Source of the DNA: Bacteroidota bacterium
GTDB taxonomy: Bacteria > Bacteroidota > Bacteroidia > UBA4408
Direction: 5' to 3'
Length of the DNA stretch: 64,000 bases
Assembly (NCBI GenBank): GCA_016721765.1
Contig: JADKHO010000004.1
Coordinates: 288,088 to 352,087 of the forward strand
In this document: positions 1 to 64,000 of the stretch, piece after piece
Numbering within the stretch: position 1 is the stretch's first letter
How the letters are laid out: each line of letters opens with the position of its first letter
Program-made: the position numbers and the translations under genes
The notes under the pieces: model-generated
Told to the model about the DNA's origin: nothing
The model's input: only the letters and a program-made list of their open reading frames with translations
Databases searched by the model: none

Positions 1-85
1 AAATAAAAATTTTTGCAAAAGTATAACTATTATAGTGCTTAGATGATAAAAAAAATTAATTTTGCACCTCAATTTTTAAAAAACA

Positions 86-766
86 ATGGCACAAGAAAAA
101 GACGATGTATTAGTTGACGTTCAGGAAGTTTACAGTAAAACAGAACGTTATATTGAAGATAACAAAAAAAGCCTTGCGGTGATTGGCGGTGGTATTTTAT
201 TGATCATTGCAGGTTATTTTGCATGGGATAAATTGTATATAGGTCCAAAAGAAATTGAAGCACAAAAGGAAATGTTCATGGCTGAAAAGTATTTTGAACA
301 AGATTCTATCAAAAAGGCTATCAATGGAGATGGTAACTTTAAAGGCTTTAAATATATTATTGATGAATATGGTTTTACGAAAGCCGAAAATTTAGCGCAT
401 TATTATTTAGGGATTTGCTACCTTAAACAAGGCGAATACCAAAATGCAATTGACCAATTAAACGAATTCGAAAGCGATGACATGGTTGTTGGGCCAATTG
501 CGGTTGGAGCCATTGGCGATGCCAACATGGAATTAGGAAAAGCAGAAGAAGCGATTTCGTTTTATTTGAAGGCGGCTAAATTGAAAGAAAATAAATTTAC
601 TACTCCCATTTATTTGATGAAAGCTGGTTTGGCTTATGAAGACCAAAAAAATTACATCAATGCAGTTAAAATTTATGAGCAAATTAAATCCGACTATGCT
701 GAATCAACTGAAGGCAGGGAAGTTGATAAATACTTGGCTAGAGCAAAAGCATTGGCTGGCGCTTAA
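86..766 (+). CDS. TPR-repeat protein with N-terminal membrane anchor (YfgM/TPR-like)
   Basis: Has a single TM segment (AVIGGGILLIIAGYFAW) followed by TPR-like helices. Sits upstream of ribH, as is common in Bacteroidota. Confidence 0.6.
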   Translation: MAQEKDDVLVDVQEVYSKTERYIEDNKKSLAVIGGGILLIIAGYFAWDKLYIGPKEIEAQKEMFMAEKYFEQDSIKKAINGDGNFKGFKYIIDEYGFTKAENLAHYYLGICYLKQGEYQNAIDQLNEFESDDMVVGPIAVGAIGDANMELGKAEEAISFYLKAAKLKENKFTTPIYLMKAGLAYEDQKNYINAVKIYEQIKSDYAESTEGREVDKYLARAKALAGA

Positions 767-772
767 TTTTTT

Positions 773-810
773 GATTAGCTGATTAGCTGATTAGCAAATT
801 AGCCGATTGG
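773..810. repeat. Tandem octamer repeat (GATTAGCT)x~4.5 starting 7 nt after the stop codon at 764-766
   Basis: Direct reading: gattagct gattagct gattagca aattagcc gattgg. The same motif recurs at 20311-20349. Confidence 0.8.
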
Positions 811-946
811 ATGGATAAAGTTTTCATTAAAATCGTTATCAAGTAAAATTGGTAGCGATTTTTTGTTTTGATGGGATAGACTGGCTTTTGTTTTCAGTAA
901 TTAGTAGGAAACTAAATCTCAACACCCATTTTTTTGTATACTTGAA

Positions 947-1022
947 TCCAAAATTAAATAATTACAAATCTTAAATCCAAAATCAAATAATCACAAATCC
1001 TTAATCCTTAATCCTAAATCAA
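947..1022. repeat. AAATCC/TAAATC-type short tandem repeat tract immediately upstream of the ribH start
   Basis: Direct reading: aaatcttaaatccaaaatcaaataatcacaaatccttaatccttaatcctaaatc. A related tract in inverse orientation lies at 28980-29032. Confidence 0.7.
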
Positions 1023-1025
1023 AAA

Positions 1026-1517
1026 ATGGCTTCATCCTTAAAAAACCTTTCCGAACACGATCCCAACAAAATTCCATCTGCAAAAAAAATGCGCTTTGGT
1101 ATTGTAGTTTCGGAATGGAATACTGAAATAACGGAAGCATTATTAGACGGCTGCTACCAAAGTTTGATTGAACATGGAGCGGACAGTAAAAACATTGTGA
1201 AAAAATATGTTCCGGGCAGTTTCGAATTAACCTTAGGAGCGCAGTTTTTAGCTGCTGAAAAGAACATTGATGTAGTGATTTGCCTTGGCTGTGTAATTCA
1301 AGGAGAAACGCGTCATTTTGATTTTATTTGCGATGCTGTAGCAAACGGTATTACGCATGTGAGTTTAAAATACAATAAGCCGGTGATTTTTGGTGTGCTT
1401 ACGCCCAATACTCAAAAGCAAGCCTGGGAAAGAAGCGGTGGAAAGCATGGCAATAAAGGTGTGGAAGCAGCGGTGACGGCTATTAAGATGGTGGCTTTGC
1501 AAGCCACATCAAAATAA
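1026..1517 (+). CDS. ribH: 6,7-dimethyl-8-ribityllumazine synthase
   Basis: Full-length match to the lumazine synthase family (FGIVVSEWNTEIT..GSFELTLGAQ..KPVIFGVLT). Confidence 0.95.
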   Translation: MASSLKNLSEHDPNKIPSAKKMRFGIVVSEWNTEITEALLDGCYQSLIEHGADSKNIVKKYVPGSFELTLGAQFLAAEKNIDVVICLGCVIQGETRHFDFICDAVANGITHVSLKYNKPVIFGVLTPNTQKQAWERSGGKHGNKGVEAAVTAIKMVALQATSK

Positions 1518-1541
1518 TTCCGGCAAGAACCAACTTGCAAT

Positions 1542-3068
1542 TTAATCGATTGTCAAAATATCATATCGTTCACTTTTTCCTTTGATCATTTTTAAGTATA
1601 GTCCGTTTTCCTTGTCTTTCATAGCGCTGGGTGATTGTGCAATGTAAAACCAATCAATATCCGGAGCTTCAATTTTATACCTTTTCATTTCACCAGATGA
1701 GGAAATCTCGAGTGCAGCAATTACAGATCCTCTGTGATTATAGATCATATCGTACTTTTCATGGTCATACGCGGGAATTGCATTTCCGGCTTCCTGCATA
1801 TTTTTGGGATGCTCCAGGTAGAAGAGGTAAATCTTATTATCGTGGACTATTTTATTAAATCCATTCAGTGTATTTCTTGTGTTTTTAGGACATGATTTTA
1901 TCCAATCCGCTTTGGTGTCGGGCTGAAATTTATAGATGATTAAATCACGTTCCTTAGTGTAAATAATGCCACCTTCCGCATATTGATAAATGGGCGTTGC
2001 GATCATGTAATAATCCTCGCCAATTTCGATGATATCCCTGATCTTAAAATTTTTGGCATTGGCACATTTCCAATTTGTTCCTTCTGCATAAGCAAGTTTT
2101 TCTTCTACAAGCTTTGGGAAATAGGTGAATTCCTTTGCTACAAGGCTGGATTGGGCATTTATGGTAACAAAAAATGCACCTGTTCTTGGTTCCTCCTCAC
2201 TTTTCTTTATCCTGTAATCTTTGAAAATTCCTGCAAAGGTTATGTTTCCATTTAAGGCATCATGGGTTTGGATTTCATCGATATACCATTTGGGACTAGT
2301 TGCAAGGTTAATGAAAGTTGGAGTATTTGTATCGTTAAAAATTGCAAGAGCGAAGGACCAGCTAGCATCGTTCTCAGTGTTCAGGTAGCGGACCAAGTAG
2401 GTAATTCTGCCAGTGTTGTCAATGTTGAAATTAGAGTTAAAGGCTTCACTTGACTTGTATCTCAAAGGAATTTTTATGGGATTACCTGATTTTTCCATAT
2501 TGATCGGGTTGTATAACTGGATTGACCCAATATAGGGTTTATCGTTAATAACAACAGGTGTTACAATTATCATTTTTGAATGGTCGGGACTAAGGCTCAT
2601 AGAAAAATTCCAGGTCCTCGATCCCATTTTGTCGGTTTTATATTGAGAAACCTCCGTCCATTCTTTCAGCACACTGCCGTCAGTGCCTATTGTTTTCATC
2701 ATCAGTTCAGCTTCCTGTTCCTGCCTGTTATAAATCTTAGCGAACAAATAAATTTTATTACCGGCAAAAAGAGGCGTAAATGGGTATTCATACAACTCAA
2801 TAATTGGGATGTGAAAATCAATGAATTTAGTATCCAGGATCCATAAAGTTTTGAGTGTACTTTTTTCCTGTTTGATAATAAAATAATTTAGGTGATTCAT
2901 TTCTCGAGTCCCGTAACTGTATATATACTTTTCATCTTCGTTAAATTTGAAGGATGCTTTGTGCTCGGGTTCAAGCGCCTGTTCGGTTCCTTTTGTAATA
3001 TGAAATTTCTGCGCATATGCAAAGTGAACAAGCAACAGCAGGATTGTCGTGTAACGGATTTTTTTCAT
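1542..3068 (-). CDS. Secreted hypothetical protein (N-terminal signal peptide)
   Basis: 508 aa ORF with signal peptide MKKIRYTTILLLLVHFAYAQ. No recognisable catalytic motif. Confidence 0.5.
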   Translation of the reverse strand: MKKIRYTTILLLLVHFAYAQKFHITKGTEQALEPEHKASFKFNEDEKYIYSYGTREMNHLNYFIIKQEKSTLKTLWILDTKFIDFHIPIIELYEYPFTPLFAGNKIYLFAKIYNRQEQEAELMMKTIGTDGSVLKEWTEVSQYKTDKMGSRTWNFSMSLSPDHSKMIIVTPVVINDKPYIGSIQLYNPINMEKSGNPIKIPLRYKSSEAFNSNFNIDNTGRITYLVRYLNTENDASWSFALAIFNDTNTPTFINLATSPKWYIDEIQTHDALNGNITFAGIFKDYRIKKSEEEPRTGAFFVTINAQSSLVAKEFTYFPKLVEEKLAYAEGTNWKCANAKNFKIRDIIEIGEDYYMIATPIYQYAEGGIIYTKERDLIIYKFQPDTKADWIKSCPKNTRNTLNGFNKIVHDNKIYLFYLEHPKNMQEAGNAIPAYDHEKYDMIYNHRGSVIAALEISSSGEMKRYKIEAPDIDWFYIAQSPSAMKDKENGLYLKMIKGKSERYDILTID

Positions 3069-3246
3069 GTTGAGTTATAAAAATCGTGTAAATCTAATTT
3101 TTTGCATCAATTTTCAATACGGTATTTCGACTAATGAGAGGCTGGATGAAACCGGATTAGTATTCTGCCAGGGTCACCCTTCTGCGCTTACGTTCAGCTC
3201 TTCGTTAAAATCGCTACTTTTGCCAAACCCTTATCCGGCTTGATAT

Positions 3247-4578
3247 ATGCAACAGGTAGTAACGTATCGGAACATTTGGAAGATATCTTATCCTATTATT
3301 TTAGGAGGCATTGCTCAAACAGTGGTGAATGTCACCGACACCGCTTTCTTGGGGCGAGTGAGTGAAGTGGCATTAGGCGCTTCGGCTATAGCCGGACTTT
3401 TTTACGTTACCGTATTTATGCTCGGATTAGGCTTCAGCATAGGCACTCAAATTATTGTTGCGCGCTATGATGGAGAAAAAAACTTTAAAGAAATTGGGAA
3501 AGTGCTCGATCATTCCATCTATTTTATGTTACCCCTTGCCGTTTTTTTATTTGTTTCTTTAAAAATGCTCAGCCCCTGGCTCCTCTCCTATTTTGTAAAA
3601 TCGCCCGAAGTTTTGGCTTCCAGTATAATTTATATTGATAATCGTTGCTGGGGCATTTTGTTTGCCTTTGTTGGATTGTGTATTCGTTCCTTTTACATCG
3701 GAATTTCTAACACACGAATAGTAATTTATTCTACCTTGATTTCTGCGATATCAAATTTTATCTTGAACTACATATTAGTATTTGGTAAATTTGGATTTGC
3801 ACCAATGGGTATTGCCGGGTCTGCGTTGGCAAGCAGCATATCGGAAGTTATATCACTTTTGTTTGTGATTGGCTATACTTATGTTACCATGAATTTGGAA
3901 AAATATAATTTATTTGGTTTTGCAAAATTTGACGGTGCACGCATCAAAAGCATTTTTACTGTGGCTGCACCATCTATGTTTCAAACTTTTTTCGCAGTTT
4001 GGAGTTGGTTTGTTTTCTTTTTGATTGTTGAAAAAATGGGCGAACGGCCACTCGCTATTTCCAACTTAATTCGAAACATGTATATGATTTTGATGATTCC
4101 TTTGGTTGGATTTAGTTCTGCAACCAATACCTTGGTAAGTAATTTAATTGGACAAGGTCGGCAATCGGAGGTTTTTCTCATGATTAAAAAAATTGCATTC
4201 TTATCCTTTGCATTTACCTTAGCACTTACTTTATTAAACTTGCTCAATCCGCGTATTGCACTTTCGGTTTTTACAAACGATAGCAATTTAATTGAAGCCA
4301 CACTCGGCTCACTTTATGTTATTTGTGGTTCCTTGCTTCTATTTTCGGTAACCGCTGTATTGTTGAGTTCCGTTTCAGGATCAGGAAATACAATGGCTTC
4401 TCTTATAATCGAAACGCTTACTATTGCTTTTTATTTATTGGCAACCTGGTTTGCTGTACAACTCATGCATTGGCCCATCGAATTGGTTTGGTGTGTGGAA
4501 TATGTTTATTTTGCCTTTATGGGGATGCTTTCCGTGTGGTATTTAAAAAAGAAATTGCAACAAAAATTATATGCGTAA
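3247..4578 (+). CDS. MATE family efflux transporter
   Basis: Twelve-TM protein of 443 aa with an N-terminus typical of NorM/MATE (WKISYPIILGGIAQTVVNVTDTAFLGRV). Confidence 0.85.
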   Translation: MQQVVTYRNIWKISYPIILGGIAQTVVNVTDTAFLGRVSEVALGASAIAGLFYVTVFMLGLGFSIGTQIIVARYDGEKNFKEIGKVLDHSIYFMLPLAVFLFVSLKMLSPWLLSYFVKSPEVLASSIIYIDNRCWGILFAFVGLCIRSFYIGISNTRIVIYSTLISAISNFILNYILVFGKFGFAPMGIAGSALASSISEVISLLFVIGYTYVTMNLEKYNLFGFAKFDGARIKSIFTVAAPSMFQTFFAVWSWFVFFLIVEKMGERPLAISNLIRNMYMILMIPLVGFSSATNTLVSNLIGQGRQSEVFLMIKKIAFLSFAFTLALTLLNLLNPRIALSVFTNDSNLIEATLGSLYVICGSLLLFSVTAVLLSSVSGSGNTMASLIIETLTIAFYLLATWFAVQLMHWPIELVWCVEYVYFAFMGMLSVWYLKKKLQQKLYA

Positions 4579-5539
4579 AGATGAGTTAAGAATTGTGTTC
4601 ATGGGTACACCCGACTTTGCGGTTCCATCCTTAGAGATACTTATAAAAAATAAATATAATGTAGTGGGTGTGGTAACTGCTCCTGATAAACCCGCCGGCA
4701 GAGGCTTGCAGATACAAACCTCGGCAGTAAAGAAATTTGCTGTAGAAAATAATCTACATATTCTGCAACCGGAGAAATTGAAATCCGAAACATTTATTCA
4801 GGAACTAAAATCACTGAATGCCAATTTACAAATCGTGGTTGCTTTTAGAATGCTGCCCGAAATGGTATGGCAAATGCCGGAATTGGGAACTTTTAATTTA
4901 CATGGTTCTCTCTTACCTCAATACAGAGGAGCCGCACCTATCAATTGGGCAGTCATGAATGGTGAAAAAGAAACCGGGGTTACCACCTTTTTTCTGCAAC
5001 ACGAAATCGACACCGGGAAAATAATACATAGTGCCAAATGCCCAATAAATGCAGAAGATACAGCCGGAAGTATACACGATAAGTTGATGTTTATTGGAGC
5101 TGATTTAGTTTTAAAAACAGTTGAAGATATTGTATCAGGTGAATACAAAGTTATAGCACAAGATCAACTCTTAGTTGCAGAAAATGGATTAAAAATTGCA
5201 CCAAAAATCCACAAAGCAGATTGTAAAATAAATTGGGATAACAGTTGCGAAAACATTGTAAATAAAGTGCGGGGACTAAATCCTTTTCCTACCGCTTTCG
5301 CAGAATTCAAGCATGATTCAGAGACACTACTATTTAAAATTTTTGAAACAAAAAAAGAACAAACAGCACATGAAATTCCATTTGGACAGCTGGTGAGCGA
5401 CAACAAAAGCTTCTTAAAAGTAGCTGTCAGAGATGGTTTTGTGCAAATAAGCAGTCTGCAGTTGGCCGGAAAGAAACGGATGTCGGTGAGCGATTTCTTG
5501 CGTGGATATCAGTTTTCAGGAACTTGGATTGCAGTTTAA
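4571..5539 (+). CDS. fmt: Methionyl-tRNA formyltransferase
   Basis: Carries IVFMGTPDFAVPSLE and the HGSLLPQYRGAAPINWAV formyltransferase core. Overlaps the upstream gene by 8 nt. Confidence 0.95.
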   Translation: MRKDELRIVFMGTPDFAVPSLEILIKNKYNVVGVVTAPDKPAGRGLQIQTSAVKKFAVENNLHILQPEKLKSETFIQELKSLNANLQIVVAFRMLPEMVWQMPELGTFNLHGSLLPQYRGAAPINWAVMNGEKETGVTTFFLQHEIDTGKIIHSAKCPINAEDTAGSIHDKLMFIGADLVLKTVEDIVSGEYKVIAQDQLLVAENGLKIAPKIHKADCKINWDNSCENIVNKVRGLNPFPTAFAEFKHDSETLLFKIFETKKEQTAHEIPFGQLVSDNKSFLKVAVRDGFVQISSLQLAGKKRMSVSDFLRGYQFSGTWIAV

Positions 5540-5764
5540 CAAAACACAAATCAATTTCCTGAAACACCTTTAAATTCAGTACCTACAGAAGATTGAAAAC
5601 CAGTATTCGCCCTGCACAATGCACGCAGTATAGCTTGTAAAAAACACACTTTCTGTAAGTCAATGGGCATAGTACTTACACCCACAGTTATTAACAAAAA
5701 ATGCGATTTATCAACAAAATTGCATTTTTTCGTGCTACATCCTAGGAGTGTATTGTAATTCCTC

Positions 5765-5772
5765 TAAATTTG
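5765..5772 (+). promoter_or_regulatory. Candidate Bacteroidota sigma-A -7 element (TAAATTTG) upstream of the HU gene
   Basis: Matches the TAnnTTTG consensus about 55 nt upstream of the ATG at 5828. Confidence 0.3.
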
Positions 5773-5827
5773 CTCCTGTTCTAAACAATTAATTATTAAT
5801 TTTTAACCATTTAAAAAACAAATTAAA

Positions 5828-6109
5828 ATGAACAAACAAGAACTAATTGAAGCGATTGCTTCAGAATCAAAATTGACAAAAGCAGATTCTAAAAAAGCTT
5901 TAGACGCATTTATTAACCAAACATCTAAAGCTTTGAAAAAAGGCGACAGAGTTGCGTTAGTAGGATTCGGATCTTTCTCAGTTGCTAAAAGAGAAGCTCG
6001 TAAAGGAAGAAATCCACAAACCGGAAAAGAAATTAAAATTGCAGCTAAAAAAGTTTGCAAATTTAAAGCTGGTTCTGAATTAGCTGATTTAGTGAACAAA
6101 GGAAAATAA
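5828..6109 (+). CDS. hup: HU family DNA-binding protein
   Basis: 93 aa with the GFGSF..ARKGRNPQTGKEIKI HU/IHF signature. Confidence 0.9.
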   Translation: MNKQELIEAIASESKLTKADSKKALDAFINQTSKALKKGDRVALVGFGSFSVAKREARKGRNPQTGKEIKIAAKKVCKFKAGSELADLVNKGK

Positions 6110-6131
6110 TTCCTGTTTCACCAAACAAAAA

Positions 6132-6161
6132 AAATGTCTGCCTAATGGCGGACATTTTTTT
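6132..6161 (+). terminator. Rho-independent terminator after the HU gene
   Basis: Hairpin tgtctgcc-taat-ggcggaca followed by a run of 8 T. Confidence 0.6.
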
Positions 6162-6278
6162 TGCACTAAACTCTCTGAATCTTGAGCGTTCGAGGTATTT
6201 AAAACAAAATTATCTATTTGAAGTTTTTGCGCTTCTTTTTAAACCTAAATTGGAAACGCAGCAAGTCGGATGTTGGAG

Positions 6279-6854
6279 CTATACAAGAATTTTGAGAATC
6301 GAAAATGTTCCTATTGCAATGTATACAAATGCAAACATTCGCGCCACTTGTATTATGTTTAATTTCAGAAAATTCAAAACTTGGTTTCCCAGAATCATAT
6401 AAGTTAACATTACCAAAAGTGTTCCTAGCGCATTAAAAAAAAGAAAAGGAATAAATTGGGTATAGTTGCTAAGGGGATTAATTGCTATCCCAATCACCAT
6501 CCAAAAAGGAATTTGTTGGGGATGAAAAACAATACTGATCAATCCCCTTTTTAACGTGTTTTTTGAGAATTTTTGCTCCTCCTTTTTATTGTCAAAAAGC
6601 ACCCATACACCCATTACTATCAAGAGAATAAAGGATACAACCTGAAAAACAGAAAAGGTGGATTGATGCTTTTTAAGAGCTTCAATAAAAAGAAGCGTAC
6701 CGCCACAATATAAACTTTCAAACACCAAAATAAGTAACAGCACCCAAAGTAAAGCAACGTATCTTCTGCTTCGGTACAAATCCATAACCATTAGGTTTAT
6801 GTTTCCGGGAAATAAATACCCGTAAAAGCCAATAAATAAAGCTGTGAGCATCAT
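6279..6854 (-). CDS. LysE/RhtB-type small-molecule exporter (putative)
   Basis: 191 aa with about 6 TM segments and an N-terminal PGxN motif (YLFPGNINLMV). Its start overlaps the stop of the upstream ATP-grasp gene. Confidence 0.45.
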   Translation of the reverse strand: MMLTALFIGFYGYLFPGNINLMVMDLYRSRRYVALLWVLLLILVFESLYCGGTLLFIEALKKHQSTFSVFQVVSFILLIVMGVWVLFDNKKEEQKFSKNTLKRGLISIVFHPQQIPFWMVIGIAINPLSNYTQFIPFLFFNALGTLLVMLTYMILGNQVLNFLKLNIIQVARMFAFVYIAIGTFSILKILV

Positions 6855-7885
6855 GTTGTAAAATAGTTGAGTTTATAATTTCGCTCTTCCATTCTCGTGC
6901 TTTTAAAACCTTCGAAACTCATATATTCCACGCCTCTTTCACGGTTTTCTCTTGCGGCATCAAACATCATTTTATAATGCTGTGCAATAACTTTTTGTGC
7001 TTTGAAAAAAGAAAATGAAGGATCGTAAATATGTGCCGGTTCAGCGCCAGCTCCATTCAATTCTAGAATTGAAATGTTTGTCCCATTTCTCAAATCGGCA
7101 AATGACGGGCATCTTAAATCAAAACGCCCAAAATAAAAACCATTAATTGATTTACTTATTTTGTCAAAGCTCTCTGTTAAAGTCGCATCAATAAAATGAT
7201 TGTAATTCACAAACATTGCACCAAGCACATGATTGCCATAAGGTACCAAAACCAATTCTTCGTTGCTTTCTAATATGCAGTTGAAATCAATCTCCGGATT
7301 TTGTTGTAGCCTTTTATATTGTAAGTAAGCCCTGTCATTTTTTAAAATCAATTCACGAACACTGGCTTTACCGTCGCCCACTACAGATAGCAATTTTTTT
7401 AATGTGAGTGAGCTAATAATTCCCTTGCTACTGGATGGATTTCGGTAATAAAAAAGGCTGAATTCCAGCGGGGCATCAACATAAGATTGAATTATGAATT
7501 CTTTTTGGGTTTGATTCCGATACGCTCGAAGTTCAGACTTTGAGTTTAATTTTCGAACTCCCCAGCCTCTCTCTCCTCTATTTGGTTTAGCAATTAAAGG
7601 AAAGTTCATTGCTGCTGATTGAAGGTTTCTTTCAATTTTTTCTACCGTATCATTTTCACACACAAGGAGCGTGGATGGCAAGTATTGCAGGGGAATTAAT
7701 TGGAATATTTTCCACTTACTTTCAAAAAACATTCCGCCCGTTTCAATGGATGGATTAGAAGCGGAGAAAAAGAAAAATGACTTGGCTCTTCCAGCTAAAT
7801 AAAAATAATAAAAGCTAACAGGTAAATAAACAAGCCACATGGGCCAGTATTCCCAACTAAAAAGTTTAATTAAAAATCTTCTCAT
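6851..7885 (-). CDS. ATP-grasp domain protein (putative amino-acid/peptide ligase)
   Basis: Conserved Flavobacteriia-type N-terminus (WEYWPMW..YYFYLA..FFFFSASNPSIETGGM) and a C-terminal ATP-grasp-like region (ILELNGAGAEPAHIYDP). Has ATGA overlaps with both neighbours. Confidence 0.55.
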   Translation of the reverse strand: MRRFLIKLFSWEYWPMWLVYLPVSFYYFYLAGRAKSFFFFSASNPSIETGGMFFESKWKIFQLIPLQYLPSTLLVCENDTVEKIERNLQSAAMNFPLIAKPNRGERGWGVRKLNSKSELRAYRNQTQKEFIIQSYVDAPLEFSLFYYRNPSSSKGIISSLTLKKLLSVVGDGKASVRELILKNDRAYLQYKRLQQNPEIDFNCILESNEELVLVPYGNHVLGAMFVNYNHFIDATLTESFDKISKSINGFYFGRFDLRCPSFADLRNGTNISILELNGAGAEPAHIYDPSFSFFKAQKVIAQHYKMMFDAARENRERGVEYMSFEGFKSTRMEERNYKLNYFTT

Positions 7886-8646
7886 AATAATTTCGTGTTT
7901 GACGGATAATCAGGTGGAAGCGGACAATCTGTGGATTTTGCTAACAGTTTAATTACTTTTTGATGGTGTGTATATTTTTGTAAATCAAAATAATCAAAAG
8001 TTGCAAATTCACTTTGAGGTAACTCAATAAAGGAATAGCTCAATGTTTTCACCTTTTCATTCCGATTCATAATAAATCCATTTTCCATTTCTGGAAAAGA
8101 TTTAAAAAATTTCAACAAAGTCAATTTATCAATGGGCGGTTCCATTGCAATCCAGTTTTGAAAGAGGCTGCTTCGTTTGTCACGAAATTCAGTTGAATAT
8201 AATGTGGAAGAGGACCAAATTTGAGGTATCGTTTTATCAATATGCGTACGTTGTTTCTGAGTTCCATCCCATTGCAATTCAAATAAAGACTCATCACTCC
8301 AAACAACTAAAGTAAAGGGTTCAACTCCTTCAAGATTCATCAAACTCCAGTCAACAATGGGCAAATCAGATGCAAGTAAATCGTTTACAATCAGGCCTCT
8401 GCTTTTAAGGTAATTATCCTTTTGAAGATGCTTTTCTTTCGCACCGTTCAATAAGATGATTACATTTCTGAATTCATTTATTCCTACCCAGGTTCCGCCT
8501 TTTGAAGCATCTTTGGGCGACAATTGATTGATATTATTTGTGCGGTAAATTTCAGGAGCAAGCGCTGCAGGTCTCATCGGACTTTCGTCCCTTAAGGATG
8601 CAAAATGGCGGTTTGATGTTCCTGGTATATATACTACTGTGCACAT
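7882..8646 (-). CDS. NRDE family protein (DUF833, Ntn-hydrolase-like, N-terminal Cys)
   Basis: Begins MCTVVYIPG, typical of the NRDE family. 254 aa. Confidence 0.55.
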   Translation of the reverse strand: MCTVVYIPGTSNRHFASLRDESPMRPAALAPEIYRTNNINQLSPKDASKGGTWVGINEFRNVIILLNGAKEKHLQKDNYLKSRGLIVNDLLASDLPIVDWSLMNLEGVEPFTLVVWSDESLFELQWDGTQKQRTHIDKTIPQIWSSSTLYSTEFRDKRSSLFQNWIAMEPPIDKLTLLKFFKSFPEMENGFIMNRNEKVKTLSYSFIELPQSEFATFDYFDLQKYTHHQKVIKLLAKSTDCPLPPDYPSNTKLL

Positions 8647-8702
8647 TGTATTAATTGTAACGGATGAATTTCACTTGAATAAGCTATTTTAAAATACATT
8701 AT

Positions 8703-9209
8703 TTAGGATGCATTACTTAAAGTTGCTTTATATTTTAAAGTAGAATAAGCCATTCCAAAATCTTCATTCACTATGCTTAACTGCATTTCAACTAAGGCAA
8801 CTTTTATAAGTGCAAGATGATGAATAGTGTGCTCAGTATTGTATACAATTTCTCTAAAATATGTAGTACTTACACCTGTCAGTGCATGCTCTTTTGTTTC
8901 ATCTGTTAGTAAGGTTAGTATTCGGTCAGGGGCTTTCATCGCAGTTATGAGGTTTAGAATTAATGCCTGAGCACTTACTTTCTTGTTTTGTAATTCCAGG
9001 TTTCGCTTTCTGTTTACGTAATCCACAATACCTGTTTCGTTGCCCGCTATGGCACATTCCAGCAATTCGAGAATATGACGTGTATGGCCACCAATGCTTG
9101 CGTTTCCTAAGTGAAGCACTGAATATTGGTATTGCTCATCCGTTAAAGAAGCAAGTAATTCACTTAAGTAATTTAATTGTTGCTCTAGCTGAATAAAAAG
9201 TCTGTTCAT
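8703..9209 (-). CDS. DinB/YfiT-like metal-dependent hydrolase family protein
   Basis: 168 aa with an HTRHILE..H..H pattern characteristic of DinB_2 four-helix bundles. Confidence 0.5.
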   Translation of the reverse strand: MNRLFIQLEQQLNYLSELLASLTDEQYQYSVLHLGNASIGGHTRHILELLECAIAGNETGIVDYVNRKRNLELQNKKVSAQALILNLITAMKAPDRILTLLTDETKEHALTGVSTTYFREIVYNTEHTIHHLALIKVALVEMQLSIVNEDFGMAYSTLKYKATLSNAS

Positions 9210-9245
9210 GAAAATGGTTCTAGATTTGGATATTCTTAACTTTAT

Positions 9246-9647
9246 TTAATTCCGTTTTAACACTTTTTGAAATAATTCAATTCCTTGTTTTCGATGCAAA
9301 ATACAAACACTACTGCAACATAAAAATACCGTGATGGCAAGAACGAATAATTGCCCACCATCTCCTTTCGATTCAATGCCTATGACAGTTAAATGCGAGA
9401 GCATTGCACCTACCATTAATCCAACACCCATTATCGCTCCGATAAAAACAGTTGGGGGAACCAGCAATAAAATACTGCAAGCTAGCTCGAGCACACCTGT
9501 TCCGATGCGTCCCCATGGCTCGACACCTAATTTAGTAAATAGTTGCACCGATTCAGGATGGGCTGAGAATTTAAAATACAAGGTTTGCAATAATATCAGT
9601 GCTGACACAATGCGTAGTATCCAAGAAAGTAGTTGTAATAGTTTCAT
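9246..9647 (-). CDS. DoxX family membrane protein
   Basis: 133 aa with 4 TM segments and a DoxX-like layout (LRIVSALILLQTLYFKFS...). Confidence 0.7.
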   Translation of the reverse strand: MKLLQLLSWILRIVSALILLQTLYFKFSAHPESVQLFTKLGVEPWGRIGTGVLELACSILLLVPPTVFIGAIMGVGLMVGAMLSHLTVIGIESKGDGGQLFVLAITVFLCCSSVCILHRKQGIELFQKVLKRN

Positions 9648-9658
9648 TTTTTGAAAAA

Positions 9659-10120
9659 TTAATTGTGAAAAATTTTAATCCAGTTTTTATCTGCTTGCGA
9701 TTTTAAATTGGCTTCGTCCTCATTCCATTTTGGAAGTGTATTGTTAAAAAAGGAATGATAGAACAAATAAAGCTTACCTCCTTGAATTTTAAATGTTTCC
9801 GGATCAATTTCCACTTTCTCACTGGTAGCACCCATGGCATAAGCGCACCAGCCTCCAAATTGAGGTTCAAATTTTTTAGGGTCCTTCAAAAATAACTCCT
9901 TATTAGCTTGTGATGAAAAATAATAGGTAACTCCCTCCATAGTAGTTGAGAATTGCTTAGAACCGGGAACGGCTTTATACTTTGTAAAATAGGCAACCGG
10001 ATCATATCCTTGAATCGCCAGTGTGTTAAGTAAGTTAAAATGCTTTGTTCGTAAAGCATTTTGCGCATGCATTCCGGTAGTTAAAAAAAGACCGATAAAA
10101 AGAAGCTTTAATAATTTCAT
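9659..10120 (-). CDS. Secreted YHS-domain protein
   Basis: Signal peptide plus a GYDPVAYF motif (YHS/TRASH metal-binding domain). Confidence 0.65.
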   Translation of the reverse strand: MKLLKLLFIGLFLTTGMHAQNALRTKHFNLLNTLAIQGYDPVAYFTKYKAVPGSKQFSTTMEGVTYYFSSQANKELFLKDPKKFEPQFGGWCAYAMGATSEKVEIDPETFKIQGGKLYLFYHSFFNNTLPKWNEDEANLKSQADKNWIKIFHN

Positions 10121-10239
10121 TGGATTTAGTTTGAGTTTTTAATGATGCAAAACTAGCTAGTGATCAAAAAGCAATAAATAGATATATTTCCCGATGAATT
10201 GCACATCTGTCACTTGTTTTATTAATTCTTTTGATGAGC

Positions 10240-10977
10240 CTATCTATACGGATTAAAACTGAATCCAATCATAAGCATCAGTGCTTTATTTCGCCAACGA
10301 TTGTTGTTAAGTCGCAAGCTGTTGTCGGTGGTGTATTCGGTGAATAAAAAAGTTGGACCAAGCTTCACAGCAGTATGGGATGAAACCCAATAGCGAACAA
10401 ACAATTCAGAATTTAGACCACCCAAATCATTGTCGCTTACTAAAAGTAAATTCAACTGAGTGGGTTTAGCCTGCTGCAAACTAGAATTTATGCTGTCTCT
10501 AAAAGAGGTATATAAACCATCAACCGCTTTGCCCAAACCAATTCCAAACGCATCGATATTAAAACCCGCTTCCCATTTTTTTGAAAAGTTGTATTGTAGA
10601 TTAATACTGATGTTTAGCAGATTATTATTTGCACTGCTTACAAAAAAAGTATCCACATTTTCAGTATATATTTTGGTAAATAAAACCTGTAGGCCGGTTT
10701 GCTTTGAGGTCAGAATTGCCGGCGCGGTAACATAATTAATATCCTTGCCCTTTTGGGAAGTAAAGCGCAAACCATATCCGGCTCCAACCTTTTTGTTTTT
10801 TGTAAGAGAATGGATATGTACCCAGGATAATGCGGCGCCATACTGCGAATTTCCTGCAAAAACAGCCAACTCATAGTTATTATTCTTTCGGTACACTTTG
10901 GTTTCAGGTTCTTGCGCACAAACAAAATTTGCAAGCAACAATCCAACAAAATAGAATAAGGCTTTTGAGAGATACAT
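10240..10977 (-). CDS. Putative outer-membrane beta-barrel protein
   Basis: Signal peptide, alternating hydrophobic beta-strand pattern, and a C-terminal aromatic residue (..FSFNPYR). Confidence 0.4.
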   Translation of the reverse strand: MYLSKALFYFVGLLLANFVCAQEPETKVYRKNNNYELAVFAGNSQYGAALSWVHIHSLTKNKKVGAGYGLRFTSQKGKDINYVTAPAILTSKQTGLQVLFTKIYTENVDTFFVSSANNNLLNISINLQYNFSKKWEAGFNIDAFGIGLGKAVDGLYTSFRDSINSSLQQAKPTQLNLLLVSDNDLGGLNSELFVRYWVSSHTAVKLGPTFLFTEYTTDNSLRLNNNRWRNKALMLMIGFSFNPYR

Positions 10978-11062
10978 AGTAGTAAAAAATTATACTGCAA
11001 AGCAGCTCACTTTTCTACCTTTTATAAATAGCAATACTTCCCAATGTGTTGCACATTATTCC

Positions 11063-11917
11063 CTAACTTAATTCTTTAGAAGCTTTTTTGACTTCAGAAG
11101 GATTTTGTGAGGTACATTTTTTAAAGAATTTGCTAAAATGTGAGCCATCTTCAAAGCCGAGTTCATCACTTATTTCCTTTACAGATTTTTCGGTGTAATA
11201 AAATAATCTTTTGGCTTCGGTAATAATTCTTTGTTGGATAATTTGAGAAGGGCTCTTTTTGCTGTAAAGCGAAAAATAGTTGGAGATTGTTTTAGGAGAT
11301 TTATGGAGCAAAGAAGCATAAAAAGAAACTTGATGTTCTTTACGGAAATGAATTTCCACAAGTAAGTTGAACTGCCGAATAAGGTTAAATTTCTCTTCCA
11401 CAACCTCTTCCGTACCCAAATATTGCTTCTTTGCTAAACGGGTAATTTGAATGATGAGCCTTACCAAAAGCATCCTTAACATCTCCCCTTTAATTTCTTC
11501 ATCTGAATTATATTCCTCTTCAAACAACTCCAGCAATTTTTTCATTTTTGCTTGTTGTTCCTCGTCCAATGCAACAAACATGGTAGGAGAAGGACCAAAA
11601 AATATAAATCCTACACAACCCACTTCAGCATCGTGATTCACAATACAATAAAACTCTCTATTAAACTGCCAAGCGATAATGCTTTCAGCTTGTTCAAAGC
11701 TAAAAGATTGATTGTGCATAATTGGCAAAATTGAATTGGATTTAAACAAGTACTGAACCTCATCAATAGTAACAACTTGATTGGGGCCTGTATTCCAAGC
11801 AATAGTGTGGGTATTAAAGCCATTTTTTTGCTCGTAGAAGTTTTGATTTAAGTCTGGATTTCCCTTTATCAAAATTAACTTACCTAACCCATCCTTATGC
11901 GTAAAATTGAATTTCAT
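11063..11917 (-). CDS. AraC family transcriptional regulator
   Basis: C-terminal AraC HTH (ISDELGFEDGSHFSKFFKK). Confidence 0.75.
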   Translation of the reverse strand: MKFNFTHKDGLGKLILIKGNPDLNQNFYEQKNGFNTHTIAWNTGPNQVVTIDEVQYLFKSNSILPIMHNQSFSFEQAESIIAWQFNREFYCIVNHDAEVGCVGFIFFGPSPTMFVALDEEQQAKMKKLLELFEEEYNSDEEIKGEMLRMLLVRLIIQITRLAKKQYLGTEEVVEEKFNLIRQFNLLVEIHFRKEHQVSFYASLLHKSPKTISNYFSLYSKKSPSQIIQQRIITEAKRLFYYTEKSVKEISDELGFEDGSHFSKFFKKCTSQNPSEVKKASKELS

Positions 11918-12223
11918 AATCTTTGCTTTTCACAAATATAAAGATTGCAAACGTTAAGCCTTACAAATACGATCTCAAAACTGAGATCAATAAAAGGTGT
12001 GGTTCTTCCATTATTTAGGAGACACCTTCTTTATACATTATTTACTATTAAAGCGGTAGGTAATGCCGAAAAGTTAAATCGTGAAGTAGGAAAGAGCGAG
12101 GCACCATTTTAGTCGCATCGGCTGCAAGGTGCAATTTCACTAAGTTAAATTAGCGTATTTCTAAAAGGGCTATATTTTCTTTATCTCCCATCTTTCTGAT
12201 TCGGAGAATAAAATGCTCCACTT

Positions 12224-12258
12224 ATCCAAAAAAAACAAAACCCCGCTATTAGCGGGGT
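12224..12258 (-). terminator. Terminator downstream of tRNA-Ser (minus strand)
   Basis: Perfect hairpin ccccgct-att-agcgggg, followed on the minus strand by a T-run (A-run on plus). Confidence 0.55.
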
Positions 12259-12270
12259 TACTTGTTAGAG

Positions 12271-12355
12271 CGGAGAAAGAGGGATTCGAACCCCCGGAGG
12301 TATGACCCTCAACAGTTTTCAAGACTGCCGCAATCGACCACTCTGCCATTTCTCC
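12271..12355 (-). tRNA. tRNA-Ser (anticodon TGA)
   Basis: The reverse complement folds as GGAGAAA acceptor stem, GCAGAGTGGTCGA D-arm, CAGT-CTTGAAA-ACTG anticodon arm (TGA), a long variable arm and a GGTTCGAATCC T-loop. Confidence 0.85.
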
Positions 12356-12460
12356 GAGCGCGAAATTATAAAAAAAACTCACGCGCCCTAAAAAAAAATC
12401 AAATTCCCCAATTCTTGGTATTGATAGCCGCTTTATGTAATTTAGCATCAAATTTTTAGC

Positions 12461-13954
12461 ATGAAAAAATATTTTTTTAAGAGCTTACTTTTTTCCCTTT
12501 TTTCGACCTGTGTGATGGCCCAAAACAGCATTGAAGCTTACCTTTCTTATGCTGATTTTACCACTTCCGATAATAAACCTTATCTCGAAACCCATTTAAC
12601 GGTTATCGGAAACAGCATCAATTATCAAAAAAATGAAACCGGAAAATATCAAGCAACCATACTTGTCTCCATAGCTTTTGTGCAAAATGAAAGCATTAAG
12701 AATTTTAAAAAATACAATTTATTGAGCAGTGAGTTTGATAGCAGTAATGGCAACAAACCGAATTTCATTGATCAGCAGCGCTTCTCATTAGAGAATGGGG
12801 AATATGAAATGGAACTTGAAATTTCCGATAAGAATTCAACTCAAGCTCCCTTTAAACACAAAGAAAAAATAAACATTCGATACGATCAGGAAACTGTTCG
12901 GTTTTCAGAAATTGAATTAATTGAATCTGCCACTCCCACCCAAACTCAAAACATATTGAGTAAAAGTGGTTATGATTTAGTTCCCTATGTTTCTAAATAT
13001 TACCCTGCCAATTACAATGTGCTTAATTTCTACGCAGAGCTATATAATATGAATGTGGCCATGAAAGAAAAAGAGAAATTTTTGCTTAGCTATTTTATAC
13101 AAGATTTTGATAGCCACGAAAAATTGAATAATTATTCCAACTTCACTAAAGAAGATGCCTCAGCAGTATCAAGCATCTTAAAGAGTTTTAACATCGAAAA
13201 TTTACCCACCGGAAATTACAATTTATGCTTGGAGGCAAGAGATAGAGAAAATAATTTGTTAGCCGAGCGTAAGTTGTTTTTTCAACGCAATAACCCGCTC
13301 AAAGAAGAGTCGGCTATTCCCGATTTATCTCAAATTGATTTAGAACAAACTTTTTTAAAAAATTACACCAATAAGGATACATTGATTTTGATGTTACTTA
13401 ACCTTCGCCCCATCTCATCGCTGTCCGAAAGAAACTATGCCACGAATCAAATTAAGGCCGGCGATACCGAAATTATGAAAAAGTTTTTTTACTCCTTTTG
13501 GCAAACACGAAATGCAGCTCATCCTTATGAAGAATGGTTGAGATATAAGGAGAAAGTGGATGAGGTAAACCAACTCTTCAGCACCAATAACCGTGATAAA
13601 AATGGATTTAATTCGGATAGAGGAAGAGTGTATTTAAAGTATGGTAAGCCTGATGTTCGTAGTGTTAACGAGCATGAACCCTCCTCCTATCCTTACGAAA
13701 TTTGGCAGTATAATCGCCTTGCATCAGGGCAAACCAACCGTCGCTTTATATTTTATAGTCCCTATGTTGGAACAAATGATTACCGCCTCATCCATTCGGA
13801 TGCACGAGGTGAAGTTTTTGATAGTCGCTGGAGGTATAAAATTGATGAACGCAGTTCACTTCCGGCTACGCAAAAGTATAACCTCGATAATGAGAATATT
13901 AACCGCAACGATTTTGGCCGACAGGTAGATGACTTGTATCGTAACCCGCGTTAA
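12461..13954 (+). CDS. GWxTD domain-containing secreted protein
   Basis: Signal peptide plus a C-terminal region resembling the GWxTD signature (GFNSDRGRVYLKYGKPD..YEIWQY). Confidence 0.55.
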   Translation: MKKYFFKSLLFSLFSTCVMAQNSIEAYLSYADFTTSDNKPYLETHLTVIGNSINYQKNETGKYQATILVSIAFVQNESIKNFKKYNLLSSEFDSSNGNKPNFIDQQRFSLENGEYEMELEISDKNSTQAPFKHKEKINIRYDQETVRFSEIELIESATPTQTQNILSKSGYDLVPYVSKYYPANYNVLNFYAELYNMNVAMKEKEKFLLSYFIQDFDSHEKLNNYSNFTKEDASAVSSILKSFNIENLPTGNYNLCLEARDRENNLLAERKLFFQRNNPLKEESAIPDLSQIDLEQTFLKNYTNKDTLILMLLNLRPISSLSERNYATNQIKAGDTEIMKKFFYSFWQTRNAAHPYEEWLRYKEKVDEVNQLFSTNNRDKNGFNSDRGRVYLKYGKPDVRSVNEHEPSSYPYEIWQYNRLASGQTNRRFIFYSPYVGTNDYRLIHSDARGEVFDSRWRYKIDERSSLPATQKYNLDNENINRNDFGRQVDDLYRNPR

Positions 13955-13989
13955 TTCTAAGCGATAATACTTTCCTCCCCAATAATTTT

Positions 13990-15021
13990 ATGATTAAAAC
14001 AGCTGTTGTTATTTTAAATTGGAACGGCAGAAATTTTCTTGAAAAATTTTTGCCTTCGGTAACACGTTATTCAAAAGGGGACGCAAGTATTTTCATTATA
14101 GATAATGCCTCAAGCGACGACTCTATTTCATTTGTTAAAACGCATTACCCCGAAATTACAATCCTCAAAAATGCACACAATGGTGGTTTTTCCAAAGGCT
14201 ATAATGAAGGATTAAAAAAAATTGATGCCCAGTATTTTGTGCTCTTAAATTCGGATGTGGAGGTGACTGAAAATTGGATAGCCCCTATTGTTCAACTGCT
14301 TGATGAACAACCTGAAATTGCAGCTTGTCAACCTAAAATTAAATCATTTCATCAAAAAAACCAGTTTGAATATGCAGGCGCTGCCGGTGGTTTTTTAGAT
14401 AAGCATTATTATCCTTTTTGCAGGGGTCGTATTTTTGATTCGGTAGAAGAAGACAATGGCCAATACGACAACACTCGTGAGGTGTTTTGGGCTTCTGGCG
14501 CCTGTCTTTTTGTGCGTGCCGATTTATATTCAAAATTAGGCGGATTAGATGAAGATTTTTTTGCCCACATGGAAGAAATAGATTTGTGCTGGCGTTTAAA
14601 AAATACCGGTTATAAAATTATGGCAAGCCACCTTAGCACAGTTTATCATGTTGGTGGAGGAACACTATCAAAAATAAATCCACGCAAAACCTTTCTAAAT
14701 TTTAGAAACAACTTGTTTATCATTACCAAAAACTGTGAACGCAAAAAGCTATTCCCAATGCTATTTAAGCGAATGGTATTGGATGGAATTGCAGCCGGTA
14801 AATTTTTATTCTCAGGAAGTCCATCGCACGCATTTGCTGTTTTAAGAGCCCATTTTAGCTTTTATGCACAGTTTAATGGCATGTACAAAAAACGTAAGTT
14901 AGTTACCCCAATACCTTACACAAGTACTTCAACGCAATACAAAAAAAGCATTATCTGGGACTACTACGTGCGCCAACACAAGCATTTCTCGGAAATTGAT
15001 TCTCGAAATTTTCTCATTTAA
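13990..15021 (+). CDS. Glycosyltransferase family 2
   Basis: N-terminal AVVILNWNG..FLEKFL and DNASSDDS motifs, with a DxD-type core. Confidence 0.85.
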   Translation: MIKTAVVILNWNGRNFLEKFLPSVTRYSKGDASIFIIDNASSDDSISFVKTHYPEITILKNAHNGGFSKGYNEGLKKIDAQYFVLLNSDVEVTENWIAPIVQLLDEQPEIAACQPKIKSFHQKNQFEYAGAAGGFLDKHYYPFCRGRIFDSVEEDNGQYDNTREVFWASGACLFVRADLYSKLGGLDEDFFAHMEEIDLCWRLKNTGYKIMASHLSTVYHVGGGTLSKINPRKTFLNFRNNLFIITKNCERKKLFPMLFKRMVLDGIAAGKFLFSGSPSHAFAVLRAHFSFYAQFNGMYKKRKLVTPIPYTSTSTQYKKSIIWDYYVRQHKHFSEIDSRNFLI

Positions 15022-15107
15022 GCTGTAGAATTTAATCGATATATTAATTTTTCTATATTTACTATTTTATAATTTTTTAAGCAATTGATAAACAGTCATA
15101 CAGGAAC

Positions 15108-16181
15108 GTGCAGTTAAAAGTGCCAATACGAAATTATATCACGCTATTAAAGTTAATTCGGGCCTGTGTCCTTATGCTCTTATGTGTGCCTACTTTTTTG
15201 GTAAATGCACAAAGTGCTGATGTGCTAAAAGCAGATGAATTGTTTGCGCAAAAAAAATACCGTGAAGCTGCAGAAGCTTATCGTTTGTTACTTACACGCG
15301 AAAATGAATATCAGCTGAGTTCAAAAATTGGGAATTGCTATTTGATTTTAGAAGAATATGCGCAAGCAGAGAACTATTATGAAAAAGTGATGCGTTACGG
15401 TCAGCGCAAAGAAATCGAGATTTTCAATTATGCCGAATGCCTAAAGAAAAATTTAAAATTTACCGATGCAAAACGTTGGTACAACGAAGCAGTATTAAAG
15501 GACCCAAAGGATAAAAATGCAAAACGAATGGCAAATTCCTGCCAAATGTTTTTAGACAATATGAAAAGTGGCGCATGCAGTATAATTAGTGCCAATAAGA
15601 ATTGCTTTACCCTTGATGCCTCTTTTTCGGTTGATAATGCAGTCCCTGATTTAGTTTACCAATGGGAATTCGATAACGGCGAAAAACTAGAAGGCCAAGT
15701 TGTAAATTATTGTTTTCCGGGTGCAGGCAAACGACAAATAAAATTAAACACCTACGATAAAACAAAAAATTATTCCTTAAAAACAGATACGGTGCTCTAT
15801 CTTACAATTGATGGAATTCCTATTAGCTTTAAAAATTCTGAGAGCCCTCAAATTAACGACTTAATTAATTTTGATGCTTCCAATTCACTTATTGATGGAG
15901 CTACTATTACCGACTATTTTTGGGATTTTGGAGATGGCAATCTTAGTTTGGGAAAACTAACCGAACATTCATTTAAAGCCAGCGGTACTTATACTATTAA
16001 GCTCACGGTAACTGCACAGTCAATTGATGGTAAGCAAGACATCATTTATTGTGGTTACAAGCGTATTACCGTGGAAGGCGAAAGTTACCAAGAAAAAAGT
16101 TTGTTGGATGTATTAAAGGAAGAAGCAGTTGAACGTGAGAAAGAGAAAAAAACAAAGCCTACAAAAAATCAAAAACGTTAA
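15108..16181 (+). CDS. TPR plus PKD domain secreted protein (true start probably at the Met at 15174)
   Basis: TPR-like N-terminal half and two PKD-like segments (YQWEFDNGE...; FWDFGDGN..GTYTIKLTV). An internal Met begins the likely signal peptide MLLCVPTFLVNAQS. Confidence 0.6.
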   Translation: MQLKVPIRNYITLLKLIRACVLMLLCVPTFLVNAQSADVLKADELFAQKKYREAAEAYRLLLTRENEYQLSSKIGNCYLILEEYAQAENYYEKVMRYGQRKEIEIFNYAECLKKNLKFTDAKRWYNEAVLKDPKDKNAKRMANSCQMFLDNMKSGACSIISANKNCFTLDASFSVDNAVPDLVYQWEFDNGEKLEGQVVNYCFPGAGKRQIKLNTYDKTKNYSLKTDTVLYLTIDGIPISFKNSESPQINDLINFDASNSLIDGATITDYFWDFGDGNLSLGKLTEHSFKASGTYTIKLTVTAQSIDGKQDIIYCGYKRITVEGESYQEKSLLDVLKEEAVEREKEKKTKPTKNQKR

Positions 16182-16193
16182 GTTTTTTACCGT

Positions 16194-17171
16194 ATGATGT
16201 GTATCCGAAAAATAATTTTCCTCTTTTCTTTTTTTACGTTAAGCGTTGTGAATGCTTACGCTCAAGAGGTACCTACAAGAGGAGAAAACCTTAAATGCCT
16301 AATTACATTTGGCAAAAATGGCGACCCTTCATGGGGAGATGACGATTTCAGCCAAACCTTCTTTTTCGTAATTCCGGTGATTCAAAAAATGCCCGTTTAT
16401 ATTCGGGTGTATGATCCTGATGTGTTTGGCGATTTTGATGAATTTAACGGAGAGCCGGATACGAAAGTAAAATTCTCAGTGTATGGCGGAAAAGAAGCTT
16501 ACAGCAACTTGGATGCACGTGCACTTTCACCCAAAGGCAATTACCAAAGTGGCGTAATGTTGGCTTCAAAAGTATTTGGAAATGAGAAAGAATACAATTT
16601 AAAATGGTACACCTTTGGCCCTTTTAATCCCACCGAAGGAGAACTTAGTAATGAACTTGGAGGCTACGTGTTTAAAGTAATTGCTGAAGGTTTAAATGGC
16701 AATGACGGAAACAATTATAAGTACTTTTTAAGTTCAAAGATGAACGATAATAATCCAATTGAAGGCGGAAATGCATTTACGTATGAGTACTCCTTTCGCT
16801 TGCAAGATGAAGTTGGTTCGGTGGCACACATTTATCCGTTTGCGGATAACAATGTAGCGTCCATTAACATCAATAATTTTGATTTTGATAACGATGGATT
16901 TATTAAAATATATTCCATTAAAAAAAACGGTCACGACATTGCCTTTTCCGGGAATAATGTGTGGGCCAAGAGCAATGTAATTATCAGCGAAGCCGAAAAA
17001 AACAAATCGCTGGATGTGCAATTAGTGAAATCGGGAAACGCAATAAACGATATGGTTTTTTATGTAACCAATCAATACAATGTACCGGTACCCTTTTTTA
17101 CCGTGCCTTTGGGAGGAGTCCCAAAATACCAGTATTCCATAAAAATTACGCCTAATGGAGCGCAAAAATAA
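16194..17171 (+). CDS. Secreted hypothetical protein
   Basis: Signal peptide (FLFSFFTLSVVNAYAQ) and no recognisable domain. Overlaps the next gene by 17 nt. Confidence 0.45.
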   Translation: MMCIRKIIFLFSFFTLSVVNAYAQEVPTRGENLKCLITFGKNGDPSWGDDDFSQTFFFVIPVIQKMPVYIRVYDPDVFGDFDEFNGEPDTKVKFSVYGGKEAYSNLDARALSPKGNYQSGVMLASKVFGNEKEYNLKWYTFGPFNPTEGELSNELGGYVFKVIAEGLNGNDGNNYKYFLSSKMNDNNPIEGGNAFTYEYSFRLQDEVGSVAHIYPFADNNVASININNFDFDNDGFIKIYSIKKNGHDIAFSGNNVWAKSNVIISEAEKNKSLDVQLVKSGNAINDMVFYVTNQYNVPVPFFTVPLGGVPKYQYSIKITPNGAQK

Positions 17172-20100
17172 ATTCAGTTACCTGCTGATATTCATTCTTG
17201 TTCCGCTTATTGTTTCTGCTCAAAAATATAGTTTTAAAAACTTTTCCATTGAGCAAGGCTTGCCTCAAGCTTATGTATATAGTATGTTTCAAAATCCGGA
17301 AGGATTCATCACAGTAAGCACAGGGAAAGGTAACGCCCTATTTAACGGTGCTACTTTTAAACCCATTGCAATTCCCAATTTAGCTGCCGAAGATTTTGTA
17401 ACTGCTTCCTTTATTGATCAAGCGGGAAATATATGGTACGGTTGCTTTTCAGGAAATATTTACGCATGTGCCGGAAACAAAGAAACCAAGCTGGTGTATA
17501 AAGCCAGTAGTTTAATTACTCATTTTTGTGAAAACAAGAGCGGGGCGCTGCTAGCTACAACGCGCAGCAACGGATTGCTCCTACTCGATAATACAAAATT
17601 TTCGTGTCAAGAAATTTGTGCAGATTGTAAGGCATACATGCTCAACTCCGCCGAATTTGTAAACCGGCATTTGCTCCTTTTGGGAAGTTCAAATGGATTG
17701 CTGCTTTATTCCTTAACCGATAAAAAGATAATCCCGGCACCACAATTAAACGACTACGAAATTAATTGCATCACACAAGGCTCAATGCAAAATTTATTTT
17801 GGATTGGGACAAAAGAAAAAGGTGTTTTTGAAATTTCGATTGACGAAAATTTAAATTTTAAACTGCTGCACAACATTGCTGTTGAAGAGGGTTTATCGAG
17901 TAATAATGTGCAAAGTATTCTGCTCGATAATTCAAAAAATTTGTGGGTGGGAACGGTTGAAGGGGGTATAAATAAAATTGCTACCAATCAAAATTACAAA
18001 GTGCGCTTTTTTAATGAAGCAGCCGGATTAACTTCAGATTTTGTAAAATCTAGCTTGATTGATAATGAAGGCAACCTTTGGCTGGGAACTTACGGTGGTG
18101 GTCTTTTTCGTTTAGATATTGATCCTTTTGAATTAATTAATGTAAAAGATGGTTTACGCGACAATAACATAACTGCAATTGAATCGGATGCAGCAGGCAA
18201 CTTTTGGTTTGGCACAAATCAAGGCATTACTCAACTGAATTTTGAAAAAAATCAGAGCAAGCAAATTACAGTGGATAAGGGTTTGGTGAGCGATAAAATA
18301 ACGGCACTCTATTTAGATAAAGCAGCACACCGTCTATGGGTTGGAACGGCCGATAAAGGAATATGCACCCTAGAATTAGAGAATGGTAAAATAAATAATT
18401 TTAATCATCAACCTCCACTCGAAGGCGATTACATAAATGCTATCGGGAGCGATAAATTGGGAAACATTTGGATTAGTACAACACTTTCCGGAGCATATAA
18501 ATTCGATGGTGAATTTACCCAATATTCCACAAAAAATGGCTTAGGACACAATTATGTTTATCAGGCTTTTGGCGACTCTAAAGGAAAAGTTTGGTTTGGA
18601 ACACATGCCGGCTCCTTGAATTATTTTGATAAAGGAAAGGTGCAAGAATATAGTAGTAAACTCGGTATCAGTATTTATGACTTTAATTCCTTTTGTGAAG
18701 ATAAAAATGGCAACATCTGGACTGCAACATTTGGAAATGGTTTTGTTAACATTTCTATTTCACCTAAAGTGGTTATCACCACCAATCAAGGCTTGGTTTC
18801 GAATTATTGTTATGGCATTATTTGCGACCGTGATAACAATCTTTGGGTAACTCAAAAAAATTACCTCGCAAAGTTCAACCCCATTCGTCAAAACCTAAAA
18901 ACCTTTAGCAATAAGGATTTATTTGGCGATAATCAATTTAATATCAATGCCACCCATTTAGATAAGGATGGAAATGTGTGGTTGGGAAGCGTGAAAGGAG
19001 CTGTAAAATATTTGTATTCTATCTACAATACCAATAAAACAGAAGCCAAACCAAGTATTACGCATTTCCGCGTATTTAATGAAAACAAAGATCTTACAAC
19101 TTACTTAACCTTACCCTATAGCAGCTATTCCGTTTCGTTTGAATTTGAAGCTTTGAGTTTCAAAAAATCAGAAGAAGTATTATACAAATACATGCTTGCC
19201 GGGCGCGACAACGACTGGTGTATGGCCACCTCCATTAAGTTTGTAAACTATGCAAATTTAGCAGATGGTGAGTATACTTTTAAATTGCTGGCGTGCAACA
19301 ACGATGGATTATGGAACACCGAACCGGTTACCATTTCATTTACAATTAATCCACCCCTTTGGAAAAGTTGGTGGTTTTGGACTGTGTTGTTACTTATTTT
19401 AATAGCCACTGTTGCCATATACGTAAATATTCGCGCCAAACAACTAAAACGCCAGCGCGATGAATTACAGCGCATGGTGGATAATAAAACAAAAGAGCTT
19501 AGCCAAGAAAAAAGCTTAGTGGAATCCCAAAATAAAATTATTCGTGCTAAGAATAAGGATATACAAGACAGTATCAATTATGCTCAAAAAATTCAGGATG
19601 CCATTTTACCGGATATCAATGAGCTACGAAAAAACCTGAGCGATGTATTTATTTTATATCAACCGCGCGAAGTAGTAAGCGGCGATTTTTATTGGTACAC
19701 GCAAGTGGATAATTCGATGATAATGGTGGCTGCCGATTGCACCGGACATGGAGTTCCGGGTGCTTTGATGAGCATGATTGGGAATGCATTGCTACGTGAA
19801 ATTATTTTGTTGAATCAAATTTATAGTCCACATAAAATATTGTATGCATTAGATGAAGGAATTATAAGTACCCTCAACCAGGGCGGTGCGGAGAAAGAGC
19901 GCAAAGACGGGATGGCCATTTCAATTTGTAAAATTATTGCCGATAAAAAACAAATTTCATTTGCGAGTTCACAACAATCCTTAATTCATATTGGTAAAAA
20001 TGGAGCGCGCGAAATTAAGGGTGAATTTTTCTCTATTGGAGATTATGAAGTAACTGATAAAAAATTTGAGAATCATCTTATTCCGTATGAGTCGGAAGAT

Positions 20101-20310
20101 ATGATTTACCTTTTTTCGGATGGGTATCTTGATCAATTTGGTGGCGCGGAAAACCGAAAGTTTATGAAAAAACGCTTTATCGATTTATTGCTCGAAATAT
20201 GCCATTTAGAAGGAAGTTTTCAAAAAGCTGCACTCGAAAAAAATCTTGCTGCCTGGAAAGGCGAGAAAAACCAAACAGATGATGTGATGGTGATTGGGAT
20301 TAGGTTGTAG
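17155..20310 (+). CDS. Transmembrane sensor: two-component-regulator propeller repeats, Y_Y_Y domain, TM helix and a C-terminal PP2C/SpoIIE phosphatase
   Basis: Nine or more Reg_prop-like repeats (NLWVGT.., NFWFGT.., KVWFGT..), a Y_Y_Y motif (YKYMLAGRDNDW..GEYTFKL), a TM helix (WWFWTVLLLILIATVAIYV), a coiled coil and a PP2C-type domain (VVSGDFYW..ADCTGHGVPGALMSM..DDVMVIGIRL). Confidence 0.8.
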   Translation: MERKNKFSYLLIFILVPLIVSAQKYSFKNFSIEQGLPQAYVYSMFQNPEGFITVSTGKGNALFNGATFKPIAIPNLAAEDFVTASFIDQAGNIWYGCFSGNIYACAGNKETKLVYKASSLITHFCENKSGALLATTRSNGLLLLDNTKFSCQEICADCKAYMLNSAEFVNRHLLLLGSSNGLLLYSLTDKKIIPAPQLNDYEINCITQGSMQNLFWIGTKEKGVFEISIDENLNFKLLHNIAVEEGLSSNNVQSILLDNSKNLWVGTVEGGINKIATNQNYKVRFFNEAAGLTSDFVKSSLIDNEGNLWLGTYGGGLFRLDIDPFELINVKDGLRDNNITAIESDAAGNFWFGTNQGITQLNFEKNQSKQITVDKGLVSDKITALYLDKAAHRLWVGTADKGICTLELENGKINNFNHQPPLEGDYINAIGSDKLGNIWISTTLSGAYKFDGEFTQYSTKNGLGHNYVYQAFGDSKGKVWFGTHAGSLNYFDKGKVQEYSSKLGISIYDFNSFCEDKNGNIWTATFGNGFVNISISPKVVITTNQGLVSNYCYGIICDRDNNLWVTQKNYLAKFNPIRQNLKTFSNKDLFGDNQFNINATHLDKDGNVWLGSVKGAVKYLYSIYNTNKTEAKPSITHFRVFNENKDLTTYLTLPYSSYSVSFEFEALSFKKSEEVLYKYMLAGRDNDWCMATSIKFVNYANLADGEYTFKLLACNNDGLWNTEPVTISFTINPPLWKSWWFWTVLLLILIATVAIYVNIRAKQLKRQRDELQRMVDNKTKELSQEKSLVESQNKIIRAKNKDIQDSINYAQKIQDAILPDINELRKNLSDVFILYQPREVVSGDFYWYTQVDNSMIMVAADCTGHGVPGALMSMIGNALLREIILLNQIYSPHKILYALDEGIISTLNQGGAEKERKDGMAISICKIIADKKQISFASSQQSLIHIGKNGAREIKGEFFSIGDYEVTDKKFENHLIPYESEDMIYLFSDGYLDQFGGAENRKFMKKRFIDLLLEICHLEGSFQKAALEKNLAAWKGEKNQTDDVMVIGIRL

Positions 20311-20349
20311 AGCTGATTAGCCGATTAGCTGAATAGCTGATTAGCGGAT
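20311..20349. repeat. Tandem octamer repeat (GATTAGCY)x~4.5 starting at the first nucleotide after the stop codon at 20308-20310
   Basis: Direct reading: agct gattagcc gattagct gaatagct gattagcg gattt. Same family as 773-810. Confidence 0.8.
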
Positions 20350-20487
20350 TTATTGGGAATCTATGCGAACCTATTCCATCTATGTTGCTATGTGTTTATA
20401 AAAGTCAGCTTATGAAATTATATTTTGATTAATAGAACGCAGATTTATTATGATGATTATGATGAATATGATTTTCCGGGAACTGAA

Positions 20488-20907
20488 TTAAATCTTTAAA
20501 AAACTTTCGAGCGCTAATCTATATCCATCCAAACCCAAACCAACAATACAGCCTTTTGCATTGGGAGAAATAAAGGAGGTATGCCTAAAACTTTCGCGGG
20601 CAAAAATATTTGAGATATGCACCTCAATCACCGGCGATTGAATTGCTTTCACAGCATCCCCAATAGCAACAGAAGTGTGCGTGTAGCCACCTGCATTTAA
20701 AATGATTCCATTTGCTGAAAAGCCCACCTCCTGTATTCTATTTATCAACTCGCCTTCTACATTGCTCTGAAAATAATCAATTTGATGTGTCGAAAAGTTG
20801 TTTCGCAATTCCGTTAAATAACTTTCAAAGCTCTGTGTTCCATAAATAGTTTGTTCGCGAGTGCCTAATAAATTTAAGTTAGGACCGTTGATGATGACAA
20901 AATGCAT
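20488..20907 (-). CDS. aroQ: Type II 3-dehydroquinate dehydratase
   Basis: Carries INGPNLNLLGTRE..NAGGYTHTS..HISNI. The ORF track extends 16 codons upstream, but the conserved start is MHFVIINGPN at 20907. Confidence 0.9.
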   Translation of the reverse strand: MHFVIINGPNLNLLGTREQTIYGTQSFESYLTELRNNFSTHQIDYFQSNVEGELINRIQEVGFSANGIILNAGGYTHTSVAIGDAVKAIQSPVIEVHISNIFARESFRHTSFISPNAKGCIVGLGLDGYRLALESFLKI

Positions 20908-21001
20908 AGCTTTGAGTTTTGGATAATTTAGACAATAATAAAAAAGAAATCTCATTTTCTCCCTTTTTCACTGCTAAAGTGACTAAAGTTTAGCACGTAT
21001 C

Positions 21002-21910
21002 ATGAACTGGAAAATTTATATCAAAGGTTACTCCTCTTATCTGAAATTGGAACGCTCACTTTCCGAAAATTCGATTGAAGCCTATGAGCACGATGTGGAA
21101 AAATTTGTTCAGTTCTTGGAATTTAAAAAAATGGAGTTATCACCCAAACAAGTTGAGCTGAGCCATTTGCGTGAATTTTTGATTTGGACCAATGAATTGG
21201 GAATGAGTGCACGCACGCAAGCTAGGGTAATTTCAGGCATAAAATCGTTTTATAAATACTTGTTGGTTGAAAATATTTTGGATTCCGACCCAACCACTTT
21301 ACTAGAAGCACCCCGATTGGGCAGAAAGCTACCGGAAGTGCTTAGCATTGAAGAAATAAATGCACTCATTGATGGAATTGATTTAAGCAAAAATGAAGGT
21401 ACACGCAACAAAGCCATGCTCGAAACCCTTTACAGCTCAGGATTGCGGGTAAGTGAATTGGTAAATCTTAAAATTTCGACCGTTTTTCCAAGGGAAGGAT
21501 TTTTAAAAGTGATTGGAAAAGGAAATAAGGAACGCATTGTTCCCATTGGTAAGGTTGCCTTAAAGCAAATCGATATTTATCTCACGAAAGTGAGAAGCAA
21601 AGTAACACCGGCCAAAGAAGACGGAGACACACTGTTTTTAAATAACCGCGGTAAAAAACTCACACGTGTGATGGTTTTTACCATAATTAAACGTCTTGCC
21701 ATCCAAATTAATTTGGGCAAAAATATAAGTCCGCATACATTCCGCCACTCGTTTGCAACCCATTTAATTGATGGAGGAGCCGATTTGAGGGCGGTGCAAG
21801 ATATGCTCGGCCATGAAAGTATTACTACTACCGAAATTTATACCCATCTAGACCGAGAATATTTACGCGATGCAATTATGCAATTTCACCCTAGAGCTAA
21901 AATGCATTGA
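21002..21910 (+). CDS. xerD: Site-specific tyrosine recombinase XerD
   Basis: Has the catalytic RxxxHxxR..Y arrangement (HTFRHSFATHL..LGHESITTTEIYTHL). Shows the chromosomal aroQ-xerD synteny and no flanking phage genes. Confidence 0.85.
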   Translation: MNWKIYIKGYSSYLKLERSLSENSIEAYEHDVEKFVQFLEFKKMELSPKQVELSHLREFLIWTNELGMSARTQARVISGIKSFYKYLLVENILDSDPTTLLEAPRLGRKLPEVLSIEEINALIDGIDLSKNEGTRNKAMLETLYSSGLRVSELVNLKISTVFPREGFLKVIGKGNKERIVPIGKVALKQIDIYLTKVRSKVTPAKEDGDTLFLNNRGKKLTRVMVFTIIKRLAIQINLGKNISPHTFRHSFATHLIDGGADLRAVQDMLGHESITTTEIYTHLDREYLRDAIMQFHPRAKMH

Positions 21911-21982
21911 ACGCCAAAACAAGCGCGATGCAGCACTTCATTTCCACAACAAATTTTAACTTTAATATTTCACTCATTTTCT

Positions 21983-21990
21983 TATCTTTG
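21983..21990 (+). promoter_or_regulatory. Candidate -7 element TATCTTTG immediately upstream of bamD (possibly leaderless or short-leader)
   Basis: Matches TAnnTTTG, 4 nt before the ATG at 21995. Confidence 0.25.
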
Positions 21991-21994
21991 CACG

Positions 21995-22816
21995 ATGTTT
22001 AAAAAAGTAGCTCTACTTTTCTTTTCAATTGCCCTAATCACTTTAGCTTCGTGTAACAAATACAATCGCTTGCTGAAGAGTTCTGACTTTGAGTTAAAAT
22101 ACACCAAAGCAGTGGAGTATTATGGCAAAAAAAATTACGTGAAAGCGCTTCCTTTATTTGAAGAGTTGATGACTGTGTATCGCGGTACTGCAAAGGCTGA
22201 ACAAGTGAGCTATTACTACGCGTATTGCAATTTTGGATTGGAAGATTATTTATTGGCCAGTTACCACTTGAAGAATTTTGTAAAAACATTTCCCAACAGT
22301 GAGTATGCCGAAGAAGCACAATTTACCAGTGCTTATTGCTATTATTTAGATTCACCGGTGTATAGTTTAGATCAAGAAAATACCATAAAAGCAATTAACG
22401 AATTTCAGTTGTTTGTGAACATGTATCCCAACAGCGCGCGTATTAAGGATTGCAACGATTATATTGATTTACTGCGTCGCAAATTAGAGCGTAAAGCCTA
22501 TGAAAATGCGACTTTATATTTTAACATTGAAGATTATAAAGCATCGATGCAAGCATTTCGAAATTTATTAAAAGATTTTCCGGACAACCCTTATCGGGAA
22601 GAAGCTAATTTTATGATATTAAAGTCTAATTATTTATTAGCTAAAAACAGTATCCCCGAAAAGAAACAAGAACGTTATAAATCTACGATTGAAGTTTATT
22701 ATAAATTCATCGACAACTACAAAGACAGCAAATACCTGCAAGAAGCAGAAATTATTTTTGAGTCTGCGCAAAAACAATTATCAAAAGAATCAAAAGAAAA
22801 ACAAGCCAAATCATAA
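21995..22816 (+). CDS. bamD: Outer membrane protein assembly factor BamD-like TPR lipoprotein
   Basis: Lipoprotein signal (LITLASCNK), TPR-like repeats, and conserved placement before rpoZ-coaBC. Confidence 0.7.
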   Translation: MFKKVALLFFSIALITLASCNKYNRLLKSSDFELKYTKAVEYYGKKNYVKALPLFEELMTVYRGTAKAEQVSYYYAYCNFGLEDYLLASYHLKNFVKTFPNSEYAEEAQFTSAYCYYLDSPVYSLDQENTIKAINEFQLFVNMYPNSARIKDCNDYIDLLRRKLERKAYENATLYFNIEDYKASMQAFRNLLKDFPDNPYREEANFMILKSNYLLAKNSIPEKKQERYKSTIEVYYKFIDNYKDSKYLQEAEIIFESAQKQLSKESKEKQAKS

Positions 22817-22833
22817 ATTAACAAATCCATACA

Positions 22834-23163
22834 ATGAGTTACAAAAAAACAGCAGCCGAATCGTCAACTATCACGCGTGATTTAAGAGACCTGGATCAAA
22901 AAACCGGCAACATTTATGAAACGTTAGCTATCATCGCTAAGCGTGCCAACCAAATCAGCACCGAGATGAAAGAAGAGTTGAACAACAAGTTGAGCGAATT
23001 TGCAACCTCCAGTGATAATTTAGAGGAAGTATTCGAAAACCGTGAACAAATAGAGGTTTCGAAACATTATGAAAAACTTCCTAAACCGGTTTTAATTGCC
23101 ATTCAGGAATATGCTGAGGATAAAATTTATTCTCGCAACCCAAGCAAAGAAGTTCAGCAATAA
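22834..23163 (+). CDS. rpoZ: DNA-directed RNA polymerase subunit omega (Bacteroidota type)
   Basis: 109 aa with an NIYETLAIIAKRANQIS omega-like core. Conserved position between bamD and coaBC. Confidence 0.65.
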   Translation: MSYKKTAAESSTITRDLRDLDQKTGNIYETLAIIAKRANQISTEMKEELNNKLSEFATSSDNLEEVFENREQIEVSKHYEKLPKPVLIAIQEYAEDKIYSRNPSKEVQQ

Positions 23164-23249
23164 TTTTTGCTTTCATTCCATACTCCGGCTGTTATCTTCC
23201 TTTGTATAGGCTGATGGCAGCCGGATTGTTTTCATAACTGCTTGAAACG

Positions 23250-24452
23250 ATGCTTCGAAATAAAAAGATAGTATTACTCGTTACTGCCAGCATAGCTGCT
23301 TATAAAGCTGCTGTTTTAGTGCGACTATTAATAAAAGAAGGAGCGCAAGTAAAAGTGATTTTAACACCCCAAGCAAAAGACTTTATCACACCGCTTACTC
23401 TATCTACATTATCCAAAAACCCTGTTTTATCAGAATTTACCAGGGGAAATTCCGGTGAATGGAACAACCACGTAGAACTTGGCTTATGGGCTGATGTGAT
23501 GTTGGTTGCACCTGCGTCGGCGAATACAATTGCAAAAATGGCTTATGGCTTGTGCGACAATTTAGCACTTGCGGTTTACTTATCGGCCAAATGCCCCGTT
23601 ATTATTGCTCCTGCGATGGATTTAGATATGTATCGACATCCTGCCACGCTAGCCAATTTAAGTACTTTGAAAAAGTATGGAAATCAAATCATTGCAAGCA
23701 ATTACGGTGAATTAGCAAGTGGTTTGGTAGGTGAAGGACGCATGGCAGAGCCCGAAGAAATTCGCGATTTTGTAAGCACTTATTTTTCGAAAAACCTTCC
23801 GCTTGCCGGAAAAACTGCCTTGGTAACCGCCGGACCAACGTATGAAGCCATTGACGCCGTGCGCTTTTTAGGAAATAACAGCAGTGGTAAAATGGGCATT
23901 GCCATAGCCGAAGCTTTAGCCAATCAAGGTGCTCAGGTGCATTTAGTAATTGGACCATCTGCTTTAAAAACAGAAAACCCTTCCATTAAAAGAACAGATG
24001 TAGTTTCGGCGGAAGACATGTGGAAAGCAAGTGAATCACTTTTTAAACAGGCTGATATTGCAGTGCTATCGGCCGCGGTGGCTGATTTTAAACCTAAATC
24101 TGTTCAAACCAAAAAAATAAAAAAAGCAAGTGGATTTAATTCCATTGAACTGGTTGAAACCGTTGATATTTTGGCTTCATTAGGTAAACTCAAAAAGAAA
24201 CATCAAATTTTAGTTGGCTTTGCTTTGGAGACTGACAATGAAATTGAAAATGCTAAACTAAAAATTAAGAAAAAGAACCTCGATTTTATTGTGCTAAACT
24301 CCTTGAATGATAAGGGTGCCGGCTTTAAACACGATACCAATAAAATTACAATAATTGATGCTCAAAATAAAATTCAGAAATTTGAGTTAAAATCGAAGCA
24401 GGAAGTTGCCCAAGATATTGTGACAAAAATTAAAGCCTATTTTAAAAAATAA
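23250..24452 (+). CDS. coaBC: Bifunctional phosphopantothenoylcysteine decarboxylase / phosphopantothenate-cysteine ligase
   Basis: N-terminal flavoprotein domain (KKIVLLVTASIAAYKA) and a C-terminal DFP ligase domain (ALVTAGPTYEAIDAVRFLGNNSSGKMG). Confidence 0.95.
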   Translation: MLRNKKIVLLVTASIAAYKAAVLVRLLIKEGAQVKVILTPQAKDFITPLTLSTLSKNPVLSEFTRGNSGEWNNHVELGLWADVMLVAPASANTIAKMAYGLCDNLALAVYLSAKCPVIIAPAMDLDMYRHPATLANLSTLKKYGNQIIASNYGELASGLVGEGRMAEPEEIRDFVSTYFSKNLPLAGKTALVTAGPTYEAIDAVRFLGNNSSGKMGIAIAEALANQGAQVHLVIGPSALKTENPSIKRTDVVSAEDMWKASESLFKQADIAVLSAAVADFKPKSVQTKKIKKASGFNSIELVETVDILASLGKLKKKHQILVGFALETDNEIENAKLKIKKKNLDFIVLNSLNDKGAGFKHDTNKITIIDAQNKIQKFELKSKQEVAQDIVTKIKAYFKK

Positions 24453-24458
24453 AAACGC

Positions 24459-25373
24459 ATGAAAATCAAGTTGAATAAAATTTCCCTTGTTGTAATTGCC
24501 CTTCTACTTTGCTCCATCACCTCTACTTTTGCCCAAGAATTAAACTGCTCCATAACCGTAAACTCAAGTCAAATTTCGGGGACAGATAAAAAGATTTATG
24601 CTACCATGCAAAAATCGTTTTTTGAATTCATGAACGGAACAAAATGGACCAATGATATTTTTAAAACGGAAGAACGGATTGAATGCAGTATGTTGATTAA
24701 CATTACCGAACGCCCGAGTGTAGATGAGTTTAAAGCAACCATGCAATTGCAAATTCGACGTCCCATTTATAAAACTTCTTATAGCAGTAACTTGCTTAAT
24801 TACATGGACAATGAATTCACTTTTAAATATGTAGAATTTCAACCTATCGAATTTAATGAGAGCACGTATAGCAGTAATTTAAGTTCTATGTTGGCATTTT
24901 ATGCTTATATGATTTTGGGTATTGATTACGATAGTTTTTCGCTATCGGGCGGGCAACCCTATTTTGTGAAAGCTCAAGCAATTACTAATAATGCTCAATC
25001 CTCGAGCGACAAAGGTTGGAAATCGTTTGAAGACAATAAAAACCGCTATTGGTTTATAGAGAACATGATGAATTCGAATTTTAAGCTTATTCGTCACGCA
25101 ATGTATAAATATCACCGCACCGGTTTGGATTTGATGAGTTCGAATTTAGAAGATGGGCGCACCAACATTTTAAATTGTATTGAAGATTTAAAAACAACTT
25201 ATAGTGTGAGCCCTAACTCCTATTTGATGCAGGTATTTTTTAATGCTAAAGCAGATGAGTTGGTAAATATTTTCACCCCCGCTTTTCCCGATCAAAAGGG
25301 AAAAATTGTAACCACCCTTAATTTAATTGACCCCGGAAACTCGAGTAAATACGGGAAAATTATGGGAAATTGA
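24459..25373 (+). CDS. DUF4835-like secreted protein
   Basis: Signal peptide. Occupies the conserved position between coaBC and recN in Flavobacteriia. Confidence 0.55.
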   Translation: MKIKLNKISLVVIALLLCSITSTFAQELNCSITVNSSQISGTDKKIYATMQKSFFEFMNGTKWTNDIFKTEERIECSMLINITERPSVDEFKATMQLQIRRPIYKTSYSSNLLNYMDNEFTFKYVEFQPIEFNESTYSSNLSSMLAFYAYMILGIDYDSFSLSGGQPYFVKAQAITNNAQSSSDKGWKSFEDNKNRYWFIENMMNSNFKLIRHAMYKYHRTGLDLMSSNLEDGRTNILNCIEDLKTTYSVSPNSYLMQVFFNAKADELVNIFTPAFPDQKGKIVTTLNLIDPGNSSKYGKIMGN

Positions 25374-25608
25374 GAAAAGAGTTAATTTTGGTTTCCCAGT
25401 TTCAAGCTACTTAAAATAGAACGCGGATGGCGCGGATTAAAGGATTTACGCGGATTTTTTTAAGCGCTATTAACCCAAACCATTTATTAAAAAAATTCGG
25501 CATGCGTCGGGTTTAAGCCAAAACCTTACTTTACTTTTTTATCATCCAAAAATAATCCACCAGCCTCCAATAATATTTTTGATATTTGAGGGGAAATAAA
25601 TTTGCCTT

Positions 25609-27264
25609 ATGCTTCAGCATTTATCCATTCGCAATTACGCTTTAATTGAAAGCCTTGACATTGATTTGAGTGACGGCTTAACCATTATTACTGGAGAAAC
25701 GGGTGCCGGAAAATCAATTTTATTGGGAGCGCTATCTTTACTTATTGGCAACAGAGCCGATACCGGAACCTTGCGCGATAAAACCAAAAAGTGCATTGTA
25801 GAAGCACAATTTGCGATTGAAAAATATGCCCTTCTCCCCTTCTTCGAAAAATATGAATTGGATTATAATAAGCTAAGTACTATTCGTCGTGAGATAAATC
25901 CTGCAGGCGTTTCCAGAGCTTTTATTAACGATACACCTGTAAATTTAGCGCAATTAAAAGAAATTGGTTTGGCATTGGTAGATGTACATTCTCAGCACCA
26001 AAGCATTGCCTTGAATGAAGCGGAACTTCAAATTTCTTTGGTAGATGTATTTGCACAACACAAAGCTAAATTAAGCAGCTATCAGAGTGATTTCACTGCC
26101 TATAAAAAGTTAAAGCAAAACTTGGCCTTGATGGAAGAACAAGATGCACAAGCTAAGAAAGATTTGGATTATTATCAATTTCAGTTTAACGAATTGGAAG
26201 ATGCGCAGCTTAAAAGTGATGAGCTCAGCAACATGGAGCAAGAATCTGAAACTTTGACCCATGCCGAATCCATAAAAAAAGCACTAAACTCATCGGCATA
26301 CTTGCTTAATCAAAGCGACAGCAATGCCTTGAATGCATTGGCAGAAATAAAAAATTTATTAGCCGGAATCTCAAAATACAATGCCAGTGTTTCAGAAATC
26401 GCTGCACGCATCAATAGTGCTTACATTGAGCTAAAAGATATTTTAAGTGAATTAGAAAGCTTAGAACAAGACATTGTATTTAATCCCGCAAGGCTCGAAG
26501 AAATTGAAAACCGACTGAATTTAATTTATCGCTTACAACAAAAACACCGCGTAAAAAGCATTGCAGAATTAACGCAAATTCAGGATGAATTGTCGGAAAA
26601 GATTTTAGCCATTAATAATCTGGATGAGCTCATTCACAAAGCAAAATTGGAAATTGAAAGATTAGAAAAACAACTTACAAGCAAGGCCGAGGAACTTTCG
26701 AAAAAACGCAAGGCTTCTTCAGCACAAATGGAGAAACAAATTCGCTCGCTATTAAGTGATTTGGGAATGCCCAATGCCAATTTAGCTATACAAATTAATG
26801 CGGCTGCAGAGTTTAACACTTATGGGAAAGATAAAATTCAATTTCTATTCTCGGCCAATAAAGGCAGCGAAATGAAAGAGTTGAGTAAGGTTGCCTCCGG
26901 AGGTGAATTATCGCGCTTGCTGCTCAGTTTAAAATCCTTATTGGCCCAATCGGCAGCTTTGCCCACCATTATTTTTGATGAAATTGATACAGGTGTATCG
27001 GGTGAAGTAGCCAACAAAGTCGGAAACATTCTTGAAAAAATGGCCAATGAAATGCAAGTGATTAGCATCACCCATCTTCCGCAAATCGCCAGTAAAGGCA
27101 AGGAGCATTTGTATGTTTATAAAGACGAGCAGAAGGATAAAACGGTTACTCACATTAAAAAATTAACTAAGCAAGAGCGTGTTCATGAAATTGCGCAAAT
27201 GCTTAGCAGTAGCTCCCCTACTGTTGCTGCAATTAATAATGCTAAGGAGTTGTTGAAGCATTAG
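25609..27264 (+). CDS. recN: DNA repair protein RecN
   Basis: Walker A (GETGAGKSIL) plus an SMC-like coiled coil, with a C-terminal signature and Walker B (LSKVASGGELSRLLLSL..IIFDEIDTGVSG). Confidence 0.95.
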   Translation: MLQHLSIRNYALIESLDIDLSDGLTIITGETGAGKSILLGALSLLIGNRADTGTLRDKTKKCIVEAQFAIEKYALLPFFEKYELDYNKLSTIRREINPAGVSRAFINDTPVNLAQLKEIGLALVDVHSQHQSIALNEAELQISLVDVFAQHKAKLSSYQSDFTAYKKLKQNLALMEEQDAQAKKDLDYYQFQFNELEDAQLKSDELSNMEQESETLTHAESIKKALNSSAYLLNQSDSNALNALAEIKNLLAGISKYNASVSEIAARINSAYIELKDILSELESLEQDIVFNPARLEEIENRLNLIYRLQQKHRVKSIAELTQIQDELSEKILAINNLDELIHKAKLEIERLEKQLTSKAEELSKKRKASSAQMEKQIRSLLSDLGMPNANLAIQINAAAEFNTYGKDKIQFLFSANKGSEMKELSKVASGGELSRLLLSLKSLLAQSAALPTIIFDEIDTGVSGEVANKVGNILEKMANEMQVISITHLPQIASKGKEHLYVYKDEQKDKTVTHIKKLTKQERVHEIAQMLSSSSPTVAAINNAKELLKH

Positions 27265-27409
27265 ATAGAAGCAAAACAATTGCCCTTGCCATGTTTTGAG
27301 TTTTTAAAAGATTATATTAATAACTATTAAAATGATTAGCCTTAAAATGATTCGAGGTAAGCACCCAACATTTATTAAAGCATTTCAAGTTTCTTTCCCC
27401 TAAAAAAAA

Positions 27410-27417
27410 TATATTTG
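27410..27417 (+). promoter_or_regulatory. Candidate -7 element TATATTTG upstream of fabI
   Basis: Matches TAnnTTTG, 24 nt upstream of the ATG at 27441. Confidence 0.3.
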
Positions 27418-27440
27418 TACCTGAACTCAAAACAAGATTT

Positions 27441-28256
27441 ATGAACTACAATTTGCTAAAAGGAAAAAGAGGAATTATTTCAGGAGCCTTGGATAGTAAT
27501 TCCATTGCTTGGAAAGTAGCTGAACGTGCGCATGCCGAAGGTGCTATTTTTACGCTTACCAATGCTCCGGTGGCGATGCGAATGGGTGAAATAAAAAAGT
27601 TGGCGGAAGATTGCAAGGCCGAAGTTATAGGAGCAGATGCTACCTCCATCCCCGATTTAGAAAATCTATTTAGTAAATCGCAAGAAGTATTGGGTGGTAA
27701 AATTGATTTTGTTTTACACTCAATCGGCATGAGCCCCAACTTGCGTAAAAGCTTGCCTTATACCGATTTGAATTACGATTTTTATGCAAAGAGCTTGGAT
27801 GTTTCAGCCATGAGTTTGCATAAAATGATGACTGTTGCTAAAAAACAAGATGCCTTAAACGAATGGGCTTCTGTGGTGGCATTAAGCTATATCGCAGCAC
27901 AGCGCACTTATTCTTTCTATGGTGATATGGCGGATGCAAAAGCGATGCTGGAATCGGTTGCCCGCAGCTTTGGGTATCATTATGGAAAAGCAAAAAAAGT
28001 TCGCATCAATACTGTTTCTCAATCCCCGACTAAAACTACGGCTGGTGGCGGTATTAAAGGCTTTGATAATTTTTATCAGTTTGCCGATAAACTTTCACCT
28101 TTAGGAAATGCAAGCGCTGAAGCTTGCGCAGATTATTGCATTACCTTGTTTTCGGATTTAACACGAATGGTAACCATGCAAAATTTGTTTCACGATGGCG
28201 GGTATTCTACTACAGGAATCAGTGAGGAGTTGATGGCAATGTTTGAAAAAGAGTAA
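27441..28256 (+). CDS. fabI: Enoyl-[acyl-carrier-protein] reductase (FabI-type SDR)
   Basis: 271 aa with a GKRGIISGA..SIAW Rossmann segment and a FVLHSIGMSP...SYIAAQRTY..Y..K FabI-like active-site region. Confidence 0.75.
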   Translation: MNYNLLKGKRGIISGALDSNSIAWKVAERAHAEGAIFTLTNAPVAMRMGEIKKLAEDCKAEVIGADATSIPDLENLFSKSQEVLGGKIDFVLHSIGMSPNLRKSLPYTDLNYDFYAKSLDVSAMSLHKMMTVAKKQDALNEWASVVALSYIAAQRTYSFYGDMADAKAMLESVARSFGYHYGKAKKVRINTVSQSPTKTTAGGGIKGFDNFYQFADKLSPLGNASAEACADYCITLFSDLTRMVTMQNLFHDGGYSTTGISEELMAMFEKE

Positions 28257-28265
28257 TTCGAAATC

Positions 28266-28979
28266 TTGCTTCCCTTAAAAAAAATAGTTTGTTTTTTCTT
28301 TGTTCACGCGCTTGTGTTATCAGCATTTGCGCAAGATGAACAAGAGATGAAACCAATTGTGCCATCCCGTTTTCAGTTTAAAGCCAATGTGGCTATCCCT
28401 AGTTTAGTTGGCAACAAAGCTTTACGTGCCAGCTTTAGAGGTGTTTACGAAGGTACCGCTAATTTGCAACTGCGGTTATTTAACGGTGTTTACTTGGGTG
28501 CACATGGCTCATATACCGGTTTTAAAATATCGCCCGAAAAAATTGCCAATTTAAATTCCGAATGTCGCACCGCGGGAGCCGGACTGAATTTAGGCTACGA
28601 AAAATTTAGTATGCCGCGTGTGATGTGGTATGTAAATTTTGCTTCAGGATACAATTGGATAAATTATTTTAGGGTGCAATGCCCCGATAGTATTGCCCCA
28701 GAGCTCCACCATTTGGCCTGGAGTTACAGACCTAGTGCCGGTTTTTGCTATTATTCCGATGATAATTTCTCACTTGGATTATCGGTTGCCTATACTTTTT
28801 TAATGAATGAATTTGATCCAACAAGCATTTGCTTGGATAAGTTTAAAGCATACAAAAAAGACGATTCAAAAGGATACACGAATTATTTTTCGATTGGAGT
28901 AACGCTTAATTTTAACCTTCGAAAAGATATGTTTAATGGGAATGGAAGCAGTGAGAGTGATGGGGAGGAGGATAATTGA
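28266..28979 (+). CDS. Putative outer-membrane beta-barrel protein with an acidic C-terminal tail
   Basis: Signal peptide, beta-strand-like alternation, and a terminal SESDGEEDN. Confidence 0.4.
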   Translation: MLPLKKIVCFFFVHALVLSAFAQDEQEMKPIVPSRFQFKANVAIPSLVGNKALRASFRGVYEGTANLQLRLFNGVYLGAHGSYTGFKISPEKIANLNSECRTAGAGLNLGYEKFSMPRVMWYVNFASGYNWINYFRVQCPDSIAPELHHLAWSYRPSAGFCYYSDDNFSLGLSVAYTFLMNEFDPTSICLDKFKAYKKDDSKGYTNYFSIGVTLNFNLRKDMFNGNGSSESDGEEDN

Positions 28980-29032
28980 GATTTGAGTATTGAGATTTGA
29001 GATTCGGGATTTGGGATTTAGGAATTGGGATT
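28980..29032. repeat. GATTTG/GGATTT short tandem repeat tract filling the gap between two convergent stop codons
   Basis: Direct reading: gatttgagtattgagatttgagattcgggatttgggatttaggaattgggatttt. This is the reverse-complement flavour of the 947-1022 tract. Confidence 0.7.
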
Positions 29033-29404
29033 TTACATATTGGAATTTAGTACTGTTGCCAAAATCGCTAGAATTGCCGGTAGTGCTTGAACATAAAAAA
29101 TTGTTTTTTGCACGGTAACTGCACCGTAAATCCCCGCCACGCTTACACATCCTAAGAAAAAATAAGCCACATTTGCTGACCAATACACATCGCTGATACA
29201 GAGCGACCAAATTAATCCTGCTGCTAAAAAACCATTGTATAATCCTTGATTTGCGGCCAAACCTTTAGTGGGTTCGAAGAGATGTGCCGGAAAACTTTTA
29301 AATGTTTTTTTTCCAACGGTAGTCCAGGCAAACATTTCGATATATAAAAAATACAAGTGTTCCAGTGCAACAATTGAAATCAGAATTTTGGAAATCAAGG
29401 CCAT
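29033..29404 (-). CDS. DUF1304-like small membrane protein
   Basis: 123 aa with 4 TM segments. Confidence 0.45.
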   Translation of the reverse strand: MALISKILISIVALEHLYFLYIEMFAWTTVGKKTFKSFPAHLFEPTKGLAANQGLYNGFLAAGLIWSLCISDVYWSANVAYFFLGCVSVAGIYGAVTVQKTIFYVQALPAILAILATVLNSNM

Positions 29405-29406
29405 TT

Positions 29407-30069
29407 TTATTTTTTCGCTAAAATTTTAATATCATTTACTTCCAAAATTTGCTTGTCATAACCTTTTGAAGCAGCATGAATCATAGCTAATCCGAGTTCA
29501 CTCAAGGTGGAAACAAAGTTTGGTAAAACTGTTCTAAAAAAAGGATACATCCACGAAATGTATTTGTAATAAGGTAAGGTATTTTTTAATCCTGGTGTAG
29601 GATGCATATAACCTGGACGAAAATTATATGCTTTTTTAAAGGGTAGTTTCATTAAATCATTTTCAGTCTTTCCTTTTACACGCGCCCACATAGAGCGGCC
29701 TTTTTCGCTGCTATCAGTTGCTGATCCCGAGATGTAACAAAAAACCATTTCAGGATTTAATTTGGATACTGTTTCTGCAACATGCATTGTTAGCGTATAG
29801 GTAAGTTTATAATACGCCTCTTCCTTCATCCCCACAGAAGAAACTCCCAAGCAAAAAAAGCAAGCATTGTAGCCAATAAGTTCATTTTTAATAGCTGACA
29901 TATCGAAGAAATCGGAATGAATAATTTCTTTCAGTTTGGGATGTACCACTCCACACGCTTTTCGCCCAATTACCAAAACTGCCTCCACCTCACCGTGTTG
30001 CAGGCATTCGTGGAGTACACCCTCTCCCACCATTCCGGTAGCACCGGTAAGAATTGCTCTAATTTTCAT
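29407..30069 (-). CDS. NAD(P)H-binding Rossmann-fold oxidoreductase (atypical SDR/epimerase family)
   Basis: Contains an ILTGATGMVG dinucleotide-binding motif. Confidence 0.65.
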   Translation of the reverse strand: MKIRAILTGATGMVGEGVLHECLQHGEVEAVLVIGRKACGVVHPKLKEIIHSDFFDMSAIKNELIGYNACFFCLGVSSVGMKEEAYYKLTYTLTMHVAETVSKLNPEMVFCYISGSATDSSEKGRSMWARVKGKTENDLMKLPFKKAYNFRPGYMHPTPGLKNTLPYYKYISWMYPFFRTVLPNFVSTLSELGLAMIHAASKGYDKQILEVNDIKILAKK

Positions 30070-30154
30070 ACTTATTTTTCTTCATTTAAGAAGTGAAAGT
30101 ACTAAAATCCTTGCATTCAAATCGCTATATTTGTAATACCATTAAACACCGTAT

Positions 30155-33100
30155 ATGACAAAAATAATTTCTACACTCTTTCTCGTATTTTACCTCTCGA
30201 TTAGCGGCATTGCTCAAAAATTGCCAAGACAAATGCAATTGAGTTCCGACGGTAGAATGCTCACTACTGGTCAAAAAGCCAACAACTCATTTTACAACCA
30301 AAACAGCATTCCAATCCTCTACCTTAATTTTAGTGATACGGCTAATTTTTGGCAAGACATGATTTTATACCATGATTCGCTCAAAGATTATCCGGCTACT
30401 TTAATTTACAATGGAGTGACCTACGACAGTGTGGGCGTGCGTTTCAAAGGAAATTCATCCTACGAAAACATTGGGAATTCCTTAAAAAAATCATTTAACA
30501 TTTCGCTCAATGCCTTTATTGAAGGGCAAGGTATAAACGGATATAACACATTAAATTTAAACAATTGTTACGACGATCCTTCCTTTATGCGGGAAGTGTT
30601 TTTCGAAAATCAAATCAAGCAACATATCCCGGCCGCTCAAACAAATTTTGCGCATCTATATATTAACGGCGCCGATTGGGGATTGTATGCCAATGTGCAA
30701 CAGTTAAATCGAGATTTTCAAAAAGAGTGGTTTATGAGCGATGAAGGAGCAAATTTTCGTGCATCGCGACCGCCGGGCAGCACCGGTTCAGGCAGTGTAA
30801 TAAAAGCATCCTTCTTAAATTTAGGTCAGGATACGGCTGAGTATCAAAAATTTTACACACTAAAATCGAGCGAAACAATTGATCCATGGACCAAACTAAA
30901 AGATTTTTGTACCGCTTTGGATACCATTGCTCCGGCTCGAAAAGTTGCCGCACTGAGCCAATATTTGGATATTGACAGGGCGCTTTGGTTTTTGGCCAGT
31001 GAAATTGCGTTTAATGATTTTGACAGTTACATCGAAAAAGGGAAAAACGATTTTTATGTGTATTACGAAAAAGAAACCGGGCGTTTTGCTCCACTCGAAT
31101 TTGATGGGAACGATGTAATGGATACACATTATGTGAATGCAGTGAGTGCCTTGCGACACACAACCGACACACTTTTTCCGCTTATGAGTAAAATTATTGG
31201 AGTGCCCGAAATTCGCCAACGCTATTTGGCACACATGCGTACTTTGGTTGCCGATGAACAGGATACAACAAGCGCCTTTCCTTGGATTGATAATGCGTTT
31301 TCAATGATAGATAGCATTGTGTTTGCCGATACCATAAAATTATATAGCTATGCTGCTTTTCAAAATTCACCCGGCATTTTAAAATATTATTTGCGCAACA
31401 GGCGCTTAAAAATGCTCAACAATTCGGAGGTTGATAATGTGGGACCGATAATTACGGATGTTAGACTGTATAGCGATAGCCTGCTCTGGAAACAACCGGA
31501 AGCGAATCATGCCGTACAAATTAGGGCTCAAATAAATTCAGGAAATGGAATTAGCAAAGTAATACTCCATTCGGCTACAGGCTTGGTTGGGAATTTTAAT
31601 AAGACCCAAATGTTTGACGATGGTTTGCATAACGATAGCCTTGCCGGTGATGGAATATATGCAGCTACATTAGTGGGGCAAAGCGGTGGAACATGGGTAC
31701 GTTATTATGTGGAAGCAGCCTCCAACAACACCGCTAAAACGGTAAGTTTTGAACCACCTGGTGCAGAGCACAATATTTTTATTTACCTAGTAAAACCAGC
31801 TATTGCAGCCGATAGTACAAGTATTGTGATTAATGAAATAATGGCACGCAACAATACAACCGTTACAGATAGCGCCGGACAATATGAGGATTGGATTGAG
31901 CTTTATAATAACAGCAATCAGGCTGTGGATATTAGTGGCTATTATTTAACCGACAATGAATTTAATTTAACCAAATGGCAAATCCCGCAAGGCACTATTT
32001 TAAATGCAAATGAGTATTTAATTATTTGGGCGGATGAAGATGGGGCCCAAGGAAATTTGCATGCCAACTTTAAATTTTCGGCTAATGGAGAAACCTTAAT
32101 TATATTGAATGCACAAGGCGAATTGGTAAATAAAATTTCTTTCGGCCCACAATCACCGGATATTAGTTATGCCCGCATACCCAATGGAAATGGCCCGTTT
32201 GCAGCGCAATTCCCAACTTTTGGAATTAACAATAATCCAAAGCCACAAGTTGGATTTTTTACGAGTATCACCAATGGATGTGGTACAGCGAATGTGAGCT
32301 TTTTTAATACTTCTGTAAATGCAAGTGATTACGTTTGGGATTTTGGCGACAATTCACCAACATCCACAGCAGTTAATCCTACTCATATTTACACTTCCCC
32401 TGGAAATTTCACCGTTACTTTACAAGCCAATGGTGGTGGATGGACGGTGATTGATTCCTTGCCCAATAGTGTGCAGGTAAATCCCTTACCGGTATTTGAT
32501 TTTGGTGTAGATACAATTTATGCACCTTCCGTTAATTATTTGCTTGAAGCCGGAAATGGCTTCACTTCATATTCCTGGAATACCGGCGATCTTACACAAG
32601 GAATTTTGCTTAGCACCAGTGGCAATTATTGTGTGGTGGTGGGCGATGTAAATGGATGTACCGATACTGCTTGCGTGTATTTGAAATTTCCATTGGCTTT
32701 GCCACAAGCATCCTATACGGCTAATAATACGCAAGGCTGTGCTGCGCTATATGTAAGTTTCACCAACACTTCTATTAATGGGGTTAACTATATATGGGAT
32801 TTTGGTGATGCTAGTCCAATTTCAACGGACGAAAACCCGGAGCATGCCTTTAATGGAGCAGGTATTTACAATGTAAGTTTATCGGCCATAAATGCTATTG
32901 ACACTTCTGTATTTATTAGCAGCATTAGTGTTTTTCCTAATCCGGTTTTTTCCTTTGCGTCAGATACCATTCATGCTCCAAACGCCACCTTACTTTTGGA
33001 TGCCGGAACCGGTTTCACATCTTATGCATGGAACACCGGGGAAATAACACAAGCCATTACGGTTGATTCTAATGCCAACTATTGTGTTGTGGTTATGAAC

Positions 33101-33397
33101 CAATTTGCTTGTGCAGATACGGATTGTGTATATATAACTGTAAACGGATTAGGATTAAATTCCATGAATGAAGAAGTCCTGCAAACACTCTTTCCAAATC
33201 CTGCCAGTGATTTTGTGTTGCTAAGTTCTTCTTCCGCAAAAAACGAAAAAATTGAAATTTATAGTGCTCAAGGTGCATTAGTTTATCGCTCACATTTCAC
33301 TGCTCAAATTCGTATCGAAACCAATAATTGGGCTGAAGGAATTTATTTGGTGAAAAATGGGGAGCATAATTTTAGGAAATTGGTGATTCAGCGATAG
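30155..33397 (+). CDS. T9SS cargo: CotH kinase-family domain, lamin-tail domain, PKD and cysteine-containing repeat domains, and a C-terminal T9SS sorting domain
   Basis: CotH-like N-terminus (YNGVTYDSVGVRFKGNSSYEN..KKSFNISL), LTD (IVINEIMARNN..YEDWIELYNNSNQAVDISGYYLTD), PKD motifs (WDFGDNSP.., WDFGDASP..), repeated SY.WNTG...NYCVVV modules, and a terminal LFPNPASDFVLL...IYLVK sorting domain. Confidence 0.75.
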   Translation: MTKIISTLFLVFYLSISGIAQKLPRQMQLSSDGRMLTTGQKANNSFYNQNSIPILYLNFSDTANFWQDMILYHDSLKDYPATLIYNGVTYDSVGVRFKGNSSYENIGNSLKKSFNISLNAFIEGQGINGYNTLNLNNCYDDPSFMREVFFENQIKQHIPAAQTNFAHLYINGADWGLYANVQQLNRDFQKEWFMSDEGANFRASRPPGSTGSGSVIKASFLNLGQDTAEYQKFYTLKSSETIDPWTKLKDFCTALDTIAPARKVAALSQYLDIDRALWFLASEIAFNDFDSYIEKGKNDFYVYYEKETGRFAPLEFDGNDVMDTHYVNAVSALRHTTDTLFPLMSKIIGVPEIRQRYLAHMRTLVADEQDTTSAFPWIDNAFSMIDSIVFADTIKLYSYAAFQNSPGILKYYLRNRRLKMLNNSEVDNVGPIITDVRLYSDSLLWKQPEANHAVQIRAQINSGNGISKVILHSATGLVGNFNKTQMFDDGLHNDSLAGDGIYAATLVGQSGGTWVRYYVEAASNNTAKTVSFEPPGAEHNIFIYLVKPAIAADSTSIVINEIMARNNTTVTDSAGQYEDWIELYNNSNQAVDISGYYLTDNEFNLTKWQIPQGTILNANEYLIIWADEDGAQGNLHANFKFSANGETLIILNAQGELVNKISFGPQSPDISYARIPNGNGPFAAQFPTFGINNNPKPQVGFFTSITNGCGTANVSFFNTSVNASDYVWDFGDNSPTSTAVNPTHIYTSPGNFTVTLQANGGGWTVIDSLPNSVQVNPLPVFDFGVDTIYAPSVNYLLEAGNGFTSYSWNTGDLTQGILLSTSGNYCVVVGDVNGCTDTACVYLKFPLALPQASYTANNTQGCAALYVSFTNTSINGVNYIWDFGDASPISTDENPEHAFNGAGIYNVSLSAINAIDTSVFISSISVFPNPVFSFASDTIHAPNATLLLDAGTGFTSYAWNTGEITQAITVDSNANYCVVVMNQFACADTDCVYITVNGLGLNSMNEEVLQTLFPNPASDFVLLSSSSAKNEKIEIYSAQGALVYRSHFTAQIRIETNNWAEGIYLVKNGEHNFRKLVIQR

Positions 33398-33666
33398 TGC
33401 GGTTTCTATTGCCGCTGGCGAAGAAAACGCACATGTTGAGTGCTATATAAATTTGTGTGTAACTATTGTCATTTTTCTTGCAATTGATGTTGATTGTAAA
33501 TTTCGACCAGATACTTAATGATGAAGTAGCTAATACGCACTATAACTGTATTTGATGTTGGCATTTCATATGCATCCAAAAGTATTTTGTAATATCTTAT
33601 TAGTTTCAGTTTATTTGTCGAATTAACTTTCTTCAATAATCACAAACAATAAAATACGCTTCCAAA

Positions 33667-34560
33667 ATGAAATCAACTTTTTATCAATTGTCGATTCTTC
33701 TTTTAATTTTAATTTCATGCGCTGAGAAAAAAACAACTAATCCTATAACTGAACTTGTAAAACAAAACAGCATGTCTTTTAAAAGTGGATACTTGGATGT
33801 GAATGGACTTAAAATGTACTACGAAATTTATGGTGCCGGCAAACCATTGGTTTTAGTGCATGGTGGAGGCTCAACAATTCAAACAAGCTTTGAAAAAATT
33901 ATTCCTTTGCTTTCAAAAAACAGACAAGTAATAGCTTTGGAAATACAAGCACACGGACGTACTAGCGACCGAAACGCGGACATTAGCTTTGAACAAGACG
34001 CAGATGATATCGCAACGCTTCTTAAAAATTTACATATTTCCCAGGCCGATTTTTTTGGCTTTAGTAACGGAGGTACTACCGTTTTACAACTGGCCATCAG
34101 ACATCCACAACTCATTAACAAAATGATTTTGGGTTCAGCATTAGCAAAACGAAATGGGGTTCCTGAATGGTTTTGGAATTTTATGGATCAGGCCAAATTA
34201 GAAAATATGCCGGAGCAATTAAAACTTGGATACAAAAAAGTGGCCGCAGATTCAAATGGCTTACAAGTGATGCACGACAGGGATGCAAAGCGCATGCAAA
34301 ATTTCAAGGACATTCCGGATGCACAAATCAAAGCTATTAAATCCCCTACTCTAATTATTAACGGAGACAAAGATGTTATTACACCTGAACATGCGTTAGA
34401 ACTTCATCGTCAAATTGAACATTCAGAATTAGCCATTATCCCTGGTGGGCATGGAGAATACATGGGAGAAATTACAACTTTAAAACCCGACTTTAAGGAA
34501 AGTGAAATGATTGTTCCGATTATTGAAAAATTCTTGAACAGCCATGTAATTAAGCATTAA
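33667..34560 (+). CDS. Alpha/beta hydrolase lipoprotein
   Basis: Lipobox (LLILISC), HGGGS oxyanion region, and a GFSNGG nucleophile elbow. Confidence 0.85.
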   Translation: MKSTFYQLSILLLILISCAEKKTTNPITELVKQNSMSFKSGYLDVNGLKMYYEIYGAGKPLVLVHGGGSTIQTSFEKIIPLLSKNRQVIALEIQAHGRTSDRNADISFEQDADDIATLLKNLHISQADFFGFSNGGTTVLQLAIRHPQLINKMILGSALAKRNGVPEWFWNFMDQAKLENMPEQLKLGYKKVAADSNGLQVMHDRDAKRMQNFKDIPDAQIKAIKSPTLIINGDKDVITPEHALELHRQIEHSELAIIPGGHGEYMGEITTLKPDFKESEMIVPIIEKFLNSHVIKH

Positions 34561-34659
34561 TAGGAATTTTGGAAATAAAAGACAAACATCAGAAATTGAT
34601 TCTTTAAAAAAATCCTCCACAAAATTCCTGGACTTCTTAAACTGCCAACTGGAAAGGGT

Positions 34660-35337
34660 TTAGGTCTTTTTCAAACTCGTAAATACCAAATCATTTAAAA
34701 AAGCAATAATATCACTTTCCTCCTTCGATTTACCAAAATCGGTAAGCGAGGGTAAATGATTCATAAAGAAGTTTTGAAAATGTGCCATTTCAATAATGGT
34801 GGATGCCAATGATTTTGGATATTTATACTTAGGATTGCATTCTTTAATAACACTGCCAATCAATGCACAAAGTTCTTTATAAGGTTTAAAAAATTGTTGC
34901 TTGTTGTCCTCCCCTACTTGTTTCGTTAGATAGGCTTTTGAACCCTCCGATATGATAATTTTGTGCAGCAAACTTTCGTTGATATAATTGGTTTGCATAT
35001 CGTCTTCCACTGCAGTGGATAACAGTTTGATGATACGTTTCAATTTTATAGACGGGTCTTTAATATTGTTGGTGTGAAAACTTATTTGATACGCTAACCA
35101 GCCCCAATACCAAGCGGTTAAATAAAGCAACAATTTATGTTTGTTTTCAAAATAACGGTAAACGCCTGCTTCTGTGGTGCCAATATCTTCAGCCAGTTTC
35201 TTAAAGGTAAACACTTCAAAACCTAATTTATAGATCAGTTGAATACTATGTTTAAGGATATTCCTGCCTAATTCGGAATCTTCGGGATTTCGGAGGAACA
35301 AAGCCTCATTCATTTTAATCTGTAAGTGTAACTTCAT
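34660..35337 (-). CDS. TetR/AcrR family transcriptional regulator
   Basis: N-terminal TetR HTH (FTFKKLAEDIGTTEAGVYRYFENKHKLL). Confidence 0.8.
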   Translation of the reverse strand: MKLHLQIKMNEALFLRNPEDSELGRNILKHSIQLIYKLGFEVFTFKKLAEDIGTTEAGVYRYFENKHKLLLYLTAWYWGWLAYQISFHTNNIKDPSIKLKRIIKLLSTAVEDDMQTNYINESLLHKIIISEGSKAYLTKQVGEDNKQQFFKPYKELCALIGSVIKECNPKYKYPKSLASTIIEMAHFQNFFMNHLPSLTDFGKSKEESDIIAFLNDLVFTSLKKT

Positions 35338-35406
35338 TTGAGGGTTTAGAAGAGTAGGAAAAAAGGTTAAATCAAAAGTACAAAAAAATATTTTACAATT
35401 TTTTAT

Positions 35407-35442
35407 GATAGTTTTACTATCTTTTGTAAAACTATTACTATC
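35407..35442. promoter_or_regulatory. Palindromic operator-like sites in the divergent TetR / bestrophin intergenic region
   Basis: Perfect inverted repeat GATAGT-TTT-ACTATC (35407-35421). A second inverted pair, atagttttac / gtaaaactat, overlaps it. Confidence 0.5.
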
Positions 35443-35468
35443 TTTGTGCTCGAAATTAAAATGCTACT

Positions 35469-36362
35469 ATGTTACTTAACAAAAAAATACCGGCCAGCTA
35501 CATCTTTAACAAAGTAAAGTTTGATTTAGTTTATATTTTACTTGTATCAGCTGTTGTGCTATTTATTACCGAAAGATTTAAAGTCCTCTTGCCGGAAATG
35601 CCCTTAACTATTCCGGCATTTATTGGAACGGCCATCTCCATTTTGCTTTCATTTAAATTAAATCAATCTTACGATAGATGGTGGGAAGCTCGAAAAGTGT
35701 GGGGCGCAATTGTTAACGATTCTCGCAGCTTTGTTATTCAATTGCAAAGTTTGACCTCCAAAAACAATGCAGAAGCTGTTAAAAAAATAGCCTTACGTCA
35801 GATTGCCTGGTGCTATTCACTTGGTCAATCGCTTAGAGGTTTAAATCCCATTTCAAATTTAGAGCAGTATATTTCTATACAAGAGCTTGAAGAAATAAAG
35901 CAGCATAACAACAAACCACTTGCATTACTTCAGCTTCATGCAAAGGATATTAAGGAGCTCAAAGAAAAAAATCAAATTGATATTTTTTCACACTTGCAAT
36001 TAGATGCCACTTTAGTGAGACTCTGCGATTCACAGGGAAAATCAGAGCGGATAAAAACGACTGTTTTTCCGGTTACTTATCGCCATTTTTTACATGCCAT
36101 CATTTATCTTTTTGTTGTTACACTTTCTATTGCCTTAAAAGACATAGCTGTAATTTTTGAAATTCCGCTTTTACTGTTGCTATCCAGTGCATTCTTTTTA
36201 CTTGAAAAATCCGCAACGCACATGCAAGATCCATTTGAAAATAGGCCTACCGACACCGCTGTAACAGCCATAGCAAGAACCATTGAAATAAACATTAAAC
36301 AACTTTTAAAGGAGGCAGAAGTTCCATCACCGCTTTCGCCACAAAAATTTTATCTATCCTAA
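35469..36362 (+). CDS. Bestrophin-like (UPF0187/YneE) anion channel family protein
   Basis: Carries the SYDRWWEARKVWG signature after TM2. Has four TM segments. Confidence 0.8.
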   Translation: MLLNKKIPASYIFNKVKFDLVYILLVSAVVLFITERFKVLLPEMPLTIPAFIGTAISILLSFKLNQSYDRWWEARKVWGAIVNDSRSFVIQLQSLTSKNNAEAVKKIALRQIAWCYSLGQSLRGLNPISNLEQYISIQELEEIKQHNNKPLALLQLHAKDIKELKEKNQIDIFSHLQLDATLVRLCDSQGKSERIKTTVFPVTYRHFLHAIIYLFVVTLSIALKDIAVIFEIPLLLLLSSAFFLLEKSATHMQDPFENRPTDTAVTAIARTIEINIKQLLKEAEVPSPLSPQKFYLS

Positions 36363-36379
36363 CTAATAAATAAAAAAAA

Positions 36380-37030
36380 ATGAAAACATTAACAAAAGAA
36401 ATGCAAGAAGCCATAACTCCCAAATTGGCACTGGAACTATTAAAAGAAGGGAACAAACGATTTGTGAATAACCTTAAGGTAAACCGCAATCTATTACAAC
36501 AAGCAAATGAAACTTCAGATGGGCAGCACCCTTTTGCAGTTATTTTAAGTTGTATTGATAGCCGCACTTCTGCAGAACTAATTTTTGACCAGGGTCTTGG
36601 TGATATTTTTAGTGTTCGAATAGCCGGCAACATTATTAATGAAGATATCCTTGGAAGTATGGAATTTGGCTGCAAAGTAGCGGGTGCAAAAATTATTGTT
36701 GTGTTAGGCCATACCAAATGTGGCGCTGTGAAAGGTGCCTGCGATCACGTTGAAATGGGGAACTTAACAGCATTGTTAACCAAAATACGTCCTGCAGTAG
36801 ATGCCGAAACTACAATCAAGTCAAATCGAGTTGCCAGCAATTCGGAATTCGTTGAAAAAGTTGCAATCATCAATGTAAAGCGAACAGTAGAGTCAATCAT
36901 GCAACGTAGCCCTATATTAAAGGAAATGATTGAAAGCGGAAAAATTGGAATAGTTGGCGGAACACACAACATTTCTAGTGGTGAAGTAACTTTTTTTTCA
37001 GATACGCTAAATTCAGAGGTAATAAACTAA
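36380..37030 (+). CDS. Beta-class carbonic anhydrase
   Basis: Zinc ligands in CIDSR ... HTKCGAV, with a typical 216 aa length. Confidence 0.9.
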   Translation: MKTLTKEMQEAITPKLALELLKEGNKRFVNNLKVNRNLLQQANETSDGQHPFAVILSCIDSRTSAELIFDQGLGDIFSVRIAGNIINEDILGSMEFGCKVAGAKIIVVLGHTKCGAVKGACDHVEMGNLTALLTKIRPAVDAETTIKSNRVASNSEFVEKVAIINVKRTVESIMQRSPILKEMIESGKIGIVGGTHNISSGEVTFFSDTLNSEVIN

Positions 37031-37181
37031 CAGAACAATTATGTATTATAAAAAATACTCGCCATGAGCATAAATTGAATTGTTAATGGAATGCAACGAG
37101 CAACTGGCGTGTATTTTTTTTAGTGCTTCTTACTCGAAATGGGTAACTTATGCTATTTATAAAGTGAGCCTGTTTGGCAAA

Positions 37182-38552
37182 TTATTGCAAGCCCTTCTGA
37201 TCAATCAAATAAATAAATGCAGCAAGCGCAGCACCTCCCAATTCAAGTTCTCGCTTATTCACTTTATCAAATGTATCGGCGGGGCTATGATGGTAATCGA
37301 AATAACGTTGCGATTCGGGAACTAACGAAAAGCCGGGAACTCCAGTATTAACGATAGGTTCAATATCGGTTCCGCTGCCACTTTCATTAAAATTATAAAT
37401 GCCATAAGGTTCTAATAGAGGGCGCCACGATTTTATTTTAGTTCTTATTTCACTCGATGCATCCATTGAAAAACCAAGTGGTGCAAAAGCTCCTTCATCA
37501 CTTTCGATAGCAGCGATGTGCGTTTCCTGATTTTGCTTAGCGAGCTCAGCGTATTTTAGGCCACCCACATGCCCATTTTCTTCATTCATAAACGCAACCG
37601 CTCGAATGGTATAACGTGGTTTATAATTTAAAGCTTTTAAAATGCGAATTACTTCAATACTTTGCATTACTCCTGCCCCATCATCGTGTGCACCCTGACC
37701 GGTATCCCAAGAATCCAAATGCCCACCTACTACAATAATTTTTTCGGGTTGCTCCGATCCCTTAATTTCGGCAAGCACATTAAACGATGGTTCATCCTCC
37801 AACTTTTTACACGATTGTTTAAAGAAGAATTGAAGATTAGGATTATCCTTTAGCATATCGCTTAATAAATCGGCGCCGTTCGTGCTTATTGCACAAGCCG
37901 GAATTTTTACAATAGAATCCTCATATCCCATTGAACCGGTATGCGGGAAATCTTGCTTACTCAAAGACATCGAGCGCACCACTACTCCTATTGCTCCAAA
38001 AGGCGCAGCTTGAGAAGCACCCGCCCAGCGTTGTCCTGCTGCCCCACCATAAGCGTGCATGGTATTGAGTAGCTTGGGATCCATTGGGCGATTATAGAAA
38101 ACTATTTTTCCTTTAATCTTTTCGGTTCCTAAAATTTTTAATTCATCAAAAGAATGAACTTCAATAACCTTAGCGGTGATGCCGGTTTCGGAGGTTGCAA
38201 TACTTCCGCCTAAAGCGCAAACAGAAACATCAAGAGTTTTTTGTTTACTAATAATTTTGGCAGACTCTTTATCCCCCCTTACCCAATGCGGTACCATACA
38301 AGCTTGCTTATAAACGCTGTCCGCACCAAGTTTCGCCATTATTCCTTCCACATACAGCACTGCTTTTGCAGCATTCTCGGAACCGGAAAGGCGGCCACCA
38401 AATTTGGTACAGAGGTACTCGAGGTTTATATAGGAGGGTGAATGCGTTAATGCTTCATCAAAAATTTTGCGCAGCATAATCGAATCCGCATTTTGTGCCT
38501 GAATGGGTTTTATCCAAGTTATAAGAAGAATTCCAAAAATCAGCTTTTTCAT
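37182..38552 (-). CDS. M28 family zinc peptidase with PA domain (secreted)
   Basis: Signal peptide plus the HLDSWDTGQGAHDDGAG metal-binding region. Confidence 0.8.
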   Translation of the reverse strand: MKKLIFGILLITWIKPIQAQNADSIMLRKIFDEALTHSPSYINLEYLCTKFGGRLSGSENAAKAVLYVEGIMAKLGADSVYKQACMVPHWVRGDKESAKIISKQKTLDVSVCALGGSIATSETGITAKVIEVHSFDELKILGTEKIKGKIVFYNRPMDPKLLNTMHAYGGAAGQRWAGASQAAPFGAIGVVVRSMSLSKQDFPHTGSMGYEDSIVKIPACAISTNGADLLSDMLKDNPNLQFFFKQSCKKLEDEPSFNVLAEIKGSEQPEKIIVVGGHLDSWDTGQGAHDDGAGVMQSIEVIRILKALNYKPRYTIRAVAFMNEENGHVGGLKYAELAKQNQETHIAAIESDEGAFAPLGFSMDASSEIRTKIKSWRPLLEPYGIYNFNESGSGTDIEPIVNTGVPGFSLVPESQRYFDYHHSPADTFDKVNKRELELGGAALAAFIYLIDQKGLQ

Positions 38553-38564
38553 TTTTAGTTTGAA

Positions 38565-38855
38565 TTATAAAAAAACAATATCGGTTATCACATTATGTTT
38601 CGCTTCTTTATTGAGCAAATCAACCAGCTTGGCTTTGGCATACGAAAGTTCATTGCGCAATGCGGCAGAGTTCAATTCCACAAAAAGCGTTTTTTTATTT
38701 ATGTAGATGCGTGAAGTTTGTTTAGCTACTGATATTCCCATGAGTGATTCCCATGAATTAATGAGACGCACTTCATGCAACTTTCCATCTAAACAGTAGG
38801 AAGCCAACAATTCGTTGATGACTTCTTTAAGCGATTGTTCGTTACTTGCGGCCAT
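38565..38855 (-). CDS. DUF721 (DciA-like) protein downstream of recF
   Basis: 96 aa in the conserved position after recF. Confidence 0.55.
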   Translation of the reverse strand: MAASNEQSLKEVINELLASYCLDGKLHEVRLINSWESLMGISVAKQTSRIYINKKTLFVELNSAALRNELSYAKAKLVDLLNKEAKHNVITDIVFL

Positions 38856-39958
38856 TATGCTTCCTTGTTTCCATTTTTGATTTTAAACAATTTAAACTCC
38901 GTTTTAATTTTCTTGAAGATGAGTGCAATGCGGTCTTGATGAGTGTCGGTAATAAATATTTGCCCAAATCCTTCAGAGCTCACGAGCTGCATCAGCTGCT
39001 GTACGCGGCTTTCGTCGAGCTTATCGTAAATATCATCCAATAAAATGATGGGCGTTTTTTGTTTAATGCTTTTTAAAAAATCGAACTGTGCCAGTTTTAA
39101 AGCAATGAGAAATGATTTTTGTTGACCTTGAGAACCAAATTTTTTAACGGCAAATCCATTGATTTTAAAAATTAAATCGTCCTTATGAATTCCTACTGAA
39201 GAATATTGCAAGTGCAAATCCTTCTTAACAGCCGATTCTAGAAGTTCAGCAAATTCACCATCATTTAATTGGGATGCATATTCCAACCCAACTTCTTCCT
39301 TCCCACCAGAAATCAATTGATAATAACGATTGAAAATAGGAATGAATTTACTTATGAAAAGTTTGCGTTCCGCATGAATCATAAGTCCTAATTTAACCAA
39401 TTGTTCGTCCCAAATGGAAATGGTTTCCTTATCATACATGCGATTCTCCGCAAAGCTTTTCAATACTGCATTGCGGTGAGCCAGCACTTTATTGTAGGCC
39501 AATAAATTTTCAAGATAGGATTTATCAAATTGAGCAATGGCACTATCCATAAACTTACGACGGCTTTCACTTCCTTCGGTAATTAATTCAGAATCGGCGG
39601 GCGAAACCATTACCAATGGAATGGTGCCAATATGATCGGCTAAACGATTGTATTCCTTTTTATTTTTTTTGAATTGTTTTTTCTCGTTGCGCTTGAACCC
39701 ACAATAAATGTCCTCTCTAACATCCTCCCCAATTAAAAAATCGCCTTGAATCACGAAGAAAGGATTGGTATGGTAAATATTTTGGCTGTCGTTGGCATTG
39801 AAAAAGCTTTTACAAAATGCGAGGTAATGGATGGCATCGAGTAAATTAGTTTTGCCTTCACCATTATTGCCAACAAAACAATTGATGTGCTTACTGAACA
39901 CAAAATCCGCTTCAGCATAATTCTTAAAACCCAACAACGACAATTTACTCAGGTACAT
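38855..39958 (-). CDS. recF: DNA replication and repair protein RecF
   Basis: Walker A (GNNGEGKTNLLDAI) and a C-terminal Walker B (ILLDDIYDKLD). Confidence 0.9.
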   Translation of the reverse strand: MYLSKLSLLGFKNYAEADFVFSKHINCFVGNNGEGKTNLLDAIHYLAFCKSFFNANDSQNIYHTNPFFVIQGDFLIGEDVREDIYCGFKRNEKKQFKKNKKEYNRLADHIGTIPLVMVSPADSELITEGSESRRKFMDSAIAQFDKSYLENLLAYNKVLAHRNAVLKSFAENRMYDKETISIWDEQLVKLGLMIHAERKLFISKFIPIFNRYYQLISGGKEEVGLEYASQLNDGEFAELLESAVKKDLHLQYSSVGIHKDDLIFKINGFAVKKFGSQGQQKSFLIALKLAQFDFLKSIKQKTPIILLDDIYDKLDESRVQQLMQLVSSEGFGQIFITDTHQDRIALIFKKIKTEFKLFKIKNGNKEA

Positions 39959-40179
39959 TTAACTCCAATTTTGGGAGGAGCGAAATTAGCTTTTTTAATT
40001 TGGTTTTTAAAGCCGGAATTCAACTACTTTCAAATTCTTTTGAGAAAATTCTTGAATTTGAAAATGGCCTAAATGATGAAGCTTTCGAGAATAATTTTTC
40101 ATCGAAATTTCTTAATTTCCATTTGCAAGTAACTGAAAAATAAATACCTTAGCTAAAGAATTTAATTAACCCATTTCGC

Positions 40180-42585
40180 ATGAAATCAAAATTTTTTACC
40201 CTTGTCTTACTTTTTATTTTAGCCATTGCTGGTGATAGCAGTATCGCTCAAAATACAAATTGCCCAATTCCTTCAGGGCCTGTAACAACTGTGGTGAGCA
40301 CAACAAGTGCTACCGTTTCGTGGACGGCTCAAACCGCAAACGGATATTATAGAGTTCAATATCGCGCGCTTTCCTTGAGTTCCGGGACCTGGACGCAGAT
40401 GTATGCGCAAACAAATTCTTATACCATTAGTGGATTATTATGCGGAACTGCCTATGAATGGCAAGTTCAAGCAATTTGTGCCACTATTGGCGGAGTAGCC
40501 AATACCAGTGCTTTTACAACCAGTCTTGTTTTTACAACACTTCCCTGCAACACTACTTGCCTTCCGCCTACAGGCTTAAACACAAGCGCGATTGCAACAA
40601 ATAGCGCTGTTGCGAATTGGACAGCACAATCCGGCATTGGAGTTTACCGCATTCAATACCGACCGGTTACGAATGTAATTACTGCATGGACCCAAATTAC
40701 TGTGCAAGGTACAAGCTATACCATGGCAAATTTAATTTGTGGAGTAGCCTACGAGTGGCAAGTACAAACCCTATGCAGCACAGCCGGCACTGGAGGAACT
40801 AGCGCTTATTCATCAAGCACTGTGTTTACAACCTTAACTTGCCCCACCACTTGTCCTGTTCCTGCCGGTTTAACTGTTAGTTCAATTACAAGCACTGGTG
40901 CAACATTAAGTTGGACAAGCGCTTCGCCTGCACCGGCTTATTATCTGATACAATACCGCCCTTTGAATACTGTAGGTTGGACTTCCGTCACCGTTCAAGC
41001 AAATCAATCTTATACCTTAACCGGATTAAGTTGCAATACTGCTTATGAATGGAAGCTTCAATCCATTTGCGCTAATTCGGGAACAGCTGGTGGATCGAGT
41101 GCTTTTTCAACACCTTTATCTTTCACTACTTCAGCTTGCCCAACTCCAACCTGCGCAGTTCCAACAGGGCTTAACAGCAGCGCGGTTTCCTCAACAAGTG
41201 TTAATTTAGCTTGGACAGCAGCAAGTGGTGCTATTTACTACAAAATACAATATAGACCGTTAAATCCTGCCAATGCGAATTGGACACAAGTTTATGTAAC
41301 AGCCAACTCATCTTATATATTGAGCTCATTGGTTTGTGGAACGAGCTATGAATGGCAAGTACAATCTATTTGTTCTTCTGCAAGCAATGGTGGTTCGAGT
41401 GCATTTTCTACCTCCGCAACATTTTCGACTCTTGCTTGCACATCAACCTGTGCGGTGCCTAGCGGAATGACAACCGGAAATATTACTTCCTCATCGGCTG
41501 TTGCTTCTTGGACGGCAGTTGCGGGAGTGAGTATTTACAATTTGCAATATCGTTTAGTAACGAATGCAATTACCAATTGGACACAAGCTACTGTGCAGGG
41601 AACAACCTTTAGTTTAGCCAATTTAATGTGTGGAGCGCTTTATGAATGGCAGGTTGCTTCAGTTTGCACAAATACATTAAATGGGACATCGGTAATCAGC
41701 AGCTTTTCGCCAAGCACAACATTTACAACTTTGGCTTGTGCTACTACATGCCCGGTTCCTAGCGGATTAGCTTCTGGAAACATTACAGCATCGAGTGCGT
41801 ATGTTGGATGGGCAGCTGTATCTGGAGTTTATGCATATCGCATTCAATATCGCGCCATATTGCCTAATGTACCTCCAACCAATCCCTGGACACAAATCAG
41901 TTTGCAATCAAACACCACTACTTTAATTAATTTGCTCTGCAACACTAATTATGAATGGCAAGTACAATCCATTTGTACTACGGCAACAAATGGTACAAGT
42001 GCATTTTCATCTAGTTCATTCTTTACCACTTCTGCCTGCGCTAATTTATGCGCTGTGCCGCTTAATTTAATGGCAACAAACATTGCACCTCAAAGCTGTT
42101 TGGTTAAATGGACAAGCCCAACACCAGTGTTCGGATTTAGCATACGATATCGAAAAATAAATACTGGTGCTTGGACAGTTGTTAGTTCAAATACTTACTC
42201 CAAACAATTATTCGGACTACAGGCTCAATCTTATTATGAATGGCAAGTACAAAGTATTTGCACAACACCAGGAGGAACTACTGCCGGTTCAGTTAGTGCT
42301 TGGTCTCCCTCGTCTTATTTCCATACCCACTTTGTAATAGTAGTGGGTCCTAATCCGGCCGATAGGTTGTTAAAAGTGGAGATGGAGTTGAATGATACAG
42401 ATGAGACAGCCCACATCCAATTGCGCAACATATTGGGTGCAGTTGTTTTTAGTACAGAAAAAACTTTGTATGACGGAAAAAATGAATTAGAAATTGCGAC
42501 TGCTAATTTCACCGAAGGGCTTTACTTTTTAAGTGTGAGCGGCGTTTCAGGAAAACAGGTTTCAAAAGTATACGTGCGACATTAA
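40180..42585 (+). CDS. T9SS cargo protein with seven tandem fibronectin-type-III-like repeats
   Basis: Seven ~98 aa repeats, each with C..TC.VP.GL ... W...YR.QYR ... L.CGT.YEWQVQSIC. The C-terminal sorting domain is GPNPADRLLKV...GLYFLSV. Confidence 0.7.
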   Translation: MKSKFFTLVLLFILAIAGDSSIAQNTNCPIPSGPVTTVVSTTSATVSWTAQTANGYYRVQYRALSLSSGTWTQMYAQTNSYTISGLLCGTAYEWQVQAICATIGGVANTSAFTTSLVFTTLPCNTTCLPPTGLNTSAIATNSAVANWTAQSGIGVYRIQYRPVTNVITAWTQITVQGTSYTMANLICGVAYEWQVQTLCSTAGTGGTSAYSSSTVFTTLTCPTTCPVPAGLTVSSITSTGATLSWTSASPAPAYYLIQYRPLNTVGWTSVTVQANQSYTLTGLSCNTAYEWKLQSICANSGTAGGSSAFSTPLSFTTSACPTPTCAVPTGLNSSAVSSTSVNLAWTAASGAIYYKIQYRPLNPANANWTQVYVTANSSYILSSLVCGTSYEWQVQSICSSASNGGSSAFSTSATFSTLACTSTCAVPSGMTTGNITSSSAVASWTAVAGVSIYNLQYRLVTNAITNWTQATVQGTTFSLANLMCGALYEWQVASVCTNTLNGTSVISSFSPSTTFTTLACATTCPVPSGLASGNITASSAYVGWAAVSGVYAYRIQYRAILPNVPPTNPWTQISLQSNTTTLINLLCNTNYEWQVQSICTTATNGTSAFSSSSFFTTSACANLCAVPLNLMATNIAPQSCLVKWTSPTPVFGFSIRYRKINTGAWTVVSSNTYSKQLFGLQAQSYYEWQVQSICTTPGGTTAGSVSAWSPSSYFHTHFVIVVGPNPADRLLKVEMELNDTDETAHIQLRNILGAVVFSTEKTLYDGKNELEIATANFTEGLYFLSVSGVSGKQVSKVYVRH

Positions 42586-42605
42586 TAAGAATAGTATTTA
42601 TGTTT

Positions 42606-42640
42606 AAAGGAGTTCACCCGGTGAACTCCTTTTTTATTTT
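42606..42640 (+). terminator. Rho-independent terminator
   Basis: Hairpin aaaggagttcacc-cg-ggtgaactccttt followed by a T-run. Confidence 0.7.
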
Positions 42641-42709
42641 AAAAAAGATTTGGCTGCACTAAATAATGGAATTGCTTTAGTACATTTGAATATCGAAAAA
42701 AAATAATTT

Positions 42710-43792
42710 ATGCGATTTCCTTTTTCACTAAGGCTTGCGGGGATTCTTCTCTGCTTTGTGCTTTCCACAATCATTTTAGTTTATACCAAGGATTTTTTAT
42801 TGCCCATTATCATTTCTGCGCTGCTTTCCTTTTTACTCTATCCACTTTGCAGGAGGTTAGAAAAAATAAAAATTCCGCGGATTGCGGCAATCATGATATC
42901 GATGCTGATAGTGCTGCTTTTATTGGTGATGGTACTCATCTTTATCTCCTCACAAGTTTCAACTTTAGTGAGAGAAATGTCGGGGATGAATCAAAAATTG
43001 GAGTTTAAACTCAACATGTTGCATGAATACATTGTAACTCATTTCCCTATTTCAAATGATACACTGGACCAATGGATTGAAAATGGAAAAGTAAAAATTA
43101 TTGGCAATTTGGGTGAAATGCTTGGCGGAACTGTTTCTACCACCACTGAAATCATGAGTTATTTTGGACTAGTACCGGTTTATGTTTTTTGCTTTTTATT
43201 GTATAAAAAATCGTTTAAGGATTTTGCATTTTCATTGATTGATGGAGAGAAACATAGAGAAATTACACATCTACTCGGTAGCATTCAAAAACTGAGTCAG
43301 AATTATTTAATTGGTTTGTTTTCAGTAATCCTAATAATAGGAATATTGAATTCATTGGGCTTATGGATTATTGGAATAAACAATGCGCTATTTTTCGGGT
43401 TCTTTGCAGCTTTACTCACCATCATTCCTTACATTGGAATTTTTATTGGTTCACTCTTGCCAATCGCTTACGCTTTGCTCACAAAAGACTCGTTGGGAGC
43501 TGCCGCCGGAGTGGTTGTTGTTTTTTCGATTGTGCAAATTTTAGAATCAAATTATATCACACCCAGAGTGGTTGGTTCACGCGTGAGCATAAATCCATTT
43601 GCTGCCATAGTAGCTTTATTGGTGGGTGCCGAAATTTGGGGAGCAGCCGGAATGATACTCTCCATCCCGATAACGGCCATCTTAAAATTAATTTTTGATG
43701 CTCGCGAATCCACCAAAGCAATTGGATATTTTTTAGGAAGTGAATTAACGGATGAAAAAGACAATCCGGCTAAGACTTTGGGAAGAGATTAA
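42710..43792 (+). CDS. AI-2E family transporter (PerM/YdiK-like)
   Basis: 360 aa with 8 TM segments and a typical AI-2E N-terminus and core. Confidence 0.75.
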   Translation: MRFPFSLRLAGILLCFVLSTIILVYTKDFLLPIIISALLSFLLYPLCRRLEKIKIPRIAAIMISMLIVLLLLVMVLIFISSQVSTLVREMSGMNQKLEFKLNMLHEYIVTHFPISNDTLDQWIENGKVKIIGNLGEMLGGTVSTTTEIMSYFGLVPVYVFCFLLYKKSFKDFAFSLIDGEKHREITHLLGSIQKLSQNYLIGLFSVILIIGILNSLGLWIIGINNALFFGFFAALLTIIPYIGIFIGSLLPIAYALLTKDSLGAAAGVVVVFSIVQILESNYITPRVVGSRVSINPFAAIVALLVGAEIWGAAGMILSIPITAILKLIFDARESTKAIGYFLGSELTDEKDNPAKTLGRD

Positions 43793-44296
43793 CTATAAAC
43801 TATTTAATAAATCACGTTTTTTCTTACAACGTTGAATACTTGCCGCAGCACTATCAATCATTTTTTCATCAAATAAATTGACGATGTAATTTTTGTAAGC
43901 TGCAATTGCTTCATCATACTTCCCCATTGATTCATACATAATAGCATATTCATTTGCAAGGGTGGCGCGATTAATGCCGGGACAGGCTTCCGCCTTTTTT
44001 AATAGGCTTTCCAGCTCATCGTATTTCCTTATTGTGCTCAGCAAAATTGCATAATTGTAATATACGGCTGCGTAATCCGGTTTAAATTTAATAGCCAAAC
44101 GATAATGCTCTTCTGCTTTCGGCAAATCTTTGTGTTTGGTTTCATAAATCCAACCTAAATGATTGTGTGCCTTTCCAAAATCAGGGGCTTCTGCTAAAAC
44201 ATCGTGCAATACATTGATAGCATCGGCAATTTTATTTTCTTTAATGAGGAAGTCAGCATTTTCGAACATTTCCTCTAAGACATTAGTTGTAAGCAT
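43793..44296 (-). CDS. Small TPR-repeat protein
   Basis: 167 aa with 3-4 TPR-like helices. Confidence 0.5.
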   Translation of the reverse strand: MLTTNVLEEMFENADFLIKENKIADAINVLHDVLAEAPDFGKAHNHLGWIYETKHKDLPKAEEHYRLAIKFKPDYAAVYYNYAILLSTIRKYDELESLLKKAEACPGINRATLANEYAIMYESMGKYDEAIAAYKNYIVNLFDEKMIDSAAASIQRCKKKRDLLNSL

Positions 44297-44353
44297 AAAA
44301 TATTATTTGCAGTAAAATTAAAAAAAGCTTTTTGGATTCTTGAATTGCCTTTT

Positions 44354-45109
44354 TTAGGCAACAAAATACATATCGATCTCACCCTTGTTTTTGGCAGGAA
44401 TTTTTCCTCTATAAATGCAATTGAATTTATCTTTGACTTTTTGATAAGTGCTTCCGCTGATATTCACTTTACCTGCTTCTCCGCTAGATTCAAGTCGTGC
44501 AGCAATATTTACAGTATCGCCCCAAATATCATATGCGAATTTTTTGAACCCAACTATTCCTGCCACAACCGGTCCGGTGTGTATACCAATTCTGATTTCA
44601 AAAATTGCTTTGTGCTCGCTTTTTCTAACTTCAAGATGGCGCTGCATAAACTGATTAATTTCGATAGCAGCTTTAACGACATCTTCGGCATGCGTAGTAT
44701 TTACGACTGGCAATCCACCGGCACACATATACGCATCCCCAATAGTTTTAATTTTTTCGATTCCATGTTTTGAAATTATCTCATCAAAAGCCTTGAAACA
44801 GGTATGAATTTCAGCAACCAATTCGGCCGGATTCAAACTTTCGGATATTTGAGTAAAGCCTTTAAAATCGGTAAACATTACAGAAACTTCATCAAATTGC
44901 TTTGCTTCTGCACTTCCGGTATTTTTCAACTCTTCTGCCACTTCCGGTGGAAGAATATTTAGCAACAAATCATCACTTCTCTTTTTCTCATAGCTGATTT
45001 TTTTTCGTTGCTTGACAACTAATATTAAAAACAAAGCCACAATTGCAAGTACTAATATAATTCCATTTCGAATAATTGCCTGAACTCTTAAACGTTCCTG
45101 ATATTCCAA
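44354..45109 (-). CDS. Class III adenylate/guanylate cyclase catalytic domain with N-terminal TM helix (TTG start; downstream half of an interrupted gene)
   Basis: Cyclase core FTDFKGFT..IKTIGDAYMCAGG..GIHTGPVVAGIVG..YDIWGDTVNIAARLES. It is in frame with the upstream TPR ORF across a single TAA. Confidence 0.75.
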   Translation of the reverse strand: MEYQERLRVQAIIRNGIILVLAIVALFLILVVKQRKKISYEKKRSDDLLLNILPPEVAEELKNTGSAEAKQFDEVSVMFTDFKGFTQISESLNPAELVAEIHTCFKAFDEIISKHGIEKIKTIGDAYMCAGGLPVVNTTHAEDVVKAAIEINQFMQRHLEVRKSEHKAIFEIRIGIHTGPVVAGIVGFKKFAYDIWGDTVNIAARLESSGEAGKVNISGSTYQKVKDKFNCIYRGKIPAKNKGEIDMYFVA

Positions 45110-45124
45110 TTTTTCGGTCTTTAA

Positions 45125-46144
45125 TTAAAAATCTTTTAATGCGTTTTGCTTTATCATTTCGGAATAGGCCAATTGATTTCGCTTTACTAAAATGTTGGTA
45201 CTATCGTTCCAAGAAAAATACAAACGATGCGCCTCCAGCGCCTTTTGCGGCATGTTCATTTTTTCGTACAAATAGCTTAGTTGCAAATAAACATCTCTTA
45301 ATACAGATTTTGCCCTTCCTCCTTTTCCTGCTTCAATTGCAGCTGTAAAACATTGCAAGGCATTGGCATAATCACCCTTTCTGAAATAAATTTTCCCCAA
45401 TCCCTTTAAGGAACCTGCCTTCACAAAAAACTCCGAAGAATCGCTAAGGGATAAACTTTTGGTATAGTAAATAAACGCTGAATCAGGCCTTTCACTTTCC
45501 AAAAAAACATCTCCCATGAGTTGGCAATCGTTACCGATAGAGTATGTATTTTTGAATTTATGATCAGAAGCCAAGCATTGCCGCAAGAGTGATTCAGCTT
45601 TTTCATAATTTTTTAAGGATAAATAAACAGCCGCCACATTGCCGAGCAAAAACACTGCTAATTTTTCATTACCCAAGTGCTTATACACGTTTATGCCGGC
45701 ATTAAAAGCATCCAATGCCTTATCATACTCACCAAGGGAGGAGTAGGAAAGCCCTTCTGTATTGTATGAACTGGCCAACTGAATGCTATCTTTCATTTCA
45801 ATCGCAAGTGCCTTACGATATGAATTATATTCTATTGCCTTACTATACTCTTCAATCCGCCAATAATATCCGCTTAAATTACGATACGCACGAAATAACC
45901 CATTGGTGTAGTTGATTCTTTTTGAAATGGCAAGTGCAGAATCTTCAAATACTTTTTCCACGCCAGGAGAATGTGCATATAAGGCCGCAAACTTAAAGTA
46001 CTGTATAACCTTTGCAGTATCAGTAGTCATCGAATTTGCAACGCGTACTAAAGAGTCAGGATTGGGATTGGAAACGGAGGCACTTGCCTTCAAAAAAAGG
46101 CAACATCCCAAAGAAAACATTAACCAAATTTGGCCCAATTTCAT
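45125..46144 (-). CDS. Secreted TPR-repeat protein (upstream half of the split sensor-cyclase)
   Basis: Signal peptide plus multiple TPR-like repeats. Confidence 0.6.
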   Translation of the reverse strand: MKLGQIWLMFSLGCCLFLKASASVSNPNPDSLVRVANSMTTDTAKVIQYFKFAALYAHSPGVEKVFEDSALAISKRINYTNGLFRAYRNLSGYYWRIEEYSKAIEYNSYRKALAIEMKDSIQLASSYNTEGLSYSSLGEYDKALDAFNAGINVYKHLGNEKLAVFLLGNVAAVYLSLKNYEKAESLLRQCLASDHKFKNTYSIGNDCQLMGDVFLESERPDSAFIYYTKSLSLSDSSEFFVKAGSLKGLGKIYFRKGDYANALQCFTAAIEAGKGGRAKSVLRDVYLQLSYLYEKMNMPQKALEAHRLYFSWNDSTNILVKRNQLAYSEMIKQNALKDF

Positions 46145-46289
46145 ACTGCAATAATGTATTCCTTTTTCGCTTGTACTTGCGAAAAAATATTCGATTAAAT
46201 GTAGTGTTTGAATTTGAATTAGGAAAATTGAGAAAGAGTAGTTGAGCTTAACTTCTAAAAATTAAAATGAAATAAAATAAAGTTTTAAT

Positions 46290-46964
46290 TTAGTTAAACT
46301 TGGTTGCTCTTCTATCTTGTCGCATTAATTTTTTTACTTTCTTGCCTCGTGTTCCTTGCAAGCGCTCCCATTTGCTTACCCTATCCCACAGTGGCACCGT
46401 ATAATTAGGGTTTCGAGCTGATGAACCATCAATAGCAACACTAATCTTATTAACTGTTCTCAGCGTATCCACAATGAATGGAATTCGAATTACATGCGGT
46501 TTAAATTTACGCAATAGGCTTTTTAATAAGGTTGCTTGAAAGGGATCAGTTATTAATGCCACCTTTTTAAAACCTAAACTATCCGCCATCTTGTGCCCGT
46601 AGTAAACATTTTCTACACTGTGCTCTGCTTCAATTTCGGCAAAGCAATTCTCTTTTGGAACACCCATTTTTTGTGCATATAAACACATAATTTTTCCTTC
46701 ATAAAATGGAGAATAAACGGAGCCTCCCGAAAAAATCAGGTTCTTCACTACACCTCTTTTGTATAAGTGCACCGCCCATATTACTCTTCCTTTCATCGCC
46801 GAATCCCAGCCACTTTCCACCCAAGGAACTCCGGGTACAATTCCAGCATCAAAAGGCGTCTTTTGAATTGCTTTTCGGTAAAGTTTTGTGGAATTGTTAT
46901 TAAAAAAAACACAAGAGCTTAAGAGAAATAGCACAGGGATTATAATTAAAAAATTCTTCATCAT
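46290..46964 (-). CDS. DUF218/YdcF (ElyC-like) family lipoprotein
   Basis: Lipobox LLSSC and a DUF218-like core (LIFSGG). Confidence 0.6.
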   Translation of the reverse strand: MMKNFLIIIPVLFLLSSCVFFNNNSTKLYRKAIQKTPFDAGIVPGVPWVESGWDSAMKGRVIWAVHLYKRGVVKNLIFSGGSVYSPFYEGKIMCLYAQKMGVPKENCFAEIEAEHSVENVYYGHKMADSLGFKKVALITDPFQATLLKSLLRKFKPHVIRIPFIVDTLRTVNKISVAIDGSSARNPNYTVPLWDRVSKWERLQGTRGKKVKKLMRQDRRATKFN

Positions 46965-46969
46965 ACTGG

Positions 46970-48577
46970 TTATGCGCTAGGAATTTCGGCTGTTTTATAA
47001 TTATCAATACGGCTCATGAAATTTTTCTTGAGGATGGTGGAGGCCGTAATAACGCCCGAAAAAAGAGCTCCACCCACGCCTACTGTTAATGTATCCTGGC
47101 CGGTTAAAAATAAATTTTTAATAGGGGTTTGAGGCCGCAACCAATTTAATCGAAATCGAGCCGGTGTATGCTCCAAACCATAAATTTCGCCATGCGTATA
47201 ATTGCAAAAATGCTTTGTCGACAATGGCGTGGAGAGTTCGCACAGTTCAACATTGCCTTTTACTTGAGGAACAATTTGATATAATTTTTCGAGCATTATG
47301 GTTTTAAAAGCTTCTTTAAAATTCAAATATTCATCCCCTCTTTTCATCCATTTTGTTTCTTCCCATTTCTTTGTCCACTCATACGAACAGGCCACAATAA
47401 TTTGAACAGTTGCTGTGTTAGCATTGTTTTCGGCCCAATTTGGGTCCTTGGCGGAAGGAAATGAAATGTAAAAAAGAGGTGGCTCCTCTGAACTGTTATT
47501 CATGTGCCGGTCAAAATCGGCATCAAAATCATAACTTTTATACACCCAATAATTCCATTTAGGAAGATTTAGTTCAGCATCCGACTTATTTAAGCCCACA
47601 TACAAACATAAGTGAGAAACACTGGGCTTTACATTAAGCAAGTCGGATTTAATTGCCTTCGTGCGCAATTCCAATTTCGGAATTAATTTATCAAAGGTAT
47701 TGCGAGCACCTGCATTGCTGATTATCTTACTCGCATAAATTTTTTCGCCGTCTTCCATTTCAACACCAACCGCAACTTTATTTTCCAATATTATCTCTTT
47801 CACATCGGCACGAATCAATACTTCCCCGCCTTGTTTGCGAATGACTTCAATAATATTTCTATAAATTTCGGAAGCGCCACCTATTGGATAATTTCCACCT
47901 TCCAAATAGTGTTCTGCAATCATGGCATGTATTGCAAAACTGCTTTTCTTTGGAGGCAAACCATAGTCACCACACTGGGCACACAGCACTGCAATCAACT
48001 CCTCATTTGAAGTAAGTTCCCTCAAAAAATCATAGGTAGTTTTATCGGAATAAGAATTGAATTTTTTGCGCAAAAAACGACCCAGCCATTTACTCAGGAA
48101 AGGTGGCATTGCCTTTTCTCCGAAAAACATTCCGGTGCCCTTGGAAAATTTTTCAATGCAATCGAAATAAGCACGTATGGCAATTTCTTCTTTAGGAAAA
48201 TAGGATATTAATTTTTGAATCTGATTGGCTTTGCCGGCAACAAACTCATATTCCTTTCCGGCAATTATTGCTTTGTCATAAATACTGCCCATTTCTGCCC
48301 ATTGAAGTTTGCCTCCGGTTATAAAATCAAAAGCTTTGCGCAAACTTGCCTTATGACTTTGAACTTGCCCCACATAATGCACACCTACATCCCATTTAAA
48401 CCCTTTACGTTTAAACGCATGTGTAAAACCACCCGGAACATAATGGCGCTCTAAAACAAGCACTTTTTTCCCTTCACCGGCCAGCAATGCAGCGGTTGTT
48501 AGGCCACCCAATCCTGAACCAATGACAATGGCATCAAAATTTTGGAAATTATAATCGGGAGTGTATTTTTTGTACAT
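46970..48577 (-). CDS. FAD-dependent oxidoreductase of the phytoene-desaturase (CrtI)/amine-oxidase family
   Basis: N-terminal DAIVIGSGLGGLTTAALLA..GKKVLVLE dinucleotide-binding fold and a 535 aa length. Confidence 0.7.
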   Translation of the reverse strand: MYKKYTPDYNFQNFDAIVIGSGLGGLTTAALLAGEGKKVLVLERHYVPGGFTHAFKRKGFKWDVGVHYVGQVQSHKASLRKAFDFITGGKLQWAEMGSIYDKAIIAGKEYEFVAGKANQIQKLISYFPKEEIAIRAYFDCIEKFSKGTGMFFGEKAMPPFLSKWLGRFLRKKFNSYSDKTTYDFLRELTSNEELIAVLCAQCGDYGLPPKKSSFAIHAMIAEHYLEGGNYPIGGASEIYRNIIEVIRKQGGEVLIRADVKEIILENKVAVGVEMEDGEKIYASKIISNAGARNTFDKLIPKLELRTKAIKSDLLNVKPSVSHLCLYVGLNKSDAELNLPKWNYWVYKSYDFDADFDRHMNNSSEEPPLFYISFPSAKDPNWAENNANTATVQIIVACSYEWTKKWEETKWMKRGDEYLNFKEAFKTIMLEKLYQIVPQVKGNVELCELSTPLSTKHFCNYTHGEIYGLEHTPARFRLNWLRPQTPIKNLFLTGQDTLTVGVGGALFSGVITASTILKKNFMSRIDNYKTAEIPSA

Positions 48578-48640
48578 ATTAAGCTATCAATAGTACAAAA
48601 AACGTTTGAGCTAGTAAATTGTTTTTAGGCTGAATGCAAA

Positions 48641-49882
48641 TTAATTTGCTTCCGCTCCCATACGAATTACTTGTGCAAGCGACTTCACCGCGCGTTCATG
48701 CTTTTTCACAAATGGGTTTTCTAAATCCCACACATACCCGGCTAAAACAGAGCAAATTTGCTTTTTAATCTCGGGATTTGAGGCTGCTCCTACAAAGAAA
48801 ATATCGTGTAAATCCCCATTGTACCAAGCGGATACATAGGTTCTAAAGGTATCAATTCCTTGCATCATGTAATCAGTATAGTCTTTTTGCCAATTTACTT
48901 TTTCTCCTTTAAGGAAAGCCCCAACTAACTTACCGGCTTTATTTCCGCTTTCCATAGCAAAGGTAACGCCGCTTGAAAATACTGGATCCAAAAATTCGGT
49001 CGCATTTCCGCATAGCACAAATCCATCCCCAAATAGTTGTTTAGTACTTATCGAATATCCTTCGATGGTGCGCGGTTCAAATACCATTTCTGCATCTTTA
49101 AATCGCTCGGCTGTATGTTCATTTGTGGCAACAATTCCGCGCATGCGCTCACTAAAATTTTCAGAAAATTCATTGTAAAACTCAGGATCTGCTACAAATC
49201 CAACAGAAGTAATTCCATTGCTAAACGGAATAATCCATATCCAGGTACGCTGTTGGTGCACCACTACTGTTATGCGGTTTCCATCAATTCCTTCGGGACG
49301 TTTTAAGTCCTTGAAATGTACAAAATGTGTTTTACGCGGTTCAAAATTAGATGGCTTATCCAATCCAAACATACGCGGAATTACACGGCCATAGCCACTT
49401 GCATCCACTATAAAGCGCGCCTCAATCTGCTTCTCAGTTCCGCTTTTGTCAACCACTGTGGTGGTTGAATCTGTTCCTCTAAATTCAATTTTAGTTACTC
49501 CGGTTTGGTGTTCTACCTCCACGCCCATTTCGGCAATTCCTTCCGAAAGCAACAAATCAAACTGTGCACGCGGCACTTGCCAGGTCCAATTCCAACCTTT
49601 TGTAAACTGGTCGGCAAAATTGAAATCGCAAACCTCCTTGCCCCGCACGAATTTAGCACCGAATTTTTCTTGAAAACCGGCCTTTTTAACGCGTTCCAAT
49701 AAACCGGCCTCGTCTAAGTGATCCATTACACGTGGCAATAAACTTTCTCCAATCACGAAACGCGGAAATTTTTCCTTTTCCACTACTTTTACTTTAAAGC
49801 CTTGCTTATGAATCATGCTGGCAGCAATACATCCGGCAGGACCTGCTCCAATAACTAATACGTCTACTTTTTCAGTGTTCAT
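48641..49882 (-). CDS. Flavin-dependent halogenase-like / geranylgeranyl-reductase-like FAD monooxygenase
   Basis: VDVLVIGAGPAG FAD motif and a WIWIIP (WxWxIP) motif. The ORF track begins at a TTG at 49906; the first ATG is at 49882. Confidence 0.6.
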   Translation of the reverse strand: MNTEKVDVLVIGAGPAGCIAASMIHKQGFKVKVVEKEKFPRFVIGESLLPRVMDHLDEAGLLERVKKAGFQEKFGAKFVRGKEVCDFNFADQFTKGWNWTWQVPRAQFDLLLSEGIAEMGVEVEHQTGVTKIEFRGTDSTTTVVDKSGTEKQIEARFIVDASGYGRVIPRMFGLDKPSNFEPRKTHFVHFKDLKRPEGIDGNRITVVVHQQRTWIWIIPFSNGITSVGFVADPEFYNEFSENFSERMRGIVATNEHTAERFKDAEMVFEPRTIEGYSISTKQLFGDGFVLCGNATEFLDPVFSSGVTFAMESGNKAGKLVGAFLKGEKVNWQKDYTDYMMQGIDTFRTYVSAWYNGDLHDIFFVGAASNPEIKKQICSVLAGYVWDLENPFVKKHERAVKSLAQVIRMGAEAN

Positions 49883-50065
49883 TTTGTTAAATTTCTTAGG
49901 TAACAAATTACTATAAATATTGTTTGCAAAAAACGCAACAATTATACATACAAATTGATTCGCGTCGGTATGATTTGAATCATAGCATTTACATCAACGA
50001 ATGGGAAATAATTCGCGAATGTGTCTAAAATCAACTTAAGCCTAGGCGTTATGGTTTAAATACTA

Positions 50066-50350
50066 ATCCTTTATCCTAGATTTATGCAAAATCGCTTCAA
50101 TTAATACAGCATCTTCTTTAACAGAAAATGCAATGAGCTAATCCTTGAAATAAATACATTTCAACTCAAAATTCCGGAATGTTTCATTATGACACATGCC
50201 GATTATTTTAGGAAAACTTAGCTTTATTTTGAGCTGCTGTTCAAATTTACTTAACCATCTTAAACCTGCGCCTTTAGTATTGTGCGCTTCAATAAAATTA
50301 ACCAAGCTTGCCAAAGATTCAACAGCATCATTGGTATAGTTAATTTTCAT
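50066..50350 (-). pseudogene. ParE/RelE-family toxin gene disrupted by an in-frame TAG at 50138-50140
   Basis: Reading through the TAG restores a ~95-codon ORF. The recovered C-terminal continuation, LIAFSVKEDAVLIEAILHKSRIKD, matches the toxin C-terminal pattern. Confidence 0.5.
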
Positions 50351-50577
50351 TGTAATCCTTTGCGGATAGATTGATGCGCCTTTTCCATGGAAATGCTGCC
50401 GCTTTCTCTGCTCTTACTAATTAATACCTTAATTTCCTTAGCCGAAAGACTCTCACCGGGCAAGAAGGATTTATTCTTATCCGCATCAACCAAAGTCAAC
50501 TCCAAACTATTTTCTTTTGCGAAATCGAACAGCTTTTTTAAATCCGATTTTTTAGCATTTCCCAATTGTAATAACAT
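50347..50577 (-). CDS. Putative antitoxin (76 aa) upstream of and overlapping the toxin gene
   Basis: ATGA overlap with the toxin ORF and small size. No specific family assigned. Confidence 0.35.
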   Translation of the reverse strand: MLLQLGNAKKSDLKKLFDFAKENSLELTLVDADKNKSFLPGESLSAKEIKVLISKSRESGSISMEKAHQSIRKGLQ

Positions 50578-50649
50578 TGCTTTGCTTTTAACGAAATATA
50601 ATAATAATTCAATAAATAAAACTCAATTTTAAGGTTAATTCATTATTCA

Positions 50650-52233
50650 CTAATTACTCTTAAACTCCCCAAAAACAGTGCGCATCACATCTGCAATTTC
50701 ACCTAAGGTAGCATAGTTTTCAGTAGCTTCCAAAATTATGGGCATCAGGTTGGTGTCGGCTTTAGCGGCAGATTCCAACTGTACTAAAAGTTCATTCACT
50801 TTCACATTATCGCGCTCAGACTTTACTTGATTTATCTTATCGATTTGCACTTTCCGAATGGAATCGTCAATTGTAAACGTATCTAAAATTGGTGCTTCAT
50901 CAATTTCAAACTTATTTACACCCACCAAAATTTTACTTCCATTTTGTATGTTGTTTTGATACTGATACGCAGATTTTGCAATTTCATTTTGGATGTAGCC
51001 TTCCTCAATCGCACTAACAGAGCCTCCCATAGCATCAATTTTACGAATATAGTCCCATGCTGCAGCTTCCACTTCATCGGTTAAGGCTTCCACAAAATAT
51101 GAACCTGCCAAAGGATCTACGGTATCGGCAGCGCCACTTTCGTAGGCAATAATTTGTTGTGTGCGCAAAGCAATGCGCGCTGCTTCCTCGGTTGGCAAGG
51201 CTATCGCTTCGTCAAAACCATTAGTATGCAAAGATTGTGTGCCACCCAAAACTGCTGATAGCGCTTGCGTAGTTACCCGCACAATATTATTTTGCGGTTG
51301 CTGTGCTGTTAAGGTACTGCCGCCGGTTTGTGTATGAAAGCGCAGCATCATAGCACGTTCATCGGTTGCGCCTAATTCGCGTGTAATGTGTGCCCACATT
51401 CTACGCGCCGCGCGAAACTTTGCCACTTCTTCAAATAAATTATTGTGTGCATTAAAGAAAAAGGACAATCGTTTCGCAAATACATTTATATCCAATCCCT
51501 TGTCAATCGCGGCTTTCAAATATGATTTTCCATTGGCTAAAGTAAAAGCTAATTCTTGAACTGCAGTAGAACCTGCTTCCCTTATGTGGTAACCGCTAAT
51601 TGAAATGGTATTCCATTTTGGCACTTCCTTGCTACAATATTCAAAAATGTCGGTAATGATGCGCATGCTGGGCTTTGGCGGATAAATGTATGTCCCCCGT
51701 GCTGCATATTCTTTTAAGATATCATTTTGAATAGTGCCCGAAATCTTTTTTAAATCGGCCCCTTGCTTTTTTGCTAAGGCAATATACATGCTGAGCAAAA
51801 TCGAAGCAGTAGAGTTAATGGTCATGGAAGTAGTTATATTCTCCAACTGAATTCCATCAAAAAGTATTTCTATATCCCGCAAGGAATCAATTGCTACGCC
51901 GGCCTTTCCCACTTCACCATCCGAAAATTCATGGCTGCTGTCGTATCCTATTTGTGTAGGTAAATCAAAAGCAACACTCAAGCCGGTAGTGCCGTTGTTT
52001 AATAAATAATGGTATCGTTTGTTGGATTCTTCGGCAGTGCTAAATCCGGCATATTGCCGCATGGTCCAAAGCTTGGAGCGATACATGGTTTCCTGCACCC
52101 CGCGGGTAAACGGGAACTTTCCGGGCTTTCCCAATCCTTCACTCACACCACCTGATTCAAAGGGAGAATAATCGGATTTTATTTCAATTCCCGAATCGGT
52201 TTCAAATTTTTCTTGTCTTAACTTTTCGCTCAT
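50650..52233 (-). CDS. Methylmalonyl-CoA mutase family protein, catalytic (substrate-binding) domain only
   Basis: Mutase TIM-barrel signatures [17 protein letters not shown]. It ends at 527 aa without the C-terminal B12-binding domain. Confidence 0.85.
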
Positions 52234-52241
52234 TCGCTTGC

Positions 52242-52763
52242 TTAAAATATTTGTCTGATTTCTGCTTTCATTACTTCAATGGCATAATCGGTTGGGAGCT
52301 TGGCCACTTTCGTGGAAAGGTCCAAAATTACGGTACACAAATCCAATCCTGTAGCGTCGTCAGCTACCTTACTTGCTGAAATATTTATGGCTTTAATGGT
52401 TTCTTCTTTTGCATTTTTAACAGCATCCCAAGCTGCTTTACTCACATATATTTGTTGCGAAATATTGTGCTCATATTCATTTCGGATAGTGGTTAATAAT
52501 TCAGAATGCAACAAGCGCGCACTCATGCCCTGACGATGAACTCGCATAACCAGATTATTGATAGCAATACGCTCGCAAAACAGCACAATGCGTTCACAGG
52601 CTTGCAAACGAATAGGTGTTATGGTAGTTTGATTGTTCATTCGAATATCCGCCAACTTACTTTTGTATTCATTGTCCATGAAGGACTTTAAAATAAAATA
52701 AGAAGTAAGAAACACAATTAATGAAGGAACTGTGTACATGAGCATCGTTGCAAATGAATCCAT
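52242..52763 (-). CDS. Hypothetical membrane-anchored protein
   Basis: 173 aa with an N-terminal TM segment. Confidence 0.35.
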
Positions 52764-52875
52764 AAAAATTTTTGGTTTGGTTAGACTATGAAACGGTAAA
52801 TATCGAAAAAATATTTTTCAGTGCTTTTTAATCCCGGATAAAATTCAAATTTGAAGCATTTACTATATTCGCTCA

Positions 52876-53652
52876 ATGGACTATTTTCTAATTTGTGTAG
52901 TTGCTTTAATCGGCTCAGGATTAACGCTCTTTTCGGGCTTTGGATTAGGAACTCTATTAGTTCCTGCCTTTGCTTTATTTTTCCCACTTCCGGTAGCCAT
53001 TTCTGCAACAGCATTGGTCCATTTATCGAACAATATTTTTAAATATTTTTTAATTGGCAAAAATGCTGATAAAAATGTGCTCATTCGTTTCGGAATACCT
53101 TCTGTATTGGCTGCACTTGCCGGCGCTTACCTGCTAGGTGAACTCAGCGATATGGAAGCCATTTATTCGTATACCCTTAGCGGGAAGATTTTTTCGGTGA
53201 TGCCGCTAAAACTCGTTATTGCAGTGTTAATGCTCGTTTTTGCGCTTTTTGAATTGATTCCGAAACTCGCGAATTTGCAATTTGACGAAAAATATTTATC
53301 CTTAGGTGGAGCTCTTTCCGGTTTTTTTGGTGGGCTCAGCGGCAATCAAGGCGCATTGCGAAGTGCTTTTTTGATGCGCTTGAATCTGAGCAAAGAAGCA
53401 TTTATTGGAACGGGTGTAGCAGTTGCTTGCATGGTTGATATTTCAAGGCTCACACTCTATTCAAGACAGTTATTTTTTAATCCTGAAGTGCACTTGAATT
53501 ATGCCTTACTTGCTGCAGCAACGCTCTGCGCCTTTACGGGAGCCTATTTTGGAAATAAAATTTTAAAAAAGATTACTTTAAATGCGGTGCAATTTATTGT
53601 AGCACTTATGTTGATTGTATTTTCGCTGCTCTTAGGATTAGGGATAGTTTAA
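52876..53652 (+). CDS. Sulfite exporter TauE/SafE family permease
   Basis: 258 aa with 8 TM segments and duplicated GxGGG-like motifs (GFGLGTLLVP; GFFGGLSGNQG). Confidence 0.8.
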   Translation: MDYFLICVVALIGSGLTLFSGFGLGTLLVPAFALFFPLPVAISATALVHLSNNIFKYFLIGKNADKNVLIRFGIPSVLAALAGAYLLGELSDMEAIYSYTLSGKIFSVMPLKLVIAVLMLVFALFELIPKLANLQFDEKYLSLGGALSGFFGGLSGNQGALRSAFLMRLNLSKEAFIGTGVAVACMVDISRLTLYSRQLFFNPEVHLNYALLAAATLCAFTGAYFGNKILKKITLNAVQFIVALMLIVFSLLLGLGIV

Positions 53653-53658
53653 GCTAAA

Positions 53659-54927
53659 CTACTCCAGTTCTTTTGTTTCGCTTTCCGAATCGGGCAACTC
53701 TAATAACTTAACCGATTGAATTGCGCTTCCTGCAATTCCTTTGATGGAGGCATGCATGTCGATCGTATTCAGCGTTACCTTTTCAATTTGTTTTTCACGC
53801 TTCTTCCAAATGGCTTGCATGGCTCTTTTTTCACTTTCTAAATCCACCTTCATGGTCGTAAATCCTTCTACAATTGCTTCTACTTGCAAACGAAATGTAT
53901 TCCCGGTAAGGTAGTCATACAACAAATGCATTTTATCGCCCTTGTTTTCTTGCGAAGAAATAGCATTGCTGATTTGTATTATTGATTCTCTCAAAACGGT
54001 ACACAAGCCTTTAAATTCCTCGAAGGAGCAAATCCAAATTCCATCTTTCAAGCCCATCCTATCCATCCCGGCAGGCATGGCGTCGGTAACCAATACGCCA
54101 ATATCAGAGCCTTTGACACGAATATCGCCCTTAAATTTTTCGATCCATCCGGCTTGGAAGTCTTTGGTGCGTTTGCTTTCATAATAGATGGAGCCACAAT
54201 TTTGTCGCAATCGCGTATTAATGTATTGTATGCAATCACCGCCCCTCGCTCCTTTTTTTATTTCCTCGATGGTATCCAATGGAAATTGGGCACTTAGCCA
54301 TTCTTCAATCGCCAACTCCATTACTTCTCCTTGCAGTTGCATAGAGCCTTGCTCCTGCTTGCGTTTCATCTCCTCGGTCAAACGTTTCTGATCTTCCAAC
54401 TGCTTTTGCATTTCCTTGAAACGTAGTTCATTTTTATCTTCCTCTGCCTTTCTTATTTTTTCTTTCTCCTCTATCAAAGTTTGATTGAGCCGTTTTTGGG
54501 CTTCCGCTTCAATTGCTTCTTTCATTTCCAGCTTTTCGCGTTTGAGTTTTTCGATTTCTGCTTTTGTTTTATTGAGTTCGTTTACTTGAAGTGTTTTTTC
54601 ATCCAACTCCTTTTTCATCAAAGCAATACTATCTGCTTGCTCCTCCTTAATTTTCTTTCCTAACTTTTCTTCCAGCAGCTTTTTTTCCTCCTTAATTTTT
54701 GCATCAAAACGCTCCTGAAATATTTCATTTTCCTTTTGTTTTTTTAACTCGAAATCTTGTTTCTCTTTTAACAGGGCAGCGTTTTTCTTTTCAAATTTAT
54801 CCTTCTCTTCATTTAACTGTGAATTAAATTTCTTCTTTAATTCTTCTTCTAATTGATGCGATAAAATATCTTGTACATCAATAGATGTACCGCAGTTGGG
54901 GCATTTTATTTGGGTGTTGTTGGACAT
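53659..54927 (-). CDS. DUF2130 family protein (zinc-ribbon, long coiled coil, C-terminal globular domain)
   Basis: Start MSNNTQIKCPNCGTSIDVQD, typical of DUF2130. The ORF track extends 20 codons further upstream, to 54987. Confidence 0.6.
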   Translation of the reverse strand: MSNNTQIKCPNCGTSIDVQDILSHQLEEELKKKFNSQLNEEKDKFEKKNAALLKEKQDFELKKQKENEIFQERFDAKIKEEKKLLEEKLGKKIKEEQADSIALMKKELDEKTLQVNELNKTKAEIEKLKREKLEMKEAIEAEAQKRLNQTLIEEKEKIRKAEEDKNELRFKEMQKQLEDQKRLTEEMKRKQEQGSMQLQGEVMELAIEEWLSAQFPLDTIEEIKKGARGGDCIQYINTRLRQNCGSIYYESKRTKDFQAGWIEKFKGDIRVKGSDIGVLVTDAMPAGMDRMGLKDGIWICSFEEFKGLCTVLRESIIQISNAISSQENKGDKMHLLYDYLTGNTFRLQVEAIVEGFTTMKVDLESEKRAMQAIWKKREKQIEKVTLNTIDMHASIKGIAGSAIQSVKLLELPDSESETKELE

Positions 54928-55102
54928 GACGTAACTGATTCTAAACTGGCGATTAAAATATTGGAATGATGTTGCTAAAATTAGCAATAAATCAACTCAT
55001 GACATGCAGCTCAGCTATTTTTAGTTGTTCATTTTAAATTTAAATACGTCCAATCAGAATCATGAAATCTTTCCCAAACAATCCTATATTTGAAAAAACA
55101 AA

Positions 55103-57376
55103 TTGAAAGTGACTGCGATTTTCAGGTTTTCTCTTTTTATAATAATACTCCTGGCATTTATCGCTAAATGCCAAGCTCAATTGCGCTATCAACCGCAGCG
55201 CATCGAAACGGATATTAAACTCGACGGCAAACTTACTGAACCCGAATGGGAATTGGCGACTCCGCTTAGTGATTTCATGCAAACATCACCATTACCCGGT
55301 GCCAATGCTACTGAACGAACCGAAGTGAAATTGCTTTATAACAACAGTTATCTCTGTGTAGGATTTCATTGTTATGATAGTGCAGCTTCCCAACTGGTGC
55401 GCTTTTTTATGGACCGTGATTTTCAATTGGGTAAAGATGATGGCATTTCAGTTCAACTAGATACCTATAACGATAAAAACACAGCAGTTGTATTTGTTAC
55501 CAATACCCTCAGCGCACGCTTCGATTCAGAAATTTCGGGCAATGGCGACAATATGAATGACGATTACAATAACTTTTGGGATGTAATGTCGGTGGTGGAT
55601 AGCAGCGGCTACACAGCTGAATTCAGGATTCCATTTTCCTCCTTACGCTTCGAGCAAAAGGAAAAAACAATTATGGGTTTTCGCTTTGCGCGATTAATTC
55701 GAAGAAAAAATGAACTCATTACTTATCCGCCTTGTGATTCCTCCCTTAAAAACAAATGGAACAATGTGAGCCAGGAAGCGGAATTAGAGTTTTTTAATCT
55801 TAAAACCAAAAAGCCAATCTACATTACTCCTTATGTAATTAGCAATTACGAGCAAATTAGTAAACTCAATGCAACACAAACGGATTACAATACAAGCTCC
55901 ACTTTTTTTACGCGAAAAAACTACCTGCACAACGAAACACTGGATAAAATTATTAGCAATTTGGGTGCCGATGTAAAGTATGGGATCACCAAAAATTTCA
56001 CGCTCAACCTCACGGTAAATACTGATTTTGCTCAAGCGGAAGCAGACAATCGGATTATAAATCTCAGTAAATATTCCATCAACCTACCGGAAAAAAGAAA
56101 TTTCTTTTTAGAATCGCAAAACTATTTGAATTATCAAGTAGGATACAATACACAAATTTTTAATTCCCGCCGAATTGGCCTCGAAAACCGTAGTGTTGTG
56201 CCAATCATTGGCGGAGTGCGCATTACCGGTAAAAAAAATGGATGGACAATTGGCGCTTTAAATATGCAAACCGCCGGAGTAAAGGAAAAAACAATACATC
56301 CCGAAAATTTTAGCGTGGCACGCCTTCGAAAATTCTACGATAACAAAGGCAGTTTTTGGGGAGGCATTATTACCAATCGCATTTCTACTGCACAGGATAA
56401 AGTTTCCAATCAAAGTGCCGGTATTGATTTGGTACATAAGTTTAACGACAAGTGGTCGGCCGGATTTGGTGTAGTTTCTACTTACGATACGGCTGTGAAA
56501 TCAAGCTTTGACAAAAACACCTTTATTAATTTGTTTGCATTTAAAAACGCAGGGCAAGGATTTACGCATGGACTGGATGTAGAAATTGTAGGTAAAAAAT
56601 TTAATCCCTCCATGGGTTTTAATCCGGAATCAGATTACGGATTTGTATCCCTTTCAAATGGACGCATTATGCGCATTAAAGGAGAACACGAAGTTAATTT
56701 CTGGAGCCTTAACTCCACTGTAGAATACCGCTGGAAATTGGAATCGGAATTAACGGAAACAAAATTTGCAAACTTGAACGGAAATATTCAATGGAAAAAG
56801 GGCTCTTCCATAACTGTTACACCCTTTTCATATAAAGAAGACCGGCTTTTTGACGATTGGCAATTAAGCGACCATATATTGGTGCCGCATGGTTATTATT
56901 ACATGTATGGTGCCGATGCCAATTTTTTATATGATGAATCCAAAAGTTACACATTTGAATTTAGTACCGGATACAGCAATTTTTACGGTGGAAATTTGTT
57001 CACCGCTAATCCTTCTGCTAATTATATTGTCAATCGCTTCATTCGTGTGGGTGCGAATTACGAGTTTAATGAAATTATATTTCCCAAAACATTTTCCGAC
57101 AATGAAAACGGAATCTATAAAAGCAATTTAATTGCACTAAATCTAACACTTACCCAATCAAGTAAATTCTCCATAAAATTGCTGGCACAATACGACGATA
57201 ATAGTGATTCCTTTGGTGGCAACCTCCGTTTTCGTTACAATCCGCGCGAAGGAACTGATTTGTTTATTGTTTACAATTCCTTACTCAATACACAACGCTT
57301 AGAAGCGAAGCCCACACAACCATTGGTAGATCAGCAAACCATAGTGGTAAAATATTCCTTTACGTTTGGATTATAG
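55103..57376 (+). CDS. DUF5916/CBM9-like domain outer-membrane-associated protein (TTG start)
   Basis: Signal peptide, then IKLDGKLTEPEW...YLCVGFHCYD (carbohydrate-binding family 9-like), and a long beta-rich C-terminal region ending in an aromatic residue. Confidence 0.5.
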   Translation: MKVTAIFRFSLFIIILLAFIAKCQAQLRYQPQRIETDIKLDGKLTEPEWELATPLSDFMQTSPLPGANATERTEVKLLYNNSYLCVGFHCYDSAASQLVRFFMDRDFQLGKDDGISVQLDTYNDKNTAVVFVTNTLSARFDSEISGNGDNMNDDYNNFWDVMSVVDSSGYTAEFRIPFSSLRFEQKEKTIMGFRFARLIRRKNELITYPPCDSSLKNKWNNVSQEAELEFFNLKTKKPIYITPYVISNYEQISKLNATQTDYNTSSTFFTRKNYLHNETLDKIISNLGADVKYGITKNFTLNLTVNTDFAQAEADNRIINLSKYSINLPEKRNFFLESQNYLNYQVGYNTQIFNSRRIGLENRSVVPIIGGVRITGKKNGWTIGALNMQTAGVKEKTIHPENFSVARLRKFYDNKGSFWGGIITNRISTAQDKVSNQSAGIDLVHKFNDKWSAGFGVVSTYDTAVKSSFDKNTFINLFAFKNAGQGFTHGLDVEIVGKKFNPSMGFNPESDYGFVSLSNGRIMRIKGEHEVNFWSLNSTVEYRWKLESELTETKFANLNGNIQWKKGSSITVTPFSYKEDRLFDDWQLSDHILVPHGYYYMYGADANFLYDESKSYTFEFSTGYSNFYGGNLFTANPSANYIVNRFIRVGANYEFNEIIFPKTFSDNENGIYKSNLIALNLTLTQSSKFSIKLLAQYDDNSDSFGGNLRFRYNPREGTDLFIVYNSLLNTQRLEAKPTQPLVDQQTIVVKYSFTFGL

Positions 57377-57472
57377 CGCTATCAACCTGCATCCATTCCT
57401 GTTCAGACAATTTTATTTTTGCACATATTTTAACACCTTAGTTTTGTATGAATTGATTCAAATTAAACACAC

Positions 57473-58786
57473 ATGAAAAAAATCTTACTTCTAAGTTTCT
57501 TCTTCTTTATACAGCAATTGTCTGCTTTTGCACAAGTTTCTTCACCAGCATTAATAGGCTATTGGCACAATTGGAACGATGTGAATGCACCTTATATTCA
57601 ACTCGATCAAATTGATTCGCGCTACACTGTAATTGAAGTTGCCTTTGCAGTACCTACTTCTCCTTCAGACATGACCATGCTTTTTACTCCGGATGGAATT
57701 TCACAAAGTAACTTTATTACAAAAGTTCAAAGCCTTCAAAATCAAGGTAAAAAAGTGTTGATTAGCATTGGTGGGGCAACTACAAGTATTGATTTAACAA
57801 GCCTTGCAAACAAAAACGCATTTATTTCTTCCATGACTAGCATTATCACAACTTATGGTTTTGATGGTATGGATATCGACATAGAAAATGGTAATTCCAT
57901 TTTAAATAGTGGTGGAACCATCGCCGCTCCAAGCAATGTGGCACAATTGAATTTAATTGCCGCCATACAGCAAATCATGACTAATTTTCGTACCAACCAT
58001 CAAAAAAAAATGCTGCTCACCATGGCTCCCGAAACCGCTTATGTACTTGGTGGTCAATCGGCTTTCGGCGGCATTTGGGGCGGATACTTGCCCATTATTG
58101 ATGCCTTGCGCGATTCGCTCGATATTCTTCAAGTACAACTATACAACAGTGGCTCCATGTATGGAATTGACGGCGGAATTTATACACAAGGAACAGCCGA
58201 TTTTATTGTAGCGATGACAGAAGCTTCAGTACATGGATTTGCAACAAGCGGTGGGTATTTCACTGGCATACCCGCTTCAAAAATTTCAGTTGGATTGCCG
58301 GCTTGCGCTAACGCTGCGGGCGGCGGTTTTGCTGATACTTTAATTGTAGCATCCGCTTTGAACTACCTTAAAGGACAAGGTCCAAAACCCGGTAATTACA
58401 CACTTTCACAAAGTAGTGGCTATCCAACATTATTGGGAATGATGACTTGGTCAATAAATTGGGATGCTATGAGCAATTGCAGCAGCAGCTATGCTTATGC
58501 TCAAAATTTTGAAAATATATTTTTAAACGCAAACGCTGCACCGGCAGCACAGTTTCCTTCTGCACACTTATCTGTGTATCCCAATCCTGCACAAACATCA
58601 ATCTCAATAAAATACACCGGAGAAATTAAATCTAAGACATACGCAACAGTCTATACTATTGTTGGAACAAGATTATTATCAAGCGAAATGAGTACTGAAA
58701 ACTCTAGTATCTCCATTGCTGATTTGCCGGCTGGAATATATTTATTGAAGTTTCAGAACACCTTTTGTCGCTTTGCAAAATATTAA
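57473..58786 (+). CDS. Glycoside hydrolase family 18 (chitinase-like) with T9SS C-terminal sorting domain
   Basis: GH18 catalytic motif FDGMDIDIEN and a C-terminal LSVYPNPAQTSISIKY...GIYLLKF. Confidence 0.8.
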   Translation: MKKILLLSFFFFIQQLSAFAQVSSPALIGYWHNWNDVNAPYIQLDQIDSRYTVIEVAFAVPTSPSDMTMLFTPDGISQSNFITKVQSLQNQGKKVLISIGGATTSIDLTSLANKNAFISSMTSIITTYGFDGMDIDIENGNSILNSGGTIAAPSNVAQLNLIAAIQQIMTNFRTNHQKKMLLTMAPETAYVLGGQSAFGGIWGGYLPIIDALRDSLDILQVQLYNSGSMYGIDGGIYTQGTADFIVAMTEASVHGFATSGGYFTGIPASKISVGLPACANAAGGGFADTLIVASALNYLKGQGPKPGNYTLSQSSGYPTLLGMMTWSINWDAMSNCSSSYAYAQNFENIFLNANAAPAAQFPSAHLSVYPNPAQTSISIKYTGEIKSKTYATVYTIVGTRLLSSEMSTENSSISIADLPAGIYLLKFQNTFCRFAKY

Positions 58787-58883
58787 ATGAGCTATAAATT
58801 TAGACCCTGCTGTAAACATATCCATGTTAGCAACATGTTGAATAATTGTTAAATCAAACACATGGCGCACGTGGTAATTCCTT

Positions 58884-58891
58884 AATTTTGC
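58884..58891 (+). promoter_or_regulatory. Candidate -7 element TAATTTTG upstream of the cyanophycinase gene
   Basis: Matches TAnnTTTG, 22 nt upstream of the ATG at 58913. Confidence 0.3.
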
Positions 58892-58912
58892 ATCCAACCA
58901 AAAAATAATTTC

Positions 58913-59788
58913 ATGGAAGTTCCAAAAGGAAAATTAATTTCGGTGGGGGGGAATGAAGACAAAGGAACTGAGGCGGAACCAAATTTTACGCCCAAGGAAA
59001 AACTGAACTTCTTTGAAGAAGGTATTTTAAAGCGCATCCTTTCGGAGATGAAAGGAAAAGATTCCACAGTTGAAGTGATTACTACCGCTTCTATGATTCC
59101 TGTTGAAGTAGGCGAAAATTACATTGATGCATTCGGAAAACTCGGTTGTAAAAATATAGGTGTTATGCATATCCGTAAGCGGGAAGATGCTTTGCTGCCT
59201 GAGTACATTGAGCGCATACGCAAATGCGATGGCGTGATGTTTACAGGTGGCAATCAAATGCGCCTGAGTATGATTTTTGGCGGTACCGAATTTTTAAATG
59301 TAATTACCGAGCGCTATCAAAATGAAAATTTTGTCATTGCAGGAACCAGTGCAGGTGCCATGGCCATGAGCAATACCATGATTTATCAGGGCAGCAGCAC
59401 GGAAGCCATGCGCAAAGGCGAAGTTAAAATTACTACCGGTTTAGCTTTTATAAAGGATGTTATCATTGATTCACATTTTGTAAAACGCGGTAGGTTCGGG
59501 CGTTTGGCCGAAGCTGTTGCCGGTAATCCGGGATGTATTGGTATTGGCTTAGGTGAAGATACCGGAGTGTTGGTGAAAGAAGGAAATAAAATGGAAGCCA
59601 TTGGTTCCGGCTTGGTGTTGATATTTGATGGACACGATATTCGTCATTCCAATATTGCAGATGCAGAGCAAGGCACACCTCTATCTATCGAAAACATGAT
59701 TGTACATGTTTTGGCAAAAGGAAATTTTTACCATTTAAAAGAACGAAAGTTTTTTGCAGAAACACCTGAAAAGCTGGAAAAAGCATAA
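58913..59788 (+). CDS. Cyanophycinase (peptidase S51)
   Basis: Carries LISVGGNEDKG..., the GVMFTGGNQMRL stretch and the nucleophile region AGTSAGAMAMS. Confidence 0.8.
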   Translation: MEVPKGKLISVGGNEDKGTEAEPNFTPKEKLNFFEEGILKRILSEMKGKDSTVEVITTASMIPVEVGENYIDAFGKLGCKNIGVMHIRKREDALLPEYIERIRKCDGVMFTGGNQMRLSMIFGGTEFLNVITERYQNENFVIAGTSAGAMAMSNTMIYQGSSTEAMRKGEVKITTGLAFIKDVIIDSHFVKRGRFGRLAEAVAGNPGCIGIGLGEDTGVLVKEGNKMEAIGSGLVLIFDGHDIRHSNIADAEQGTPLSIENMIVHVLAKGNFYHLKERKFFAETPEKLEKA

Positions 59789-59882
59789 GGATAAAAATTA
59801 TAAAAAAAGCAGGGCATATGCTCGGCTTTTTTTATTTCATGAACTATAGTATTATTTCGTGTTCTGCATTTTATTAAACTAA

Positions 59883-61445
59883 CTATTTTCGAAAATCGTT
59901 ATGGAGGTAAACCCGTGTGGCAGCAAATGTTGTATCCAAATGGTAATGAGAAGGAACATTACTGTTATATGCAGCTAAAGCATCTTTCATAAAATATTCA
60001 TTTGAGCCGGTGGCTATTGTATCGCATGGACAATTCTTTTCGAATATAATAGCTTGGTTTCCGCTTGTATATAAAGTGATTCCATACTCCAAAAGAAAAT
60101 CAAACTTTAAATCCGCATCCGATTTTAAAGCCGGAAAGGGTTCGTATTTATTGCCAACCACAATGTACTTATTTGCAACATAGGTGGATAAATCTATACC
60201 AATCTTCTTTACTCCCTTTTGCAACAAATACTCCATTGCCTGTTCTCCCCCCTTTTTCACATTTTGATAATTGCTATTATTCTCACGATTTGCTAATGAG
60301 CGCGCATCGTTAGCAAATGTTAGTGCTTGTGGCAACATACATGCGAAAATCACGAGTGAAACTAATTTGAGTTGTTTCTTCACTACACCCTCTAATAAAG
60401 CAGCACCGGCAATTGTCGAAAGACATACTCCCACAAACATATAATGTGGCCAAATACGTTTCGTTAAAATAAAAATGAGCAGCAATTGCACCAAACCCAA
60501 GCCTAATAATAAATGCGCATTGGAAATTTTTTTACATTTTATTAAATAATAGATAGCAAGTGCTGCAAGTCCGAGTATTGCAATGCTGATAATTATGGAG
60601 TGAATAGCGTAATACTCATGCAGCAATTTATTCATCCAGGTTAAGCCATTTATACTTTTATCATCATAGGATTTTGTTGCCGAACCAAATGCTTGAGAAA
60701 TATACGACTGCAAAAACAGGCGCTTTACCGGTGCCAGAAACAAACAAGGAATGCACAATAAGAAACCCAGCAAAGTGTAGAGCACCGAAATAGAAAACTC
60801 CTTTATTTTTAGTGCAAATCGAAATTTTTGTTCCGAATAAAAAAGAGGAAGTACAAAAAGTATAGGTATTAATGGAAGCACAGAAATTTTACATCCATAA
60901 GCGAAACCTAACCAAATAAAGTGCCTTCCAAAAGACCAATTGTTCTTGATAAATCCGCGCAGAAACAAGGCTAAAAAAAGCAATACAAAAGGTTCAGGTT
61001 TGGGAATAAAACTAAAGTAGATAAAATAAGGTGAAACTAAAATAAAAACCAAAGTCATCAGCCGCAGCAAGGCATCCTTAATAAAAAGTGTAATCAACAA
61101 ATGAATAGAGAGCAGTAATACAAAAAAATGGCAAAGTCGTGTTGCCATTACCTGCCCTTCGATGCCCCAAATTTTGTCGGGAATAAACGATACGAGCGCA
61201 TCTGTCCACATCATCACCCTGCCATAAAATAAAGTGCTCCCGCTAATTACCGAAAACACAAAATGCTTGGCATCACCTGGATGCAAAAGTGCATTCACAT
61301 CGAGCAAAGCAATACGCTCATCAAATTGACTGTATTTATCTCCAACGTAACTAGTACCCGATTTGCATGCTGAAGTGTAATAAAATGCAAACCCAATCGA
61401 AATAATGATTGCAATTCCATATCCTATTTTATAGAACTTATCCAT
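59883..61445 (-). CDS. GT-C fold (PMT/ArnT-like, family 39/83-type) polytopic membrane glycosyltransferase
   Basis: About 11 TM segments, a DE motif in the first loop (QFDERIAL), and a ~130 aa C-terminal soluble domain. It overlaps the upstream GT2 gene. Confidence 0.5.
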   Translation of the reverse strand: MDKFYKIGYGIAIIISIGFAFYYTSACKSGTSYVGDKYSQFDERIALLDVNALLHPGDAKHFVFSVISGSTLFYGRVMMWTDALVSFIPDKIWGIEGQVMATRLCHFFVLLLSIHLLITLFIKDALLRLMTLVFILVSPYFIYFSFIPKPEPFVLLFLALFLRGFIKNNWSFGRHFIWLGFAYGCKISVLPLIPILFVLPLFYSEQKFRFALKIKEFSISVLYTLLGFLLCIPCLFLAPVKRLFLQSYISQAFGSATKSYDDKSINGLTWMNKLLHEYYAIHSIIISIAILGLAALAIYYLIKCKKISNAHLLLGLGLVQLLLIFILTKRIWPHYMFVGVCLSTIAGAALLEGVVKKQLKLVSLVIFACMLPQALTFANDARSLANRENNSNYQNVKKGGEQAMEYLLQKGVKKIGIDLSTYVANKYIVVGNKYEPFPALKSDADLKFDFLLEYGITLYTSGNQAIIFEKNCPCDTIATGSNEYFMKDALAAYNSNVPSHYHLDTTFAATRVYLHNDFRK

Positions 61446-62163
61446 GCTTTAATTTTTTGCGCATTTCAAATACATAAGCAAAAATTCGCTTGATTAATTT
61501 TATGCGCGTTTTTACACTAGAACCGCTGCCTCCCTTTGCTTCTCCAAACTGACGCGGCAAAAAGAAAACAGGAATTTCCAATATGCTTCCTTGCTTTTTG
61601 GCGTGGTATAAAAAATATAAATCAAATGAAAAATCCTTCGGACAGTCAGACTTAATTCTTTCGTAAAAAGCACGCGAAAACAATTTTGGTTGTGCATTAA
61701 TTTCGGTCAATCGTGTCCCCAAAGCCATGGATGACAATACCCCCATTCCCCATGAAAAAAATGCTTCACTAACTCTTCTGTTTTTTCGAAATCCTTTCAC
61801 TAAAACAGGTGTTGGTGTTGAACTTTTATATACTTCCCAAGCGCGTATTACATCTTTGGGATCGGTTTGCAAATCGGCATGTGTCCACGACAACATGGGG
61901 GCCGTAGCTTGCTCTAAGCCACTATTAATACCAAAACCATATCCCAGGTTTTTTACCACATGCACCAATTTAAAATTTTTTTCTGGACGGCTTTTCAGTT
62001 GCTCTTCAAATACTTCAGCTGAATTATCAGTACTCCCATTATCCACCAAAATAATTTCCACATCTTTATGTTTGGCCAACAATTCATCAAATTGAGCAAA
62101 GATGTGCGGCAGATTTAATACCTCATTGTAACAAGGTACAACAATCGATAGCTGAGCGGCCAT
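61438..62163 (-). CDS. GT2 polyprenyl-phosphate glycosyltransferase (DPM1/ArnC/GtrB-like)
   Basis: LSIVVPCYNE ... ILVDNGSTDNS ... D.D-type core, at 241 aa. Confidence 0.8.
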   Translation of the reverse strand: MAAQLSIVVPCYNEVLNLPHIFAQFDELLAKHKDVEIILVDNGSTDNSAEVFEEQLKSRPEKNFKLVHVVKNLGYGFGINSGLEQATAPMLSWTHADLQTDPKDVIRAWEVYKSSTPTPVLVKGFRKNRRVSEAFFSWGMGVLSSMALGTRLTEINAQPKLFSRAFYERIKSDCPKDFSFDLYFLYHAKKQGSILEIPVFFLPRQFGEAKGGSGSSVKTRIKLIKRIFAYVFEMRKKLKHG

Positions 62164-62939
62164 TAGTATTTCTTTTTATACGGGTGAAATGGCATATCGC
62201 TAAAAAAATCTTCCCAATAGTTAAATGTTTCATAATCATCCGGAACACCCCAACCAATATAGTGCTTGAGCTCAAACACTTTTGCTTTGAATCCCATCTC
62301 AATTAAATCGGTGAAACATTCATCCACATAAAACTCGTTATTTATTCTGCGGTTTTGAGCAATCATACGCTCCGCAGCTTCCACAAAATATTTACCCTTC
62401 TTAAACCAAAAAGCCCCCACCAAAGCATGATTGTTCATGGGATCGGGCATGTCGTGTTTTACCAACATTTTAGTGATGACATTATTCTCATCCACTTTTG
62501 TCCAGCCATGCGCTTTCGGATTTGCTAAAACTATCGGGTTGTTGCGGAAAGTAAAGATGATAGCATCGCATTCGCTTTTTACTTTTTCAAATTCGGCGGT
62601 ATCGTAAACCATACCATTATCGCTTGCTCCAATGGTTAACTCTTCATCGTTGTTGATTAATTCCTTTGCCAACAAACAGGTACTGGCTTGACCTTCGGTT
62701 AGTCCTGTTACTGTTACAATTTGGCAATCCGGCAATTGTTCCTTCAATGCTTTGTCTATTGCATATTCCTGAATGTGTTCGGTGCGGACCACAAAAATGG
62801 GTTTACCTTTTCCGGGCAACATGTTGTAGGCAGATATTACCATTGGTTTGCCAAATACCGGCAAAAGTGGTTTGGGAGTTGTGTATCCTTTAATGGCAAA
62901 GCGACTTCCTGCGCCGGCCATGGGTATAAGTGTTATCAT
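62163..62939 (-). CDS. Nucleotidyltransferase-like protein (sugar/alcohol-phosphate NTP-transferase fold), paralog A
   Basis: N-terminal IPMAGAGSRF..KPL glycine-rich NTP-transferase motif. Confidence 0.5.
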   Translation of the reverse strand: MITLIPMAGAGSRFAIKGYTTPKPLLPVFGKPMVISAYNMLPGKGKPIFVVRTEHIQEYAIDKALKEQLPDCQIVTVTGLTEGQASTCLLAKELINNDEELTIGASDNGMVYDTAEFEKVKSECDAIIFTFRNNPIVLANPKAHGWTKVDENNVITKMLVKHDMPDPMNNHALVGAFWFKKGKYFVEAAERMIAQNRRINNEFYVDECFTDLIEMGFKAKVFELKHYIGWGVPDDYETFNYWEDFFSDMPFHPYKKKY

Positions 62940-63706
62940 TTTGCTAGTTCAATAAAAATATCCGACCATTGTTTATATTCTCCCATATCTGATGGAGTTC
63001 CCCACTGACAAAAATGAGGCACATCGCTATACACCACTGTTTTTAAGCCATCGCGATACATAAGGTTGTATACCAGACTCACAAAATATTCGTCATACAT
63101 GGTAATTTTTTTCTCCATTAACTCTGTAAAATATTTTTTCACATCGCTGCCGCGTTTGAAATAGTAAGTACCAACTGAATGATAATCTTTTGTTTTATCG
63201 GGCACATAAGAATGCTTTTCGCGAATTTCAGTCATTAAATGATTTTCATCCAATTTACACACCGCGTATAAATTATGCGGATGCAGCAAATGCGGGTGAA
63301 ATCCGGTATAGCAAACGATGCTTCCATCGCAATCCGTTTGAATCATTTTATTTCTGAAATGATTGTAATCCCATTGCATAAAAAAATCACAGTAATTATA
63401 AATTACGGGCTCATCGTCTTTCAATAAATGAAAGGCCTTTGTGGCGGTATGCACCGGGCCTAATTTATGCGGTTCGCAAGGAACAATGGTTGCATTGGGG
63501 CGCACACGCATGAGCGTTTCCGCGATGTCGGTTGTTTCGAGCAAATCGGTTCGTACAATAAATATAAGCTCATCGTCACCGGGAAACATGTTCACCACGT
63601 GCTGAATCACCGGCATTCCGTTTTGAATAATAAGTGGTTTATAGGTGGTGTAACCGGCTTTAATAAAGCGGCTCCCCTGCCCACTCATCGGGATAATTAT
63701 TTTCAT
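62936..63706 (-). CDS. Nucleotidyltransferase-like protein, paralog B
   Basis: N-terminal IIPMSGQGSRF..KPL, about 30-35% identity to paralog A by eye, and an ATGA overlap with A. Confidence 0.5.
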   Translation of the reverse strand: MKIIIPMSGQGSRFIKAGYTTYKPLIIQNGMPVIQHVVNMFPGDDELIFIVRTDLLETTDIAETLMRVRPNATIVPCEPHKLGPVHTATKAFHLLKDDEPVIYNYCDFFMQWDYNHFRNKMIQTDCDGSIVCYTGFHPHLLHPHNLYAVCKLDENHLMTEIREKHSYVPDKTKDYHSVGTYYFKRGSDVKKYFTELMEKKITMYDEYFVSLVYNLMYRDGLKTVVYSDVPHFCQWGTPSDMGEYKQWSDIFIELAK

Positions 63707-63786
63707 ATGAATTTAAATTGTTTTTATGACCAAAAGGAATGCACAAGTTATACTCATTAATTGGTTTGACATCACCTTAGTGCATT

Positions 63787-64000
63787 TCATCTGTTTTTTA
63801 AAATTGAAATTAATAGTTCGGGATAATCTGTATAAAATCGCTTAATGTTTAAATTCAAATATTCGTGCATCGCGGCAGCATCGTTAATTACAATAGCTCC
63901 AACATCAATTCCATGTGCTTGTAATTTTTTAATTTTTTCCGGATTCAAGGCTTGCCATACAAACATCAAGGCTGTAAAGTTAAATTCCTTTCCGATATAA
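63787..64000 (-). CDS. Glycerophosphodiester phosphodiesterase family protein (C-terminal part; gene continues beyond window)
   Basis: C-terminal GDPD motif FYTDYPELL and HGIDVGAIVIND. Confidence 0.5.
   Translation of the reverse strand, partial: YIGKEFNFTALMFVWQALNPEKIKKLQAHGIDVGAIVINDAAAMHEYLNLNIKRFYTDYPELLISILKNR

Follow-up and report, generated by a model that had tools for sequence, protein, structure and literature searches.

A TetR-associated bestrophin and carbonic anhydrase cassette of Bacteroidota, its candidate operator, and a sister version with a SulP transporter

Fusions of SulP transporters with carbonic anhydrases (CA) were reportedly described in the 2004 work of Felce & Saier. 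Pairs of this kind, in which a membrane anion carrier gene lies directly beside a beta-CA gene, have been interpreted in flavobacteria as bicarbonate systems (PMC3595038). Among eukaryotes, bestrophins are permeable to HCO3-, and the algal bestrophins BST1-3 are proposed to deliver HCO3- to a CA, which in Chlamydomonas is CAH3, placed in series with the channel (PMC6708349); this CA is lumenal, lies on the acidic side and supplies Rubisco with CO2 by dehydrating HCO3-. TetR-tetA, QacR-qacA and AcrR-acrAB each combine a gene for a regulator with an N-terminal helix-turn-helix (HTH), divergent from its target, with a short palindrome overlapping the target promoter. KpBest of Klebsiella is, to our knowledge, the only characterised bacterial bestrophin, and we know of no CA partner or physiological role for it; nor do we know of any description of TetR control and its operator for a SulP or a bestrophin version of such a pair. 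KpBest itself has been reported to be a channel for Na+ (PMC4893618).

The locus described here lies in a 64-kb stretch of DNA from a member of the Bacteroidota (the whole stretch analysed, hereafter the window) and contains the following three genes.

34660..35337, minus strand: gene for a TetR/AcrR-family regulator, 225 aa (ORF and PF00440)
35469..36362, plus strand: gene for a bestrophin-family channel, 297 aa (ORF and PF25539 Bestrophin_2)
36380..37030, plus strand: gene for a beta-class CA, 216 aa (ORF and PF00484)

These open reading frames, together with Pfam matches for all three products, bear out the gene identities and the divergent TetR arrangement of the original prediction. The bestrophin and CA genes are as close as had been claimed, with a gap of 17 nt in place of the 18 nt given before (the bestrophin stop codon ends at 36362 and the CA ATG begins at 36380).

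The regulator matched PF00440 TetR_N over residues 27-72 (E 3.1e-08; 33.7 bits, cutoff 24), and its C-terminal domain matched no Pfam family. The closest solved structures were weak matches driven by the HTH, neither a recognisable relative of the ligand-binding domain nor a relative with a known ligand was found in Pfam, NCBIfam or the solved structures, and the AlphaFold2 model had a pLDDT of 50.0, obtained with a shallow alignment of relatives of 76-88% identity only. As in the classical TetR units, the regulator gene diverges from its presumed target; the target here is an ion channel with an enzyme and not a drug efflux pump, and the promoter has the -33/-7 layout of Bacteroidota.

The channel protein was matched by PF25539 Bestrophin_2 (E 1.6e-55, 189 bits against a cutoff of 27) over residues 10-277, corresponding to profile positions 18-287 of 288, and carries the SYDRWWEARKVWG motif at residues 67-79. 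It shares Pfam family and length with KpBest, whose structures 4WD7/4WD8 were matched over residues 12-291 (E 1.6e-26); weaker matches were obtained with 7EK1 ('Bestrophin-like protein') and 7PL9 (a rhodopsin-bestrophin fusion), and by tblastn the protein is about 27-28% identical to Proteobacterial plasmid bestrophins, including those of Klebsiella. The bestrophin neck (I/F-x3-I/F-x3-F in the second transmembrane helix) was located by alignment with KpBest, using what we take to be the KpBest residue numbering. The putative neck residues T54/I58/F62 are kept in 86 of 86 Bacteroidota relatives; two of the three are hydrophobic, positions two and three (I, F) being, by this alignment, shared with KpBest, whereas the first is Thr in the window bestrophin and, by that numbering, presumably Ile in KpBest. 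Ion selectivity is not readable from the sequence of this bestrophin, and its AlphaFold2 monomer reached a pLDDT of 47.8 (shallow alignment, relatives 76-88% identical).

The CA matched PF00484 Pro_CA (E 2e-39, 135.8 bits against a cutoff of 25.7) and belongs to the NCBIfam subfamily PRK15219 (266.1 bits against a cutoff of 221), of which it covers profile positions 42-245 only, the N-terminal 41 positions being absent. It starts with MKTLTKEMQEAITPK and has no signal peptide, and is therefore predicted to be on the cytoplasmic side. The closest solved structure was the beta-CA of Mycobacterium tuberculosis (2A5V/1YM3, 2.4e-31), with whose active-site segments in 2A5V the motif C-x-D-x-R ... 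H-x-x-C is aligned; the Zn ligands and the Asp-Arg dyad (C58, D60, R62, H111 and C114) show no variation among 66 orthologues. Activity as a COS/CS2 hydrolase was considered and rejected, the match to those hydrolases being 24-25 bits against 112 bits to the M. tuberculosis CA, and the comparison favours CO2 hydration over COS/CS2 hydrolysis as the predicted activity. The resemblance to the algal bestrophin/CA arrangement that had been drawn from this locus is weak. A bestrophin in series with a CA would be common to both; the window CA, having no signal peptide, would be cytoplasmic, unlike the lumenal CAH3, its genes form a putative repressor-controlled operon, and the flux is expected to be outward. 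No Rubisco or carboxysome genes were seen among the window genes examined.

Close orthologues of the bestrophin were compared in 80 Bacteroidota genomes that carry it, taken as species representatives, in which the arrangement is TetR/bestrophin/CA in 53, bestrophin-CA in seven and bestrophin alone in 20. The TetR orthologues (47-87% identical) are divergent from the bestrophin gene in those 53 of 80 loci, and bestrophin and CA genes are adjacent in 60 of 80 genomes. Co-transcription of the two genes is likely, because their spacer has a median of 19 nt (58 loci) and no terminator-like site lies between them; the terminator scan gave none for the 3' end of the operon either. The carriers are labelled as Flavobacteriales, Chitinophagaceae/Chitinophagales, Sphingobacteriales, Cytophagales genera and Saprospiraceae. 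The genes flanking the cassette in the window (alpha/beta hydrolase and M28 peptidase) did not recur among the compared loci, and no further gene cluster was common to more than seven loci; PurE and PurK genes lie directly downstream of the cassette in 4-7 of them. Horizontal spread of the cassette is suggested by the high identity of its proteins (75-90%) between loci of differently named orders with differing flanks. In the window, the cassette shows none of the marks of a mobile element that were looked for (flanking repeats, an integrase, a clear GC anomaly). No alignment columns were found that separate CA-linked from CA-less bestrophins. The pairing was rejected as a general bacterial rule: the plasmid homologues of Hymenobacter, Spirosoma and Sphingobium, which are the three distant neighbourhoods inspected (all plasmid-borne, none from Klebsiella), have no CA neighbour and adjoin metal and cation transport genes.

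The intergenic region between the TetR and bestrophin genes contains the following elements.

35373..35380, minus strand: candidate -7 box for TetR transcription, reading TACTTTTG and, on the plus strand, CAAAAGTA; a match to TAnnTTTG
35391..35406, no strand assigned: conserved block TTTTACAATTTTTTAT (consensus TTTtACAATTaTTTAT), abutting the palindrome upstream, from an anchored alignment of 53 loci
35407..35421, no strand assigned: candidate operator palindrome GATAGT-TTT-ACTATC, GATAGTTTTACTATC, read from the sequence and its conservation
35426..35435, no strand assigned: right arm GTAAAACTAT of a window-specific 10-nt inverted repeat, with the left arm ATAGTTTTAC at 35408-35417
35437..35446, plus strand: -7 box TATCTTTG (35439-35446) of the bestrophin-CA operon, overlapped by a second ACTATC half-site (35437-35442)

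Promoters were sought first as sigma-70 sites, of which the scan gave 4 against 10.6 in shuffles; this model is not applicable to Bacteroidota promoters, so the Bacteroidota sigma-A -7 consensus TAnnTTTG, whose box lies at -12 to -5 (PMC9723704), was used instead. TAnnTTTG was present in 47 of 54 loci, mostly as TATCTTTG with a conserved C before it, and the transcription start of the bestrophin-CA operon is predicted near 35451. The palindrome is a 6-3-6 inverted repeat with GATAGT and ACTATC arms around TTT, and its family consensus is TGATAGTAtTACTATCa. Within the window, GATAGTNNNACTATC has a single exact match, and allowing up to two mismatches yields 4 matches where 1.4 are expected, an excess that is not significant by itself. 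Such within-window statistics are insufficient, and the palindrome is judged to be beyond chance because it is conserved across loci at a fixed promoter distance: of 54 orthologous regions between TetR and bestrophin genes, 53 contain ATAG[TC]NNN[AG]CTA[TC], and in about 42 of the 46 loci with both elements it precedes the -7 box by 31 nt. With the -7 box placed as above (PMC9723704), the palindrome occupies positions of about -44 to -30 in the promoter of the bestrophin gene, and at 31 nt upstream of the -7 box it covers the -33 region, which fits a repressor operator. The palindrome is thus supported, by its conservation and by its fixed place over the -33 region, as the candidate TetR operator that it had been predicted to be.

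Downstream, a conserved block, CTATCTTTG, comprises the -7 box and the further ACTATC half-site, 21 nt away from the first one, and TACTATCTT repeats 35415-35423 directly at a spacing of 21 nt; three SulP-type loci (described below) have a complete second palindrome at 22 nt from the first one. The overlapping second inverted repeat noted in the original prediction is present in the window, its 10-nt arms ATAGTTTTAC and GTAAAACTAT being 100% complementary, but it is not conserved as an inverted repeat in other loci, where the stretch corresponding to 35426-35435 is loosely conserved (aaAaa.TaTT) and forms no inverted repeat. On the other side of the palindrome, 39 of the 53 orthologous regions have CAAAnnTA 31-39 nt upstream, 26 of them at exactly 35 nt, and from this we infer 35373-35380 as the TetR promoter box. 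The block at 35391-35406, at least 80% conserved at most positions (53 loci), may contain a -33 element for TetR transcription (a minus-strand TTG) or extend the operator.

TetR, operator and CA of the kind found in the window also occur with a SulP (SLC26/BicA-type) transporter in the place of the bestrophin; no SulP homologue is present in the 64-kb window itself. Metagenome contigs were scanned with one exact operator 16-mer, and 19 loci had relatives of TetR, bestrophin or CA at the site, 18 of them with a TetR orthologue or a cassette transporter. In 12 of the 19, a SulP gene of 519-526 aa (PF00916, 213-215 bits) lies between or beside the operator and the CA gene, and two have a bestrophin at the site; in the nineteenth (L119), the operator is followed by genes for a porin-like protein, a lipoprotein CA and a protein resembling Na+/Ca2+ exchangers. 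About 100 of the 120 matches, having no TetR, CA or transporter nearby, were set aside because such an AT-rich 16-mer is expected many times by chance. Independently of the motif, a search with the SulP protein gave the order TetR / SulP / Pro_CA in Daejeonella rubra and in metagenome-assembled genomes (MAGs), and one SulP-type locus found in this way (L205) has an operator and spacing identical to those of the bestrophin type. TetRs and CAs of the two types interleave in neighbour-joining trees (no support values), and their identities to the window proteins overlap (SulP-type against bestrophin-type, 62-86% vs 61-89% for CA and 46-71% vs 47-87% for TetR). New here is this frame of TetR, operator and CA common to the bestrophin and SulP versions.

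The two carriers are unrelated in fold and mechanism, a bestrophin being a pentameric pore and a SulP protein a dimeric elevator-type carrier. The window cassette is accordingly not a member of the SulP-CA modules, its carrier being a bestrophin, though it would work like one. Among the closest solved relatives of the cassette SulP is 6KI1, whose deposited title is 'low affinity sulfate transporter' and which we take to be BicA, the bicarbonate transporter of cyanobacteria; it is no nearer to the cassette SulP than is the fumarate transporter SLC26Dg (5DA0). Since SulP replaces the bestrophin within the same TetR/operator/CA frame, the bestrophin would carry the substrate of the SulP, most plausibly bicarbonate; strictly, the swap argues for the same role rather than for bicarbonate, because SulP proteins carry many anions and SLC26Dg is as close as 6KI1. 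This replacement, the adjacency in 60 of 80 genomes, the short median spacer and the unshared flanks all speak for the earlier suggestion that channel and CA form one CO2/bicarbonate unit. The accompanying claim that such a unit is uncharacterised in Bacteroidota agrees with the literature searches, in which nothing relevant was found on a bacterial bestrophin/CA operon, on TetR control of it, or on CA-based alkaline pH homeostasis in bacteria.

We consider it probable, though by no means assured, that the module is a TetR-repressed bicarbonate conduit with a CA. It would be a self-contained cassette of three genes, the TetR repressor gene being divergent from the bestrophin-CA operon. A TetR dimer would occupy GATAGT-N3-ACTATC over the -33 region of the operon's sigma-A promoter, with a further ACTATC half-site at the -7 box two helical turns from the palindrome, and, because the bound repressor would lie over the -33 region, transcription of the operon would be blocked until a ligand releases the repressor. 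The cytoplasmic CA would interconvert CO2 and HCO3-, and the inner-membrane bestrophin would provide the path across the membrane for HCO3-, a substrate deduced from the non-orthologous replacement.

At an inside-negative potential of 120-180 mV, the Nernst [in]/[out] ratio of a monovalent anion is about 0.01-0.001, so the channel should let HCO3- leave. CO2 + H2O would thus give H+, which is kept, and HCO3-, which is expelled electrophoretically; the whole would hold protons back and acidify the cytoplasm, an advantage when the external pH is high. Proton retention and pH control are favoured over carbon concentration because a channel under an inside-negative potential should export bicarbonate, and the carbon-concentrating reading offered earlier is weak, as an anion channel in the energised inner membrane cannot accumulate bicarbonate. 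Taken by itself, the efflux and pH part is put forward tentatively, its direction being argued from thermodynamics only. The flux-direction argument disregards gating and rectification, and the SulP version, if a Na+-coupled importer like BicA, would run opposite to the bestrophin version. A further possibility, which we hold with considerable doubt, is that the prokaryotic bestrophins of this clade are HCO3- exit channels which, with a cytoplasmic CA, turn respiratory CO2 into retained protons, the HCO3- passing onward in some relatives via a linked DUF2490 outer-membrane porin. Freshwater and soil Bacteroidota would in this way maintain their pH under alkaline conditions, with SulP as an exchangeable version and a dedicated TetR sensor as the switch.

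Of the alternatives to the bicarbonate conduit outlined above, bicarbonate acquisition survives best, though we think it unlikely: HCO3- would be brought in and the CA would equilibrate CO2/HCO3- for carboxylases when CO2 is scarce, and bicarbonate for anaplerosis is the usual reading of the flavobacterial SulP-CA pairs (PMC3595038). The carboxylases concerned would be pyruvate/PEP carboxylase, acetyl-CoA carboxylase, PurK and carbamoyl-phosphate synthetase. PurK uses bicarbonate by established biochemistry, and the PurE/PurK genes downstream of the cassette in 4-7 loci are in line with acquisition, but this adjacency is a minority feature. A solved SulP relative, 6KI1, presumably the bicarbonate importer BicA, points the same way. 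Against it, a passive channel cannot accumulate HCO3- against an inside-negative potential (Nernst ratio about 0.001-0.01), any excess imported would be lost as CO2 through the cytoplasmic CA, and respiring heterotrophs make CO2 internally.

Less probable still is that the transported ion is not bicarbonate, the bestrophin being a Na+/cation channel like KpBest, or bestrophin and SulP both moving another anion (chloride, sulfate or an organic acid), with the CA buffering pH or supplying HCO3- as counter-ion. The description of KpBest as conducting Na+ (PMC4893618), the metal and cation transport genes, and not CA genes, around the distant plasmid bestrophins, the diverse substrates of SulP proteins with SLC26Dg as close as 6KI1, and the Na+/Ca2+-exchanger-like gene that follows the porin-like and lipoprotein CA genes behind the L119 operator would all suit such an ion. 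A cation channel and an anion transporter are, on the other hand, unlikely to be interchangeable in one conserved frame, the constant partner is a CA, whose sole charged product besides H+ is HCO3-, and counter-exchange is inapplicable to a channel. Linkage without functional meaning, in which the block spreads horizontally and the palindrome is conserved simply as part of the promoter, would accommodate the 75-90% identity across differently named orders with differing flanks and the 20 orthologous bestrophins that stand alone, but is highly improbable given that the transporter is exchanged while TetR, operator and CA are kept, that gene spacing is operon-like, that bestrophin-CA is kept without TetR in seven loci, and that the palindrome is two-fold symmetric like the sites of dimeric repressors and lies beside a TetR gene every time.

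The cassette gives bacterial bestrophins a first testable role, the passage of bicarbonate, as a concrete and genetically tractable hypothesis with cultivable carriers of both versions (Flavobacterium saccharophilum DSM 1811, F. hibisci and F. circumlabens for the bestrophin type, Daejeonella rubra for the SulP type), and the natural swap of bestrophin and SulP is a ready-made complementation experiment. Few repressor/operator pairs have been characterised in Bacteroidota, and the candidate operator with its promoter would also be a useful regulatory tool there. If bicarbonate is handled, the cassette would extend the algal CO2-concentrating pairing of bestrophin and CA to heterotrophic bacteria, and would be a channel-based addition to the bacterial inorganic-carbon systems (SbtA, BicA/SulP, BCT1, DAB and MpsAB). 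Should the bestrophins prove to be exit channels, this would be an undescribed route of alkaline-pH homeostasis and the first physiological role of a bacterial bestrophin.

The three open reading frames were located exactly where the original prediction had placed them, and their identities as a TetR regulator, a bestrophin and a beta-carbonic anhydrase (CA) were borne out by Pfam and NCBIfam profiles:

34660-35337, minus strand: TetR-family regulator gene (225 aa; Pfam TetR_N, 33.7 bits, cutoff 24)
35469-36362, plus strand: bestrophin-family channel gene (297 aa; Pfam Bestrophin_2, 189 bits, E 1.6e-55)
36380-37030, plus strand: beta-CA gene (216 aa; Pfam Pro_CA, 135.8 bits)

The Bestrophin_2 profile was matched over almost its full length, and the bestrophin stop codon is separated from the CA start by 17 nt. 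The nearest solved structure of the channel is Klebsiella pneumoniae bestrophin (KpBest, 4WD7/4WD8, E 1.6e-26), with weaker matches to 7EK1 ('Bestrophin-like protein', 372 aa) and a rhodopsin-bestrophin fusion. The CA was assigned to the PRK15219 carbonic anhydrase subfamily (NCBIfam, 266 bits; cutoff, 221), covering profile positions 42-245 with the N-terminal 41 positions absent; because it begins with MKTLTKEMQEAITPK and has no signal peptide, it is taken to be cytoplasmic. Its nearest solved structure is the M. tuberculosis beta-CA (2A5V/1YM3, E 2.4e-31), and the catalytic residues C58, D60, R62, H111 and C114 were unchanged in an alignment of 66 CAs. TetR gave weak matches to solved structures, restricted to the DNA-binding domain, and profile and structure searches returned no informative relative of its ligand domain.

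The cassette is surrounded by ordinary chromosomal Bacteroidota genes (alpha/beta hydrolase, M28 peptidase, DciA, RecF and T9SS-sorted surface proteins), and neither flanking repeats nor a clear compositional anomaly was found around it. Two large secreted proteins with T9SS C-terminal sorting domains are encoded on the plus strand, one of 1080 aa with CotH, lamin-tail and PKD domains (30155-33397) and one of 801 aa with five fibronectin type III repeats (40180-42585). About 7 kb from the cassette, at 44354-46144 on the minus strand, a 251-aa class III adenylate/guanylate cyclase catalytic-domain protein (PF00211, 1.2e-55) is encoded directly downstream of the gene for a TPR protein (339 aa); among cyclases of class III, some are known to respond to bicarbonate or CO2.

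Using an alignment of close homologues as query, one genome per species (GTDB) was scanned, and 80 loci with bestrophins 60-81% identical were obtained, all from Bacteroidota except a few MAG contigs with probably wrong labels. Four typical Bacteroidota bestrophin loci (L013, L049, L056 and L061) are labelled as Rhizobium sp., Cyanobacteriota or Vulcanimicrobiota MAGs, which is probably mis-binning in public assemblies. By tblastn, the divergent TetR gene, bestrophin and CA occur together in 53 of the 80 loci, bestrophin and CA without TetR in 7, and bestrophin alone in 20, so that the pairing first noticed in the window is kept in 53 plus 7 loci with differing flanks. Bestrophin and CA are separated by a median of 19 nt (58 loci). 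Neither of the two genes flanking the window cassette recurs in any of the 80 loci, and clustering of all ORFs revealed no further gene common to more than 7. Distant plasmid bestrophins of Hymenobacter, Spirosoma and Sphingobium (32-52% identity) have aquaporin, CDF, P-type ATPase and Czc genes as neighbours and no adjoining CA; CA pairing is therefore a trait of this bestrophin subfamily, not of bacterial bestrophins generally. Among the genome loci (L002-L081), TetR, bestrophin and CA are 75-90% identical between loci labelled as different orders or families (Fluviicola, Segetibacter, Daejeonella, Telluribacter, Saprospiraceae and Cyclobacteriaceae) within wholly different flanks, and in Flavobacterium TetR is only 47-50% identical with a CA of 84-86% in five of six loci (65% in L067). 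These identities and flanks suggest that the cassette has spread horizontally and that its genes have had partly separate histories.

The proposed operator, GATAGTTTTACTATC at 35407-35421, is a 6-3-6 inverted repeat. Within the 64-kb window GATAGTNNNACTATC has a single exact match, and its relaxed matches (4 against 1.4 expected) were not enriched. When 54 TetR-bestrophin intergenic regions were aligned, a conserved block of about 55 nt (consensus TTTtACAATTaTTTATGATAGTAtTACTATcatTtaaaAaa.TaTT.cTATcTTTG) was obtained, with the palindrome core ATAG[TC]NNN[AG]CTA[TC] in 53 of the 54 and TAnnTTTG, mostly as TATCTTTG, in 47. The latter is the Bacteroidota sigma-A -7 box, located at -12 to -5 in Flavobacterium (PMC9723704). 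The core starts 31 nt upstream of this box in about 42 of the 46 loci having both, and with this fixed distance the first palindrome of the original prediction holds as the putative TetR operator. The candidate promoter elements in the window are as follows:

35439-35446, plus strand: -7 box of the bestrophin-CA operon (TAnnTTTG match)
35373-35380, minus strand: candidate -7 box of TetR (CAAAnnTA consensus match)

From the former, transcription of bestrophin and CA is predicted to start near 35451, which would put the palindrome at about -44 to -30, covering the -33 element; this predicted position is the classical one for repression through promoter occlusion. In 39 of 53 loci CAAAnnTA precedes the palindrome by 31-39 nt, and TetR autoregulation is possible, with no evident sign of it in the geometry. 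The overlapping second inverted repeat of the original prediction is present in the window (10-nt arms at 35408-17 and 35426-35) but is not conserved as an inverted repeat across the 54 regions. The same intergenic region carries a 9-nt direct repeat, TACTATCTT, at a spacing of 21 nt. A second, weaker operator site is nevertheless plausible, because the -7 box embeds another ACTATC half-site at a distance of two helical turns and in three SulP-type loci (L132, L193 and L198; see below) the whole palindrome occurs twice, 22 nt apart. In two Flavobacterium loci (L057 and L060) the region preceding the bestrophin holds two full palindromes, ATAGTAATACTAT and ATAGTATTACTAT, 31 nt apart; with copies at 31 or 22 nt, operator number differs among lineages.

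Metagenome contigs were scanned for the operator 16-mer TGATAGTATTACTATC, and 120 matches were obtained, most with nothing relevant nearby, as is to be expected when so large a collection is searched with a short, AT-rich sequence. Relatives of TetR, bestrophin or CA were present at 19 sites, 18 of them with a TetR orthologue or cassette transporter (the nineteenth being L119, described below). The operator is adjoined by a bestrophin in two of the 19 loci and by a 519-526 aa SulP transporter (Pfam Sulfate_transp, 213-215 bits) in 12, with the same CA next in line on every contig that reaches far enough; the remainder are truncated or different. The nearest solved structures of the SulP proteins are SLC26Dg (5DA0) and 6KI1, deposited under 'low affinity sulfate transporter' and which we take to be the cyanobacterial bicarbonate transporter BicA. 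Since this search was conditioned on the operator, a protein-only SulP search was also performed, and all three homologues examined, from the cultured isolate Daejeonella rubra and two Chitinophagaceae-type MAG lineages, showed the order TetR(-), SulP, Pro_CA. The D. rubra intergenic region contains ATAGTATTACTAT, 18 nt and then TATCTTTG, the same operator and spacing. Identities to the window proteins overlap between the SulP and bestrophin cassette types (CA, 62-86% and 61-89%, respectively; TetR, 46-71% and 47-87%), and the TetRs and CAs of both types interleave in neighbour-joining trees built without support values. The name Daejeonella occurs on both types (the L018 MAG, bestrophin; D. 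rubra, SulP). These data are most simply read as an exchange of the membrane component, at least one and probably several times, while regulator, operator and enzyme were kept as a conserved frame.

SulP-CA pairs and bestrophin-plus-CA cooperation in algae are already known. Full-text literature on bestrophin with carbonic anhydrase, TetR, inorganic-carbon transport or bacterial bicarbonate yielded only algal, plant and animal work, in agreement with the original view that the arrangement is uncharacterised in Bacteroidota; a TetR-controlled bacterial bestrophin-CA operon and its interchangeability with a SulP form thus appear undescribed in the literature searched. Compared with known bicarbonate-carrier/CA modules, a channel here replaces the carrier, and a defined putative repressor and operator are added.

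Repressor and CA are constant, and the variable place is taken by either of two membrane proteins that are unrelated to each other. The SulP family includes the bicarbonate carrier BicA. Bicarbonate carriers among bestrophins include human bestrophins and algal BST1-3 (PMC6708349). Because CA is constant and both variable families include proven bicarbonate carriers, we infer with moderate confidence that HCO3- crosses the membrane through the bestrophin and that channel and CA form a regulated CO2/HCO3- module, as originally proposed; cassette conservation and the SulP exchange lend this part of the proposal comparative support.

A channel passes ions solely down their electrochemical gradient, and by the Nernst relation the equilibrium ratio of a monovalent anion is about 0.01-0.001 at 120-180 mV inside-negative, from which it follows that HCO3- would leave the cell; the likeliest direction of flux through the bestrophin is outward. 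The main rival holds that bicarbonate is imported to feed anaplerotic carboxylation. It is slightly strengthened by genes resembling PurE and PurK that come after the cassette in 4-7 loci (L004 5583-7226, L023 6173-6784 and L065 5625-6131; recognised from sequence appearance and from clustering), PurK being the enzyme of the bicarbonate-dependent step in purine synthesis. Import for anaplerosis is also how flavobacterial SulP-CA pairs are usually interpreted from annotation (PMC3595038), but it is hard to square with a channel that is passive and a CA that is cytoplasmic. Alternatively, an ion other than bicarbonate may be transported, SulP substrates being diverse. The putative neck of the Bacteroidota bestrophins is T54/I58/F62 by alignment with KpBest, for which we take it to be I/I/F (numbering likewise assumed), a difference from which selectivity is not readable. 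KpBest, the only characterised bacterial bestrophin, is reported as a Na+ channel (PMC4893618). A CO2-concentrating role of the algal kind, the analogy drawn in the original prediction, is unlikely, because a cytoplasmic CA would lie on the side of the membrane opposite to that required, and the window genes examined gave no sign of a Rubisco or carboxysome setting.

Several accessory genes accompany the cassettes. DUF2490 genes were found with the bestrophin type at two loci (L016 and L023, in the latter between bestrophin and CA) and were especially frequent beside the SulP type, at nine loci or six distinct cassettes after merging duplicates (L205/L206, L208/L209 and probably L177/L200). 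Their positions include:

L016, 5568-6278: DUF2490 gene
L023, 4906-5577: DUF2490 gene
L100, 3289-3975: DUF2490 gene
L200, 1200-1802: DUF2490 gene
L205, 6337-7092: DUF2490 gene
L207, 6666-8142: DUF2490 gene
L208, 6808-7542: DUF2490 gene

None lies beside the window cassette, and two DUF2490 proteins used as tblastn queries had no match anywhere in the window. The DUF2490 family (TC 1.B.81; PMC4827864) comprises putative outer-membrane porins, with members predicted to be signal-peptide-bearing outer-membrane beta-barrels (bioRxiv 10.64898/2026.07.29.741452), and may provide this pathway with its step across the outer membrane. On metagenome contig L119 (166-2762), a piece that ends on the TetR side, the 16-mer precedes a DUF2490 gene by 58 nt. 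Next come genes for a beta-CA of 252 aa, whose signal peptide (…LIAC) is of the lipoprotein type, and for a membrane protein of 316 aa that resembles Na+/Ca2+ exchangers; the arrangement may represent a third variant of the regulon, in which the CA is periplasmic. In two SulP-type cassettes a ribosome hibernation factor gene (Ribosomal_S30AE; L207 6299-6631 and L208 6301-6636) lies between CA and DUF2490, hinting at stationary-phase or stress expression of these cassettes. By sequence appearance, several loci without TetR (L058 3304-3810, L078 1681-2133 and L070 3484-3924) have a small heat-shock gene resembling Hsp20/alpha-crystallin immediately upstream of their bestrophin, and another lies near the cassette in L006 (2488-2925).

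These accessory genes hint at an envelope-spanning function in ion or pH stress. With outward flux of bicarbonate, CA would turn respiratory CO2 into cytoplasmic HCO3-, which would leave through the bestrophin, driven by the membrane potential, while the proton stays inside. The net effect would be electrophoretic proton retention, which would help to keep the cytoplasm below an alkaline external pH, where outside protons are too scarce for quick capture.

Follow-up and report, generated by a model that had tools for sequence, protein, structure and literature searches.

The locus at positions 44354..46144 (minus strand) of the window, by which we mean the whole stretch of 64,000 nucleotides analysed here, carries a predicted sensor adenylate cyclase gene that is cut in two by one nonsense codon. 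Comparison with an intact orthologue traces this stop to a single base change, and we put the probability at roughly 80% that the TAA-bearing copy is a loss-of-function allele or young pseudogene of a redundant family, as judged from the sequences compared below.

Two ORFs in the same frame, parted by one internal TAA, make up the locus, and reading through both yields 596 sense codons plus the internal stop. The upstream ORF (45125..46144, minus strand) opens with an ATG at 46144..46142 and comprises 339 codons that end in ...ALKDF-TAA, the premature stop being codon 340 (45125..45127, minus strand). Between this stop and the TTG of codon 346 (45107..45109, minus strand) lie the sense codons 341-345 (TTA AAG ACC GAA AAA, encoding LKTEK; 45110..45124, minus strand), while the TTG itself is directly preceded by AAAAA and is the annotated start of the 251-aa protein MBL0049492.1. 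The downstream ORF of 251 codons (44354..45109, minus strand) opens at this TTG, covers the TM segment and the class III cyclase domain and finishes at the natural stop of the ancestral gene, a TAA at 44354..44356 (minus strand). Coordinates and wording of the preliminary description, which had placed five sense codons and an in-frame TTG after ALKDF-TAA, proved to be exact. In the NCBI annotation the upstream half is the "tetratricopeptide repeat protein" MBL0049493.1, which matches P0001 exactly, and the downstream half, with the locus tag IPP32_15505, is listed as the "hypothetical protein" MBL0049492.1; both are deposited from a MAG, on a contig of 947,657 bp. Long ORFs, defined as those of at least 150 aa, number 52 and cover 88% of the window; the pair described here is the only same-frame split pair among them, and no paralogues of the cyclase family were found elsewhere inside the window.

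An exact-sequence cluster look-up grouped both halves with a third protein, P0122, which is a single chain called at 588 aa and containing ...ALKDFQLKTEKLEYQEH.... Its contig (L002; JBQVBN010049906.1 of GCA_054403415.1, 7121 bp) shares with the window the gene order FAD oxidoreductase, DUF218, cyclase gene and 167-aa TPR gene, the two sequences being 90.9% identical over 4380 bp at the nucleotide level and P0122 being 92% identical at the protein level. Measured from a shared upstream ATG, the gene is 1791 nt long in both, with 0 indels and 179 mismatches. On L002 it forms one uninterrupted 596-codon gene in which codon 340 is CAA (Gln) instead of the TAA of the window, and the lesion is therefore, on this comparison, one C to T transition in the preferred Gln codon with the derived state in the window; the intact state is represented by this one orthologue (n=1), from a 7-kb metagenome contig. 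The base concerned lies at position 45127 of the window, an A on the plus strand where G would be expected in the intact allele. An origin of the stop from TTA had been suggested by aligning 119 more distant relatives (38-55% identical), 86 of which have a gap in the stop column, with Leu standing there in 29 of the remaining 33; this inference was overruled by the CAA (Gln) of L002. The proposal that one ancestral gene with TPR, TM and class III cyclase parts had been cut by a nonsense codon is thus borne out by the alignment with an orthologue that is one gene and not two, and of the causes that the preliminary description had offered, a recent nonsense mutation is the one to which the data point.

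Around the TTG, the intact state has been preserved. Codon 346 is an internal TTG (Leu) in the intact L002 gene as well, the residues LKTEK are identical there, and, apart from the stop itself and a single synonymous change, window and L002 agree in the 20 nt around this TTG. Downstream of the stop, an in-frame ATG first appears at codon 423, inside the catalytic domain. No gained start signal was found for the downstream half: there is no new ATG, and TTG346 together with its upstream 20 nt is ancestral coding sequence.

Membership of a large family of single-chain proteins is apparent from a search with the fused 596-aa query (X at the stop), which retrieved more than 6000 relatives. In 119 of the best 120, TPR and PF00211 sit together on a single protein of 509-855 aa (mostly 590-730 aa), and the other match is the window's own 339-aa TPR half; the query spans 88-100% of most matches. 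The nearest relative in this search is 55% identical, and such relatives are paralogues, not orthologues. Because 119 of the 120 best relatives are single proteins and the 90%-identical orthologue is collinear across the stop, the in-frame continuity of the two halves is not due to chance. In 79 species-representative genomes or loci, 96 of 98 matches that span the junction were uninterrupted, while the other two (L023 and L060) contain an in-frame stop at other positions, and occasional broken copies are therefore normal in this redundant family. Bacteroidota MAGs show a huge expansion of the family, often with copies in tandem; at one locus (L005), for instance, 12 kb contain four matches of nearly full length and a partial one that includes the cyclase. 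The genome-contig scan with P0122 returned 79 loci, all of them paralogues or distant relatives with best identities of 55-80% that came from partial or cyclase-domain matches only; it yielded no further orthologue and no outgroup near enough to polarise synonymous changes. Among JGI metagenome contigs, the scan for the exact junction pattern GATTTTNAATTAAAGACNGAAAAA gave no extra alleles, and its two candidates (L003 and L004) were dismissed as chance matches that encode no relative. Two further candidates, L046 and L082, had been considered as natural short TM-cyclase genes and turned out to be the C-termini of sensor proteins of 1175 aa and 700 aa, respectively.

The N-terminal half (codons 1-339; 45128..46144, minus strand) is a predicted periplasmic sensor composed of a signal peptide and about 7 TPR hairpins, and it matches TPR families in Pfam (TPR_12, E=1.4e-24). 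The predicted signal peptide (residues 1-23; 46076..46144, minus strand) consists of MK, the hydrophobic stretch IWLMFSLGCCLFL and ASA, with the putative cleavage site before the following S placed from the A-x-A motif; a signal-like hydropathy peak is seen at residues 6-24. A single predicted TM helix, GIILVLAIVALFLILVV (residues ~361-377; 45014..45064, minus strand), coincides with the hydropathy maximum of 2.76 at residues 357-379, is also a helix in the AlphaFold model of the orthologue and is directly followed by KQRKK, which fits the positive-inside rule. It leads into a juxtamembrane cytoplasmic helix, KKRSDDLLLNILPPEVAEELK (residues 386-406; 44927..44989, minus strand), which weakly matches the HNOBA profile at its C-terminal end and aligns with the pre-catalytic helices of AC9, and whose LLxNILPxExAxEL columns are invariant in the family alignment. 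We take this helix to be the conserved linker that precedes class IIIa cyclase domains, the "cyclase-transducer element".

The class III (IIIa-like) cyclase domain occupies residues 413-595 (44360..44908, minus strand) and matches PF00211 (Guanylate_cyc) over positions 2-181 of the 183 in the profile (E=1.2e-55), scoring 188.4 bits where the gathering score is 21.9. Its catalytic motifs are present as MFTD (D426), KTIGD (K466 and D470) and YDIWGDTVNIAAR (D539, N546 and R550). From what is generally held for class III cyclases, these residues would provide a metal-binding Asp pair, a Lys/Asp pair that specifies adenine and an Asn/Arg pair that acts on the transition state. The cyclase half thus carries the full homodimer-type catalytic set, all in one chain. 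Matches of the catalytic domain in the PDB comprise AC9, AC8, AC5 and mycobacterial chains of the Cya/Rv1625c type (E 4e-61 to 8e-46).

The AlphaFold model used was that of the intact orthologue P0122, with a mean pLDDT of 84 and values above 90 through the TPR and cyclase domains. It contains about 14 stacked TPR helices, with helix pairs at residues 21-287 (pLDDT >90), followed by a continuous helix (291-352) that runs to the TM helix, a further helix and the alpha/beta cyclase fold. In this model Gln340 (P0122 residue 332) is located inside the connecting helix 291-352, on the periplasmic side and about 20 residues before the membrane. On the strength of this architecture and of what is known of the family, the intact protein is best read as a periplasmic TPR sensor that would signal via the TM and transducer helices to a dimeric adenylate cyclase. 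No characterised member of the Bacteroidota TPR-TM-cyclase subfamily was found.

The stop allele recurs in two further assemblies. A Logan contig (L001, run SRR11673995) agrees with the window at 100% identity across 4293 bp that include the TAA. The TAA is likewise found on a contig of a third assembly (L084; JAHZTJ011338277.1 of GCA_020051655.1, 1278 bp) at 99.84% identity, its 2 SNPs corresponding to a synonymous difference at codon 289 and Met298Val. The allele is therefore common to at least two haplotypes and is not a singleton; the three TAA-bearing assemblies, the window among them, may come from the same site or project. A literature search on the run and assembly accessions found nothing on their origin; to judge by naming patterns, the MAG may belong to the Danish long-read project on activated sludge (PRJNA629478). 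The difference between haplotypes (2 of 1278 positions, 0.16%) fits a very recent lesion.

Constraint on the two halves was estimated by a Nei-Gojobori calculation of window against L002, which integrates the entire divergence of about 10%. The dN/dS ratio was 0.079 for the whole gene (dS 0.46), 0.118 for the TPR half (dS 0.314) and 0.050 after the stop (dS 0.709). When the 43 amino-acid differences were polarised against 119 homologues, 15 could be assigned to the window branch and 17 to that of L002, the counts being 9 and 9 for the TPR half and 6 and 8 for the part behind the stop. All 75 family-invariant columns of a 46-sequence family alignment, the catalytic residues included, are kept in the window copy. 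In this comparison neither relaxed constraint nor further lesions were detected in the window copy, which shows 0 indels and no branch asymmetry. By rough estimate, with about 1400 nonsynonymous sites, a neutral divergence of 1% would have added about 14 replacements to the window branch, and none of this excess is seen. Since excess replacements are missing on the window branch, the lesion can be placed as young relative to the divergence of about 10% from the intact orthologue, and if the gene is dead, its death would, on these rough figures, be very recent. The missing signs of decay are what is expected if the mutation is very recent; they therefore date the lesion and do not exclude a pseudogene. 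On their own, the intact halves are equally compatible with a young pseudogene and with a split still under selection.

A sequencing or assembly error, in which the true codon would be CAA and the gene intact in the organism, had been among the options of the preliminary description, and it draws on the facts that the source is a MAG, that the whole question turns on one base and that NCBI annotated two ordinary CDSs without comment. We hold it to be very unlikely, with the TAA recurring in the separately assembled Logan contig and in another assembly's contig that represents a different haplotype; moreover, one base has been substituted and no homopolymer has changed in length, and the 64-kb window shows no further disrupted reading frames. 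With one split pair among the 52 long ORFs and the 88% coverage, there is therefore no sign of a generally error-ridden assembly. The frame is kept across the stop, which would suit programmed read-through or a reassigned TAA and a full-length protein that is still made, although any nonsense substitution keeps the frame. This explanation is harder still to credit and has only a marginal probability: TAA is the commonest stop in the window and ends 35 of the 52 long ORFs, this gene included, the premature stop stands in the TAA-T context that is also the commonest tetranucleotide context of genuine terminators in the window, and the stop is not conserved, the orthologue having CAA. To our knowledge, there is no bacterial code in which TAA is reassigned, and on the stop-codon usage of the window an alternative genetic code or read-through was rejected as a candidate.

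The change from C to T turns Gln340 into a stop within the periplasmic helix that links the last TPR to the membrane anchor. Translation would be expected to end at TAA-T, leaving a TPR fragment that would be unanchored and would have no output domain, and the TM-cyclase part would probably be unmade or made in traces only. With TAA at codon 340 the window copy does not encode the one-polypeptide architecture of signal peptide/TPR, TM and cyclase. A different outcome is predicted by gene fission in progress, in which re-initiation at TTG346 would give a sensor-less membrane cyclase and a separately exported TPR protein, both of them selected; the cyclase product would consist of a short N-out tail, the TM helix and the cyclase domain, and the products might associate in the periplasm. 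Both halves are intact, with dN/dS values of 0.12 and 0.05 and every invariant residue retained, and the stop allele occurs in two haplotypes, all of which would be in keeping with fission; yet dN/dS spans the whole 10% divergence and is silent on the time since the mutation, and TAA haplotypes that differ at 2 of 1278 positions give no power to detect selection. The topology would be viable, in that the TPR half brings a signal peptide of its own and the cyclase half starts about 15 residues before the TM helix, which is then followed by KQRKK. As to the start, Bacteroidia initiate without Shine-Dalgarno pairing and favour A-rich leaders and an A at -3, features that promote such initiation in this group (PMC6847099). 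TTG346 is only 15 nt away from the stop and its surroundings are A-rich, with AAAAA before it and an A at -3, so that some re-initiation there is conceivable. Against this, neither the TTG nor its context has departed from the ancestral coding sequence, and ATG is by far the most frequent start in the window (46 of the 52 long ORFs); that the cyclase half is made via re-initiation at the TTG seems unlikely from these features. Nor is there a split in the intact orthologue or in 96 of the 98 other family copies, the stops of the two exceptions lying elsewhere, and in this family the cyclase module invariably comes with a fused sensor, be it of the TPR, the beta-propeller/Y_Y_Y-like or the 7TM type. 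Fission in progress is accordingly given a low probability, and the genuinely two-part arrangement suggested earlier finds no backing in a TTG that is an unchanged Leu codon in L002 and bears no start-site adaptation. The specific claim that the TAA allele is maintained and not decaying, with TTG re-initiation giving a free periplasmic TPR protein and a sensor-less membrane cyclase, we likewise consider improbable, and marginally more so; if it were true, the maintained allele would be a natural snapshot of the uncoupling of sensor and output through a single base change.

A loss-of-function allele or young pseudogene thus remains the favoured reading, and the feature itself is a real and recent nonsense allele, of an ordinary and well-known kind, in one copy of a Bacteroidota family rich in paralogues. 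Its immediate use is a correction of the annotation: MBL0049493.1 and MBL0049492.1 are the two parts of a single gene for a sensor adenylate cyclase that has been interrupted, and neither should be counted as a stand-alone TPR protein or a stand-alone short cyclase. The locus is also an example of gene turnover among the sensor cyclases of Bacteroidota, a very large family amplified in tandem. It would be of specialist interest only if the downstream half were proved to be expressed, and it opens no long-standing question.

The closest known systems are the Bacteroidota TPR-TM-class III cyclases (P0002-P0120 and P0122), which have the same domain order and, if the stop is read through, the same length (596 aa), with P0122 being 92% and the others 38-55% identical. 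Their motifs RNG-TM-QRNKI-KKRSDELLLNILP and their cyclase core are all present in the window copy, which, unlike them, is interrupted at codon 340 and has no single polypeptide. These proteins are annotated as "adenylate/guanylate cyclase domain-containing proteins", are uncharacterised and are highly paralogous. Within the same family, L046 (1175 aa; repeat/propeller/Y_Y_Y-type) and L082 (700 aa; multi-TM) have a cyclase module that is 70-80% identical, including the KKKSDDLLLNILP linker, while their extracytoplasmic sensor domains differ from the TPR sensor of the window gene; these two bear out that the cyclase module always comes covalently joined to a sensor.

Among class IIIa cyclases, the catalytic domain and transducer helix of mycobacterial Rv1625c/Cya and of mammalian ACs align with those of the window protein, in which the metal Asp pair and the Lys/Asp and Asn/Arg pairs are found in one chain, as in homodimeric cyclases. 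The anchors differ, Rv1625c having 6 TM helices and mammalian ACs having 12 together with two pseudo-symmetric domains, whereas a single TM helix anchors the window protein, whose predicted periplasmic sensor is of the TPR type. With ordinary nonsense pseudogenes and split CDS pairs, finally, the locus shares the single transition, the intact orthologue and the two adjacent same-frame CDS calls. Nothing material sets it apart from an ordinary split CDS, and it is unusual only in that the downstream piece starts just before the TM helix, with a possible TTG start nearby.

The gene that carries the premature stop, encoding a TPR-TM-class III cyclase, lies between two genes on the same strand. 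A DUF218 gene (46290..46964, minus strand) is located 145 nt upstream and a gene for a cytoplasmic-looking TPR protein of 167 aa (43793..44296, minus strand) 57 nt downstream, and this order of DUF218, cyclase and 167-aa TPR genes is kept in L002, the syntenic contig with an intact cyclase gene. If all three are transcribed together, the premature stop might also have a polar effect on the TPR gene that follows.

Comparison of L002 with the window revealed that L002 has approximately 1.36 kb of additional DNA, which separates the AI-2E transporter gene from the gene for the 167-aa TPR protein. This segment (L002 about 4380-5742, corresponding to window 43792/43793) codes for a protein of 352 aa that carries a T9SS Por_Secre_tail. 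On either side of the segment lies one copy of a 66-bp direct repeat (98.5% identical; L002 about 4306-4371 and about 5752-5817), which duplicates the 3'-terminal part of the TPR gene. The convergent genes 42710..43792 (plus strand) and 43793..44296 (minus strand) adjoin without a spacer in the window. Either L002 may have gained this segment by insertion, or the window may have lost it through a repeat-mediated deletion. The window also encodes an 801-aa secreted protein (40180..42585, plus strand) with at least five fibronectin type III repeats (fn3, E=3.8e-52), which is marked as a repetitive cell-surface protein by these repeats, the recurring motif ...YEWQVQ(S/T)(I/L)C... and the T9SS sorting domain (Por_Secre_tail) at its C-terminus.

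L001, the short Logan contig that confirms the stop, ends at window 44852, within the sequence for the cyclase domain and close to its conserved ...FTDFKGFT... region. This end may represent an assembly-graph break caused by k-mers common to paralogues or by strain variation. In several Bacteroidota MAGs, three to five TPR-cyclase paralogues are arranged in tandem within about 10 kb, as in the locus L005 (CAYSPG010000001.1, 2936-11750) and at the further loci L006, L063 and L082, which indicates that this sensor-cyclase family has been amplified locally. Apparent in-frame stops within otherwise full-length TPR-cyclase matches were detected at two loci from species-representative MAGs, L023 (5001-6533) and L060 (4545-6413); broken copies therefore recur in the TPR-cyclase family, with 2 of the 98 matches in species-representative MAGs (roughly 2%) apparently affected.

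Follow-up and report, generated by a model that had tools for sequence, protein, structure and literature searches.

A proposed two-gene ParE-family toxin-antitoxin operon in a Bacteroidota genome, with its toxin gene probably inactivated by one recent stop codon

Within the window, by which we mean the whole 64-kb stretch of DNA that was analyzed, two small genes follow one another on the minus strand, and the second of them is interrupted by a premature stop codon. The locus comprises the following features.

50347..50577, minus strand: presumed antitoxin gene (the partner gene), 76 aa, intact, with ATG at 50577 and TGA at 50347-50349; IPP32_15535.
50141..50350, minus strand: toxin codons 1-70, with ATG at 50350, predicted to encode β1, the α1-α2 hairpin with its invariant NTxGAGxRW turn, and β2; IPP32_15530.
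50138..50140, minus strand: premature TAG at toxin codon 71, replacing an invariant Trp (TGG) and reading CTA on the plus strand.
50066..50137, minus strand: former toxin codons 72-95, untranslated, LIAFSVKEDAVLIEAILHKSRIKD, corresponding to the remainder of β3, the whole of β4 and the C-terminal HKSRIKD; open and undamaged.
50063-50065, minus strand: original toxin stop TAG, which closes the 24-codon open tail.
50593..50600, minus strand: putative promoter element TATATTTC, a 7/8 match to the Bacteroidota -7 consensus TAnnTTTG.

The TGA of the partner gene and the ATG of the toxin gene share an ATGA overlap, as a sequence-only reading of this DNA had stated for its open reading frames of 76 and 70 aa, and the coordinates of both frames were confirmed on the minus strand. 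That reading had also claimed that translation through the TAG at 50138-50140 would add 24 codons; this is correct, the frame being open as far as the TAG at 50063-50065. The altered base is position 50139 of the plus strand, where it is a change from C to T, equivalent to G to A on the coding strand. Both IPP32_15530 (70 aa) and IPP32_15535 (76 aa) are annotated as hypothetical proteins at NCBI, on a contig of 947,657 bp. The two genes are small, co-oriented, adjacent and overlapping, and the pair is conserved across loci, which is the layout of a type II toxin-antitoxin module. No second copy of either gene was found within the 64-kb window.

The element TATATTTC is located 16-23 nt upstream of the partner ATG, inside the 72-nt spacer that follows a methylmalonyl-CoA mutase gene. 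TAnnTTTG is the -7 promoter consensus of Bacteroidota, and loci of the same subclade carry a TAnnTTTG-like box 12-28 nt upstream of the partner ATG. A sigma-70-like match at 50626..50598 overlaps TATATTTC, and a search for an operator upstream of the antitoxin gene returned short, imperfect inverted repeats only. In most Chitinophagaceae loci (L009-L052), a strongly conserved TTTGTAyATTTAyyT abuts the partner ATG (16 nt before ATG; e.g. L010, L020 and L022). This motif, which could serve the module either as its operator or as a -7 promoter box that gives rise to a leaderless mRNA, is without a counterpart at the ATG of the window locus.

With the premature stop masked, the 95-aa read-through product scored 23.8 bits against the Pfam family PF05016 (ParE_toxin), barely above the cut-off of 23 bits, in a match covering profile positions 1-88 of 89. 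The truncated product of 70 aa reached 12.7 bits, below the cut-off, and the intact allele P0033 scored 27.9 bits; PF05016 was matched by 22 of 30 members of the toxin family (E ≤ 0.01). A search of 5.8 billion proteins yielded 28 homologues of 95-96 aa that span 100% of the read-through query, plus one 75-aa fragment. Since these homologues cover the full length of the query, and since all 24 residues of the tail (24/24) are identical to those of P0033, the allele of L084, the open tail goes far past what chance would give. NCBIfam and PADLOC scans of the toxin gave no match, and no profile match to RelE-type families was obtained for the toxin family.

The structure of P0033, which is 97% identical to the repaired window protein, was modeled with AlphaFold at a pLDDT of 90 and a pTM of 0.77. 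In this model, β1 (residues 2-5), α1 (7-23), α2 (28-43), β2 (64-68), β3 (71-78) and β4 (81-89) follow one another in the order β-α-α-β-β-β, a fold of the ParE/RelE type. A Foldseek search with the model showed that the best 23 fold matches in the PDB are all ParE-family toxins from toxin-antitoxin complexes, with TM scores of 0.67-0.83. They include Vibrio ParE2 (7r5a), PfiT (9w3a), Mesorhizobium ParE (6x0a and 5ceg), PrpT (7ycs), E. coli O157 ParE2 (5cw7), M. tuberculosis ParE1 and ParE2 (8c24 and 8c26), P. aeruginosa ParE (6xrw) and Caulobacter ParE1 (3kxe), whereas RelE, YoeB, YafQ and HigB were poorer matches (TM 0.44-0.62). A sequence profile search of the PDB with the toxin gave no significant match; the agreement with the PDB by fold and not by sequence indicates a divergent ParE clade. 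By profile score and predicted fold, the full-length form is a ParE-family toxin. The resemblance of the ~95-aa read-through product to ParE/RelE toxins, which had been suggested from the letters of the DNA, was thus borne out by the profile search and placed nearest to ParE by the fold. The full-length ancestral form has the ParE fold; the encoded 70-aa product is without β3 and β4. By analogy with ParE toxins, we infer that the ancestral protein was toxic and that its target was DNA gyrase.

The most conserved motif of this toxin clade is the hairpin turn NTxGAGxRW at residues 24-32 (50255..50281, minus strand), in which Asn24, Thr25, Gly27, Ala28, Gly29 and Arg31 are invariant and Trp32 is nearly so. 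According to a 2025 preprint (10.1101/2025.07.24.666505), it is through the α-hairpin that Vibrio ParE2 contacts gyrase. Given this contact on the hairpin, the NTxGAGxRW turn may, by analogy, be the target-binding site of the clade.

Alignment showed that position 71 is Trp in all 29 full-length homologues, and codon 71 is TGG in all three intact relatives, L001, L084 and L085. Nucleotide identity to the window is 92.3% over 5.5 kb for L001, 95.8% for L084 and 96.5% for L085, and L001 has the same gene order as the window (partner, toxin, FAD-dependent oxidoreductase, amine-oxidase-like protein, DUF218 and cyclase). The TGG of the three relatives identifies the lesion as a single G-to-A transition on the coding strand. 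With translation ending there, the protein is stripped of β3, β4 and the conserved C-terminal HKSRIKD, and so of half of the four-stranded sheet. Two toxins of the close relatives, P0032 (L085 191-478) and P0033 (L084 180-467), each carry one substitution at an otherwise invariant or nearly invariant position, W32R and F58C, either of which may weaken the toxin or may be an error of low coverage.

The age of the lesion was addressed by comparing the window with L001, using dN/dS by the method of Nei and Gojobori. In the tail, 11 codons differ from those of L001 and 9 of them are synonymous, which corresponds to 9.5 synonymous and 2.5 non-synonymous differences and a dN/dS of 0.04 for codons 72-95. 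The corresponding values are 0.07 for the partner gene, 0.02-0.06 for three neighboring genes, and 0.50, from 10 differences only, for toxin codons 1-70. Against L084, no codon of the tail is changed. The low dN/dS of the tail, together with its identity to that of P0033, indicates that purifying selection acted on it throughout practically the whole period of divergence. Judged by these sequence comparisons, the nonsense mutation at codon 71 is very recent.

The 76-aa partner is inferred to be the antitoxin that would neutralize the toxin. Its gene is intact and, on the dN/dS of 0.07 against L001, under purifying selection, and it is conserved upstream of the toxin gene in more than 70 loci, with overlaps of 4 to 17 nt. 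Among species-representative genomes, the Chitinophagales partners are 77-80 aa long, usually overlap the toxin start by 11 nt, and have the consensus MLLQLENT..KLLxFAKxNxLxLSLxD..LPGKPLT..L..LI..SRKSG.ISM..AH..IR. In Mucilaginibacter loci, a related partner of the form MTTLIIKSDS.KKT.LL.QLAEELGL...GIGRKATDEEL.DYL... occupies the upstream position. The claim of a retained antitoxin therefore stands with respect to retention, the upstream gene being intact, constrained and widely conserved, but the protein falls outside all described antitoxin families, and its role is therefore assigned indirectly.

Searches for a known relative of the partner were uniformly negative. The window partner gave no match to Pfam, NCBIfam or PADLOC, 30 partners from related loci gave no consistent Pfam or NCBIfam match, and a partner profile run against PDB sequences returned chance calmodulin-like matches only. 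A word-seeded profile search collected 290 partner homologues, all of them unnamed or uninformatively named and none with a precomputed Pfam domain. Across 1.84 billion representatives, a full profile search turned up only 109 partner relatives, and Pfam scans of 10 longer or multi-stretch ones among them connected none to a known family. Assignment of the partner to ParD/CopG ribbon-helix-helix proteins, Phd/YefM, PaaA2 or another described antitoxin was rejected, as no profile or sequence match was seen. The AlphaFold model of the partner is weak (pLDDT 64), with helices at residues 10-22, 46-59 and 64-75; such a model is compatible with an antitoxin that folds upon its toxin and proves nothing. 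Some partner relatives (the group of P0159, P0162, P0166, P0167 and P0172) are 57-66 aa long and are without the N-terminal β-α-β module, and P0159 has two tandem C-terminal modules. The sequences suggest that the partner is modular, with a toxin-binding part that would be separable.

We then turn to the family as a whole, in which 75 loci from GTDB species representatives were re-examined by tblastn, 52 of them being of the Chitinophagales type. Among these 52 loci, the toxin gene is intact in 33, interrupted by one or more in-frame stops in 9, frameshifted in 7 and of unclear state in 3; most of the surveyed genomes are metagenome-assembled genomes (MAGs), and some of the frameshifts may be errors. 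The stops fall at different codons across loci, indicating independent events; the toxin of L038 has its stop at the same Trp71. Where the toxin is broken (n = 16), the partner is intact in 14 loci, once with a GTG start, and both genes are lost in the other 2. The reverse state, a broken partner beside an open toxin frame, was seen in one locus only, L034 (2769-3005), where an in-frame stop interrupts the partner (LKLS*IDD). Left without an antitoxin, the toxin of L034 should kill the cell unless it has no activity or is neutralized in trans. This asymmetry of loss, 14 against 1, is what a poison-antidote relation predicts, supporting the partner as the antitoxin. As a pattern read from gene sequences, it is the best evidence available here for the antitoxin role.

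The MAG Co_metawrap_2420 contains three paralogous cassettes (L012, L029 and L038), in which one toxin and all three antitoxins are intact. Its two broken toxins have in common a 3-codon deletion in the invariant GAGxRW turn and carry separate stop codons. The three paralogous antitoxin copies in one MAG gave dN/dS values of 0.15-0.60, from 5-15 differences, too small a number to judge selection on orphaned partners by. The genes that flank the cassette were also compared. The L002 cassette is located between acyltransferase genes near mraZ, and that of L004 follows a gene for a peptide chain release factor (Pfam PCRF/RF-1). The window cassette (46290..52233 compared) lies between the methylmalonyl-CoA mutase gene and an FAD oxidoreductase gene. 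Unrelated neighborhoods in different genera would fit a two-gene unit that is mobile. In Klebsiella pneumoniae, antitoxins are frequently found orphaned next to degraded toxins, and an anti-addiction role has been proposed for them (PMC7192599).

Based on these findings, we propose that the two genes form a chromosomal toxin-antitoxin operon of type II whose ParE-family toxin was inactivated by one recent Trp71-to-stop mutation and whose antitoxin gene is intact, a reading to which we assign a probability of roughly 85%. The partner gene would come first and the ParE-family toxin gene second, with the ATGA overlap coupling their translation. A single recent G-to-A change would then have converted the TGG of the invariant Trp71 to TAG, so that translation would end after 70 residues. 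The resulting fragment would keep β1, the α-hairpin and β2, and the hairpin would lose half of the sheet on which it packs. With half of the β-sheet gone, the structural model indicates that the 70-aa product is most likely unfolded and non-toxic. In agreement with a role for the lost region, the C-terminal part of ParE proteins is enough by itself for toxicity, and C-terminal truncation of Caulobacter ParE1 lowered both toxicity and solubility (PMC6813445). The fragment does keep the α-hairpin, to which, by analogy with the gyrase contact of Vibrio ParE2, residual activity or antitoxin binding might be attributed, but it is unlikely to fold. The antitoxin gene would be untouched and expressed from its own putative promoter. 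With the toxin dead, the antitoxin would become dispensable, and the locus would stand at the first step of the usual course of decay, in which the toxin is lost first and the antitoxin later. The description of the locus as degenerate and decaying thus holds in that the toxin is broken by a TAG; "degenerate" is too strong for what is a single point lesion.

It could be argued that the TAG is an error of sequencing, polishing or assembly and that the toxin gene is intact in the organism. The source genome is metagenome-assembled, a tail without further damage is what an error would also leave, and a second nonsense codon is found within 5 kb, in a cyclase gene with these features.

44354..46144, minus strand: TPR-sensor, transmembrane, adenylate/guanylate-cyclase gene, split by a CAA-to-TAA change at 45125-45127.

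The observation of a second nonsense-interrupted gene within 6 kb, which had raised the suspicion of a systematic base-calling problem, is therefore sound: L001 (92% identical) retains Gln at this cyclase codon. The suspicion itself is disfavored. An exact-sequence look-up found both window proteins on the 5,976-nt Logan contig SRR11673995_2200388, assembled from SRA run SRR11673995, which is 100% identical to window positions 50827-47138 over 3,690 nt (3.7 kb) and carries the same TAG at codon 71. From this contig, the broken cyclase gene likewise yields precisely its N-terminal fragment of 339 aa, so the cyclase TAA is present as well. A separate assembly from raw reads thus reproduces both stops, making an artefact unlikely, although the assembly of SRR11673995 may not be an independent sample, as the same reads may also have built or polished the MAG. 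Moreover, both lesions are substitutions and not the homopolymer indels typical of long reads, and toxin nonsense or frameshift mutations in 16/52 loci of other genomes indicate that genuine inactivation is common. G:C-to-A:T transitions, the type of both lesions, are the commonest spontaneous class. A six-frame scan of the 64-kb window for neighboring long open segments with one stop between them, with candidate pairs then run against Pfam, recovered the cyclase gene only; the other checked pairs are separate genes with complete domains. The absence of further split genes argues against a systematic problem, and on the same ground a high pseudogene load was rejected; two pseudogenes among ~56 genes are unremarkable. 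Taken together, we regard an error at codon 71 as very improbable. The downstream fragment of the cyclase gene retains a complete Guanylate_cyc domain (Pfam, 188 bits). Starting at a TTG at 45109, it could, as judged from the sequence, still give a cyclase that has lost its sensor.

With the mutation taken as real, its consequences could still be read in other ways. One is that the gene is attenuated rather than dead: a low level of read-through of the TAG, which is followed by C, would supply trace amounts of toxin, the antitoxin would buffer it, and a weak module would keep working. The perfect preservation of the tail fits this, and W32R and F58C in P0032 and P0033 hint that weakened toxins are tolerated or favored in the clade. 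A recent mutation, however, explains the preserved tail equally well. TAG is a normal stop in this genome, closing 11 of 56 long window ORFs (TAA closes 39 and TGA 6), and no suppressor tRNA was found in the 64-kb window. Bacteroidota are not known to have a read-through signal, and the basal rate of read-through normally stays well under 1%. We accordingly give this alternative very little weight. Recoding of TAG as a sense codon was rejected in view of this stop usage and the want of a suppressor tRNA in the window, and also of the cyclase lesion, where the stop is TAA in place of Gln. Another reading is that the pair is not a toxin-antitoxin module at all, the ParE-fold protein and its partner having some other, non-toxic role and the stop marking an ordinary dispensable gene. 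The partner is indeed outside every known antitoxin family, and some ParE-family proteins were non-toxic when tested in E. coli (PMC6813445). Against this, the fold and Pfam matches are to ParE toxins from toxin-antitoxin complexes, the operon layout with its small upstream gene and stop/start overlap is conserved, the neighborhood varies between genera as that of mobile toxin-antitoxin cassettes would, and the losses are asymmetric, with 14 toxin-only cases against 1 partner-only case. We consider a non-toxic pair unlikely, and favor a toxin-antitoxin operon with an inactivated toxin.

The loss of a toxin to one stop codon, with the antitoxin surviving next to it, is a textbook route of decay and alone matters little. 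The locus offers a clean, datable snapshot of the first step on that route, with an invariant Trp hit and intact alleles present in related populations. About one-third of the Chitinophagales ParE-clade loci have a broken toxin, and the partner is rarely broken, which provides genetic support for the unannotated partner as an antitoxin. As Pfam, NCBIfam and the PDB have no entry for the partner family, this clade would be a candidate for annotation. We further speculate, as a tentative proposal that is less probable than not, that the partner represents an undescribed, Bacteroidota-restricted antitoxin family, with an optional N-terminal β-α-β module and a C-terminal two-helix toxin-binding module; that the toxins form a divergent NTxGAGxRW ParE clade; and that the survival of orphans reflects selection as anti-addiction or immunity genes against incoming cassettes, not a mere lag in decay.

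The proposed operon is reminiscent of the ParDE systems, such as those of RK2 (ParDE), Caulobacter (ParDE1, 3kxe), V. cholerae (ParDE2, 7r5a) and M. tuberculosis (ParDE1, 8c24), with which it shares a ~95-aa toxin of β-α-α-β-β-β order in PF05016, an antitoxin gene in first position and overlapping genes. Unlike in those systems, the toxins of the window clade are only 10-18% identical to solved ParE toxins and have a specific invariant hairpin turn, NTxGAGxRW, no sequence test identifies the partner as a ParD (ribbon-helix-helix) protein, and the window toxin ends at codon 71. ParE-fold toxins with unrelated, non-ParD antitoxins are represented by PaaA2-ParE2 of E. coli O157 (5cw7/5czf), PrpA-PrpT of Pseudoalteromonas (7ycs) and PfiA-PfiT of Pseudomonas Pf4 (9w3a), and the toxins ParE2, PrpT and PfiT are among the best fold matches to the window clade; the 76-aa partner, in contrast, has no detectable sequence similarity to the PDB chains of PaaA2, PrpA or PfiA.

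The ribosome-dependent mRNA interferases RelE, YoeB, YafQ and HigB have the superfamily fold and Pfam clan in common with the window toxin, from which they differ in that its fold is nearer to ParE and in that it matches no RelE-type profile. The state of the locus resembles that of the orphan-antitoxin loci of Klebsiella pneumoniae (PMC7192599), where an antitoxin has outlasted its inactivated toxin without a change of genetic context. In the window, unlike in those loci, decay would be at its very first step, a single substitution, while intact alleles circulate at 96% nucleotide identity.

Follow-up and report, generated by a model that had tools for sequence, protein, structure and literature searches.

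In the GtrA/GtrB/GtrC systems for O-antigen glucosylation of Shigella and Salmonella phages and in the CsbB/GtcA/YfhO systems of Firmicutes, a family-2 glycosyltransferase (GT2) charges undecaprenyl phosphate with a sugar and a polytopic GT-C enzyme carries out the transfer outside. A GtrA-family protein is the presumed flippase. The Gtr systems draw on housekeeping UDP-glucose and encode no donor synthesis. The overall logic, from NDP-sugar to polyprenyl-P-sugar and then GT-C transfer, is already known. The locus analyzed here has similar glycosyltransferases but adds a donor-synthesis module of five to six enzymes, of which no description was found in the searchable literature. Its relatives carry GtrA, whereas the locus itself has none, and it has two GT-C proteins, one of them fused to a kinase. 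Compared with ArnC/ArnT (undecaprenyl-P-L-Ara4N, lipid A), PpgS/Rv3779 and FlmF/FlmK, it has no Arn-type dehydrogenase, transaminase or formyltransferase genes, and its donor would come from a pentulose phosphate rather than from UDP-GlcA.

The genes lie at the end of the window (the whole 64,000-nucleotide stretch analyzed), where an earlier note had described a minus-strand cassette of four overlapping genes flanked by a glycerophosphodiester phosphodiesterase (GDPD). The four open reading frames and their coordinates were confirmed, with overlaps of 8, 1 and 4 nt at the M520/GT2, GT2/NTase B and NTase B/NTase A junctions, respectively. The last 70 codons of the GDPD gene follow (63787..64000, minus strand, frame 63787-63999), and this gene runs off the window. 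A public contig, L001, matches the window over 5000 nt with 0 mismatches and extends the operon by about 3.3 kb beyond the window end, through GDPD, a GT-C/phosphoribulokinase fusion and a HAD phosphatase. The cassette is therefore not a four-gene unit. Its genes are the downstream part of a seven-gene operon, in the order HAD phosphatase, GT-C/phosphoribulokinase fusion, GDPD, NTase A, NTase B, GT2 and GT-C, with intergenic gaps of at most 80 nt in addition to the three overlaps.

We consider it probable that this is a self-contained lipid-carrier glycosylation operon with its own donor-sugar pathway, starting from ribulose 5-phosphate (Ru5P). The reading of the earlier note, a system built like ArnC/ArnT or GtrB/GtrC that has activation enzymes of its own, is the best one because the GT2 (61438..62163, minus strand, 241 aa) is nearest to ArnC, GtrB and DPMS. 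It matches PF00535 (E 1.6e-19, 70.9 bits for a cutoff of 23.3), and its best PDB sequence matches are ArnC (4.8e-12, residues 4-211), GtrB sll0501 (7.6e-10) and P. furiosus DPMS (3.1e-8). These closest solved relatives are all polyprenyl-phosphate glycosyltransferases, which is consistent with the type previously assigned to this protein. Its score against the ArnC equivalog model was 49.5 bits, for a cutoff of 529. A search for transmembrane (TM) segments found no hydrophobic segment in the 241 residues; the protein is close to GtrB in sequence but the C-terminal TM hairpin of GtrB and ArnC is absent. In this respect, the predicted soluble GT2 resembles the DPM1/PpgS subtype. The motif H95-A-D97-L-Q99 is conserved in 73 homologues, with an invariant His replacing the first Asp of the usual D-A-D-L-Q. 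The H-A-D-L-Q motif and the missing C-terminal helices were both counted against the proposed pathway.

The last gene of the operon, M520 (59883..61445, minus strand, 520 aa), encodes about 11-13 hydrophobic helices with a polytopic GT-C fold. An FDER motif follows TM1, and all six of the closest homologues retain its D42 and E43. In the structural model, TM1 (H2-24) is followed by the first loop helix (H41-54), whose N-terminal end carries D42-E43. This places conserved acidic residues in the predicted first extracytoplasmic loop, as is usual in GT-C enzymes. This agrees with the GT-C protein with a DE loop that had been recognized at this position. None of six members of the family matched a Pfam or NCBIfam model, even at E 0.1, including the described GT-C families (PMT, PMT_2, GT87, ALG, YfhO etc.), and no PDB sequence matched M520 at E 10. 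M520 thus defines a GT-C family without a Pfam model. It would catalyse the last step, in which the sugar passes from polyprenyl-P-sugar to an acceptor in the envelope. By comparison, members of the N-domain family of the kinase fusion match GT87, ALG6/8 and ALG3.

NTase A (62936..63706, minus strand, 256 aa) and NTase B (62163..62939, minus strand, 258 aa) both have the sugar-phosphate nucleotidyltransferase fold (GT-A-like Rossmann) and both begin with IPM(S/A)G(Q/A)GSRF. They share 31% identity over their full length (BLASTP E 2e-40) and are therefore true paralogs rather than chance look-alikes. Their earlier description as tandem nucleotidyltransferases fits their Pfam assignments, which lie marginally above the gathering thresholds: 24.8 bits for NTase B with PF00483 (cutoff 21.2), 28.9 and 22.9 bits for NTase A with PF12804 (cutoff 27) and PF00483 (cutoff 21.2). 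The 258-aa start of NTase B retains the conserved ITLIPMAG beta-strand. No NCBIfam equivalog among RmlA, GalU, GlmU, HddC, MurU and IPCT scored above its cutoff. The best was rmlA_long, with 48 bits for a cutoff of 320 (NTase B, E 7.9e-13 but far under the equivalog level), and the others gave 15-34 bits for cutoffs of 250-600. NTase B also aligned with PDB 4EVW ('nucleoside-diphosphate-sugar pyrophosphorylase', Vibrio cholerae RC9, structural genomics) over residues 4-239 (E 1.3e-8), at only 23% identity. This entry is not known to have an assigned function or substrate, and hence no function was transferred from it.

A tandem paralog pair, often fused, with structural neighbours that include GMPPB and eIF2B subunits, could be a heteromer in which one NTase is catalytic and the other regulatory or scaffolding; GMPPA/GMPPB, ADP-glucose pyrophosphorylase and eIF2B gamma/epsilon are heteromers of this kind. 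Activation would then take a single step, and the phosphodiesterase would serve salvage or repair. We consider this unlikely, since both paralogs keep the active-site residues. The nucleotide-binding signature G-x-G-[ST]-R...K reads MSGQGSRF...YK in NTase A and MAGAGSRF...PK in NTase B, and at least 93% of 79 NTase A and 69 NTase B homologues retain G9, G11, R13 and K23. The same holds for D107 and the K161/K164 position (K161 in NTase B). Degenerate regulatory subunits usually do not keep such residues. NTase A and NTase B occur as a single polypeptide in more than 4300 database proteins, on plasmids and in cyanophages, which argues that the two act together; stand-alone NTase A homologues number more than 600.

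The part of the operon outside the window contains the kinase and the phosphatase. The PRK domain of the fusion matches PF00485 (E 3.7e-37, 128.5 bits for a cutoff of 22) and is closer to the NCBIfam phosphoribulokinase model (3.6e-56) than to uridine kinase (2.7e-21), but its 190.7 bits against NF005655 are under the equivalog cutoff of 236. Its best PDB match is a cyanobacterial PRK (E 7.5e-39; identity about 40-45% by eye). The motifs DDxH...R, YxH and KxxRDxxxR are conserved; we take them to correspond to the R. sphaeroides PRK residues onto which they were mapped. For the HAD phosphatase, ribulose-1,5-bisphosphate 5-phosphatase was the best NCBIfam model in 11 of 11 members from different phyla (1e-56 at best, against 2e-36 for the next family), with a score of 172, below the equivalog cutoff of 330. 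The fusion of PRK to a GT-C domain is left without explanation by the proposed pathway.

The full GDPD (246 aa, L001 6614-7354) matches PF03009 (E 3.5e-26, 93.2 bits for a cutoff of 23.6) and has the catalytic motifs AAHRGN, IELDIQ and VVTHD. No signal peptide was found, and the protein begins at the catalytic AAHRGN; judging from its sequence, it is a cytoplasmic GDPD-family phosphodiesterase. Its position upstream of the cassette, previously seen as a flank, was confirmed. It is more than a flank: in L003, in L004 and in 13 of the 80 loci of the genome scan (L006-L085) it immediately precedes NTase A, and it is thus conserved with the cassette.

Among these 80 genomic loci, NTase A was found in 76, NTase B in 70, GT2 in 70, the kinase fusion in 65, the aldolase-like protein in 58, the PLC-like protein in 55 and HAD in 53. 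The order NTase A-NTase B-GT2 recurs in about 70 of these independent loci, in many phyla and far beyond chance. The three genes are accompanied by the kinase fusion, HAD, a class II aldolase-like protein (weakly matching ribulose-1-phosphate aldolase, 2e-4), a short PLC/GDPD-like phosphodiesterase and often GtrA (about 19 loci overall, with annotated GtrA-family genes in the E. coli and Azospirillum plasmid versions). The range covers Bacteroidota, Proteobacteria (including an E. coli IncR plasmid, Brucella pecoris, Acetobacter and Legionella sainthelensi), Firmicutes, Leptospira, CPR bacteria, a Nanoarchaeota MAG and cultured cyanophages. The plasmids of E. coli and Azospirillum encode the NTases as a fusion, as do cyanophages S-SM2 and Bellamy, in which the module lies beside GT61, without lipid-carrier genes. 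Viral contigs carry the fused NTases with aldolase-like, HAD-like, PLC-like and sometimes PRK proteins, adjoining a Leloir GT61 with no GT2 or GT-C; this argues that the product of the module is a glycosyl donor. The window clade has no aldolase-like gene, no GtrA (tblastn of the window and L001 gave no homologue; E above 0.2) and no short PLC-like gene, for which GDPD appears to stand in. These absences, and the PRK and HAD scores below equivalog cutoffs, were counted against the proposed pathway.

The presence of GDPD had suggested a glycerophospho or phospho-alcohol moiety. The NTases would then make a CDP- or NDP-alcohol phosphate, as LicC, TarI, IspD and PntC do (NDP-1-ribulose, pentitol phosphate or glycerol phosphate), the phospho-moiety would be added to an envelope polymer, and a glycerophosphodiester would be provided or trimmed by GDPD. 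This found no support and seems quite unlikely: the conserved set is without any CDP-alcohol phosphotransferase, LicD, TagF or Stealth-type transferase, its transferases are all glycosyltransferases (Pren-P-type GT2 and GT-C in cells, GT61 in phages), and GtrA co-occurs.

It is very unlikely that the locus is an ordinary Gtr- or Arn-type modification with a common sugar, in which divergent RmlA/GalU/ManC-type NTases make a standard NDP-hexose and the kinase, HAD and GDPD are unrelated. NTase scores of 16-48 bits are far from the cutoffs of 250-600, and PRK, HAD, aldolase-like and PLC-like genes are syntenic with the NTases in 53-65 of the 80 loci, as well as on plasmids and in phages. In addition, NTase A keeps 46-61% identity between phyla, and two motifs peculiar to it, YTGFHPHL and NYCDF, are invariant, which points to a distinct, conserved specificity. 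A catabolic or salvage role, in which PRK, HAD and the aldolase-like protein would form the non-carboxylating route from RuBP through Ru1P to DHAP and glycolaldehyde as in haloarchaea, beside glycan genes by chance, is hardly credible despite the haloarchaeal RuBP 5-phosphatase as nearest HAD relative and the weak aldolase match, given that PRK is physically fused to a GT-C domain, the NTases to each other and once to GtrA (P0373), that the set is embedded in phage glycan islands and that the window clade has no aldolase.

Returning to the glycosylation operon with its own donor pathway, we infer the enzymatic steps, their order, the sugar and the acceptor as follows. PRK would convert ribulose 5-phosphate to ribulose 1,5-bisphosphate, from which HAD would cleave the 5-phosphate, leaving ribulose 1-phosphate. 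The two NTases, acting jointly with the GDPD/PLC-type phosphodiesterase, would turn this into an NDP-sugar. The soluble GT2 would then load the sugar onto polyprenyl phosphate at the inner membrane face and, after flipping, the GT-C enzymes (M520 and the N-domain of the kinase fusion) would pass it to an envelope acceptor. In ribulose 1-phosphate, the phosphate is on C1, whereas the anomeric carbon is C2. A glycosyl donor could therefore not arise from one ordinary NTase step, and the roles of the second NTase and the phosphodiesterase are thus conjecture.

The kinase, phosphatase and nucleotidyltransferase logic would be that of GDP-D-glycero-alpha-D-manno-heptose synthesis (HddA, the HAD phosphatase GmhB, HddC). 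However, the present kinase has a PRK/uridine kinase P-loop and is not of the GHMP type, the substrate would be a pentulose rather than a heptose, and the set is larger by another NTase, a phosphodiesterase and, in most cases, an enzyme of the class II aldolase fold. The similarity to the haloarchaeal pentose bisphosphate pathway lies in the HAD, nearest to the RuBP 5-phosphatase model, and in the class II aldolase-fold enzyme that follows in most phyla. That pathway is catabolic and starts from nucleosides, whereas here RuBP would come from PRK and the products would feed NTases and glycosyltransferases. In one subclade of Bacteroidota, GDPD, NTase A, NTase B, GT2 and M520 occur with no PRK or HAD within 5-9 kb, so the Ru5P route may not be obligatory.

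Identifying the product would enlarge the known repertoire by a new nucleotide sugar, assign a role to thousands of entries now annotated as "NTP transferase domain", "uridine kinase" or "class II aldolase", and explain PRK outside carbon fixation. Acid-labile surface residues, for example ketofuranoses, might be accounted for as well. It is rather doubtful, though conceivable, that the module (PRK, the RuBP-5-phosphatase-like HAD, sometimes a class II aldolase-fold epimerase, NTases A/B and the PLC/GDPD phosphodiesterase) would make an NDP-pent-2-ulofuranose from ribulose 5-phosphate by a previously unrecognised nucleotide-sugar pathway. Pent-2-ulose as the sugar is a speculative guess, and one test of it gave no support. 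In the window clade, which lacks the aldolase, the sugar would be ribulose; where the aldolase-fold enzyme is present and epimerises Ru1P, it would be xylulose. A 1,2-cyclic phosphate would be the intermediate through which the first NTase and the phosphodiesterase shift the phosphate from C1 to the anomeric C2. Activation of the C2-phosphorylated sugar by the second NTase would follow. If true, this would supply the missing genes for reported Xulf residues. For those of E. coli O95 and O97 and of Yersinia enterocolitica O:10, genes for activated-donor synthesis were not reported (PMC7685785, PMC11380512). Xulf residues have also been reported in C. jejuni RM1221, Eubacterium saburreum, Devosia submarina and chlorovirus glycans.

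The four open reading frames that the earlier note had placed on the minus strand at the window end were all found there, overlapping by 8, 1 and 4 nt. They encode M520, a 520-aa GT-C-type membrane protein (59883-61445), a family-2 glycosyltransferase of 241 aa (GT2, 61438-62163) and two nucleotidyltransferase-fold proteins, NTase B (62163-62939, 258 aa) and NTase A (62936-63706, 256 aa). Upstream on the same strand, the last 70 codons of a glycerophosphodiester phosphodiesterase (GDPD) occupy 63787-63999, and this gene runs past the window end. Searching with the NTase A protein, we found a public contig of 12.2 kb (L001) that is identical to the terminal 5000 nt of the window (0 mismatches) and extends upstream. 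Along transcription, L001 carries the genes for a HAD phosphatase-family protein (212 aa), a 696-aa fusion protein, GDPD (246 aa), NTase A, NTase B, GT2 and M520, where gaps of 44, about 24 and 80 nt precede the three overlaps. Because of this continuation, the short gaps and overlaps, and the divergent upstream and convergent downstream neighbors, the locus is most likely a seven-gene operon, the distal 4.3 genes of which lie inside the window. The lipid-carrier glycosylation logic proposed in the earlier note was retained, but its four-gene boundaries gave way to the upstream genes on L001, and its reading of GDPD as the hint of a phospho-alcohol or glycerophospho moiety was abandoned. Scanning the operon for promoters and terminators gave the same counts as shuffled sequence; as the sigma-70 consensus used is moreover unsuitable for Bacteroidota, these counts carry no information.

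GT2 matches PF00535 (1.6e-19), lacks a transmembrane (TM) segment and has a conserved H-A-D-L-Q motif. Its best solved relatives, ArnC, GtrB and an archaeal DPMS, are all polyprenyl-phosphate glycosyltransferases. M520 found no match in Pfam, NCBIfam or PDB sequence searches, and its family is small (6 matches by word search, 361 by exhaustive profile search). Residues D42-E43 are invariant and stand where the first loop helix behind TM1 begins, the canonical GT-C catalytic position. The idea that M520 might instead ligate or polymerise O-antigen was rejected, as all strong structural matches are GT-C glycosyltransferases.

The two NTases are indeed tandem paralogs, both starting with the IPMxGxGSRF motif and sharing 31% identity over their full length (E 2e-40). 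Both pass Pfam nucleotidyltransferase thresholds only marginally, fall far under all NCBIfam equivalog cutoffs, and match 4EVW, an unassigned structural-genomics entry, at about 1e-8. Since the nucleotide-binding and catalytic residues are conserved in both (G9, G11, R13, K23, D107 and K161/K164, kept in at least 93% of 69-79 homologues), both paralogs look catalytically competent. More than 600 homologues share over 50% identity with NTase A. A family in which NTase A and B are fused has more than 4300 members, with 79-99% identity among the top 120, and occurs in Legionella sainthelensi.

The fusion protein (L001 4499-6589, about 0.5-2.6 kb past the window end in the same operon) joins a GT-C-like polytopic N-domain, whose family members match the GT-C families GT87, ALG6/8 and ALG3, to a C-terminal kinase domain. 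The latter scores far better as a phosphoribulokinase (PRK, 3.6e-56) than as a uridine kinase (2.7e-21). Among solved structures, its closest match is a cyanobacterial PRK (7.5e-39), and the PRK motifs DDxH..R, YxH and KxxRDxxxR are conserved in its family. On one viral contig (L162), the PRK domain is fused instead to a soluble DUF7796-like domain. For the HAD protein, the best NCBIfam model is the haloarchaeal ribulose-1,5-bisphosphate 5-phosphatase in 11 of 11 members from different phyla, and this model leads the next family by 20 orders of magnitude.

The distribution of the system was assayed by a scan of one genome per species, which found 294 loci, the best 80 of which were examined. 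These 80 come from Bacteroidota, Melainabacteria, CPR phyla, Nitrospirae, Leptospira, Lachnospiraceae, Oscillospiraceae, a Nanoarchaeota MAG and Alpha- and Gammaproteobacteria (Brucella pecoris, Acetobacter, Aureimonas, Martelella). NTase A was present in 76 loci, NTase B and GT2 in 70 each, and the fusion of PRK to a GT-C-like domain, kept across phyla, in 65. A class II aldolase-fold protein (PF00596) was detected in 58, a short PI-PLC/GDPD-like protein of about 190 aa in 55 and HAD in 53. M520 was found in 21 loci, all from Bacteroidota, full-length GDPD in 13 and a GtrA-like protein in 19, which is an undercount. Some Bacteroidota loci have a small ORF (c20) located between HAD and the fusion, the sequence of which does not resemble GtrA. 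One Bacteroidota subclade is reduced to GDPD, NTase A, NTase B, GT2 and, in some cases, M520, with unrelated genes upstream. In Proteobacteria and other loci devoid of M520, one or two large proteins of 590-730 aa follow the cluster (L052 12232-15967, L076 12924-15113, L067 13419-15218 and, on an E. coli plasmid, L086 13224-14984). Judged from their N-terminal sequence, those of L052, L067 and L076 appear to be polytopic membrane proteins. The large proteins may take the part of M520 as acceptor transferases specific to their taxa.

GDPD is complete on L001 and has no signal peptide. Comparison with the short PLC-like family by hhalign was weak (probability 36%, E 3.8e-4), although the catalytic motifs align; the two may plausibly be homologous within the PLC-like superfamily. 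Across the 80 loci, full-length GDPD never occurs alongside the aldolase-like gene, and it occurs with the short PLC-like gene only once (L007). In L007, a 112-aa ORF beside HAD (5523-5858) aligns with the short PLC-like protein only in the C-terminal half of the latter and lacks the catalytic N-terminal motifs; it looks like the decaying remnant of a displaced PLC-like gene. No aldolase-like, GtrA or short PLC-like gene was found elsewhere in the 64-kb window. Since the two phosphodiesterases nearly exclude each other and their catalytic motifs align, GDPD appears to have displaced the short PLC-like enzyme in the clade of the window, while the aldolase-like gene and GtrA appear to have been lost from the locus.

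The whole system is also carried by the E. coli IncR plasmid p5-S1-CAM-01-A (cluster at NZ_CP145712.1 6022-14984; plasmid of 33 kb, non-mobilizable) and by an Azospirillum brasilense plasmid (NZ_CP032350.1). The cluster is present in 2 of 5426 complete E. coli genomes. RefSeq annotates NTase A and B on the plasmids as one NTP transferase domain protein of 540-556 aa, and the other products as GtrA family, GT2, PI-PLC/GDPD family, uridine kinase / phosphoribulokinase, HAD and class II aldolase. Moreover, an IMG/VR scan revealed 165 viral contigs with NTase A relatives. Their conserved block comprises a fused NTase A-B, a GT61 glycosyltransferase (PF04577), a class II aldolase-fold protein, small HAD-like and PLC-like proteins and sometimes PRK; GT2, GT-C and GtrA are absent from it. 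In the cultured T4-like cyanophages S-SM2 (NC_015279.1, about 154113-158172) and Bellamy, this block is part of a glycan-gene island that spans about 17 kb, and it comprises fused NTase A-B, GT61, the aldolase-fold protein, the small PLC-like protein and a small HAD-like protein annotated as 'phosphoheptose isomerase'. Therefore, the donor module (PRK, HAD, aldolase-fold protein, NTases and phosphodiesterase) is separable from the lipid-carrier module (GT2, GT-C and GtrA). In phages the donor module would feed Leloir glycosyltransferases directly. This speaks for a glycosyl donor (NDP-sugar), and against a CDP-alcohol, as the product of the module.

The best-supported pathway leads from ribulose 5-phosphate (Ru5P) through an NDP-sugar and a polyprenyl-phosphate sugar to an envelope acceptor; we infer its chemistry throughout from the observed families, folds, motifs, synteny and fusions. 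PRK would convert Ru5P to ribulose 1,5-bisphosphate, from which HAD would remove the 5-phosphate to give ribulose 1-phosphate (Ru1P). The same kinase, phosphatase and nucleotidyltransferase logic is used by HddA, GmhB and HddC. NTase A, NTase B and the phosphodiesterase would then form the NDP-sugar, GT2 would transfer the sugar to polyprenyl phosphate and, after flipping, the GT-C proteins would pass it to the acceptor. The analogy of AraD, RhaD and MtnB suggests that the aldolase-fold enzyme could act on Ru1P as an epimerase, with a xylulose 1-phosphate as the product. The weak point of this pathway lies in Ru1P, whose phosphate sits on C1, adjacent to the anomeric C2, and not on C2. That two NTases and a PLC-type phosphodiesterase are constantly present suggests activation in two stages. 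One speculative route would run from an NDP-1-ketose through a 1,2-cyclic phosphate and a ketose-2-phosphate to an NDP-2-ketose; as an equally speculative alternative, the phosphodiesterase would have a repair role.

A pentulose donor as the product is unlikely on present evidence. Xylulofuranose (Xulf) occurs in E. coli O95 and O97, C. jejuni RM1221, Eubacterium saburreum, Devosia submarina and chlorovirus N-glycans, and L-Xulf in Y. enterocolitica O:10 (PMC7685785, PMC8707391, PMC11380512, PMC9614988). A review on E. coli reports that the O-antigen clusters lack genes for its nucleotide precursor, and the O:10 cluster as described has none either (PMC7685785, PMC11380512). Some carriers of the module (Lachnospiraceae, Hyphomicrobiales, E. 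coli) overlap with the taxa having Xulf. The plasmid-bearing E. coli S1-CAM-01-A has an O35-type wzx/wzy O-antigen locus and not the ABC-transporter O95/O97 loci, which gives the pentulose link no support, yet does not refute it. Because this serotype test was negative, the pentulose reading is not our main claim.

In its mode of action the system resembles Gtr, Arn, CsbB-YfhO and PpgS-Rv3779, but it is a member of none, and none of these has the donor module found here. GtrA is absent at the window locus, unlike in Gtr; GT2 lacks the TM hairpin of GtrB and ArnC; M520 belongs to no described GT-C family; and the proteins stay below all equivalog thresholds. Full-text literature searches on PRK/NTase/GT combinations, GtrA-aldolase-kinase, pent-2-uloses and Ru1P/Xu1P NTases returned no description of the module. 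A known kind of lipid-carrier glycosylation is probably backed here by a widespread, uncharacterised sugar-activation pathway.

Upstream on L001, divergent from the operon start, are minus-strand genes for the prolipoprotein diacylglyceryl transferase Lgt (2540-3694, Pfam match beginning at residue 117) and an inositol-monophosphatase-family protein (1693-2490), as well as an OMP gene. The first two also flank the operon in a related locus (L003). Downstream, a plus-strand Peptidase_S51 gene (cyanophycinase/dipeptidase E-like, window 58913-59788) converges with the cassette. Next to it is a plus-strand gene (57473-58786) for a GH18 chitinase or endo-beta-N-acetylglucosaminidase-like protein, whose T9SS C-terminal sorting domain (Por_Secre_tail) supports the Bacteroidota origin of the window. 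Just upstream of the GH18 gene, 55103-57376 (plus strand) encodes a protein of 757 aa in which CBM9-like and DUF5916 domains are combined. Finally, a minus-strand gene (53659-54987) encodes a DUF2130 protein, the N-terminal half of which is long, coiled-coil-like and rich in Lys/Glu; both this neighbor and Peptidase_S51 are kept in L003.
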